Source: a virus (lineage: Duplodnaviria; Heunggongvirae; Uroviricota; Caudoviricetes). From it: a stretch of DNA of 64,000 bases. Positions 1 through 64,000 of the stretch are shown here, piece by piece. The position numbers were made by a program, and so were the translations under genes. The stretch is from the IMG/VR virus record IMGVR_UViG_2568526312_000010. One strand, given 5' to 3'. Under the pieces are notes generated by a model. That model saw nothing but the letters and a program-made list of their open reading frames with translations, searched no databases and had not been told where the DNA came from. Position 1 is the stretch's first letter. Each line of letters opens with the position of its first letter.

Positions 1-1285
1 TCAGCAAATCGTTAACGGCATCAGATGCCGGGTTACCTGCAGCCAGCGGTGCCGGTGCCCCTGCATCAGACGATCCAGCGCAGTATCACTGCGCGCCTGT
101 GCACTCTGTGGTGCTGCGGCCAGAATGCGGCGGGCCGTTTCCACGGTCATACCGGGGGTTTCTGCCAGCACGCGGGCCTGTTCTTCGCGTCCGTGAGCCT
201 CCTCACAGTTGAGGATCCCCATAATGCGGCTGTTTTCTGCCGCAACCGCAGCGGTGATCTGCGCGTTCACGTCCGGCTGCGCCGCGCTGGCGTTTTCGCC
301 CTCCGTCGCTGGCACCACGCCAGTAACGTCAGCCTGCGAAGCAGTGGCTGAAACAGTTGTTGATTGAGTCTCTTTGGTCATTCGCCCTCCTGAGAGACGG
401 GATTTACGTGCATCCAGTGCATCACGCATAACGGTGATCGCATCGGTGCTGTTGACAAGTTCATCAGCCAGTCCGGCATCAATGGCCTCCTGACCGCTGT
501 ACACTGCAGCCTCGGTATCCAGCACAGCCTGCACGGACAGGCCGGTATATGCCGACACCTTCTGCGCAAACATCCGGCGGGTTGCATCCATCCGGGACTG
601 CAGTGTTTCCCGGACATCACCCGGTAGATGGCTGTAGGGGTTGCCATCCACCTTATGGCTGCCGCTGTAAATCAGCGTGATTTCCACGCCCTGTTTCTCC
701 AGGGCAGCACCGTAATTACTGTGAGCCATCATGACGCCGATGGAGCCTGTCCGGGCGGTCTGCGTGACCAGACGCCGGGAGGCGGCGCTGGCAAGCAGCT
801 GACCTGCACTGCAGTTCATGTCGTTGGCCAGCGCCCATACCGGTTTTATGTCTCGCACACGGGCGATGATGTCAGCACAGTCAAATGCTCCCGCCACCAT
901 CCCGCCCGGTGTGTCCATATCGAGCAGAATGCCGTCCACCATCGGATCGCTGGCAGCCTGTTGCAGACGGGCGATAATGCCGTTGTAACCGGTCATTCCC
1001 GAATACGGCTGCAGCGCCCGCGTCCGGCTGACCAGCGTACCGGACACCGGCAGCACGGCGATGCCGTTCATGACCTGATAACTCCGGGCCTGTCGTGGTC
1101 CGTCATCATCACCGGATAACGCCAGCGCCGCGGGTGCCTCTCCGGCAGTCAGGCTGTCGCCGGATACTGCATCCGTCAGGCGGCTGATCCCAAGCTGGCC
1201 TGCAAGCGCACAAAAGAAAACCCGCGCATAGGCGGGTTCAAGCATCAGCGGCTCATTAAAAGCCATGCTGGCAATATGCGGGAGA

Positions 1286-1305
<20 letters not shown>
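1..1305 (-). CDS. C: head protease/scaffold protein gpC-like (S49 peptidase family), 3' end beyond window
   Basis: ORF 1..1440 contains TAELRNLPHIASMAFNEPLMLEP, recalled as lambda gpC N-terminus; probable GTG start at 1305 preceded by GGAGGAG; follows portal in lambda order. Confidence 0.75.
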
Positions 1306-4986
<3,681 letters not shown>

Positions 4987-5012
<26 letters not shown>

Positions 5013-5532
5013 TCAGCAACCCCGGTATCAGTTCATCCAGCGCGGCTGCTTTGTTCATGGCTTTGATGATATCCCGTTTCAGGAAATCAACATGTCGGTT
5101 TTCCAGTTCCGGAAAACGCCGCTGTACTGAGAGAGGGATCCCGTCAAGAATACTGGCAATTTCACCTGCGATCCGTGACAGCACGAAAGTACAGAATGCG
5201 GTTTCCACCACTTCTGCGGAGTCTCTGGCATTCTTCAGCTCCTGGGCGTCAGCCTGCGCACGCGTAAGTCGATGGCGTTCGTACTCAATAGTCCCAGGCT
5301 GGAGATCTGCCTCGCTGGCAGCCCTGTAATCCTCAACCTCTTTACGGAGTTTTTCATTTTCGATATCAGCTTCCCTCTGCGCATACCACTGAATTGCCGT
5401 GGCGGTATCAAATACAGATTCAACGCCCTTACCACCTCCGGAGACGCAAGGGAGCCCCTGAGACTGCCAGCGTTCAATCGTTCGCGGATCCACGTTGAAA
5501 ATTTCGGCAAGTTTCTTTTTATTAACCTTCAT
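4987..5532 (-). CDS. Nu1: terminase small subunit (Nu1-like), N-terminal DNA-binding domain divergent from lambda
   Basis: 181 aa; C-terminal two thirds (EIENEKLR...LSEYIEQS) match recalled lambda Nu1, first ~60 aa differ. Confidence 0.8.
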
Positions 5533-5556
5533 GAAACAGTCTCACAACAAATACAG

Positions 5557-5670
5557 GGTCCGACATGAAAGTGCCCGAAAATGACTTTTTCAGGCGTTTT
5601 CATGTCGGACCTTTACGGATTCGATATTAGAAAAAACAAATAGTTATGTTCGAGAAGTACCGACATGATT
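5557..5670 (-). promoter_or_regulatory. candidate cosB: three CCGACATGA elements, two forming a 14-bp perfect inverted repeat
   Basis: GGTCCGACATGAAA at 5557-5570 and its reverse complement at 5598-5611, third copy at 5660-5668; lies between Nu1 start and cosN. Confidence 0.5.
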
Positions 5671-5707
5671 TTCCCCGGAAAATTTTCATAAATAGCGAAA
5701 ACCCGCG

Positions 5708-5719
5708 AGGTCGCCGCCC
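5708..5719 (-). other. cos: cosN cohesive-end sequence (lambda-type)
   Basis: minus strand reads GGGCGGCGACCTCGCGGGTTTTCGCTATTTATGAAAATTTTCC, recalled lambda left-end sequence, upstream of Nu1. Confidence 0.75.
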
Positions 5720-5918
5720 CGTAACCGGTCGGATCGCCGGAAAGGACCCGCAAAATGATAATAATTATCATCTACATGTCACAACGTGCATCTACGCCAT
5801 CAAACCACGTCAAATAATCAATTATGACGCAGGTATCGTATTAATTGATCTGCATCAAATTAACGTAAAAGCAACTTCAGATAATACAAATCAGCAACAC
5901 TGAATATGGGGCAACATT

Positions 5919-6143
5919 ATGTCATCAAAGAACAGAACCCGCAGAACAACAACCCGCAACATCCGATTTCCAAACCAGATGATTGAACAAATTAACATCG
6001 CTCTTGATCTGAAAGGTTCAGGAAATTTTTCAGCGTGGGTTATTGAAGCCTGCAGAAGAAGATTAATTAATGAAAAATATTCTCAATTTGTACCCAACAA
6101 AGACAAACACGACCAGAGAACCTGTTCAGACAGGTTTACTTAA
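5919..6143 (+). CDS. ribbon-helix-helix-like small DNA-binding protein
   Basis: 74 aa; RNIRFPNQMIEQINIAL...NFSAWVIEACRRRL resembles RHH (Arc/MetJ/CopG) fold; opposite strand to the late genes; diverged homologue at 55560. Confidence 0.45.
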   Translation: MSSKNRTRRTTTRNIRFPNQMIEQINIALDLKGSGNFSAWVIEACRRRLINEKYSQFVPNKDKHDQRTCSDRFT

Positions 6144-6224
6144 ACGACTTATATATGACACAAAAAGCGACCACTAAAGTCGCTTTTTCTTATGGTAACA
6201 GGCAATAACGCTCTCAGATATTTT

Positions 6225-6539
6225 TTAGCATTTTTTTGACCGCGCGTTTCCGGACGTATTCTGTTCTCCTGTCCCTTTATATCGTCGGAATACCCGCCGC
6301 TCTTCAAATCCCATTCCCAACTCAGAATGTAGTCTGTTGACCGCTTGTTTTATTTCGGTCAGGTTCACCGGTGAAACCGGAGTCCGGCGCGCCTTACGCA
6401 AACACTCTGCTCGTTTCTGTGCCGCCACTTTTCTTTTCTGGTCATCACTTAGCTGTACCATCACTTTTGCCCATCGTTCAGCTGCTCTCCGGTACAGTCC
6501 TTTTTTCTCCAGACATTCTGCCAGGTGATCATGTAGCAT
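6225..6539 (-). CDS. PerC-family (Pch-like) transcriptional regulator homologue
   Basis: 104 aa with LEKKGLYRRAAERW and FRRYK motifs recalled from PerC/Pch proteins; sits in the Rz-to-cos moron slot; AT-rich region follows. Confidence 0.5.
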   Translation of the reverse strand: MLHDHLAECLEKKGLYRRAAERWAKVMVQLSDDQKRKVAAQKRAECLRKARRTPVSPVNLTEIKQAVNRLHSELGMGFEERRVFRRYKGTGEQNTSGNARSKKC

Positions 6540-7002
6540 AAGTAACCTCCGTTTATCTACAGACTGCCATCCTGAATTTACCGTCCTTAATAAGACAACA
6601 ATAAAAAACTAATTATATAAAAACAATAAAAATAATATACAAAAAAACTAAACAACAAAGAAAAGCAAATCATATCTGGCATTTTAATTGAAAGAGCAAT
6701 TACCGAACAAAAGACGCTGACTATATACTCAAAACCAAACAACAATTCTGCCAATCAGGTATCATGGCAACACACGGAATTACCATGTTTTTGCCTTCTC
6801 TGCCCATACAATACGGGCATATACTTCATACTCTATTGTAATATTTCTATCCATGTGCCCCACTCCATTTACCTGTAAATAATATTCAAAATATTTATCA
6901 CAGAAATCGTTTTTGGCCATGAACTGAGCACACTATAAAGTCCGGAACTGACTCTTTGTTAAATTACCTTAACGTTACCAGTAACACCTTCGTAACAAAA
7001 CA

Positions 7003-7476
7003 TCACGGTATACACTGGGTACGGATATATTCCTGTGCTCCTTCCAGTTGCTTCTGCATTGCCATCAGCCGTTCTCTGAGGATGAAATAATCCCGTTCAG
7101 CGGCTTCTGCCAGTCGGGGACCGGTTGCATTATCCACGCCGGAGGTGATGGGGGCTTTACGCAAGGAGCCTGGACAGTTGGCGTTGATGCGCAGGCGCTT
7201 ACGACCAGCGGCAACATCAGCACGCAGAGTTTCATTTTCAGCTCTCGCATCAGCTAATTCCCTCGAGTATCTGGCATCAAGTGCAGCAACATCACGCTGG
7301 CGCTGCTGCATATCAGTAATGGTTGCATTTGCCAGCTCCAGCTCACTGACTTTTTTATCGCGCTGCTCTTTGTAGGTTATGGCGTTATCGCGGTAATGAT
7401 TCAGCCCCAGACTAAGCGCACCACAGACCACCAGCAGAATAACGGTAAACGCGGAAAGCATTCGGTTTATGCTCAC
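7003..7476 (-). CDS. Rz: Rz i-spanin
   Basis: 157 aa with N-terminal TM segment and coiled-coil body, last gene of lysis cassette; contains Rz1 in +1 frame. Confidence 0.8.
   Translation of the reverse strand: MSINRMLSAFTVILLVVCGALSLGLNHYRDNAITYKEQRDKKVSELELANATITDMQQRQRDVAALDARYSRELADARAENETLRADVAAGRKRLRINANCPGSLRKAPITSGVDNATGPRLAEAAERDYFILRERLMAMQKQLEGAQEYIRTQCIP
7065..7250 (-). CDS. Rz1: Rz1 o-spanin lipoprotein (embedded in Rz)
   Basis: [15 protein letters not shown] lipobox then proline-rich PPSPPAW; nested inside Rz. Confidence 0.7.
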   Translation of the reverse strand: MRELKMKLCVLMLPLVVSACASTPTVQAPCVKPPSPPAWIMQPVPDWQKPLNGIISSSENG

Positions 7477-7618
7477 CCCACCAGCCCTGCCGAAGTCAAC
7501 GCCATCCAGGCCATGGAAAGAAAAAGAGCAACCAGCATTAGTGAAAATGAAATGCCGACAAGTACACAGAGGCTCTTCACCAGCGTTATGAGTTTATCTG
7601 ATATCATTAGCCACCCCA

Positions 7619-8188
7619 TCAATCCGCCTTTGTTATTTTCCCTTTGCCTGTATCAGCCAGGACAAAATCAATCAGCATATTCGCTTCATTTACCAGCGTA
7701 CGGATTTTTGATACATGCGCGGCTTTAACCTGTTTCCACTCATTCAGCCCGGTAGCAAACACACTGGCAATGTTTTTATCCCGTTTCATGTCAGCACAAG
7801 CCTGGTTGAGTTCTTCCATCACGCTCATTTTACGGGGATTAACGACAAAACCCTTCGTCCAGTACTCGTAAAGAACATCGTCGCACTCTTCCTGATACCG
7901 GATGACCTTATCGCGGATTTCGGGTTTTACTTTGTTGGGATTAATGGTTTGTAGCCAGCCGGCAAGTTTTCGAAGTGGCATGGACACCATATTGCGTTGT
8001 TTCCCATCCTCAGCAACCATAACGATTTCCGTTATAGTTGACGCAAAACGCTGTCTTAACTTAGCCAACTGTGATTGCCAGGCCAGCCCCATCCCCGCAA
8101 CGACAGGTTTCATGGGAACGTATGGTTCGCCATTATGGTTAACTACATAAAGAGAGTTGCCGTGAAACGGCACGGCCATCATATTCAT
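7619..8188 (-). CDS. antirepressor-like protein (Bro-N / KilA-C-like)
   Basis: 189 aa between endolysin and Rz; N-terminal AVPFHGNSLYVVNHNGEPYVPMKPV resembles Bro-N; has its own 270-bp upstream region. Confidence 0.5.
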   Translation of the reverse strand: MNMMAVPFHGNSLYVVNHNGEPYVPMKPVVAGMGLAWQSQLAKLRQRFASTITEIVMVAEDGKQRNMVSMPLRKLAGWLQTINPNKVKPEIRDKVIRYQEECDDVLYEYWTKGFVVNPRKMSVMEELNQACADMKRDKNIASVFATGLNEWKQVKAAHVSKIRTLVNEANMLIDFVLADTGKGKITKAD

Positions 8189-8297
8189 CGGTTATTTCCT
8201 TTTAGTGATGAACCTTGTCTCACAGGAATCCAGCCCACAGAAAGGCACCGACAGCCAAACCGGTATCCTCAAGGGTCATCCTGAAAGGTTCTGTGTT

Positions 8298-8319
8298 GTG
8301 AGATGCGCGTGAGATGCGC
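8298..8319 (-). repeat. tandem 11-bp direct repeat GTGAGATGCGC x2 upstream of antirepressor gene
   Basis: exact tandem duplication about 110 bp upstream of the ant-like start; possible operator. Confidence 0.5.
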
Positions 8320-8458
8320 AGAAATGACAAAGGCATCATTACGGTGCCTGAGTGTTAAACAACTGTTTTGACTTTATTCACTTACATTTTGCCAATTTGC
8401 AGGATTTCGTGTTATCCGTCCATGTAAGCAAACCTCATTTTTCAGCAAAATATTCTGC

Positions 8459-8992
8459 TTATCTGTCGATTCCCCAGCACGCCAGCGCGCTCTCCTGGTC
8501 ACGACGGGATACCTGACCGTAACAGTTATTTGAGCGAATACGGCAGTCCCTGCCACCGTCCTTAATCCACCAGCGAATCGCTTCGCAGGCACCTTTTCGA
8601 TCTCCTGCATTAATCCGTCTGTAAAACGTCGACGGGAAACACTTACCGGGGCCAATGTTGTACGGACAGAATGACGCGATCCCCGCTTTCTGGGGTTCGG
8701 TCAGCGGCACTCTGATGTTTTTCTCCACCCATGCCAGCGCCTTATCACGCTCAATGGCGTTAACCCGGTCGCATTTTTCCTTCGACAGCTTCATGCCAGG
8801 AATAACAGGCTTACCATCCCCCCGGGTGGCTCCACGGCAGATGGTCCAGATACCCGCACCATCACGGTATGCTGTGGTGTGGTTACCTTCCTTTTCATCC
8901 AGAAACTGGTCGAGGATTTCAGGCGCAGACGCCCCTGCACCAATCAGCGCCAGAACGGCAGCCGACAGGCCGTATCTGATTTTTGCGTTCAT
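8459..8992 (-). CDS. R: SAR endolysin (phage lysozyme, T4-lysozyme-like fold)
   Basis: 177 aa; weakly hydrophobic N-terminal segment YGLSAAVLALIGAGA then E..D..T catalytic spacing (EGNHTTAYRDGAGIWTICRG). Confidence 0.85.
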   Translation of the reverse strand: MNAKIRYGLSAAVLALIGAGASAPEILDQFLDEKEGNHTTAYRDGAGIWTICRGATRGDGKPVIPGMKLSKEKCDRVNAIERDKALAWVEKNIRVPLTEPQKAGIASFCPYNIGPGKCFPSTFYRRINAGDRKGACEAIRWWIKDGGRDCRIRSNNCYGQVSRRDQESALACWGIDR

Positions 8993-9042
8993 GGATATTT
9001 ATCAGGGTTTATCGATTTCAAATCCCTGGATATGTTAAGTCT

Positions 9043-9390
9043 TCAGGCCAGCGGTGGAGTCTTCAGAGAACCCGTAATTATTCCCGGTAGTTTTCCTCTG
9101 TAGGTTATCAACACATCCTGCGCCTCTAAAATTACGGGACGCTTTTCCGGTAACGGACCATCCCCTTCACATAACCCGGCAGCAACATCCATGAAAAACT
9201 GCTTCGCCTGCTTTTTCGCCTCAGCTTCGTAAAACTCCAGCGTGGCACCTTCAGTACGGTCAAGACTAATCGCCACATCTGGCAACAACAGTGACGGATA
9301 CCCACCAATTTCCGGTGCCACAGTAACAGTAATCTTATCCGGGTAATTATTTATCCCTTTAACAACCAGTTCGTATTTTTTCTTCATCAC
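9043..9390 (-). CDS. hypothetical protein within lysis cassette
   Basis: 115-aa ORF between holin and endolysin, identical in both prophages. Confidence 0.45.
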   Translation of the reverse strand: MMKKKYELVVKGINNYPDKITVTVAPEIGGYPSLLLPDVAISLDRTEGATLEFYEAEAKKQAKQFFMDVAAGLCEGDGPLPEKRPVILEAQDVLITYRGKLPGIITGSLKTPPLA

Positions 9391-9391
9391 T

Positions 9392-9598
9392 TTACTCTCC
9401 CCGCGCCGCCTTACGCCGGTCTTCTTTAATCTTGAAATACAGGTTCGTCAGATATGTCAGCAGCCCAAACAGCAGACTCCCCAGCACGCCTATCGCCACC
9501 CACTGGGACGGAGAGACTTTGTCCAGCAGCTGCAGTAACCAGTATCCCGTCCCCACCGCTGACGTGGTGTATGACACACCCGTTGTGATTTTTTCCAT
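9392..9598 (-). CDS. S: class II holin / pinholin (phage 21 S-like)
   Basis: 68 aa, two TM segments and RKAARGE tail, close to recalled S21 sequence. Confidence 0.85.
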
Positions 9599-9854
9599 CT
9601 GATGTATGTCTCCGTCACCGCCGACAGAAAATGAAAGTAAAGAAAAACAAAAAAGCCGCCAGTGTCACCCACTGACGGCCAACGCCGGGAGCCGTGATTA
9701 TGGCATTCAGGCTCTGCTAAAAATGCCAGATAACATTCCGGCCACCCCCTGATTCAGGTTATAAATGACACAATATCTTGACAACATCCGTCACTGTCTG
9801 TCAGAAAATGTACTGCCATATAGAAGCAACATGTGAAGTACATCTATCCTTTTG

Positions 9855-9897
9855 AGCCAGCACCTCTCCACCGAAAGTCAGTGCTGGCTGTTTTTTT
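9855..9897 (+). terminator. rho-independent terminator on plus strand (antisense to late operon)
   Basis: AGCCAGCAC...GTGCTGGCT stem followed by T7 on the plus strand only. Confidence 0.5.
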
Positions 9898-10005
9898 CCT
9901 TAATAAAGCATCTGTAACTGAAACAATCCGCATATTGATAATATATTGACAGGCATCATTGCTGTCTGTGAAAAATAAGTCTCTACAAACATATAAGGCC
10001 TTTTA

Positions 10006-10045
10006 GCCAGCGTCTTCTTTCAGGTCAGTCGCTGGCTCTTTTTTT
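10006..10045 (+). terminator. second plus-strand rho-independent terminator abutting the nanS-p stop
   Basis: AGCCAGCG...CGCTGGCT stem followed by T7 on the plus strand. Confidence 0.5.
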
Positions 10046-10046
10046 A

Positions 10047-11897
10047 TTATGCTGCCGGTGCATTTATCTCCAGCACCAGACTTTCTATCTCAACGCCATA
10101 CGCTGCATTTTTTGTAACATCCGTCAGCGTCAGCGCATTCAGTCCCAGTGTCAGACTGTCTTTTATAACCTGGAATGCCGGGCCAGCCACTCCATTCAGT
10201 TTCGGAGTAACCGTGGCACTGCCGGCGGTGAACACCAGCTCCAGCGTCTGCCAGTCGTTACCGTAATCGCCGAACTCCCCCAGCTTCGTGTTTCCGGCTT
10301 TCCTGTGATGCATCAGATTCACTCTGCCGTCAGTGGTCTGAGTAAAGTACGACATCAGGAACGGATTACCGGTACCCGTCATCGCCACACCATCAGGAAC
10401 GGGAGCATCCGTATACAGATAAATCCCCAGCCCGAACTGATTGTTGGTCAGCGCGCCTGACAGGCGGAACTTACAGGTCAGTCTGCCGCCCTGTGTCAGC
10501 AGGGTAATTGCGTCATCCACCGGATGCGTCAGGGACCAGGTTTTATTGCTCTGCCTGGTGATCTTAAATACACCATCTGACAACTGAATTCCGCCATCCT
10601 TAATGCTCCAGCCCTGCGCAGCAGCCTCTCCGGCTGCCGGCAGCAGGGAGATTGTGCGAACGGACGTATCTGCAGACGGACCCGATGGCGTGTTGCCGCC
10701 GGGCGAGGGTTTGATTTCCGGTGCCTTACCACTGATGAAGGCTGAGGTGCGCCCGGCTGCGTTCAGAATAGCGGTTGCCAGACGCTCCGGAATAATGCTC
10801 CTGCGCGCCCATGAACTGAAATGTGTCGGGCGGTTTGATGATACCTGGTTTCCATTCGTTCTCGATGCCGCACCGTAATATCCTGATGCCGGAATATCCG
10901 GATCTTCTGCCGGCGCGTTAGTGGCGGTATTGACGCCGTTACCGTCTGTCATGAAGGGCACAAAATAAACGCCCTCACTCTCCCTGTTTTTATACCCGCC
11001 GTACACGGTGTCGTACTGGGTAGCGTATGTATTTTTCCAGTAATACGTCGTGTCACCACAAATCCACGGCACATCTGCAGCACTGCCACCATGGCACTGC
11101 GCGTTAAACACGGAGAGGTCAGCACGAAACTGTGCCAGCATGGCTGTAAACAGCGCAGGTTGCTGTGCGTGGGTGGCGGCGCTCATGTCAAACTCTCCCT
11201 GCATCCAGCAGACGGCCAGCAGAACGTTTTTGGGATTTTTCTGCAATGCCGCTTTTGTGCGGGAAATCAGATCCTGATATAACGGCTTGCCCACCCCCCA
11301 GCGTGCCGAATCCTGGCTGGCCCCCGTGGACTCGCTGAATGTCCCCTCCGCGCCCTGGGTAAATGCCGAACCACCACGACAGCATGGTACCAGCAGGATC
11401 CCCGCGTTATTCGGGATATACGGGAGCAGTTTTTTGGCAATATGTAACCCCTGGCCGACACAGCCGTACTGCCCTTTGCTCAGGTCTGCCTTCGGATGAT
11501 TCAGCGTACTCATATCCTGCACATCATGCAGGCAGTGGTCGGCCGGAATAATATCGTTATATCTGCAGGCAGCCCCACCCGGCGTCACTGTACTGCGGCG
11601 CGCCAGCTGTTTAATGCGCGGATCCGGAGCATCGTATGAATCCGGCAGCGGAAGCCCTTCACCGTAAGCCATGGCATTGGACTGCCCGGCCAGTACGATG
11701 ACGTAGTACCAATCCGGCTCAGTTGCACCACTGACCACCACATCACCTTCTGCTGTAATCGCCTGCATCAGGGTATAAGGGGTTATGGCCACCGGACTAC
11801 CAAACGGCTGCCAGCCCTCTTTCAGTTTGTGTGTCAGCTTTTCCGCAAGGTCTGACGGCGACGCCGCCCTGACAACATCATAATGTTTAATCGACAT
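10047..11897 (-). CDS. nanS: prophage sialate O-acetylesterase NanS-p (DUF1737 N-terminal domain plus SGNH-type esterase)
   Basis: 616 aa; GQSNAMAYG esterase motif; position upstream of the holin as in Stx-type phages. Confidence 0.8.
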   Translation of the reverse strand: MSIKHYDVVRAASPSDLAEKLTHKLKEGWQPFGSPVAITPYTLMQAITAEGDVVVSGATEPDWYYVIVLAGQSNAMAYGEGLPLPDSYDAPDPRIKQLARRSTVTPGGAACRYNDIIPADHCLHDVQDMSTLNHPKADLSKGQYGCVGQGLHIAKKLLPYIPNNAGILLVPCCRGGSAFTQGAEGTFSESTGASQDSARWGVGKPLYQDLISRTKAALQKNPKNVLLAVCWMQGEFDMSAATHAQQPALFTAMLAQFRADLSVFNAQCHGGSAADVPWICGDTTYYWKNTYATQYDTVYGGYKNRESEGVYFVPFMTDGNGVNTATNAPAEDPDIPASGYYGAASRTNGNQVSSNRPTHFSSWARRSIIPERLATAILNAAGRTSAFISGKAPEIKPSPGGNTPSGPSADTSVRTISLLPAAGEAAAQGWSIKDGGIQLSDGVFKITRQSNKTWSLTHPVDDAITLLTQGGRLTCKFRLSGALTNNQFGLGIYLYTDAPVPDGVAMTGTGNPFLMSYFTQTTDGRVNLMHHRKAGNTKLGEFGDYGNDWQTLELVFTAGSATVTPKLNGVAGPAFQVIKDSLTLGLNALTLTDVTKNAAYGVEIESLVLEINAPAA

Positions 11898-12374
11898 CGA
11901 ATTTCTCCCGTGTACAGGAACAGAGTTAAAAAGCCGGAACCGGAATCAAATCACAGGATGACCATCTGCCAGTGGCTGGTCGTAAAAAAAAGCCGCGCCA
12001 TGCGCAGCCGGAAATAAAGGGATAACGATGATAGTTTGAGAAAAACAGAAACAACACTTTTGTGGCAAAGCATGGTGCCGGGTGCCTCCCGGTGAATTCA
12101 GTATCAGCACCTGAATCCGCGATTATCCCATATACCTGGTTGCTGATCGCCCCTCCGCACAGGGGGATTCACCATGCAGAAGTGTTTTTAATAAACAGCA
12201 AACAAAAAAATCAAGCATTATGCAGGCTGTTTCTTTTTATCACCGGCCACAGCAATACCACAATGCCGCAGACCAGCACCCCATCCGCCAGCACCGACAT
12301 GATTCTGCTGGTGAAATCCACCATCACCACCAGAAACAGCAGGAGTGCAGCCACAGCCAGGCGCAGTTTTACCG

Positions 12375-12806
12375 TCACAGGTGATTCTCCAGACGAAGAC
12401 CCAGAACACCGGCAATCTCTTCCAGCACCTTGCGCTCTTCCGGCTCAATTTCGCCGTCTGCCTCCGCAATGGCCACCGCCACATCCAGCACATCTTCCGC
12501 TTCACGCGTATCGTGTTTCACATCCTCAATCTCACGTAACGCCGCACGACGACCAGTTTTAAAGTTCGTATCCAGCTGACCGATAATGGTTGCGCTAATC
12601 GCATTAATTTCTGACGTAAACGCGGACAGCGCAGGCTGATTACGCAGTACCTGTTCGATCTTCGCTTTCTCGGATGCCTCACATTCACCATCTGCACAGG
12701 CCACCAGGTATGCGGCGTTAATCACCACCTGTGCCAGATCGCGTTTTTCAAACTTTTTAATTTCCGTTGCCGCTCTGCGGGTTTTCTTTTTGAAGATTCC
12801 AAACAT
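12375..12806 (-). CDS. TerB-like (tellurite-resistance-like) protein
   Basis: ACADGECEASEKAKIEQVL...AIAEADGEIEPEERKVLEEIAGVLG pattern; start taken at ATG 12806 with AAGGA RBS. Confidence 0.65.
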   Translation of the reverse strand: MFGIFKKKTRRAATEIKKFEKRDLAQVVINAAYLVACADGECEASEKAKIEQVLRNQPALSAFTSEINAISATIIGQLDTNFKTGRRAALREIEDVKHDTREAEDVLDVAVAIAEADGEIEPEERKVLEEIAGVLGLRLENHL

Positions 12807-12936
12807 CGTGACGTTCCTTTGGGTGGGTGAGCCAACGCCCGGGAGCGATCTGCCCACAGAGAAAGTCACACTGACCACTCCGTAAGCTCACCCCCGAAAG
12901 GCTCTGTGGTTGGTATGCGCCGGGCGTGGCGCAGAT

Positions 12937-12962
12937 ACAAAAAAGGCCCGCCGAAGCGAGCC
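12937..12962 (-). terminator. rho-independent terminator downstream of tRNA cluster
   Basis: minus strand GGCTCGC-TTCG-GCGGGCC hairpin followed by T6. Confidence 0.55.
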
Positions 12963-12975
12963 TGGAAAATAAGTG

Positions 12976-13052
12976 TGGCGCGTTGTAGTGGAGTCGAACC
13001 ACTGACCGATTGCTTAGAAGGCAATTGCTCTGTCCGGCTGAGCTAACAACGC
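12976..13052 (-). tRNA. tRNA-Arg (anticodon TCT)
   Basis: hand-folded cloverleaf with perfect 7-bp acceptor stem, CTTCTAA anticodon loop, TTCGACT T-loop, CCA end. Confidence 0.8.
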
Positions 13053-13065
13053 AGAATACCGATAA

Positions 13066-13145
13066 TGGACCGCCATCGGGGACCCGGCCCCGCACCAACA
13101 ACCCTGTTATGGTGTCGTCTGCTCTTCCTGATAAGCTAATGGCGG
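13066..13145 (-). pseudogene. degenerate tRNA-like remnant (position of tRNA-Arg(TCG) in prophage 2)
   Basis: acceptor-stem halves conserved but interior replaced; no canonical T-loop or anticodon stem. Confidence 0.4.
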
Positions 13146-13152
13146 TTTGTGA

Positions 13153-13228
13153 TGGTGGCCCTTGCTGGATTTGAACCAGCGACCTGGCGATTATGAGTCG
13201 CTCGCTCTCACCACTGAGCTAAAGGGCC
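13153..13228 (-). tRNA. tRNA-Ile2-like (anticodon CAT)
   Basis: GGCCCTTTAGCTCAGTGGTGAGAGCG...CTCATAATCGC...GGTTCAAATCC...GGGCCACCA, resembles recalled ileX-type tRNA. Confidence 0.8.
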
Positions 13229-13256
13229 GAGCCAAAAAATAATAATCAGATGAAAA

Positions 13257-13970
13257 TCAATAATCAAGCCCTTGCCTGGATACATATCTGTCTGGCGGGA
13301 AGCCATAATAGCGGTGAAATACAGAAATAAAGTAGGACCGGCTTGAATAACCACATTTTTCTGCTACAGCCTGTCCATATCCATACCGGGAACATAACAT
13401 ATTTACAGCAACACGCATCCGCTCTTCCAGCAACAAGCGACTGAACATGCCCCCTTCATTTTTCAGTTTTGTCTTTAACAAACTCTCACTCATATGCAAC
13501 TGTAGAGCAATCGCACCAAGCGTCCAGCTTGCTGATATATCTGTCTGAATTATCGCCCTGACTTTGGCACTTATGCTGGATAAACATCCACTTAAAAACA
13601 ATGACATCCGTTCATCTGTTTCAAACAGAGACAGGCAGGCCATCATAAGAAACATATCCGTGACCTCTCCGGAAAATCCCTGGCTGGTAATTAAAGCCGC
13701 AGCCAACGCAGGATTGTTGGGTTCCAGCAACAGGTAAAGCGGAATGTCAGTCAGACGAGTCCTCGTCAGCTTATGCTGACTTTCCAGATATTGACTTACG
13801 ACGGATTCGCTTATATCGACAATTTTAACTTTGCCATAATGCATAAGGAAAAGCTCCCTGATGCATTTGGTGGCCAGAACGACTGAGCCTGGCTTAAGTG
13901 ACAACGTATCCTTTTCAAGAAAAATATTAATTGGGGAGCAAACCATGATAACTGAACAGACAACAGCCAT
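13257..13970 (-). CDS. AraC-family transcriptional regulator (AppY/PerA-like architecture)
   Basis: 237 aa; C-terminal AraC-type HTH (AVAEKCGYSSRSYFISVFHRYYGFPP); AT-rich gene; present only in prophage 1. Confidence 0.75.
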   Translation of the reverse strand: MAVVCSVIMVCSPINIFLEKDTLSLKPGSVVLATKCIRELFLMHYGKVKIVDISESVVSQYLESQHKLTRTRLTDIPLYLLLEPNNPALAAALITSQGFSGEVTDMFLMMACLSLFETDERMSLFLSGCLSSISAKVRAIIQTDISASWTLGAIALQLHMSESLLKTKLKNEGGMFSRLLLEERMRVAVNMLCSRYGYGQAVAEKCGYSSRSYFISVFHRYYGFPPDRYVSRQGLDY

Positions 13971-14105
13971 TATAATTTTACTTTCATTAGCAATTGGTTA
14001 GCTCAATTATAGCCCCAAAAGGTAAATTATCATCAACACATAAGCAAAGGACTGACAGGTGCCGCCCCCCCCACCAGCCGCCCATTTACCACAAATAAAA
14101 AGCCT

Positions 14106-14426
14106 TCAGGACTGAATGCGTCTGTAACAACCGCACTGATAGTCTGCCAGACCCGCCATAACCAGCTGGGTCAGTATTAACTGGCAGCGTTCGCGTGAAA
14201 GGTAAGTATTCTGCGCAATCTCCCCGACTGTCGCCGGTTCGGTAACGCTTAATTCATTAAACACCACTCTGGCGGTTTCTGTCATATCCTGCTGTTTTAG
14301 CATGTCTTTTTCCCTTTTCCGGTTAACGTGACATACCAATAACTCTTGTCGAAAAAGCCAGCAAGTTGAAAGACCGGTATTAGCAACCACCAGCGCGTTT
14401 AACGCCCCGTGCCGTTTTTCAGTCAT
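14106..14426 (-). CDS. hypothetical small protein (true start may be internal, about 14288)
   Basis: ORF directly after the tR'-like terminator; first ATG lacks an RBS, internal ATG has AGGA. Confidence 0.3.
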   Translation of the reverse strand: MTEKRHGALNALVVANTGLSTCWLFRQELLVCHVNRKREKDMLKQQDMTETARVVFNELSVTEPATVGEIAQNTYLSRERCQLILTQLVMAGLADYQCGCYRRIQS

Positions 14427-14452
14427 AAAAAAACCCGCAAAAAGCGGGCTCT
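14427..14452 (-). terminator. tR'-like intrinsic terminator downstream of Q
   Basis: minus strand CCCGC-TTTTT-GCGGG hairpin followed by T7, about 75 bp downstream of the Q stop. Confidence 0.6.
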
Positions 14453-14527
14453 TTCAAATGTCCATGTCTGCTATTCGCCTCGCGGTACAGCTTTGCGAAG
14501 CTTACCGGAATTGAAGCAGTTTTTACG

Positions 14528-15094
14528 TCAAAAAGCAATAACTTTTTTCTCTATACCAAAAGCCATAACCATTGGTTTGTACAAAATAAATTCTGCCACC
14601 TTTAGCCAATGCTCAATGCGTCTTTCACAGGTTCTTAAACTCCATTCCGGATGTGCATCATTCAGCAATTCAGCCATTTTGCGCTTAGTCATCCCCCGCC
14701 CCACATAACGCTGACTCAGAACATTGAGCAGCCCGGGATAACCTGCCAGTACTTCACCAATAACCCTATCGATTATTAACGCCTCTGAATCGGTACAATG
14801 TGCCAGCCAGCTTTTTTGATTGCCGTTGATCATATCCCGCAAAAAAGCCTCAAGTTCAGGTTTGTCCAGACCCGCTTTTTTCATCCTCCGGAGCGCCTCG
14901 TTAATTGCCGTTTTTGTCAGCTTTTTAGAGGTCAGTAATTGGTTGAACATATTTCCCGTCTTACCGTCGCCAATATACGACCAACGCCCCCACATACGCA
15001 GTTTCCCCTGGATCCAGACACTTTCCAGCGTTTTCAGGCGTAAATGCTCACCGCTTTTGCCTGTAATTTCCGGGTATATCATATTTATGCTCAC
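14528..15094 (-). CDS. late antiterminator Q-like protein (allele 1)
   Basis: 188 aa in the canonical slot between rusA and terminator/tRNAs; family assignment from position and vague similarity. Confidence 0.5.
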   Translation of the reverse strand: MSINMIYPEITGKSGEHLRLKTLESVWIQGKLRMWGRWSYIGDGKTGNMFNQLLTSKKLTKTAINEALRRMKKAGLDKPELEAFLRDMINGNQKSWLAHCTDSEALIIDRVIGEVLAGYPGLLNVLSQRYVGRGMTKRKMAELLNDAHPEWSLRTCERRIEHWLKVAEFILYKPMVMAFGIEKKVIAF

Positions 15095-15144
15095 TCACTT
15101 TCAATTTTGTAAATCTTCACGCCCAGCCGCCCACCAGAAACGAG

Positions 15145-15450
15145 CTAGCCGCGCACAATATTGATTTCATCAAACTGCTCGTCGTCTATGAGAAGTCCGG
15201 CATGCGTCAGCGCATCCAGTGGTGCTTTCAGGATATTGTCCAGGTCACGACGGCGCTTATCCGGTGGCTCTGCAATAATCTTTATCGCCAGCCTTCCGGA
15301 CAGGTTTAATTTCAGCCGCTGCTGGCGAACAATAAGTGCCACATCCCGGCGATAACGCTCACCGGCTTTTGATACAAAATATGTGCTGCCACGACGTCGC
15401 CAGTAGGTGTTCACCGTCGGCGGGTAAGGCAAAACAAACTCTATACGCAT
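15145..15450 (-). CDS. rusA: Holliday-junction resolvase RusA, truncated by a nonsense codon relative to prophage 2 copy
   Basis: PPDKRRRDLDNILKAPLDALTHAGLLIDDEQ matches RusA; ends INIVRG-stop where copy 2 continues QLVPGERLGIKITELECA. Confidence 0.8.
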   Translation of the reverse strand: MRIEFVLPYPPTVNTYWRRRGSTYFVSKAGERYRRDVALIVRQQRLKLNLSGRLAIKIIAEPPDKRRRDLDNILKAPLDALTHAGLLIDDEQFDEINIVRG

Positions 15451-15462
15451 CAGTAACCTCTT

Positions 15463-16566
15463 TTACCCGAGCACGCCGGTTGCAAAGGCGTGATCAAGAA
15501 AACGAAAAATTAAATCAACCTGGGAACCATGCTTTTCTTCGAACGCCAGCGGATCCGCATGAAGCTCGTTGTGATGCTCCCGACACAGCGGTAGCGTGAA
15601 AATATCGTGGGATTTTGTTCCCATTCCGCCCTGACCATGACCAATCAGATGATGAGGATCGTCCGCTGGCTTACCACAACACGCACACGGCTGTGTCTTT
15701 ACCCAGCGTGTGTATTTCTCATTTACCCAGCGGCGACGTTTAGGTCGTTTCATGAAGGATTCCGGAGACTCCGGATCAACGGCAATGCTGACCACCGTCT
15801 TTTCCTGTGGTGGGTTCTGTTGCTGGTGGGTGTGAGGCGGTAGCGCAATATTTTTTGTGCGCTGCTTCAGTATGCTGGTGGCGGTCTGTTCTCCCGGTAT
15901 GATGTCGCTTTCACGGTATACGGAGCGGATTTTTTCCGCCGGTAATCCCAGAGAGCGACGCGATACTGCCTCAGGTAATGCGTCCACCACCTGATTGCAG
16001 ACTGCCCACCAGGATAATTCAGCCAGCGATAATTCCCGCTCCTGCGTGCCATTCATTACATGGCGTATGACGTCAATCATCCAGGCTGTCAGATTTTGTT
16101 GAGTAAGTTGCTCAAGTGATTCGGAGGTCTGGTCGCGCAGCTGGTTGTCGCAGTGCCAGCACAACACCATTGCGCCAGCACCGTAACTGTGAATAACGGT
16201 TTCGCTGTGATGATAATCGCCGTGTGGCCACTGGCAGGATTTCACGTGACGTAATAACCAGTCAGACAGTGCACCAGCGCCGCCAGCTGCACGAATCACC
16301 CGCTCATCGCTGAAAAATGGCAGCAGTGATTTATCTTCCGCCAGCGGCTGGCGAACAGCAGGAACCGCTCCAGATGGCAGCGCCCGCATGTTTTTCGGTT
16401 CCGGCTCCACCAGCACCCTGCCGCGATGAAAAACTGGCAATGATTCACGACCGGGCTTAAGGACCACCAGCCCGAGTTCCGGAACCAGAACAGGTCGAAG
16501 TAATACCCGCACATTACCTCCAGACGCGCTGACGGTAGCAGGCATGTGTCCGTGGCAGATGTGCAC
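15463..16566 (-). CDS. DUF968 (YdfU-like) protein with HNH-like Cys/His motif
   Basis: C-terminal CACCGKPADDPHHL...LCREHHNELH; adjacent to rusA/Q as ydfU is in Qin. Confidence 0.65.
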   Translation of the reverse strand: MHICHGHMPATVSASGGNVRVLLRPVLVPELGLVVLKPGRESLPVFHRGRVLVEPEPKNMRALPSGAVPAVRQPLAEDKSLLPFFSDERVIRAAGGAGALSDWLLRHVKSCQWPHGDYHHSETVIHSYGAGAMVLCWHCDNQLRDQTSESLEQLTQQNLTAWMIDVIRHVMNGTQERELSLAELSWWAVCNQVVDALPEAVSRRSLGLPAEKIRSVYRESDIIPGEQTATSILKQRTKNIALPPHTHQQQNPPQEKTVVSIAVDPESPESFMKRPKRRRWVNEKYTRWVKTQPCACCGKPADDPHHLIGHGQGGMGTKSHDIFTLPLCREHHNELHADPLAFEEKHGSQVDLIFRFLDHAFATGVLG

Positions 16567-16907
16567 GAACAGGAAGATATACAGAAACGGTCCAGGTCAG
16601 ACGATCAGCGTTCAGACTCCGCTCCACACGGACACCGCGACGCAGATACGCCTCTTGAAGCATATCTGCCTCATCGATCGTACAGAACAGATAGTGAAAC
16701 CAGCCATACTGAGGCGCACGAAAACGCCTCCCCTGCTTAATTTCCGGGTCGGCTTCAGAATTGTGGGATTTTATGTGTTGTGTCATCGGATTCTCCGGTG
16801 ACAGCAGGTGTCAGTTGTTCAGGCTGACTGCGCGAATTGTAAGGCAATACGCCGGAATGTACAAACAGAAAACCCGTCAGTAAGACGGGCTTAACAAGCA
16901 GGGGCGG

Positions 16908-17252
16908 TTACTTTAATAATTTCAGTGCCTTTACATCAACTTCAACACTGCTCAGGTCTTTATCAATTTCACCCTCAATTCTTACTTTGTCTTTCGGAGA
17001 AACATTCTGCCCGGCCCATACGCTGTCATCAATATCCGTGACAATTGTCCCGCTATTGTCACGAAACTCATAACGTTCATCACCCACTTTTTTAACGATG
17101 CTCCCTTCAAGGATAACCCATGCATCATCCTTCAGTTCTTTTGCCTGCGCTACTGTTGAACGCTCTGCTTCTGGCCCCTGGAAACCACCCTGCTGTGCAA
17201 AAGCGCCAAAAGACACACCGGAAATAAGTGCTGCAATCAATACCTTTTTCAT
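16908..17252 (-). CDS. YgiW/BOF-family periplasmic OB-fold protein
   Basis: 114 aa with signal peptide MKKVLIAALISGVSFGAFAQQ and YgiW-like body. Confidence 0.7.
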   Translation of the reverse strand: MKKVLIAALISGVSFGAFAQQGGFQGPEAERSTVAQAKELKDDAWVILEGSIVKKVGDERYEFRDNSGTIVTDIDDSVWAGQNVSPKDKVRIEGEIDKDLSSVEVDVKALKLLK

Positions 17253-17371
17253 TCATAGTCCTCTTTCAGAGATGAACATTCAAACAGCATTTTCAGTATG
17301 GTAAAGCGCGGGTGCGTTGAGGATGCCTGACACATCAGAGGTGGCGGGAGATTACTCCCCCGCCTGGTCTC

Positions 17372-17527
17372 TTACTTCTCAGATTCGTAGTCTACGAAGA
17401 CAGCGACCTCCGTCTGACCGGTTCGGATTCGCACCTCGCAGAGGTCTTTCCTCGTTACCAGTGCCGTCACTATGACGGTTAAACAGATGACGATCAGGGC
17501 GATTAACATCGCCTTTTGCTGCTTCAT
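17372..17527 (-). CDS. hok: Hok/Gef-family membrane toxin (HokD/RelF-like)
   Basis: MKQQKAMLIALIVICLTVIVTALVTRKDLCEVRIRTGQTEVAVF matches recalled Hok family; RBS AAGGAG upstream. Confidence 0.8.
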   Translation of the reverse strand: MKQQKAMLIALIVICLTVIVTALVTRKDLCEVRIRTGQTEVAVFVDYESEK

Positions 17528-17817
17528 AGCCTGCTTCTCCTTGCCTTTCGGCACGTAAGAGGCTAACCTACATGTGTTCAGCATGGATTGAGCCTCAGAT
17601 TAATGTTAAGCGTCTTGCAGGACGCGTAATGTTAACTGGGGCTTTTCTCTATCTGCCGTTGGTGTTCATGCCCGAGGCAGATAGCCTCAAGCACCCGCAG
17701 CAATTCTACTTAACTATCCTTTTCCCGCAAACCGTTTTTATCCCCAGCGGCAAATCGAATACACCACCAGCGCCACCGCCATCGCAATTCCTACCGTTGT
17801 GAATGCTTCAGGCCAGG

Positions 17818-18375
17818 TCATTGATTCACCTCCTGCGGCGGTTCTGGTAGCGACATCCAGTGGGTTGCTTGCCTAAGATCATTACCCGGACTAACTGCTA
17901 TACCTCCGCGCCGGAACGTGCCTCCGAGATAGCGTGCGGAATATATTAATGGCCCAGCCTCGCTATCGATATTCATCGAAATAAGCACGTTCTGGCTCTT
18001 TTCAGGCATTCGCTCAGTACAGCTTATCCAGCCATCCAGAGTTATCGGAGATCTGGTTGACGTTTCCGAGATTTCCCGAAAATTGTTGGTTGACGAATTC
18101 TTATTTTCCCGAAAGTTTCCGGCCTGAAGCATGGCGACGCGGCAGGCGTTCCAGCCATCAGCATATGTTTTAGTTACACCGTCGAGATGGCAGGTAAGCA
18201 AATCCATTTCATCAGGCACTACCATTGCTATCGGCTCTGCTTCCAGTGATGCCAGCGCGATACGAAACACATTAGCCAGCAGGCTGTCTGAAGACTTGTT
18301 ATCGTGCGCCGAGTCGCTCAGGAAGCCTGTGATGTATGATTTAATCTCCGCGCGTTCTCTGGTAATAGTGCTCAT
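17818..18375 (-). CDS. hypothetical phage protein (DUF551-like C-terminus)
   Basis: 185 aa; family guess from C-terminal DGWISCTERMPE...WMSLPEPP. Confidence 0.45.
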   Translation of the reverse strand: MSTITRERAEIKSYITGFLSDSAHDNKSSDSLLANVFRIALASLEAEPIAMVVPDEMDLLTCHLDGVTKTYADGWNACRVAMLQAGNFRENKNSSTNNFREISETSTRSPITLDGWISCTERMPEKSQNVLISMNIDSEAGPLIYSARYLGGTFRRGGIAVSPGNDLRQATHWMSLPEPPQEVNQ

Positions 18376-18376
18376 A

Positions 18377-18595
18377 TCAGTTTTCCTTATACGGATTAAT
18401 TTTATTGTGCAGTGCGCTGAATGATTCCCATGTCACATCGGTATATAGCTCAATAACTGGTTCAAATGTCCTTCCAATTATCCAGACCAGTAATAGCGGG
18501 GATATCGGTATCATCAACACTATAAACAGAATGAAAAACAGAAACTCTGTTGTTCTGCTCTTTCGTGGGTAATTTTTTTCTAAATAATGTTTCAT
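18377..18595 (-). CDS. small hydrophobic protein
   Basis: 72 aa with one strongly hydrophobic segment FLFFILFIVLMIPISPLLLVWII. Confidence 0.35.
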   Translation of the reverse strand: MKHYLEKNYPRKSRTTEFLFFILFIVLMIPISPLLLVWIIGRTFEPVIELYTDVTWESFSALHNKINPYKEN

Positions 18596-18722
18596 TTCTT
18601 ACCGCCCTTTCGGGCGGCCTCCTGATGTTCTGAGGGTGCAGGAATCCCTCCGGTTAAGGATTTAATAAAAATCGTTTCTGATTTAAATCTTCAGTATTTA
18701 GTTGTTAGTTGGTTTATCGCCT

Positions 18723-19034
18723 TTATGCTTCAGCCTTATTTCGCAACCAGACACAAACCGGGCCATCTTCCGTATCATGAATGGAACCAATAAACCAGCC
18801 ATCGCCCTCTGGTCGTTCCGGTTCCCATGCAGAAATATCAGCATCACACGCATCAAGGTCAGCACATCCTTCATCTCTGAAGCAGAGGACGTATTGAAGA
18901 TTATTTTCCTCCATCCAGGCGTTAAACTCTTCCGTTGAAATATATTCCCGACCATCACAGAATTTTTCATATTCAGGATGTGTCCAGTAGCCATATCCGT
19001 CACGAACTACCGGCATTTCTTTAATTTCACTCAC
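18723..19034 (-). CDS. hypothetical phage protein
   Basis: 103-aa ORF in the nin-like region. Confidence 0.4.
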   Translation of the reverse strand: MSEIKEMPVVRDGYGYWTHPEYEKFCDGREYISTEEFNAWMEENNLQYVLCFRDEGCADLDACDADISAWEPERPEGDGWFIGSIHDTEDGPVCVWLRNKAEA

Positions 19035-19250
19035 TGTTAACCTCCTGCAACGCTACACGATACGCCTTCTTTATCCACGCCTTACTGCCATATAATTTCG
19101 TCTTCATAATAAACACACCTGCACGACTCGCCGATATCCCCGGACAGGTTAACAGCACAGCATCCACCACACGGTTATGCTTCCGAAACTCCATTACAGT
19201 ACTGCTGATAACCACCTGCCCCACCGGGCCGTAATCCTGATACAGGATTT

Positions 19251-19532
19251 TCACGCAGACACCCTCCTGTCGAAATAAACGTAGTTATTCACTATGCGCA
19301 GCGGCATGCCTAATTTTCTGGCAATTTCCCTTCTTTGCATGCCTCTCTGATGCAGTTGCCGCGCCAGCTCAATATCACGCTGAGAATATTTTGCCGACGG
19401 GTGAAAATCACCACGTAACATCATGCTGATGCCCAGCTCCCGTGCCTTCGTTCTCACTGCCGCTTCAGTTCGTCCGATAAGTGCGCCAACGCTTTTTACC
19501 TTCATCGTTCCCGCACACTGCCGGAGTATCAT
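19251..19532 (-). CDS. small HTH-containing protein
   Basis: C-terminal QRGMQRREIARKLGMPLRIVNNYV helix-turn-helix-like; start chosen internal to avoid overlap. Confidence 0.35.
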   Translation of the reverse strand: MILRQCAGTMKVKSVGALIGRTEAAVRTKARELGISMMLRGDFHPSAKYSQRDIELARQLHQRGMQRREIARKLGMPLRIVNNYVYFDRRVSA

Positions 19533-19564
19533 GATTTCCGCCCGGCACCACGTCTTCCACCCAC

Positions 19565-20299
19565 TCACCGCTGCTGTTCTCTGGTGGCGGTAATATCCCG
19601 GAGAATATCCCGGCACTTGTTCAGCTCCCGCAGCGCGGCGCAGACTCGCTCCCACTTCTGAACCTGACCTTTTGCCCGGCGCAGCTCGCGGTTAGCCACA
19701 TGCAGCGATGGTAAAATCAGACCATCCGGATGCTTTCTGGTGAACGACGGCTGTGACTGCACTGTGACCGCCACACTTTCCGTTTTTATTTCTTCCTGTG
19801 TTTCCGCTTCCCCGACTGGTAACGCAACACCTGCTGGCTGAGGAAAGGCTTTACCATCCGTTTCCGTTATGGATGCGGCTTTCGGCTCTGCCGGTAAATC
19901 AGCGCCCGGTATGCAGTACCGAAATTTACCGCCCTGATTCACGCGAATCAGACGCCCTTTGCTGATTGCCATGGCCAGTGATGAATTCGCCCGGCGGGAG
20001 GTAATCCCGAACATCAGTGCCAGCTCATCCGCCGTTTGTGGGCCATGATGTTCAATCGCCTCAGTCAGCATTTGCGCTGTCACTTTCGGTACCGGTGACA
20101 CTGGTTCACTTTCACCAGTCTGAGTCAGCCACCACATCGACCCCTTGTTATCCGCTTCACCACGGCGCTTCAGTTTCCACAGTTCGTTGACAGCATCTTC
20201 GCGGCTGATTCCAAGGCGCGATGCCACTACCTGTGAAGAGGCTTTTTTCAGTGCTTTCAGTGCGTCAAATACGGTTTCCATTAATATTTCCTCCGACAA
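19565..20299 (-). CDS. hypothetical phage protein with N-terminal winged-helix-like region
   Basis: 244-aa ORF upstream of P-like gene. Confidence 0.4.
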
Positions 20300-20314
20300 A
20301 ATCGTTTCTCAGAT

Positions 20315-20977
20315 TCAAATAAAACCAGCTGCCTTCCGGCGTTCGTATTCCTGTTTCAGCCGTTCAATTGGCGTTGGCCCTTGCGGGTGTTTCGCCCCTT
20401 CCAGTTGTCGTCGCACTGGCGGAACACTCATCCCGTTACCAACATGCTTTGCCCATTTCGTCAGTTGCCGTTCCGCAAGTCGTTTTAACTCACCTTGCGT
20501 CATCTGGCGCTCAATCCCTCTGGTACGCATTTCGAGGCAGATGTGGTACAGCACAGGCTGTGGCCACGGGTATTTATCACTCCCGTCGTATCGCCAGGAT
20601 TCATTGCGCCAGCGCCGGTACTCTTCCATCACGGCATCCACCGTAAGACCAAATGGATTTGCCCCACTCTCCGAAATCAGCGCAACAAACTCAGCCAGGT
20701 CCGGGGGCCACGTTTCACCCGCCCGGCAGCGGTCCATGCACTGACGGCACACCAGACGGATTTGCTGTTCAGTCATCGCACCAATCTGGGCAATCCAGAG
20801 CTTCGAAGGTGCGGCCCCGTTCTTCTGAGTCCAGCGGTTCGAATACACCTCCCCCATGAGCTCCCACAGCTTCCAGGCCGTTTCCGTTGCTGATAAATCC
20901 GTTGTCACGTTCCCACTGTTCGCGTGCAGCCCGGATTTCCTGAACTGCCCGTGATGCCGTGCCACCTGATGCTGCAT
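20315..20977 (-). CDS. replication protein P-like (helicase loader)
   Basis: 220 aa; DKYPWPQPVLYHI and C-terminal region resemble recalled lambda P; 5' end overlaps O ORF by about 200 nt, start uncertain. Confidence 0.65.
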   Translation of the reverse strand: MQHQVARHHGQFRKSGLHANSGNVTTDLSATETAWKLWELMGEVYSNRWTQKNGAAPSKLWIAQIGAMTEQQIRLVCRQCMDRCRAGETWPPDLAEFVALISESGANPFGLTVDAVMEEYRRWRNESWRYDGSDKYPWPQPVLYHICLEMRTRGIERQMTQGELKRLAERQLTKWAKHVGNGMSVPPVRRQLEGAKHPQGPTPIERLKQEYERRKAAGFI

Positions 20978-21818
20978 GGCTTCCCCCCTTGCTGACTGGT
21001 TTTACCTGTGCCCTGACGTGCTGCACGTGGCGGGCAAATTTCTGCTCCCACTGAACCTGCGTGAAAACCTTCCCCTCCGCCATCCAGTAATCCCGGAATG
21101 CGGCAAGCTCAGCAGGTGTAAATTCCGGCTCAGGCAGAGCCATACCCCACACTGCTGCCCGTTGTCGAAAATCCGGCGACGGCTGCCAGACAGTAGTCAT
21201 CGAAAATTTCCCGATCGGTTCGCTCAGGCCGTCCAGGTATTCAGGTTCGGCTGTCTGCAACGGCGCACCATTCGACTCACTGGTCGGAATACTCTCGCGC
21301 GCGTTATGTGTGGGGTTTAATTCTGTATCTGTATCTTTATCTGTATCTTTATCTGTCGTGACTTGTCGTGACAGATGCGTGACACGTCGTGACTCATCGT
21401 GACAATCAGCATTATGTTTCCGCAGCTTTTCCCGCTCCCGCTGCGCTCTCTTGCGCTCTGCCGGGGATTTTGCCGTTTGCGAAACGTTACCATTGTCCTC
21501 TTTCAGCACCTGACGTTTTTCCCATCCGGAAATAAGGTCACCATCCAGAACCCGCCCCTGCATTGCATGCAAAATTGAATCAATTACGTCTTCCGTCACA
21601 TCAAGCGCACTTGCTAAATCTTCCGTCGTGACATCAATGTGACCACGTAGTGACACGCCGTGACATGTCGTGACATTTCGTGACGCGCTCACCAGAAGAT
21701 GGATATACACTGCCATCACTGTTGCGATTGGCTGTCCTGATACCCTGGCAATCGTTCGCCACTTGGGGTCATTTGGCATGTCATGCCACAATCTGAGCCA
21801 GGCATTAGCCATACTCAC
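20769..21818 (-). CDS. replication initiator O-like protein with internal origin
   Basis: 349 aa; two CGTGAC iteron clusters and AT-rich repeats inside the ORF; upstream of P. Confidence 0.6.
   Translation of the reverse strand: MSMANAWLRLWHDMPNDPKWRTIARVSGQPIATVMAVYIHLLVSASRNVTTCHGVSLRGHIDVTTEDLASALDVTEDVIDSILHAMQGRVLDGDLISGWEKRQVLKEDNGNVSQTAKSPAERKRAQREREKLRKHNADCHDESRRVTHLSRQVTTDKDTDKDTDTELNPTHNARESIPTSESNGAPLQTAEPEYLDGLSEPIGKFSMTTVWQPSPDFRQRAAVWGMALPEPEFTPAELAAFRDYWMAEGKVFTQVQWEQKFARHVQHVRAQVKPVSKGGSHAASGGTASRAVQEIRAAREQWERDNGFISNGNGLEAVGAHGGGVFEPLDSEERGRTFEALDCPDWCDD
21353..21402 (-). repeat. iteron cluster B: five (T/C)CGTGAC repeats at about 10-bp spacing, next to TATCTGTATCTTTA direct repeats at 21321-21352
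   Basis: ctgtcgtgacttgtcgtgacagatgcgtgacacgtcgtgactcatcgtgac. Confidence 0.65.
21624..21686 (-). repeat. iteron cluster A: six (G/T)TGAC-containing repeats
   Basis: cgtcgtgacatcaatgtgaccacgtagtgacacgccgtgacatgtcgtgacatttcgtgac. Confidence 0.6.
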
Positions 21819-21880
21819 CTCTTCTGATACCGAACTTTACCCTCGAACATCCGGAAGAAATCCGGCATGAATATTGTTGG

Positions 21881-22306
21881 TCAATGCACGACAACAGCAT
21901 TACCAGGCTGACCCCCACTGTTAGTCAGGGTGCCCCAGGCGATCGCCGCTGCGACAAAATCATCCACATCTTTCACCAGCCGATCCCTCCGTTCGACGAT
22001 CTCACGGTAATATTCAGAGCTGTGACTGCGCATACGGGCCACCAGCAGAGGCGGCATTGCCTTTTCGATCGCCGGTAACAGAGCCTGCATTTTTTCAACT
22101 GCATCAGGGGTGTCTTTCTCTATCCAGCGGAAAATTTTCTGGGTATTGCGAGCCAGGGCTTCCGGATGGCTGTCGTCGTACAGTTCAGGAAACGTCATAC
22201 CCAACTCAAAATAAGCCTGGGTTATTCCAGCTGCCGGAACTTTTTCGCCATCAGGACGCGCCCAGGCATTCATCGCCATGCGGATGTGTTCATGCTTGAT
22301 TTTCAT
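21881..22306 (-). CDS. YdaT-like protein in the cII position
   Basis: internal start MKIKHEHIRMAMN...; family from memory of Rac ydaT, not certain. Confidence 0.45.
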   Translation of the reverse strand: MKIKHEHIRMAMNAWARPDGEKVPAAGITQAYFELGMTFPELYDDSHPEALARNTQKIFRWIEKDTPDAVEKMQALLPAIEKAMPPLLVARMRSHSSEYYREIVERRDRLVKDVDDFVAAAIAWGTLTNSGGQPGNAVVVH

Positions 22307-22532
22307 GAATCCCCCCTTGGTTAGAAGGCGGATTATGATCAGAATCGGGAATGACAACCGTCGGTATGTGTAACTCATATTTGAGCGCCCCGGCAGTGAC
22401 TGCCTGAATTAGCAACGCCCATTTCCACGGAACGTCTTCCCCCCACATGCTGACTGTGGTTTTTGACGTTCCTAGAGCGGCGGCTGTTTTAACAACTCCG
22501 CCAAAATAGCCTAATACTTCTGATTTTTTCAT
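22290..22532 (-). CDS. Cro-like repressor (DicC-like)
   Basis: VLGYFGGVVKTAAALGTSKTTVSMW...GALKYE resembles recalled DicC; divergent from the cI-like gene. Confidence 0.55.
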   Translation of the reverse strand: MKKSEVLGYFGGVVKTAAALGTSKTTVSMWGEDVPWKWALLIQAVTAGALKYELHIPTVVIPDSDHNPPSNQGGIHENQA

Positions 22533-22623
22533 GAGTCGCTCCATAAAACTGAACGCCAAAAGTTTAATAATCAAAACCAAAGAAAGTCAAGAAACAAAAC
22601 CATCTGTGTTTTAAAATCAAAAC
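22533..22623. promoter_or_regulatory. cro/cI divergent promoter-operator region
   Basis: two similar motifs TTTAATAATCAAAAC and TTTAAAATCAAAAC between the divergent starts. Confidence 0.45.
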
Positions 22624-23262
22624 ATGAACAAGCAAACAATATCTGAACGCATAACCCAACGTATGCATGCGCTAAACTTGAAAGGCAAAGACCTTGTCAA
22701 TGCCACTGGCGCATCAAAAGGCTCCGTAAGTCAATGGATGAACGGTGGAGGAGCGCCGTCCTCGCGTTACATAAGTTCACTGGCAAAGATATTGAAAGTA
22801 AACGAAAATTGGCTTCTTAATGGAGGAGAGTTAAATACAGGTGATTCGCTTGATCTATCTTTACCGCCGATAAAAACGGTTCCGCTACTATCACTTCAGC
22901 AGGCAGCAAGCTGGAGTGATTATATGAAAAATTCCTCAATAACCTCTTGTGTGCAGCTTGTCGGAGAAATCCCGGCCAATACCTTTGCTGTTGTTCTAGA
23001 GAGTGACAGTATGTCGACATCTGGTGGTGGAGTTTCCATCCCAAATGGTTCAACAGTTTTTGTTGATCCCGATCGAATCGTACAACCAGGAAATATTGTC
23101 CTTGCCTTACCCAAAGGGACCACAACGCCTGTCATTCGCAAACTGGAGATAGAAGGGCCGGATATTCTTTTAGTCCCCACGAATCCTCGCTACCCTTCAA
23201 TTATGCTGGATGATCTATCTTGCATATTGGGAGTATGCTTTAAAATTCAACAAGATATTTAA
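22624..23262 (+). CDS. CI-like repressor (HTH_XRE plus LexA-like S24 peptidase domain)
   Basis: N-terminal HTH (ISERITQRMHALNLKGKDLVNATGASKGSVSQWMNG); C-terminal DSM...IRKL serine/lysine dyad. Confidence 0.85.
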   Translation: MNKQTISERITQRMHALNLKGKDLVNATGASKGSVSQWMNGGGAPSSRYISSLAKILKVNENWLLNGGELNTGDSLDLSLPPIKTVPLLSLQQAASWSDYMKNSSITSCVQLVGEIPANTFAVVLESDSMSTSGGGVSIPNGSTVFVDPDRIVQPGNIVLALPKGTTTPVIRKLEIEGPDILLVPTNPRYPSIMLDDLSCILGVCFKIQQDI

Positions 23263-23325
23263 CCAACCTCATCTATTTGATTAACTGTATGCCATCGTAG
23301 TGATGGCGTAACAGCTGCCTGCTTA

Positions 23326-23375
23326 AAATGTTTTGATAAAAAAACATTGACCTTAAATGTTCGTTTTTCTAAACT
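23326..23375 (+). promoter_or_regulatory. candidate early-left promoter with overlapping inverted repeat
   Basis: TTGACC (23346) and TAAACT (23370) with 18-bp spacer; AAAATGTTTT..AAAACATT inverted repeat overlaps the -35. Confidence 0.35.
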
Positions 23376-23554
23376 TCATTCATTCCCTCACCCCGCCCCA
23401 CAGAATGCAGGGCAATACTTCGAGTTACCAGGCAGTGGTCAGGGGTTAAGTAGCCAGCCCGAGGCGTAAGAACATGACGGCAGGGTTCAACTTTAATAAC
23501 TATGCAGCAGGTTTTTGTTCCGCTACCCCGGCGTTAAGGGGAAATGAGGTCAAC

Positions 23555-23707
23555 ATGGATACGCTCAATCTTGGCAACAACGAATCTCTGGTATGTGGCG
23601 TGTTCCCCAACCAGGACGGTACGTTCACCGCGATGACGTATACCAAAAGCAAAACGTTTAAAACTGAAGCTGGCGCGCGTCGCTGGTTAGCCAGAAACAC
23701 TGACTGA
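23555..23707 (+). CDS. small protein (about 50 aa), possibly YdfA/DUF1391-like
   Basis: internal start MDTLNLGNNE with GAGG RBS; stop overlaps next start (TGATGA). Confidence 0.35.
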   Translation: MDTLNLGNNESLVCGVFPNQDGTFTAMTYTKSKTFKTEAGARRWLARNTD

Positions 23708-24357
23708 TGAGGTTGACGATGGAATTTAAAGATTTACCTCCTTCAATCCAGGAGATTGCAGCACACACACTTCGTCATCGTCTGAACGAACTTGAATTGG
23801 AATCGGTAACGAAAAAAGACACTGATAATATGGCTCGTAATGTGCGCGATGCGTTTACCGGATTGTATTTCTGTGCGTCTATAAATAAACACGACTCAGA
23901 GAGTGTGGCAAATAAAATTGCAGAAACGACAGCGCAAAACATCAATACGAAACCAACGGAAGAAGAAATTGATCAGTTTGCTCATGATGCTGGTTTAAAA
24001 AACAAGAAAGAAAAATCGCCATATGCGGGGAACATGTTTGTTTATGACAATCTCATCAGAATTCGTGGCGAAATTCCGGCGGAATACCTGGCAAGAGTCC
24101 ATCAGGCATTGCTTAAAAATTTGGAAACAGAATTATTTGATGGCAACACTAACGGTTTCTTCATGGTATCAGGCCTTGAGAAAGACTGGGATGCAGAAAA
24201 ACGCTGGAATGTTGCTACATGGTTATTCAGTAACAGAGCCGCTGCACTGGAAGCTTCGGCATGTATTTGCGGCCTGTTCTTAACAGACCACAAATATAAT
24301 CTGGATGTGTACAGTTATATTTACGCTGAACACGGTCCACTCTGGATTGACTGGTAA
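23707..24357 (+). CDS. hypothetical 216-aa protein, no recognisable family
   Basis: ORF directly downstream of cI on the same strand; AT-richer than neighbours; alternative start at 23719. Confidence 0.5.
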   Translation: MRLTMEFKDLPPSIQEIAAHTLRHRLNELELESVTKKDTDNMARNVRDAFTGLYFCASINKHDSESVANKIAETTAQNINTKPTEEEIDQFAHDAGLKNKKEKSPYAGNMFVYDNLIRIRGEIPAEYLARVHQALLKNLETELFDGNTNGFFMVSGLEKDWDAEKRWNVATWLFSNRAAALEASACICGLFLTDHKYNLDVYSYIYAEHGPLWIDW

Positions 24358-24567
24358 TTATAAGGAAACACCAGCAGGGCCGCGGCGACCAACAGAACGA
24401 TTAAAATCAATAATGCCATTATAAAGGACATTATTTAATTTATCGTCGAATGCTGATTCTGTGAGCCTCAACTCTGAATGAGTTTTTAATAACCCTGATT
24501 GCCTGAGTTGATTTACCAGGCATTCAATCTGTTTTTCAATAAGCGGATTTCTTTTTTTGTTTGGCAT
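24358..24567 (-). CDS. hypothetical 69-aa protein, convergent with the 216-aa gene
   Basis: GGAGG 5 nt upstream of ATG (MPNKKRNPLIEKQIECLV...); stop codons of the two genes abut at 24357/24358. Confidence 0.4.
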   Translation of the reverse strand: MPNKKRNPLIEKQIECLVNQLRQSGLLKTHSELRLTESAFDDKLNNVLYNGIIDFNRSVGRRGPAGVSL

Positions 24568-24904
24568 TTTATCCTCCATTGAGGTTCTGGGTTAAAAATG
24601 GAGACCAACACGCTGTCACGTGTGGTCGTGCGCCGGACACGGATAAGAATCCGGTACTGACAGTTTACTGAAAGGATATTTCCCTGAAAAGTCAGTGCAT
24701 AACGCGAAAGCGTACGGCGAAGCTCTTTCCCTTAGAAGGCTTGTCGTTAGATTTCTTCGAACGTGCGCTTCCGGTTGTGGCACTCCGCGAAATGGCGCGG
24801 CGGTAAGTATGGCGGGGTTATTCCTTCCCCATTGAGGACACCGGGTTGTCAGGTTGACCATACGCTTAAGTGACAACCCCGCTGCAACGCCCTCTGTTAT
24901 CAAT

Positions 24905-24962
24905 TTTCTGGTGACGTTTGGCGGTATCAGTTTTACTCCGTGGCTGCTCTGCCGCCCTTTTT
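24905..24962 (+). ncRNA. dicF: DicF small RNA
   Basis: tttctggtgacgtttggcggtatcagttttactccgtggctgctctgccgcccttttt matches recalled DicF with one mismatch; terminator hairpin plus U-tract; upstream of dicB. Confidence 0.8.
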
Positions 24963-25131
24963 AAAGTGAATTTTGTGATGCGGTGAATGCGGCTAAGCGC
25001 ACGCGGAACAGTTAAAACCAAAAACAGTGTTATGGGTGGATTCTCTGTATCCGGCGTTAATTGTTAACTGGTTAACGTCACCTGGAGGCACCAGGCACTG
25101 CATCACAAAATTCATTGTTGAGGACGCGATA

Positions 25132-25320
25132 ATGGAAACGTTATTACCAAACGTTAATACGTCTGAAGGTTGTTTTGATATTGGTGTTCTGCTCAGTAAC
25201 CGGGAGTTTACTGAAGATGCCATTAACATGAGGAAATATGAGCCTTATCTGCTCAATGATAATTCCATACTTTCCCGAATTGCTCTTCTTGAACTTGGTA
25301 TTTTCGGAGAACGTCAATGA
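25132..25320 (+). CDS. dicB: cell-division inhibitor DicB-like
   Basis: METLLPNVNTSEGCFDIGV...TEDAIN matches recalled DicB N-terminus; GAGGA RBS; follows dicF. Confidence 0.7.
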   Translation: METLLPNVNTSEGCFDIGVLLSNREFTEDAINMRKYEPYLLNDNSILSRIALLELGIFGERQ

Positions 25321-25505
25321 CTTCAGCATTTGCACTGATGATGACGGTTTTTCTTATAACGGGTGAATCACAGAATGTGATTACCGGAATTTATGCCAGT
25401 AAAGAATCCTGCCTCCAGGCAAGAGACGAGCAAAAAATTTCTGGTGAATGCCTCCCGGTAAAAAAAGTATCGCTGTACCTGAATAACGAAACACCGGCTG
25501 GATAA
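25317..25505 (+). CDS. YdfD-like small protein with hydrophobic N-terminus
   Basis: 62 aa, MTSAFALMMTVFLITG signal-like segment, two Cys; start overlaps dicB stop (ATGA). Confidence 0.5.
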   Translation: MTSAFALMMTVFLITGESQNVITGIYASKESCLQARDEQKISGECLPVKKVSLYLNNETPAG

Positions 25506-25597
25506 CCCTCCAGCCATATTAACACCATACCAACGGATTAAAAATGCCAGCAATGGCAGGGATTTGTTCACCCTTAAATCTGTAATGAGGTTTATCA

Positions 25598-26842
25598 ATG
25601 AGCACTGATAAAGAAGAATTTGCGCTATATTGCGAAGCAAAAAATGACAAAGTCAGAAAACGTCTGGGAATTAAAGGTGGTTTTTACTGGACTACAGCAA
25701 AAAAATTATCTGTTGCCATCTCCCGCTGCATTACCGCAATGGATGACAACGATTATGATGAAGACGACTTTAAAAAACCCGTTCGCGTCCATTTACCCGT
25801 TGTGAATGACCTTCCACCTGAAGGCGTGTTTGATACCGAATTCTGCAACCGATACGAAAAAGGCGGGGAAGATGGCATTACAATGGTATTTATCGCGCCC
25901 TCTCCCTCCGTGCAGGAGAAACCAGCCAGTACTGACAATACCAACGTCAACGGCGAAGACATGACGGAGATTGAGGAGAATATGCTCCTGCCGGTTTCTG
26001 GTCAGGAGCTGCCCATTCGCTGGCTTGCGCAACACGGCAGCGAAAAACCAGTAACGCACGTTGCACGGGAAGAACTTCAGGCATTACATATAGCACGGGC
26101 GGAAGAACTGCCGGCTGTTACTGCCCTGGCCATTTCTCACAAAACAAAGCTGCTCGACCCGCTGGAGATTCGCGACCTTCACAAACTGGTACGCGACACT
26201 GACAAAGTTTTCCCTAATCCCGGTAATTCAGACCTGGGACTGATAACTGCTTTTTTCGAGGCATACCTGGACGCTGACTACACTGATCGGGGTCTGCTGA
26301 CAAAAGAGTGGATGAAAGGAAATCGTGTTTCGCGTATCACCCGTACGGCTTCCGGTGCAAATGCCGGTGGCGGGAACAAAACCGATCGCAATCCGAATTT
26401 AGTACACACCTTCGATACGCTGGATGTGGAGATTGCAGCAGCCACACTTCCGATGGATTTTAATATTTATGAAATTCCGGGCAGCGTTTATCGTCGCGCA
26501 AAAGAAATCGTCCTGAAAAGAGAAAGTCCGTTCAAAGAATGGTCCGCAGCACTTCGCGCAACCCCGGGTATTCTGGACTATTCCCGCGCCGCTATTTTTG
26601 CACTTATCCGGAGCGCTCACCCTGAGTTTTATCACTACCCGGGACGCCTTCAGGGGTATATCAACGCCTACTTAACGGAGACTGATCACGAGAACCCCAG
26701 CAAGGAAACTCTCACTGCTGCACGACATACACCGGAAAAAGATATCCTGGAAGAAGTTAACCGCGAACTGTCTGCTAAGCAGGAAACAGAAGAAGAAAAT
26801 GATGAAGAAAAACCGCAACCATCTTGCGCAATGGCAGAATGA
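25598..26842 (+). CDS. hypothetical 414-aa protein (YdfE position), acidic C-terminus
   Basis: long ORF with no recognisable motif; between ydfD-like gene and truncated integrase. Confidence 0.5.
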   Translation: MSTDKEEFALYCEAKNDKVRKRLGIKGGFYWTTAKKLSVAISRCITAMDDNDYDEDDFKKPVRVHLPVVNDLPPEGVFDTEFCNRYEKGGEDGITMVFIAPSPSVQEKPASTDNTNVNGEDMTEIEENMLLPVSGQELPIRWLAQHGSEKPVTHVAREELQALHIARAEELPAVTALAISHKTKLLDPLEIRDLHKLVRDTDKVFPNPGNSDLGLITAFFEAYLDADYTDRGLLTKEWMKGNRVSRITRTASGANAGGGNKTDRNPNLVHTFDTLDVEIAAATLPMDFNIYEIPGSVYRRAKEIVLKRESPFKEWSAALRATPGILDYSRAAIFALIRSAHPEFYHYPGRLQGYINAYLTETDHENPSKETLTAARHTPEKDILEEVNRELSAKQETEEENDEEKPQPSCAMAE

Positions 26843-27375
26843 TAATCAGAAGAAATCTGGCAAAAGACCGTTTTACAGTACCAAAAACACAGGCGGGAAC
26901 CAATCGTGTGATTCACCTTATTAAGCCCGCAATCGACGCTCTCCGGAGTCAGATGGCACTAACGAGACTGAGCAAAGAGCATATCATCGATGTTCACCTC
27001 AGAGAATTCGGCAGAACAGAGAAACAAAAATGTACCTTTGTTTTTCAACCTGAAGTGTCAGCGAAAGTAAAAAATTATGGCGACCATTTTACCGTTGACT
27101 CAATAAGGCAGATGTGGGACGCAGCGGTAAAGCGTGCCGGAATCCGCCATCGCAAATCGTATCAGTCGAGACACACTTATGCCTGCTGGTCGTTAACAGC
27201 AGGAGCTAACCCGGCATTCATTGCAAACCAGATGGGCCATGCAGATGCGCAAATGGTGTTTCAGGTGTACGGGAAATGGATGTCAGAAAATAATAATGCG
27301 CAGGTAACGCTGTTAAATACACAGTTAAGCGAGTTTGCCCCAACCATGCCCCATAACGAAGCGATGAAAAGTTAA
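26824..27375 (+). pseudogene. tyrosine integrase, C-terminal catalytic fragment only
   Basis: 183 aa with H-x-x-R and Y (SRHTYACWSL...GHADAQMVFQVYGKWM) but no N-terminal domain or box-I Arg region. Confidence 0.7.
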
Positions 27376-27447
27376 TTTTTTATTTATCAATTAGTTAGAT
27401 TGAATGACTCTTGAAATCCATAATTCATAGATGTTTTTTACTATTCT

Positions 27448-27795
27448 GTGGGTTTTTGGGTGTTTTCTAAGTTTTTTCAGATGGTTGTATTTTTTCTAAA
27501 AATCCCTAATCTCGATTTTGCTGTTTATTTGAGGCCTTTTTATGTCCCATATATGCCCCACAGATACCCCGCAGCCAAAATCAACAAAATGCCAAAAGGT
27601 TCTGTTCCTGCCCTGCAACAAGAAATGCTGCGACGTGTCAGTAAACGTTATGACGATGTAGAAGTGATCATCAAATCCACCAGCAACGATGGCCTTTCAG
27701 TTACTCGCACCGCCGATAAAGATTCTGCAAAAACTTTTGTTCAGGAGACGCTGAAAGATACCTGGGAGTCTGCTGACGAGTGGTTTGTTCGCTAA
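27448..27795 (+). CDS. hypothetical small protein at the prophage junction
   Basis: likely internal start [14 protein letters not shown]...; not recognised. Confidence 0.3.
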
Positions 27796-27844
27796 TTAAC
27801 GAGTAAAATCGACCCTGTACACGATTCTGTGTAAATGCCTTTTC

Positions 27845-28665
27845 TCAGAAGTGACCGTCCAGGCGGTCACCGAACTCGATAATAAAGCGGCTCATTGCCA
27901 TACGCCAGTCCCGCAGTGGCATCGTCCATTTCTGTGAAGCCGCCTGGATTGCCAGCCACACGACCTTTTTCACTGAGTCATCCGTCGGGAACACCTTGCG
28001 TTTTTTGATGGCATGCCGGATTACGCTGTTCAGCGACTCGATGGCGTTGGTTGTGTAGATGACTTTGCGGATATCTGCCGGGTAAGCGAAGAACATCGCC
28101 AGGTTGGTCCAGTTTGCCTGCCAGCTCCGGCTTATCTGCGGGTAGCGACTGTCCCAGGCGCTGGCGAACGCTTCCAGCGCCTGCTGGCCTGCTTCTTCTG
28201 TGGGGGCCTGGTAGATGGCTTTCAGGTCGCGGGTGACGGCTTTGTAGTCCTTCCAGGAAACGAACCGCAGGCTGTTGCGCACCATATGCACGATGCACAG
28301 CTGGATGCGGGCTTCCGGATACACCGTGTTGATAGCGTCCGGGAAGCCTTTCAGCCCGTCGACACAGGCTATGAGAATATCGTTCAGGCCGCGGTTTTTT
28401 AGTTCAGTCAGCACATTGAGCCAGAACTTCGCTCCCTCGTTTTCGGCCAGCCACATACCCAGTAACTCTTTCTGGCCTTCGATATTGATACCCAGTGCGA
28501 GGAATACGGATTTATTGATTACGCGACTGTCCTGCCGAACCTTCAGGACAATACAGTCAAGATAAACAATGGGATAGACCGCATCCAGTGGCCGGTTTTG
28601 CCATTCGACTACCTGCTCCATAACGGCATCGGTGACCTTCGATACCAGCGCCGGTGAGACATCAG
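27845..28665 (-). pseudogene. IS256-family transposase, C-terminal fragment
   Basis: mutator-type transposase body; reading frame continues from the N-terminal fragment at 31109-31503 once the nested IS is removed. Confidence 0.75.
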
Positions 28666-28757
28666 GTAAGCGTACAGCCTGAACCGTCTGGTCAGAATCT
28701 GACGAATTAGACAAAGTGGTGTCCACCAAATAAGTAGTGGGAACCAAAGTATCAGAT

Positions 28758-29138
28758 ATGCAGAAAAATGTGACTCCCGGCAGGCGAAAAGGCTGCCCTA
28801 ATTATCCTCCCGAATTTAAACAGCAGCTCGTTGCTGCCTCCTGTGAACCCGGGATATCCATCTCAAAACTTGCTCTTGAAAATGGCATTAACGCCAATCT
28901 GTTGTTCAAATGGCGACAACAATGGCGCGAGGGAAAGCTGCTATTACCTTCTTCAGAGAGCCCCCAGCTACTTCCTGTGACTCTCGATGCAGCTGCCGAA
29001 CAGCCAGAATCGCTCGCAGAGGACCCGGAAACCCTCAGTATCAGCTGTGAGGTAACGTTCCGGCACGGGACGCTCCGCTTCAATGGCAATGTCAGCGAAA
29101 AGCTCCTGACTCTGCTGATACAGGAACTGAAGCGATGA
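28758..29138 (+). CDS. IS66-family TnpA (orf1)
   Basis: first ORF of the three-gene IS66 unit. Confidence 0.7.
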   Translation: MQKNVTPGRRKGCPNYPPEFKQQLVAASCEPGISISKLALENGINANLLFKWRQQWREGKLLLPSSESPQLLPVTLDAAAEQPESLAEDPETLSISCEVTFRHGTLRFNGNVSEKLLTLLIQELKR

Positions 29139-29482
29139 TCCCGTTACCTTCCGGGACCAAAATTTGGCTGGTTGCCGGTATCACCGATATGAGAAATGGC
29201 TTCAACGGCCTGGCTGCGAAAGTACAAACGGCGCTGAAAGACGATCCCATGTCCGGCCATGTTTTCATTTTCCGGGGCCGCAGCGGCAGTCAGGTTAAAC
29301 TGCTGTGGTCCACCGGTGACGGACTGTGCCTCCTGACCAAACGGCTGGAGCGTGGGCGCTTCGCCTGGCCGTCAGCCCGTGATGGCAAAGTGTTCCTTAC
29401 GCAGGCGCAGCTGGCGATGCTGCTGGAAGGTATCGACTGGCGACAGCCTAAGCGGCTGCTGACCTCCCTGACCATGCTGTAA
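29135..29482 (+). CDS. IS66-family TnpB (orf2)
   Basis: 115 aa, overlapping start, typical middle ORF. Confidence 0.75.
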
Positions 29483-29531
29483 ATCTCTTTATCCTGGTTG
29501 TCACAGAATAAGCCCGGTAAAATACGGGCTT

Positions 29532-31070
29532 ATGAACGACATCTCTTCTGACGACATCTTCCTGCTGAAACAGCGCCTGGCCGAACAGGAAGCGCTGATC
29601 CACGCCCTGCAGGAAAAGCTGAGCAACCGGGAGCGCGAAATAGACCATCTGCAGGCGCAGCTGGATAAACTCCGCCGGATGAACTTCGGCAGTCGTTCCG
29701 AAAAAGTCTCCCGCCGTATCGCACAAATGGAAGCCGATCTGAACCGGCTTCAGAAAGAGAGCGATACGCTGACTGGTAGGGTGTATGACCCGGCAGTACA
29801 GCGTCCGTTGCGTCAGACCCGCACCCGTAAGCCGTTCCCTGAATCACTACCCCGTGACGAAAAGCGACTGTTGCCTGCGGCGCCGTGCTGCCCGAACTGC
29901 GGCGGTTCACTGAGCTATCTGGGCGAGGATACCGCCGAACAGCTGGAGTTGATGCGTAGCGCCTTCCGGGTTATCCGGACGGTACGGGAAAAACATGCCT
30001 GTACTCAGTGCGATGCCATCGTGCAGGCACCTGCACCTTCGCGGCCCATCGAGCGGGGTATCGCCGGACCGGGGCTGCTGGCCCGCGTGCTGACCTCGAA
30101 GTATGCAGAGCACACCCCGCTGTATCGCCAGTCAGAAATATACGGCCGGCAAGGTGTGGAGCTGAGGCGTTCACTGCTGTCGGGCTGGGTGGATGCATGC
30201 TGCCGGCTGCTGTCTCCGCTGGAAGAGGCGCTTCATGGCTATGTCATGACTGACGGCAAACTCCATGCCGATGATACCCCGGTCCAGGTACTGCTGCCGG
30301 GTAATAAGAAGACGAAGACCGGGCGGTTGTGGGCGTATGTTCGTGATGACCGCAATGCAGGGTCAGCGTTGGCACCTGCAGTGTGGTTCGCTTACAGCCC
30401 GGACAGAAAAGGCATCCATCCGCAGACTCATCTTGCCTGCTTCAGCGGTGTGCTGCAAGCGGATGCGTACGCCGGGTTCAACGAGCTGTATCGCAATGGT
30501 GGGATAACGGAAGCTGCCTGCTGGGCTCATGCCCGCCGAAAGATCCACGATGTGCACGTCCGCATCCCGTCAGCACTGACGGAAGAAGCCCTGGAGCAGA
30601 TCGGTCAGTTGTACGCCATAGAGGCGGATATAAGGGGAATGCCGGCAGAGCAGCGGCTTGCTGAACGTCAGCGAAAAACGAAACCGTTGTTGAAATCCCT
30701 GGAAAGCTGGTTGCGTGAAAAGATGAAGACCCTGTCGCGACACTCAGAGTTGGCGAAGGCGTTCGCGTACGCACTTAACCAGTGGCCGGCACTGACGTAC
30801 TATGCGAACGATGGCTGGGTGGAAATCGACAACAACATCGCTGAAAATGCCCTGCGGGCGGTCAGTCTGGGTCGTAAAAACTTCCTGTTCTTCGGCTCTG
30901 ATCATGGTGGTGAGCGGGGAGCGCTACTGTACAGCCTGATCGGGACGTGCAAACTGAATGACGTGGATCCAGAAAGCTACCTTCGCCATGTGCTTGGCGT
31001 CATAGCAGACTGGCCGGTCAACCGGGTCAGCGAACTGCTTCCGTGGCGCATAGCACTGCCAGCTGAATAA
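29532..31070 (+). CDS. IS66-family transposase TnpC (orf3)
   Basis: 512 aa with N-terminal coiled-coil/leucine zipper and Cys cluster (CCPNCGG...CTQC). Confidence 0.85.
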
Positions 31071-31108
31071 CACATCCCCGTCAATACGGCCCTCGCTGTA
31101 CGCTTACG

Positions 31109-31503
31109 ACATCAGCGTCATACAGCTCTTTAAACGCAGCCGCTATTTCGCGGGTTGTCAGGCCTTTGGCGTACAACGACAGGATCTGGTTATCCATCCC
31201 GGTGATCCGGGTCTGGTTTTTCTTCACAAGTTGCGGTTCAAAAGAGCCATCACGATCGCGCGGAGTGCGTAGTTCCAGGTGGCCATCACCGGTGATAACG
31301 GTCTTTGTGGAATAGCCATTGCGGGAGTTGGCACCCGGTTTAGGCTGGTTTTTATCGTAGCCCAGATGGTGGGACATTTCAGCGTTGAGAGCTGCCTCAA
31401 CGCTGATTTTCTTCAGCAGGCGATCGAACTGGCTGAGATCTTCAGGGGTTTTGAGATTTTTGGCCAGTTCGTTAGCCAGAGCCTGCAACTGTTTTTCGTC
31501 CAT
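31109..31503 (-). pseudogene. IS256-family transposase, N-terminal fragment
   Basis: KGLTTREIAAAFKELYDADV then ISEc8 end; continues in the 27845-28665 fragment. Confidence 0.75.
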
Positions 31504-31652
31504 AAATTAACCTGCTTTTGATGTTGGATTGAACATATCAAAATCAGGCAATTACACAAATCTATGTACAGGCTCCTCAGTAAATATCAATACGGTTCTG
31601 GCGAGCCGCTTACGATGCATGAGAATCACTAATAGTATGTAATTATTACATT

Positions 31653-50640: not shown

Positions 50641-52578
50641 TCAGCCGCCGGACGCACTGCCGTAGTTCACTCCGGTGATCACCGCCACCGCCGCAGTACG
50701 GCGACGACGCCAGTTGATCCAGCGCTCCGCACGGATGGCCACGCTGCCTGTCTGGAACATGGAAACCAGCTCCACCGGGGACGGCGTGGTACTGTCGCCG
50801 CCCGGCTCAGACTGCATTTCCAGTGATGCCTCGCGGGACATATCCACTGCCACGCCGCCGTCATCCGCCAGATAAATATCCGGGGCATTCACCAGCACCA
50901 GCTGGTCACCCACGTACTGGGAGACAATCACCGGCAGCCCCTGGAAGGAGCCACCCAGCAGGGTCATGTCCGGGTATTCCTTCTGACCCAGCGCATTTTT
51001 ACGCATGGACAGTGCCAGGGCATTGGTGCTGGACATCAGCCAGACCGCACCGGTGGGCTGCAGGTTTGCTGCCACAAACTGTCCAAACGCAGCCTCGGCA
51101 TCCGCATCCGGGTTACCGGTTGATGCCGTGCCCTTCACATCATGGGTGATGGACGCCGGGGAGACATCTGCCACTGCGGCTTTTTTCGGGTCCACAAAGT
51201 CTGTATCCAGACGCGCCACCACCGCTTCCGCCAGCGCATTACGGACCAGTGCATCAGCAGCCGGACTGGAAAAACGGATCAATTCTTCCGTCAGTACCGC
51301 AATGGCCGACACCTTCGCATGACTGAAGGTGATGGATTCAAAATCAAACTTCGTCAGGGGTTTTGCCTTACCCTCACCCACCCAGCCGGCAGCACCGCCG
51401 GACACCTGGGCGTGCACACGGATATTGAATGGCACCTGACGAAGTGCAGGGATCCCGCCCTGACCAAATCGCCCGATAATGGTCTGCGGACGCAGGTAAT
51501 CAATAAAGTCCTGTGCGTATTCCTGATATTCAGACAGGCTGCCTGCCCACTGCGGATCCGTGGTGGTCCCCGCGCCCACTGCCGATTTCAGGACATGATG
51601 CAGACGACTGTCATCCGGATACTGACGACGGGCCACTTCCAGGGCTTCAGATCGGACGCCTTTAGCCGCAGCCAGCGATTTGGCAAAGCGGGCGAAGCCA
51701 ATCCCCTTATCCAGTTTCTGCTCCACACGGATCACCGGCGCAGAAGCCACCGCGGCCACATTCCCGTTACCGGCCTGTTTCACCGGCTGCGCCGTGGCGG
51801 CCTTACCGGCTTCCAGTTCACGCAGGCGCTTCAGGTGCGCATCCACCTGACGGATTTCCGCTGCGGTGTTGTCGTAATGCTCTTCCTCCTCCACATCCAG
51901 CGTGCGCCCTTCCTCTGCGGCTTTGGTCATGACCTCCTCAAGGGAGGCTGCCAGCGCTGCACGCTTGTTTTCAAAACTTTTAATCTGTTCGCCAATATTC
52001 ATTATGGTCTTTTCCTTATGAAAAACGGTTGTTGACTGTGCCGCAGCGCCGGCAGAAGATGCGATTTTCACCACCGGTTTCCGGTTGCCGGACGCGGCAG
52101 AAAACGGGCGGTCGTAAGATTTAATGGTCCGGATGGTGCATTCCGCATTCGCGGGCATGGTGACGGCAGACACCTCCATCAGTTCCCAGCGCAGAAAATG
52201 CAGTCCGCCTCCGTCCAGAAAGGTGTATTCATGGGGACGGAAGCCCACGGACAGCCCCCTGACCAGCCCGGTCTTAATGGCCGCCCAGACCTCATCCAGC
52301 CGGGCAGCCAGTTGCGACGGCATATCCGGTACGGGCTTCACCAGTGTTGCCGTGATTTCCAGCCCTTCGCTGACCCGGCGCACCGTACACTGCCCCACCG
52401 GGCGGGAATGGTCATGCTGCCAGAGAAACGGGATCGCACTGCCAAACTCCGCGCCCTCCGGCTCCAGGATGTCACCATCCCGATCCGGAGAAGGCGTTGA
52501 CGCAATCCCGGTGATCACCCGTTCATCCTCACTGAAGGATTTCACCGTCAGCAGGGAACAGGCCCGTTTAAGAGTCAC
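50641..52578 (-). CDS. prohead protease fused to major capsid protein (HK97-type)
   Basis: N-terminal protease-like domain (SAIPFLWQHDHSRPVGQ), central coiled-coil, C-terminal capsid-like region. Confidence 0.75.
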   Translation of the reverse strand: MTLKRACSLLTVKSFSEDERVITGIASTPSPDRDGDILEPEGAEFGSAIPFLWQHDHSRPVGQCTVRRVSEGLEITATLVKPVPDMPSQLAARLDEVWAAIKTGLVRGLSVGFRPHEYTFLDGGGLHFLRWELMEVSAVTMPANAECTIRTIKSYDRPFSAASGNRKPVVKIASSAGAAAQSTTVFHKEKTIMNIGEQIKSFENKRAALAASLEEVMTKAAEEGRTLDVEEEEHYDNTAAEIRQVDAHLKRLRELEAGKAATAQPVKQAGNGNVAAVASAPVIRVEQKLDKGIGFARFAKSLAAAKGVRSEALEVARRQYPDDSRLHHVLKSAVGAGTTTDPQWAGSLSEYQEYAQDFIDYLRPQTIIGRFGQGGIPALRQVPFNIRVHAQVSGGAAGWVGEGKAKPLTKFDFESITFSHAKVSAIAVLTEELIRFSSPAADALVRNALAEAVVARLDTDFVDPKKAAVADVSPASITHDVKGTASTGNPDADAEAAFGQFVAANLQPTGAVWLMSSTNALALSMRKNALGQKEYPDMTLLGGSFQGLPVIVSQYVGDQLVLVNAPDIYLADDGGVAVDMSREASLEMQSEPGGDSTTPSPVELVSMFQTGSVAIRAERWINWRRRRTAAVAVITGVNYGSASGG

Positions 52579-52641
52579 ATCAGCCTCCTGAAAATAAAAA
52601 AACCGCCGCAGCGGTTCATGATGGTTACAGTGTGAACAGGG

Positions 52642-54303
52642 TTATATGAAAAAAACCGCATATTCTTTCTTTTTCGGTTCCGGGTTAAGGGACATCAGGG
52701 AGACCGCATTGAACAGCGCCATCAGCGGGTCAATTTTTCCCCGTCCACTGGCCTGTTTGGTGATAAGAATGGCGTTACCTTTAGGCTCCACCCGGGCATT
52801 GCCGACACACCAGGCCATCAGGGGCTGGTCACCATGCACCAGCACCCCTTCAGCCAGTTTGCGCTCGGTGGTTTTAATGGCCCCGCCCAGTTTCCAGCCC
52901 TGGCTTATCCCCACCACAATTCCGTCGGGGATCCCGGCTTCCGCCAGTGAATCCAGAATCTGCCCCACCCCTGACGGGTCAATACCGATATGGTCCAGTA
53001 ACTCAGCCTCATGAATGCGACGCACATATTCCGCCACTTCCGCCGTGTCATCCCCGACACGCCGGACAATGGTCATATCTCCACAGGCAACAAGATCCTG
53101 AAACCGGGACGCCTCGCTCTTCCGTCGGACCACCGCGGTTTCATGCGCCCAGGCATGGCCCCAGCCCAGCCATTCGCGGGTTTCCCTGTCACGGCCAATC
53201 ACGTACATTCCCAGCAGATCATCCAGGCCCCCGCCGTCAATCCCCACCGTCACCACATCAGCGCGCTGCAGGATATCGTCCAGGCTGACGCGCCTGCCCT
53301 GCTGCTCCCAGAAATCCGCACCCGCCCAGCGGTCAGAACGCAGGGCAAGACCAATTTCCACATTGGCATGTTTTGACATGAAGCCACGAAATGCTTCCTC
53401 ACCAGCCTCCCGGGCTTTACGGTACTCCCGGTACAGAAAAGCCTCATCCACCGAATAACCGAGATTCGGGTTAACCATGGCGAGGTTTTCCATCAGCAGG
53501 TGAGCCCCGCTTTCCACCATTTCAGGAGGATGCTCAAAAATCACCGGCAGAAAGTGCGGATCATGAATTTTGCCGTCACGGACATCCCGGGCGTACTGCA
53601 GTTTCTGTCTGAACACCCCGGCTGGCGGCTCATTCGACTGGGTGGTCGTATACACCACAAACCCTTCCGGGCGGGAGGCAAGGCCGCCTATGGCTTCACG
53701 TAACATGTCCTCCGCTTTGTACTGCTTGCCAAATAACCACAGTTCATCAATCAGCGTCCCCACGGACTTGATACCGGATACCGTATTCGGATCGGCAGCC
53801 ACCACCTTCAGGGTGGTGTCCGTCACCCTGTGGGTGATGGTCCGGATATGTGTCTGCACCTGACAGAGGTCATCCAGATCATCGTCCCGTCGTACCATAT
53901 CCCTGGCAGGGTTGAAGGCGTTGGCCGCCACCTCCACGGTCGGGGCCAGAATGGTGTAGCCCGCCGCCTGCCGCCAGTTCAGTAACAGCGCCGTCATCAT
54001 GATCCCGGCAGCCAGCGTGGACTTGCTGTTTTTCTTGGGGATAAGGATAAAAACTTCCTTGATATGGCGTACACCGGTCTGCGCATCGTAGGAGCCAAAC
54101 AGGGCCGCCACCAGGTCAAACACCCACTGTGCGCAGGACTCCCCGAACGTCGGGCTGCCCGGTGCATCCACAATCCGCAGTTGTTTAAAAATCGCCAGGG
54201 CATGTGCGGCCTGCTCCGGATAAATCGGAGCCGGAATAATCGACAGCCCCTTTTTCAGGCGCTCTGCCCAGTCCGGGCAGGCCGTGCTCCACACAGGTAT
54301 CAT
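52642..54303 (-). CDS. terminase large subunit
   Basis: 553 aa, P-loop-like LIPKKNSKST, follows small subunit with 4-nt overlap. Confidence 0.8.
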   Translation of the reverse strand: MIPVWSTACPDWAERLKKGLSIIPAPIYPEQAAHALAIFKQLRIVDAPGSPTFGESCAQWVFDLVAALFGSYDAQTGVRHIKEVFILIPKKNSKSTLAAGIMMTALLLNWRQAAGYTILAPTVEVAANAFNPARDMVRRDDDLDDLCQVQTHIRTITHRVTDTTLKVVAADPNTVSGIKSVGTLIDELWLFGKQYKAEDMLREAIGGLASRPEGFVVYTTTQSNEPPAGVFRQKLQYARDVRDGKIHDPHFLPVIFEHPPEMVESGAHLLMENLAMVNPNLGYSVDEAFLYREYRKAREAGEEAFRGFMSKHANVEIGLALRSDRWAGADFWEQQGRRVSLDDILQRADVVTVGIDGGGLDDLLGMYVIGRDRETREWLGWGHAWAHETAVVRRKSEASRFQDLVACGDMTIVRRVGDDTAEVAEYVRRIHEAELLDHIGIDPSGVGQILDSLAEAGIPDGIVVGISQGWKLGGAIKTTERKLAEGVLVHGDQPLMAWCVGNARVEPKGNAILITKQASGRGKIDPLMALFNAVSLMSLNPEPKKKEYAVFFI

Positions 54304-54863
54304 CCGTTGCCCTCATTATCATTATTCACCACCAGGCGGGGTGGTGGTGGCACCGCAAAACGGTTAGCCGCTTTTTTCGCCGCGTCACCTTTTGCCGATT
54401 TTTTACCGGCATCCCCTTTTTTGTGGTGCGTGAACTGCGCCAGCTTATAAGCCGCATCCAGCGCCAGCCTGGGGTCGGTATTAATGTTCTCCACCAGAAG
54501 ACGCCCCATCGCTTTCACCGGATCGGGAAGACCGTCCTCCATATACTCAATACCAGGAGATATCACCACGGGCGGTGGCATCTCCGGATTTGTTTCGTCC
54601 GGCTGTGGTATTGCAGCCGCCTCACGGCGACGGGGTTTATCCTCCTGCTCTGATTTTTTCTGCCGGTAAACAGGAACCTCATCCACCTCCACCGTCTCGC
54701 ATTGTTTACGGGCTATAAACGCAAGCACCTCAGGATCTTTTGCCAGCTGCGAGCCTTTAACCCTGGCGGTCTTCGCCGAATAACCGGCGGCAATGGCTGA
54801 CGCTGTTTTGTTTTTCCCGGACATGAGCGCCAGCGCAAATTTTCGTTTTTGCGTTGTCAGCAC
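54300..54863 (-). CDS. terminase small subunit
   Basis: 187 aa, N-terminal HTH-like, basic C-terminus, directly upstream of large subunit. Confidence 0.65.
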   Translation of the reverse strand: MLTTQKRKFALALMSGKNKTASAIAAGYSAKTARVKGSQLAKDPEVLAFIARKQCETVEVDEVPVYRQKKSEQEDKPRRREAAAIPQPDETNPEMPPPVVISPGIEYMEDGLPDPVKAMGRLLVENINTDPRLALDAAYKLAQFTHHKKGDAGKKSAKGDAAKKAANRFAVPPPPRLVVNNDNEGNG

Positions 54864-54937
54864 AGCCTCCTCCCGGGTCCATAACGCACTCAGCCGGGTA
54901 TGGTTCAGCCCATTTTTCCCGGCATCTCATGCCGCAA

Positions 54938-55059
54938 ATGTTAACTGCTGCCTGGTTAACATTTGCTGAAAAAGCCAGTTAACATTTTTTCCGCACAACA
55001 AACTGAATAATAAAGATAAAAACCGCAAAAATGCCCGGACAGCCAGTTAACATGTTAAC
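54938..55059. repeat. array of five GTTAAC-core motifs (CAGTTAACAT / ATGTTAACTG) upstream of terminase small subunit
   Basis: motifs in both orientations within 120 bp between HNH and terS genes. Confidence 0.6.
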
Positions 55060-55152
55060 TGCCCTGAAACGGGAATTTTTTCTCTGCGTGAGAGGGGGCG
55101 CGGTGTCCAGGGCGATCGTTTTTTTTCGCCGGATGATCCCCCCCGGGTCTGG

Positions 55153-55518
55153 TCACAGGCCAGTGATTCCGTCGGCCCTGAGCGTGCCATCAGGAAGCTC
55201 AGGCAACGTCGGATCAGGCATACCACCCGCCGCTTCACTCGCTGACTTCTGGCGATGGCATTCAGTACAGAGGGTCCAGAGGTTCGTCTCCTCATTACCA
55301 CCACCGAACTGAAGTGCAATGCGGTGATCGAGTTCACTGTCACAAAGGTCAACCACGCGTCTACAGAGACAACAGTGTCCGGCATCCCTCCGCCAGATAC
55401 GACGTTTGAGGGAAACCCGGGCACTGCCACTGACACGACGCTGTTCCCCCCTCAGGACATTTATCCGCCGGGTGTTCAGAGTTTTGATTCTGCCCGGTAA
55501 CGTACGAAGCACAGCCAT
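55153..55518 (-). CDS. HNH endonuclease
   Basis: CCLCRRVVDL...LDHRIALQFGGGNEETNLWTLCTECHRQK HNH motif; adjacent to terminase. Confidence 0.8.
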   Translation of the reverse strand: MAVLRTLPGRIKTLNTRRINVLRGEQRRVSGSARVSLKRRIWRRDAGHCCLCRRVVDLCDSELDHRIALQFGGGNEETNLWTLCTECHRQKSASEAAGGMPDPTLPELPDGTLRADGITGL

Positions 55519-55559
55519 GTAAAATCCTCGCCATATAGCTTGTCACCAGAGGAAAGAAA

Positions 55560-55787
55560 ATGTCATCGAAAAACCGGCCCCGCAGAACAACAACCCGCAA
55601 CATCCGATTTCCAAACCAGATGATTGAACAAATTAACATCGCTCTTGACCAGAAAGGTTCAGAAAATTTTTCTGCGTGGGTCATTGAATCTTGCCGCCGG
55701 GAGCTGGCAGCAGACATAAAATATGCCCGTCAGTTGACTATAAAAAAGAATGATACACAGTATGCTCTGCGATGGCTGTTCATATAA
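55560..55787 (+). CDS. ribbon-helix-helix-like small protein (paralogue of 5919..6143)
   Basis: first 50 aa about 90 percent identical to the prophage 1 copy, C-terminus different. Confidence 0.45.
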   Translation: MSSKNRPRRTTTRNIRFPNQMIEQINIALDQKGSENFSAWVIESCRRELAADIKYARQLTIKKNDTQYALRWLFI

Positions 55788-56149
55788 CTATTTCTTTATA
55801 TTGCTGAATTTATAAAAACTCACAGACATTAGCTGTATTAATTCCGAATTGAAATAATCAGCCATATAGAATAAAAATAAAGCATAACAATAATAATCTT
55901 CTACCCAATCAGTACATTACTGCTGTGACTCCAACACGGCAGTTTTTTTATTGAACAGATTCCAGTTTCTTCCACCATCGCACCGGACGGGCGACCATGA
56001 GGGGAGAACGCCGCGCTCCGTTTACGCGGTAAACCCCGGTGTGTATCGTTTTTGATTATCCCCGCACACTCTCGCAGAGGAGTCTCCCTGTCGGGCTGCG
56101 GTCTCTGTTAATGCAGGAATACGGCGACGATACGGCGCATCAGCAAAAC

Positions 56150-56617
56150 TTAGTTCAGGCACTGAGTGCGGATATAGTCCTGTGCCCCTTCCAGCTGCTT
56201 CTGCATTGTCATCAACCGTTCTCTGAGGATGAAATAATCCCGTTCAGCGGTGTCTGCCAGTCGGGGGCCGGTTGCATTATCCACGCCGGAGGTGCCGGTG
56301 GCTTCACGCACGGTACCGGAGCAGGTGGCGTTGATCCGCAGGCGCTTACGACCAGCGGCAACATCAGCACGCAGAGTTTCATTTTCAGCTCTCGCATCGG
56401 CTAACTCCCTCGAGTATTTTGCATCGAGCGCAGCAACATCACGCTGGCGCACCTGCATGTCAGTAATGGTGGCATTCGCCTGTTCCAGCTCTCTGGCTTT
56501 TTTATCGCGCTGCGCTTTGTAGGTGAGCGCGTTGTCACGGTAATGGTTTGTTGCCAGCCACAGCGCACCATAGCCAACCGCCAGGACAATAATCACCACA
56601 CACAGAACACGGTTCAT
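56150..56617 (-). CDS. Rz: Rz i-spanin (diverged allele)
   Basis: 155 aa, about 85 percent identical to prophage 1 Rz. Confidence 0.8.
56212..56397 (-). CDS. Rz1: Rz1 o-spanin lipoprotein
   Basis: lipobox LVVSAC, proline-rich, nested in Rz. Confidence 0.7.
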
Positions 56618-56770
56618 CTCTCTTTCACCCCACCAGTCCCGATAACGTCAGGACTCGCCAGGCGGTGGAAAAGAAAATGGCAACCAGCATGACTAAAAAT
56701 GAAATGCCGACAAGTACACAGAGGCTCTTCACCAGCGTTATGAGTTTATCTGATATCATTAGCCACCCCA

Positions 56771-57340
56771 TCAATCCGCCTTTGTTATTTTCCCTTTGCC
56801 TGTATCAGCCAGGACAAAATCAATCAGCATATTCGCTTCATTTACCAGCGTACGGATTTTTGATACATGCGCGGCTTTAACCTGTTTCCACTCATTCAGC
56901 CCGGTAGCAAACACACTGGCAATGTTTTTATCCCGTTTCATGTCAGCACAAGCCTGGTTGAGTTCTTCCATCACGCTCATTTTACGGGGATTAACGACAA
57001 AACCCTTCGTCCAGTACTCGTAAAGAACATCGTCGCACTCTTCCTGATACCGGATGACCTTATCGCGGATTTCGGGTTTTACTTTGTTGGGATTAATGGT
57101 TTGTAGCCAGCCGGCAAGTTTTCGAAGTGGCATGGACACCATATTGCGTTGTTTCCCATCCTCAGCAACCATAACGATTTCCGTTATAGTTGACGCAAAA
57201 CGCTGTCTTAACTTAGCCAACTGTGATTGCCAGGCCAGCCCCATCCCCGCAACGACAGGTTTCATGGGAACGTATGGTTCGCCATTATGGTTAACTACAT
57301 AAAGAGAGTTGCCGTGAAACGGCACGGCCATCATATTCAT
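56771..57340 (-). CDS. antirepressor-like protein (identical to 7619..8188)
   Basis: identical translation. Confidence 0.5.
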   Translation of the reverse strand: MNMMAVPFHGNSLYVVNHNGEPYVPMKPVVAGMGLAWQSQLAKLRQRFASTITEIVMVAEDGKQRNMVSMPLRKLAGWLQTINPNKVKPEIRDKVIRYQEECDDVLYEYWTKGFVVNPRKMSVMEELNQACADMKRDKNIASVFATGLNEWKQVKAAHVSKIRTLVNEANMLIDFVLADTGKGKITKAD

Positions 57341-57610
57341 CGGTTATTTCCTTTTAGTGATGAACCTTGTCTCACAGGAATCCAGCCCACAGAAAGGCAC
57401 CGACAGCCAAACCGGTATCCTCAAGGGTCATCCTGAAAGGTTCTGTGTTGTGAGATGCGCGTGAGATGCGCAGAAATGACAAAGGCATCATTACGGTGCC
57501 TGAGTGTTAAACAACTGTTTTGACTTTATTCACTTACATTTTGCCAATTTGCAGGATTTCGTGTTATCCGTCCATGTAAGCAAACCTCATTTTTCAGCAA
57601 AATATTCTGC

Positions 57611-58144
57611 TTATCTGTCGATTCCCCAGCACGCCAGCGCGCTCTCCTGGTCACGACGGGATACCTGACCGTAACAGTTATTTGAGCGAATACGGCAGTC
57701 CCTGCCACCGTCCTTAATCCACCAGCGAATCGCTTCGCAGGCACCTTTTCGATCTCCTGCATTAATCCGTCTGTAAAACGTCGACGGGAAACACTTACCG
57801 GGGCCAATGTTGTACGGACAGAATGACGCGATCCCCGCTTTCTGGGGTTCGGTCAGCGGCACTCTGATGTTTTTCTCCACCCATGCCAGCGCCTTATCAC
57901 GCTCAATGGCGTTAACCCGGTCGCATTTTTCCTTCGACAGCTTCATGCCAGGAATAACAGGCTTACCATCCCCCCGGGTGGCTCCACGGCAGATGGTCCA
58001 GATACCCGCACCATCACGGTATGCTGTGGTGTGGTTACCTTCCTTTTCATCCAGAAACTGGTCGAGGATTTCAGGCGCAGACGCCCCTGCACCAATCAGC
58101 GCCAGAACGGCAGCCGACAGGCCGTATCTGATTTTTGCGTTCAT
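57611..58144 (-). CDS. R: SAR endolysin (identical copy)
   Basis: identical translation to 8459..8992. Confidence 0.85.
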   Translation of the reverse strand: MNAKIRYGLSAAVLALIGAGASAPEILDQFLDEKEGNHTTAYRDGAGIWTICRGATRGDGKPVIPGMKLSKEKCDRVNAIERDKALAWVEKNIRVPLTEPQKAGIASFCPYNIGPGKCFPSTFYRRINAGDRKGACEAIRWWIKDGGRDCRIRSNNCYGQVSRRDQESALACWGIDR

Positions 58145-58194
58145 GGATATTTATCAGGGTTTATCGATTTCAAATCCCTGGATATGTTAAGTCT

Positions 58195-58542
58195 TCAGGC
58201 CAGCGGTGGAGTCTTCAGAGAACCCGTAATTATTCCCGGTAGTTTTCCTCTGTAGGTTATCAACACATCCTGCGCCTCTAAAATTACGGGACGCTTTTCC
58301 GGTAACGGACCATCCCCTTCACATAACCCGGCAGCAACATCCATGAAAAACTGCTTCGCCTGCTTTTTCGCCTCAGCTTCGTAAAACTCCAGCGTGGCAC
58401 CTTCAGTACGGTCAAGACTAATCGCCACATCTGGCAACAACAGTGACGGATACCCACCAATTTCCGGTGCCACAGTAACAGTAATCTTATCCGGGTAATT
58501 ATTTATCCCTTTAACAACCAGTTCGTATTTTTTCTTCATCAC
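58195..58542 (-). CDS. hypothetical protein within lysis cassette (identical copy)
   Basis: identical translation to 9043..9390. Confidence 0.45.
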   Translation of the reverse strand: MMKKKYELVVKGINNYPDKITVTVAPEIGGYPSLLLPDVAISLDRTEGATLEFYEAEAKKQAKQFFMDVAAGLCEGDGPLPEKRPVILEAQDVLITYRGKLPGIITGSLKTPPLA

Positions 58543-58543
58543 T

Positions 58544-58750
58544 TTACTCTCCCCGCGCCGCCTTACGCCGGTCTTCTTTAATCTTGAAATACAGGTTCGT
58601 CAGATATGTCAGCAGCCCAAACAGCAGACTCCCCAGCACGCCTATCGCCACCCACTGGGACGGAGAGACTTTGTCCAGCAGCTGCAGTAACCAGTATCCC
58701 GTCCCCACCGCTGACGTGGTGTATGACACACCCGTTGTGATTTTTTCCAT
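58544..58750 (-). CDS. S: pinholin S21-like (identical copy)
   Basis: identical translation to 9392..9598. Confidence 0.85.
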
Positions 58751-59006
58751 CTGATGTATGTCTCCGTCACCGCCGACAGAAAATGAAAGTAAAGAAAAAC
58801 AAAAAAGCCGCCAGTGTCACCCACTGACGGCCAACGCCGGGAGCCGTGATTATGGCATTCAGGCTCTGCTAAAAATGCCAGATAACATTCCGGCCACCCC
58901 CTGATTCAGGTTATAAATGACACAATATCTTGACAACATCCGTCACTGTCTGTCAGAAAATGTACTGCCATATAGAAGCAACATGTGAAGTACATCTATC
59001 CTTTTG

Positions 59007-59049
59007 AGCCAGCACCTCTCCACCGAAAGTCAGTGCTGGCTGTTTTTTT
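59007..59049 (+). terminator. plus-strand terminator (copy of 9855..9897)
   Basis: same hairpin plus T7 at offset +49152. Confidence 0.5.
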
Positions 59050-59157
59050 CCTTAATAAAGCATCTGTAACTGAAACAATCCGCATATTGATAATATATTG
59101 ACAGGCATCATTGCTGTCTGTGAAAAATAAGTCTCTACAAACATATAAGGCCTTTTA

Positions 59158-59197
59158 GCCAGCGTCTTCTTTCAGGTCAGTCGCTGGCTCTTTTTTT
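59158..59197 (+). terminator. plus-strand terminator (copy of 10006..10045)
   Basis: same hairpin plus T7. Confidence 0.5.
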
Positions 59198-59198
59198 A

Positions 59199-61049
59199 TT
59201 ATGCTGCCGGTGCATTTATCTCCAGCACCAGACTTTCTATCTCAACGCCATACGCTGCATTTTTTGTAACATCCGTCAGCGTCAGCGCATTCAGTCCCAG
59301 TGTCAGACTGTCTTTTATAACCTGGAATGCCGGGCCAGCCACTCCATTCAGTTTCGGAGTAACCGTGGCACTGCCGGCGGTGAACACCAGCTCCAGCGTC
59401 TGCCAGTCGTTACCGTAATCGCCGAACTCCCCCAGCTTCGTGTTTCCGGCTTTCCTGTGATGCATCAGATTCACTCTGCCGTCAGTGGTCTGAGTAAAGT
59501 ACGACATCAGGAACGGATTACCGGTACCCGTCATCGCCACACCATCAGGAACGGGAGCATCCGTATACAGATAAATCCCCAGCCCGAACTGATTGTTGGT
59601 CAGCGCGCCTGACAGGCGGAACTTACAGGTCAGTCTGCCGCCCTGTGTCAGCAGGGTAATTGCGTCATCCACCGGATGCGTCAGGGACCAGGTTTTATTG
59701 CTCTGCCTGGTGATCTTAAATACACCATCTGACAACTGAATTCCGCCATCCTTAATGCTCCAGCCCTGCGCAGCAGCCTCTCCGGCTGCCGGCAGCAGGG
59801 AGATTGTGCGAACGGACGTATCTGCAGACGGACCCGATGGCGTGTTGCCGCCGGGCGAGGGTTTGATTTCCGGTGCCTTACCACTGATGAAGGCTGAGGT
59901 GCGCCCGGCTGCGTTCAGAATAGCGGTTGCCAGACGCTCCGGAATAATGCTCCTGCGCGCCCATGAACTGAAATGTGTCGGGCGGTTTGATGATACCTGG
60001 TTTCCATTCGTTCTCGATGCCGCACCGTAATATCCTGATGCCGGAATATCCGGATCTTCTGCCGGCGCGTTAGTGGCGGTATTGACGCCGTTACCGTCTG
60101 TCATGAAGGGCACAAAATAAACGCCCTCACTCTCCCTGTTTTTATACCCGCCGTACACGGTGTCGTACTGGGTAGCGTATGTATTTTTCCAGTAATACGT
60201 CGTGTCACCACAAATCCACGGCACATCTGCAGCACTGCCACCATGGCACTGCGCGTTAAACACGGAGAGGTCAGCACGAAACTGTGCCAGCATGGCTGTA
60301 AACAGCGCAGGTTGCTGTGCGTGGGTGGCGGCGCTCATGTCAAACTCTCCCTGCATCCAGCAGACGGCCAGCAGAACGTTTTTGGGATTTTTCTGCAATG
60401 CCGCTTTTGTGCGGGAAATCAGATCCTGATATAACGGCTTGCCCACCCCCCAGCGTGCCGAATCCTGGCTGGCCCCCGTGGACTCGCTGAATGTCCCCTC
60501 CGCGCCCTGGGTAAATGCCGAACCACCACGACAGCATGGTACCAGCAGGATCCCCGCGTTATTCGGGATATACGGGAGCAGTTTTTTGGCAATATGTAAC
60601 CCCTGGCCGACACAGCCGTACTGCCCTTTGCTCAGGTCTGCCTTCGGATGATTCAGCGTACTCATATCCTGCACATCATGCAGGCAGTGGTCGGCCGGAA
60701 TAATATCGTTATATCTGCAGGCAGCCCCACCCGGCGTCACTGTACTGCGGCGCGCCAGCTGTTTAATGCGCGGATCCGGAGCATCGTATGAATCCGGCAG
60801 CGGAAGCCCTTCACCGTAAGCCATGGCATTGGACTGCCCGGCCAGTACGATGACGTAGTACCAATCCGGCTCAGTTGCACCACTGACCACCACATCACCT
60901 TCTGCTGTAATCGCCTGCATCAGGGTATAAGGGGTTATGGCCACCGGACTACCAAACGGCTGCCAGCCCTCTTTCAGTTTGTGTGTCAGCTTTTCCGCAA
61001 GGTCTGACGGCGACGCCGCCCTGACAACATCATAATGTTTAATCGACAT
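59199..61049 (-). CDS. nanS: NanS-p sialate O-acetylesterase (identical copy)
   Basis: 616 aa identical to 10047..11897. Confidence 0.8.
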   Translation of the reverse strand: MSIKHYDVVRAASPSDLAEKLTHKLKEGWQPFGSPVAITPYTLMQAITAEGDVVVSGATEPDWYYVIVLAGQSNAMAYGEGLPLPDSYDAPDPRIKQLARRSTVTPGGAACRYNDIIPADHCLHDVQDMSTLNHPKADLSKGQYGCVGQGLHIAKKLLPYIPNNAGILLVPCCRGGSAFTQGAEGTFSESTGASQDSARWGVGKPLYQDLISRTKAALQKNPKNVLLAVCWMQGEFDMSAATHAQQPALFTAMLAQFRADLSVFNAQCHGGSAADVPWICGDTTYYWKNTYATQYDTVYGGYKNRESEGVYFVPFMTDGNGVNTATNAPAEDPDIPASGYYGAASRTNGNQVSSNRPTHFSSWARRSIIPERLATAILNAAGRTSAFISGKAPEIKPSPGGNTPSGPSADTSVRTISLLPAAGEAAAQGWSIKDGGIQLSDGVFKITRQSNKTWSLTHPVDDAITLLTQGGRLTCKFRLSGALTNNQFGLGIYLYTDAPVPDGVAMTGTGNPFLMSYFTQTTDGRVNLMHHRKAGNTKLGEFGDYGNDWQTLELVFTAGSATVTPKLNGVAGPAFQVIKDSLTLGLNALTLTDVTKNAAYGVEIESLVLEINAPAA

Positions 61050-61527
61050 CGAATTTCTCCCGTGTACAGGAACAGAGTTAAAAAGCCGGAACCGGAATCA
61101 AATCACAGGATGACCATCTGCCAGTGGCTGGTCGTAAAAAAAAGGCCGCGCCATGCGCAGCCGGAAATAAAGGGATAACGATGATAGTTTGAGAAAAACA
61201 GAAATAACACTTTTGTGGCAAAGCATGGTGCCGGGTGCCTCCCGGTGAATTCAGTACCAGCACCTGAATCCGCGATTATCCCATATACCTTCTTGCTGAT
61301 CGCCCCTCCGCACAGGGGGATTCACCATGCAGAAGTGTTTTTAATAAACAGCAAACAAAAAAATCAAGCATTATGCAGGCTGTTTCTTTTTATCACCGGC
61401 CACAGCAATACCACAATGCCGCAGACCAGCACCCCATCCGCCAGCACCGACATGATTCTGCTGGTGAAATCCACCATCACCACCAGAAACAGCAGGAGTG
61501 CAGCCACAGTCAGGCGCAGTTTTACCG

Positions 61528-61989
61528 TCACAGGTGATTCTCCAGACGAAGACCCAGAACACCGGCAATCTCTTCCAGCACCTTGCGCTCTTCCGGCTCA
61601 ATTTCGCCGTCTGCCTCCGCAATGGCCACCGCCACATCCAGCACATCTTCCGCTTCACGCGTATCGTGTTTCACATCCTCGATCTCACGTAACGCCGCAC
61701 GACGACCAGTTTTAAAGTTCGTATCCAGCTGACCGATAATGGTTGCGCTAATCGCATTAATTTCTGACGTAAACGCGGACAGCGCAGGCTGATTACGCAG
61801 TACCTGTTCGATCTTCGCTTTCTCGGATGCCTCACATTCACCATCTGCACAGGCCACCAGGTATGCGGCGTTAATCACCACCTGTGCCAGATCGCGTTTT
61901 TCAAACTTTTTAATTTCCGTTGCCGCTCTGCGGGCTTTTTTTACCAAAAATACCAAACATCGTGACGTTCCTTTGGGTGGGTGAGCCAA
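61528..61989 (-). CDS. TerB-like protein, 5' end frameshifted relative to prophage 1 copy (possible pseudogene or alternative start)
   Basis: conserved ATG at 61960 reads MFGIFGKKSPQSGNGN-stop because of a 1-nt insertion in an A-run; longest ORF uses an upstream ATG. Confidence 0.5.
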   Translation of the reverse strand: MAHPPKGTSRCLVFLVKKARRAATEIKKFEKRDLAQVVINAAYLVACADGECEASEKAKIEQVLRNQPALSAFTSEINAISATIIGQLDTNFKTGRRAALREIEDVKHDTREAEDVLDVAVAIAEADGEIEPEERKVLEEIAGVLGLRLENHL

Positions 61990-62131
61990 CGCCCGGGAGC
62001 GATCTGCCCACAGAGAAAGTCACACTGACCACTCCGTAAGCTCCCCCCCCCGAAAGGCTCTGTGGTTGGTATGTGCCGGGCGTGGCGCAGATACAAAAAA
62101 GGCCCGCAAAAGCGAGCCGGGAAAATAAGTG

Positions 62132-62208
62132 TGGCGCGTTGTACTGGAGTCGAACCAGTGACCGATTGCTTAGAAGGCAATTGCTCTGTCCTGCTGAGCT
62201 AAAAACGC
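62132..62208 (-). tRNA. tRNA-Arg (anticodon TCT), variant allele
   Basis: same cloverleaf as copy 1 with compensatory T-stem change and one acceptor-stem T-C mismatch. Confidence 0.7.
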
Positions 62209-62221
62209 AGAATACCGATAA

Positions 62222-62298
62222 TGGACCGCCATCGGAGACTCGAACCCCGCGAAACCAGCTTCGAAGGCTGGCGTTCTATCCCGATGAGCTAATGGCGG
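62222..62298 (-). tRNA. tRNA-Arg (anticodon TCG)
   Basis: acceptor CCGCCAT/ATGGCGG, anticodon loop CTTCGAA, T-loop TTCGAGT, CCA end. Confidence 0.7.
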
Positions 62299-62305
62299 TA
62301 TGTGA

Positions 62306-62381
62306 TGGTGGCCCTTGCTGGATTTGAACCAGCGGCCTGGCGATTATGAGTCGCTCGCTCTCACCACTGAGCTAAAGGGCC
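62306..62381 (-). tRNA. tRNA-Ile2-like (anticodon CAT)
   Basis: near-identical to the copy at 13153..13228. Confidence 0.8.
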
Positions 62382-62501
62382 GGGCGCAGGATAATAACGT
62401 TACGAAATCAATGTTGCAAGCATTCAAGAATCACCTGGTTAAAAATTACCCTTACTTCCTCCACCAGCGCATTCACCATGTCTATCCGAGATAAGTGGCA
62501 C

Positions 62502-62530
62502 AAAAAAACCCGCTTGTGGGCGGGTTTTGT
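62502..62530 (-). terminator. tR'-like intrinsic terminator downstream of Q (prophage 2)
   Basis: minus strand CCCGCCCACAAGCGGG hairpin followed by T7, about 60 bp after the Q stop. Confidence 0.6.
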
Positions 62531-62591
62531 TTGCTTTTGCCATCACGTACAAAATCGGCAAAATATCAGATTTGCATGAAATATATGCCTT

Positions 62592-63287
62592 TCAATCTAC
62601 TTTTGCAACACTTTGCTTTGAAAATGCCGCCTTTTGTTTTGAACGCGTTCTCATTACAAACAATAAAGCCTCACTATCCAGTCGGTGAAAAATGTGTTTC
62701 ATTGCAACCCAGTGACGAGTAAATGTTTTGGACCAGTTTTTAGTTGTCACTCCCACCAGTAATGCCAGCTCCTTGTATTCATAACCTTCCCCACCAAAAA
62801 GTTCTGCTTTTACTGCCTGCGCCGCCAGCCAGATTAATTTTTTCAGGCGTTCCTGCGTTTTCCCTGCAATTTTTCTGGTACCGGATTGAGTATTAAATTC
62901 ATTCCACGCCCACTGTGTTATCGCGATCTGATATTCCCAACAAATACTCCCGCTGTAACACCACAACAACCAGGCTTTATGATGTTCTTCAAGAGACAGA
63001 ACAGCCCGCCGCCACGATGATGTCGAAAACTCAACCGGACTGACCAGAGGAATTGACGTCACCTTCGCCAGCGATTGCTTTCCCGGGATTGGTGGATTAT
63101 CCCGCGTTATCATTTTTCCAGTCACTTCATCGCGGTACCGGATTTTTTTTCGCCTGTAACGCCCTGTATCGAACATGGCATTCTCCTGCCAGGCTTCAAG
63201 CTGACCTTTTGTTGCCCCACTCAAATCAGCGGTGGCGATAATGAGCTGCTCACGCACAAACTGTAAATAGTGGTTATTCATGCGCAC
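62592..63287 (-). CDS. late antiterminator Q-like protein (allele 2, unrelated in sequence to allele 1)
   Basis: 231 aa in the same slot as 14528..15094. Confidence 0.5.
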   Translation of the reverse strand: MRMNNHYLQFVREQLIIATADLSGATKGQLEAWQENAMFDTGRYRRKKIRYRDEVTGKMITRDNPPIPGKQSLAKVTSIPLVSPVEFSTSSWRRAVLSLEEHHKAWLLWCYSGSICWEYQIAITQWAWNEFNTQSGTRKIAGKTQERLKKLIWLAAQAVKAELFGGEGYEYKELALLVGVTTKNWSKTFTRHWVAMKHIFHRLDSEALLFVMRTRSKQKAAFSKQSVAKVD

Positions 63288-63637
63288 TCCAGTTCTGTGA
63301 TTTTTATCCCCAGCCGCTCACCAGGAACGAGCTGACCGCGCACAATATTGATTTCATCAAACTGCTCGTCGTCTATGAGAAGTCCGGCATGCGTCAGCAC
63401 ATCCAGTGGTGCTTTCAGGATATTGTCCAGGTCACGACGGCGCTTATCCGGTGGCTCTGCAATAATCTTTATCACCAGCCTTCCGGACAGGTTTAATTTC
63501 AGCCGCTGCTGGCGAACAATAAGTGCCACATCCCGGCGATAACGCTCACCGGCTTTTGATACAAAATATGTGCTGCCACGACGTCGCCAGTAGGTGTTCA
63601 CCGTCGGCGGGTAAGGCAAAACAAACTCTATACGCAT
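63278..63637 (-). CDS. rusA: Holliday-junction resolvase RusA (full length)
   Basis: 119 aa, RusA motifs, intact C-terminus. Confidence 0.85.
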   Translation of the reverse strand: MRIEFVLPYPPTVNTYWRRRGSTYFVSKAGERYRRDVALIVRQQRLKLNLSGRLVIKIIAEPPDKRRRDLDNILKAPLDVLTHAGLLIDDEQFDEINIVRGQLVPGERLGIKITELECA

Positions 63638-63649
63638 CAGTAACCTCTT

Positions 63650-64000
63650 TTACCCGAGCACGCCGGTTGCAAAGGCGTGATCAAGAAAACGAAAAATTAA
63701 ATCAACCTGGGAACCATGCTTTTCTTCGAACGCCAGCGGATCCGCATGAAGCTCGTTGTGATGCTCCCGACACAGCGGTAGCGTGAAAATATCGTGGGAT
63801 TTTGTTCCCATTCCGCCCTGACCATGACCAATCAGATGATGAGGATCGTCCGCTGGCTTACCACAACACGCACACGGCTGTGTCTTTACCCAGCGTGTGT
63901 ATTTCTCATTTACCCAGCGGCGACGTTTAGGTCGTTTCATGAAGGATTCCGGAGACTCCGGATCAACGGCAATGCTGACCACCGTCTTTTCCTGTGGTGG
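63650..64000 (-). CDS. DUF968 (YdfU-like) protein, 5' end beyond window
   Basis: C-terminal 110 aa identical to 15463..16566 copy. Confidence 0.65.
   Translation of the reverse strand, partial: PPQEKTVVSIAVDPESPESFMKRPKRRRWVNEKYTRWVKTQPCACCGKPADDPHHLIGHGQGGMGTKSHDIFTLPLCREHHNELHADPLAFEEKHGSQVDLIFRFLDHAFATGVLG

What the first reader, a model, noticed from the sequence alone, without database searches (positions are those of the whole stretch)
25598..26842. 414-aa protein of unknown function abutting a 5'-truncated integrase
This large ORF follows the dicB/ydfD genes and its 3' end overlaps the start of an integrase fragment that has only the catalytic C-terminal domain. I find no nuclease, ATPase, reverse transcriptase or integrase motif in it. 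It may be an intact YdfE-type gene or cargo that replaced the integrase 5' region.
Basis: partly seen in the sequence, partly recalled or inferred. Interest (0 to 1): 0.5.

Follow-up and report, generated by a model that had tools for sequence, protein, structure and literature searches.

The report
Deletion-truncated prophage exonuclease gene remnant
The 414-codon ORF is the front half of a RecE-family prophage exonuclease gene in E. coli O157:H7; a 2,321-bp deletion removed its nuclease domain, the excisionase gene and the front of the integrase gene, an ordinary, already annotated case of prophage decay.

Summary
The ORF at 25598-26842 (+) is real, but it is neither unknown nor intact. It matches Pfam Exonuc_VIII and the first 409 of 877 positions of NCBIfam's exodeoxyribonuclease VIII model. 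It is 413/415 identical to residues 1-415 of an 820-aa exonuclease in O157:H7 strain LSU61. That strain has the undeleted arrangement at the same locus: dicB, DUF1482 (ydfD), exonuclease, excisionase, 431-aa integrase, DinI-like gene.

The window differs from LSU61 by one 2,321-bp deletion at an imperfect 9-nt microhomology (window 26830-26838). The deletion removes exonuclease codons 416-820, including the DEDDh (Rv2179c-like) nuclease domain. It also removes the whole excisionase gene and integrase codons 1-253, including the first catalytic arginine. The junction itself creates the ORF's stop codon.

The ORF is not homologous to K-12 YdfE. YdfE is another 5' remnant of the gene in the same position, but of a different allele.

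PGAP already annotates both pieces as pseudogenes. EDL933 lists this exact protein as "putative exonuclease VIII ... partial". Asadulghani et al. 2009 recorded disrupted integrase and Exo VIII-type genes in several Sakai prophages.

The retained part is predicted to fold well and has no known structural relative. Its function is unknown, as for the non-catalytic N-terminal region of RecE generally.

The parts
24906..24957 (+). DicF sRNA gene, upstream member of the same early-left (dicB) operon (context)
   Evidence: Rfam RF00039, 75 bits against a gathering score of 48, E 1e-14
25132..25320 (+). dicB, cell-division inhibitor (context)
   Evidence: Pfam PF05358, E 2.7e-36. PGAP annotation in the identical TW14359 sequence
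25317..25505 (+). DUF1482 / YdfD-family gene (context)
   Evidence: Pfam PF07358, E 2.9e-15. PGAP annotation
25598..26842 (+). 5' remnant (codons 1-414 plus a junction-created stop) of an 820-codon RecE-family exonuclease gene with a DEDDh nuclease domain. It keeps the non-catalytic N-terminal region only.
   Evidence: PF06630, E 1.6e-34. NF007259 residues 1-414 on profile positions 1-409/877, 619.6 bits against a cutoff of 1269. 57% identity to K-12 RecE residues 50-397. 413/415 identity to LSU61 exonuclease residues 1-415. The exact protein is on record as 'putative exonuclease VIII within CP-933O; partial'.
26830..26838 (.). Deletion junction. AATGGCAGA is the exonuclease-side copy of an imperfect 9-nt microhomology (the integrase side reads AATGGAACA). 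The crossover is at A26838. TGA 26840-26842 becomes the stop codon, and ATG 26839-26841 is integrase codon M254.
   Evidence: Megablast matches to integrases all start at 26830, and matches to exonucleases end at 26842. Alignments A1, A2 and A5 and the LSU61 sequence place the junction.
26839..27375 (+). 3' remnant (codons 254-431) of a 431-codon tyrosine integrase gene. It is out of frame with the exonuclease remnant and lacks the arm-binding domain, the core-binding domain and the box I arginine.
   Evidence: 98% identity to residues 249-431 of WP_001206148.1. Pfam Phage_integrase hit covers profile positions 52-165 only. Full-length domain layout. R235 lies upstream of the break.
27376..27424 (.). 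End of this prophage (att-side sequence). It is shared with the K-12 Qin and O145 prophage ends and is followed by the next, tandem prophage instead of rspB.
   Evidence: Alignment A3: identity with L004 and K-12 up to about 27424, then divergence. Downstream genes are DinI-like, IS256 family, nleG7 and tail fibre.

Best explanation
The ORF and the abutting integrase fragment are the two stumps left by one 2,321-bp deletion inside a lambdoid prophage of E. coli O157:H7.

The ancestral early-left operon read DicF, dicB, ydfD-like, exonuclease (820 aa), excisionase, integrase (431 aa). The exonuclease has a RecE-like non-catalytic region of about 620 aa followed by a C-terminal DEDDh 3'-5' exonuclease domain.

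Illegitimate recombination between AATGGCAGA in exonuclease codons 413-415 and AATGGAACA in integrase codons 251-253 removed three things: the second half of the exonuclease gene with its nuclease domain, the whole excisionase gene, and integrase codons 1-253. The deletion is not a multiple of 3, and the junction reads GAA-TGA. Translation of the exonuclease frame therefore stops at once, giving 414 aa with one non-native residue.

Shown: the family of the ORF, the ancestral arrangement, the exact junction, and the loss of the nuclease domain, xis and the integrase box I arginine.

Inferred: the prophage can no longer excise by its own Int/Xis. The 414-aa product, if it is made from the still-intact operon, has no nuclease activity and is most likely a functionless or at best residual fragment.
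For: (1) Family. The ORF hits PF06630, NF007259 residues 1-414 on positions 1-409/877 and PHROG 607 residues 1-399 on positions 1-402/883. It is 57% identical to RecE residues 50-397.
(2) Undeleted ancestor at the same locus with the same neighbours. LSU61 locus L010 encodes DicB, DUF1482 and DinI-like proteins with the same WP accessions as TW14359. Between them lie an 820-aa exonuclease, an excisionase and a 431-aa integrase. Their domains are PF06630 plus PF16473 (residues 639-810), PF06806, and Arm-DNA-bind_2 plus Phage_integrase.
(3) Identity. 413/415 on the exonuclease side and 180/183 on the integrase side.
(4) Junction. The window equals L010 up to 6607 followed by L010 from 8929. The same result comes from two independent parents, L009 and L004.
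(5) Independent coordinates. Across E. coli genomes, integrase matches all start at 26830 and exonuclease matches end at 26842.
(6) The same gene order, exonuclease directly followed by xis and int, occurs in other prophages and in an isolated phage.
(7) Existing annotation and literature. PGAP calls both pieces pseudogenes. The EDL933 name says 'partial'. Asadulghani 2009 lists disrupted Int in Sp3, Sp11 and Sp12, and Exo VIII-type genes intact only in Sp10 (PMC2669165). The same paper found no excision of Sp11 or Sp12.
Against: Nothing contradicts the deletion itself. On the question of function, several points leave room for doubt. The remnant keeps its native start, a Shine-Dalgarno-like motif and its upstream operon. 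It is predicted to fold confidently up to about residue 397 (pLDDT 88.4), and the break lies in a disordered acidic linker, so a stable protein could be made. The exact sequence is seen on at least 1000 contigs without further decay, although O157:H7 is too clonal for that to indicate selection. I did not determine which Sakai prophage (Sp number) this is.
Confidence: 0.93

Rival explanations
1. The truncated product is a functional stand-alone protein. The RecE-like N-terminal module would be expressed with DicB and YdfD from the early-left operon and keep an activity of its own, such as protein or DNA binding or modulation of host recombination or defence. It would be retained in O157:H7 for that reason.
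For: The start codon, the Shine-Dalgarno-like motif and the upstream operon are intact. AlphaFold2 gives pLDDT 88.4, with folded domains to about residue 397 and the break in a disordered linker. The same N-terminal module is joined to two different nuclease domains in relatives (DUF3799 in 20 and Rv2179c-like in 10 of 57), which suggests it is an autonomous module. The literature reports that full-length RecE improves linear-linear recombination over the nuclease domain alone (PMC11611040).
Against: Among 222 family clusters the module occurs at the N-terminus of long proteins. Short entries look like contig-end or remnant fragments. The stop codon is a by-product of a deletion that also destroyed xis and int. 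About half of the non-catalytic region (parent residues 416-620, including the CxxC...CxxC segment) is also lost. O157:H7 clonality explains the lack of decay. PGAP treats it as a pseudogene.
Confidence: 0.06
2. This is the first reader's reading: the ORF is an intact YdfE-type gene, or foreign cargo that was inserted and replaced the 5' part of the integrase gene.
For: The ORF occupies the same position as ydfE in K-12 Qin, after dicB and ydfD and before an integrase pseudogene.
Against: There is no sequence similarity to K-12 YdfE. YdfE residues 1-256 are 84% identical to the N-terminus of a different 823-aa exonuclease allele. The ORF is collinear with, and 99% identical to, the first half of the resident exonuclease gene of the undeleted prophage. 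No foreign DNA lies at the junction.
Confidence: 0.01
3. The junction arose by recombination between two different prophages, or by misassembly of repeated prophage DNA, and not by an internal deletion.
For: O157:H7 carries many similar lambdoid prophages. The 2.8-kb query matches a median of 3 and up to 13 places per genome. The best non-O157 relatives of the two sides lie in different prophages, L005 at potC and L004 at rspB.
Against: LSU61 has both sides in one prophage with the same flanking genes, differing by exactly 2,321 bp. The same junction is present in 216 independently finished genomes.
Confidence: 0.01

Closest known systems
820-aa prophage exonuclease WP_000102122.1 (O157:H7 LSU61) and 812-aa WP_000102130.1; phage vB_EcoS-640R1 'exodeoxyribonuclease VIII'
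   Same: Residues 1-414 are 99%, 95% and 93% identical respectively. The upstream neighbours dicB and DUF1482 are the same.
   Different: The window copy lacks residues 416-820, which include the rest of the RecE-like region and the Rv2179c-like DEDDh 3'-5' exonuclease domain.
RecE (exonuclease VIII) of the K-12 Rac prophage, 866 aa
   Same: 57% identity to RecE residues 50-397, and a Pfam Exonuc_VIII hit. This region of RecE has no known function (PMC11611040).
   Different: RecE's catalytic domain is a PD-(D/E)XK fold (DUF3799, residues 615-850) and the gene is followed by recT. The ancestor of the window gene has a DEDDh domain instead, and recT is absent from the window and from the intact relatives. 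The window copy has no nuclease domain at all.
ydfE-insD7-intQ pseudogene cluster of the K-12 Qin prophage
   Same: Both have the same position after dicB and ydfD. Both are 5' remnants of the exonuclease gene, followed by a damaged integrase of the same type. The integrase 3' part is about 91% identical in DNA and the att-side sequence is the same.
   Different: The N-terminal allele differs, with no similarity to YdfE. The K-12 gene is interrupted by IS2, whereas here a clean 2,321-bp deletion did the damage.

Membership tests
RecE / exodeoxyribonuclease VIII (NCBIfam NF007259 equivalog; Pfam PF06630 + PF12684) | N-terminal Exonuc_VIII region (PF06630) | tested here: met
   E 1.6e-34, residues 57-189. 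57% identity to RecE residues 50-397.
RecE / exodeoxyribonuclease VIII (NCBIfam NF007259 equivalog; Pfam PF06630 + PF12684) | C-terminal PD-(D/E)XK 5'-3' exonuclease domain (DUF3799; RecE residues ~606-866) | tested here: not met
   No hit in the ORF. The ORF covers only profile positions 1-409 of 877. Even the undeleted ancestor has PF16473 (DEDDh) there instead.
RecE / exodeoxyribonuclease VIII (NCBIfam NF007259 equivalog; Pfam PF06630 + PF12684) | Score above the equivalog cutoff (1269 bits) | tested here: not met
   619.6 bits.
RecE / exodeoxyribonuclease VIII (NCBIfam NF007259 equivalog; Pfam PF06630 + PF12684) | Adjacent recT annealase partner gene | tested here: not met
   No recT in the window between the ORF and the integrase fragment. 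Intact relatives have the exonuclease followed directly by xis. K-12 Rac has recE followed by recT.
RecE-N / DEDDh prophage exonuclease (WP_000102122.1 type) | RecE-like N-terminal region in the dicB, DUF1482, exonuclease gene order | tested here: met
   413/415 identity and the same neighbours.
RecE-N / DEDDh prophage exonuclease (WP_000102122.1 type) | C-terminal Rv2179c-like DEDDh exonuclease domain (PF16473) | tested here: not met
   Deleted. The parent has it at residues 639-810, and the ORF ends at residue 414.
Tyrosine recombinase / phage integrase (the abutting fragment 26839-27375) | Arm-binding and core-binding N-terminal domains | tested here: not met
   The full-length protein has Arm-DNA-bind_2 at residues 9-71 and a SAM-like domain at 85-126. 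The fragment starts at residue 254.
Tyrosine recombinase / phage integrase (the abutting fragment 26839-27375) | Complete catalytic set including the box I arginine | tested here: not met
   R235 (YTGIRPGEL) lies upstream of the break. The Pfam hit covers profile positions 52-165 only. The box II region (SRHTYA...GH...VYGKW) is retained, by inspection.
YdfE (K-12 Qin, b1577) | Sequence similarity to YdfE | tested here: not met
   Best BLASTP hit has E 2.1. The only link is the shared position, plus 34% identity between ORF residues 270-406 and the full-length form of the YdfE allele beyond the point where YdfE is cut.

The most novel reading that the evidence does not exclude
The 414-aa product is made and retains an independent activity of the RecE-family N-terminal module. 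That module is predicted to fold confidently, has no structural relative in PDB or BFVD, and pairs in nature with either PD-(D/E)XK or DEDDh nucleases. If the product is active, O157:H7 would carry a natural 'module-only' variant that could show what this long-unexplained region of RecE does.
Probability: 0.06. Interest if true: 0.4.

Novelty: already known. Interest (0 to 1): 0.08.

Why it matters
The finding itself matters little. It is a textbook case of prophage decay that fixes a prophage in the chromosome by removing xis and half of int along with the exonuclease domain. It is already flagged in genome annotation and in the O157 prophage literature.

The work adds four small points:
- The exact 2,321-bp breakpoint and its microhomology.
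- An undeleted ancestor within serotype O157:H7 (strain LSU61).
- The point that these 'RecE family' prophage genes carry a DEDDh nuclease domain, not a RecE-type one, and have no recT partner.
- The point that K-12 ydfE is the same kind of remnant, from another allele.

Tried and rejected
- Comparison with K-12 YdfE found no similarity. The 'YdfE-type' reading was rejected except in the positional sense.
- run_python BLAST of the window against fetched loci failed, because only loci identical to the window are exposed in /data. I used DNA alignment and protein comparison instead.
- A sequence search of the PDB gave only a non-significant hit, E 0.2.
- I could not assign the prophage to a specific Sakai Sp number from the text of Asadulghani 2009. 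The EDL933 name says CP-933O.
- The 120 hits listed by the first homologue search (search for homologous proteins) were almost all near-identical partial entries. They were useful only because they revealed the undeleted allele P0018.

Full report
**Observation**

The ORF listing shows an ATG-initiated ORF of 414 codons at 25598-26842 (+). No other ORF in the region has comparable length. A GAGG motif lies 7 nt upstream of the ATG.

Upstream on the same strand lie three elements:
- A DicF sRNA at 24906-24957 (Rfam, 75 bits).
- dicB at 25132-25320 (PF05358, E 2.7e-36).
- A DUF1482/YdfD-family gene at 25317-25505 (PF07358, E 2.9e-15).

Downstream, an ORF at 26824-27375 overlaps the last 19 nt in another frame and hits Pfam Phage_integrase over profile positions 52-165 only. 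The observation as described is therefore confirmed.

**Source of the window**

The 2.8 kb around the ORF is 100% identical to many finished E. coli O157:H7 genomes, for example TW14359. NCBI's PGAP pipeline annotates two pseudogenes there:
- 'RecE family exodeoxyribonuclease, incomplete, missing C-terminus'.
- 'tyrosine-type recombinase/integrase, incomplete, missing N-terminus'.

The wider annotation shows that the window spans two tandem lambdoid prophages. The integrase stump marks the end of the first one. A DinI-like gene, an IS256-family transposase gene split by ISEc8, nleG7 and tail-fibre genes of the second prophage follow.

**Family of the ORF**

Four family and similarity searches agree:

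| Search | Result |
|---|---|
| Pfam PF06630 (Exonuc_VIII) | E 1.6e-34, residues 57-189 |
| NCBIfam NF007259 (exodeoxyribonuclease VIII) | residues 1-414 on profile positions 1-409 of 877; E 9.3e-186; 619.6 bits, below the 1269-bit equivalog cutoff, as expected for half a protein |
| PHROG 607 | residues 1-399 on positions 1-402 of 883 |
| BLASTP against K-12 Rac RecE (866 aa) | 57% identity to RecE residues 50-397 |

There is no similarity to K-12 YdfE.

The exact 414-aa sequence is already in public databases. It is recorded as 'putative exonuclease VIII within CP-933O; partial [E. coli O157:H7 str. EDL933]' and as UniRef A0A7U8MRF8_ECO57, and it is seen on at least 1000 contigs.

**The intact gene**

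Related prophages and one isolated phage show the full arrangement: dicB, DUF1482, an 'exonuclease' of 812-823 aa, excisionase, integrase (L004, L005, L008).

The 812-aa protein of L005 is 95% identical to the ORF over residues 1-414. It is homologous to RecE from residue 58 to about residue 615 (RecE residues 50-592, 58% identity). Its C-terminal domain, however, is a Rv2179c-like DEDDh 3'-5' exonuclease (PF16473, residues 631-802). RecE instead has a PD-(D/E)XK domain there (DUF3799, residues 615-850).

None of these intact relatives has a recT gene next to the exonuclease gene. K-12 Rac does.

**The undeleted ancestor**

The search for homologous proteins returned longer, partial proteins that are 100% identical to the ORF and continue past its end, for example P0018. 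Its contig, L009, has the same upstream genes as the window.

A DNA search with the downstream part of that allele found it at 99.6% identity in finished genomes, including O157:H7 strains LSU61 and 493/89.

In LSU61 (L010) the locus reads: DUF1627, P, DnaT-like, YdaT, Cro, LexA-family, DUF1391, a hypothetical protein of 212 aa, DicB, DUF1482, exonuclease (820 aa), excisionase, integrase (431 aa), DinI-like, an intact IS256 transposase, NleG7. DicB, DUF1482, DinI-like and NleG7 have the same protein accessions as in TW14359. This is the same prophage at the same place, without the deletion.

Its exonuclease has PF06630 at residues 57-189 and PF16473 at residues 639-810. Its excisionase is PF06806. 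Its integrase has Arm-DNA-bind_2 at residues 9-71 and Phage_integrase at residues 206-397. The window ORF is 413/415 identical to exonuclease residues 1-415.

**The breakpoint**

The sequences at the junction are as follows:

| Sequence | Bases at the junction |
|---|---|
| LSU61, exonuclease side | ...CTTGCGCAATGGCAGA (ends at L010 6607), then TGAACAGG |
| LSU61, integrase side | ...CTGAAAAATGGAACA (ends at L010 8928), then ATGATAATCAG |
| Window | ...CTTGCGCAATGGCAGAATGATAATCAG... |

The window therefore equals L010 up to 6607 joined to L010 from 8929. That is a deletion of 2,321 bp, with a 1-nt ambiguity in its position.

The two ends share AATGGnAnA (7 of 9 bases, 5 of them contiguous). 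The window carries the exonuclease-side variant at 26830-26838.

Independent parents give the same junction: L009 or L005 for the exonuclease side and L004 for the integrase side. The megablast coordinates agree as well. All integrase-only matches start at window 26830, and exonuclease-only matches end at 26842.

The deletion is not a multiple of 3. Exonuclease codon D415 (GAT) becomes GAA, followed by TGA at 26840-26842, so the ORF's stop codon is created by the junction. ATG 26839-26841 is integrase codon M254 and overlaps that stop (ATGA).

216 finished genomes carry the junction.

**What was lost**

- Exonuclease residues 416-820: the remaining roughly 200 aa of the RecE-like region and the whole DEDDh domain.
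- The excisionase gene.
- Integrase residues 1-253: the arm-binding domain, the core-binding domain and the first part of the catalytic domain, including the box I arginine (R235 in YTGIRPGEL).

The integrase stump keeps the box II region but cannot be a complete active site.

From these losses I infer that the prophage cannot excise by its own Int/Xis. Asadulghani et al. 2009 agree. They list Int as disrupted in Sp3, Sp11 and Sp12, list Exo VIII-type recombination genes as intact only in Sp10, and found no excision of Sp11 or Sp12 (PMC2669165). I did not determine which Sp number this prophage has.

K-12 YdfE residues 1-256 are 84% identical to residues 1-256 of the 823-aa exonuclease of L004. 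ydfE is therefore also a 5' remnant of the gene in this slot, cut by IS2, but of a different N-terminal allele. That allele shares only 34% identity with the window ORF, over ORF residues 270-406.

The integrase stump is about 91% identical in DNA to K-12 intQ. The sequence after its stop codon is shared with Qin and L004 up to about 27424. There it diverges into the next prophage instead of rspB.

**Could the remnant still do something?**

A search of 1.84 billion cluster representatives finds only 222 family clusters. Among 57 diverse members, 52 have PF06630, 20 have the PD-(D/E)XK domain, 10 have the DEDDh domain and 3 are fused to RecT. The N-terminal region therefore behaves as a module joined to alternative nucleases.

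An AlphaFold2 model built on that alignment is confident, with mean pLDDT 88.4 and pTM 0.62. It has folded alpha/beta and helical domains up to about residue 397 and a disordered acidic tail to residue 414. The break thus lies in a linker.

No solved or viral predicted structure resembles the model:
- Foldseek against PDB: E >= 1.1.
- Foldseek against BFVD: E >= 0.33.
- phmmer against PDB sequences: no significant hit.

The literature calls the RecE N-terminal region a domain of unknown function that improves linear-linear recombination (PMC11611040). A stable 414-aa protein with some residual activity cannot be excluded, but nothing here supports it. O157:H7 is too clonal for the lack of further decay to mean anything.

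**Verdict**

The ORF is real, but it is an ordinary, already annotated pseudogene remnant. It is the 5' half of a RecE-family (DEDDh-type) prophage exonuclease gene, joined out of frame to the 3' part of the integrase gene by a single 2,321-bp microhomology-associated deletion.

It is not an intact YdfE-type gene, not cargo, and not part of the integrase. Novelty: already known. Interest is low.

Noticed in passing
L010:5364-7826, L005:6299-8737, L004:3439-5910 (relatives); window 25598-26842: Prophage genes that PGAP names 'RecE family exodeoxyribonuclease' share about 590 aa of non-catalytic RecE sequence. They end in a Rv2179c-like DEDDh 3'-5' exonuclease domain where RecE has a PD-(D/E)XK domain, and they have no adjacent recT. 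The shared N-terminal module is predicted to fold confidently and has no structural relative in PDB or BFVD.
   Followed up: partly
L003:6079-6999 (K-12 ydfE) compared with L004:3439-5910: K-12 YdfE residues 1-256 are 84% identical to the N-terminus of an intact 823-aa prophage exonuclease. ydfE is therefore a 5' remnant, cut by IS2, of the same-slot exonuclease gene, with an N-terminal allele unrelated to RecE.
   Followed up: yes
window 27845-28747 and about 31108-31503 (-); 28737-31070 (+): An IS256-family transposase gene is split by an ISEc8 (IS66-family) insertion carrying tnpA, tnpB and the transposase. In O157:H7 LSU61 the IS256 transposase gene is intact at the same place.
   Followed up: partly
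window 26839-26842: The deletion junction creates an ATGA overlap. The stop codon of the exonuclease remnant overlaps integrase codon M254, which could in principle allow coupled translation of a 178-aa integrase C-terminal fragment lacking the box I arginine.
   Followed up: no
window about 27376-27424: The sequence after the integrase stop codon matches the K-12 Qin and O145 prophage ends next to rspB, then diverges into a second prophage. The two prophages appear to sit in tandem at a Qin-type attachment site.
   Followed up: partly
window 8482-9388 (-) and 6172-8270 (-): In the identical TW14359 annotation, the first prophage has a major-capsid gene missing its N-terminus directly abutting a YdfR-family gene missing its C-terminus. 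This suggests another internal deletion that removed lysis, terminase and capsid 5' sequence. The portal gene is also frameshifted.
   Followed up: no
window 39799-39915 (+): An ALIL pseudoknot (an IS3-family frameshift element; Rfam 120.9 bits) lies inside the tail-gene region of the second prophage. tRNA coordinates downstream are shifted by about 1.24 kb relative to TW14359. This suggests that an IS629/IS1203-type insertion is present in the window's strain but absent from TW14359.
   Followed up: no
window 17522-17696 (-); 12034-12206 (-) and 61187-61359 (-): There is a sok antitoxin RNA next to a hok/gef gene, and two copies of sRNA STnc100, one in each prophage (Rfam).
   Followed up: no
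window 22624-23262 (+): The window has a 212-codon ORF resembling a CI/LexA-type repressor. PGAP annotates only a 112-aa 'LexA family protein' over its 3' part in TW14359 and LSU61. Asadulghani 2009 says the repressors of Sp11 and Sp12 are disrupted. I did not check whether the N-terminal HTH part is genuine.
   Followed up: no
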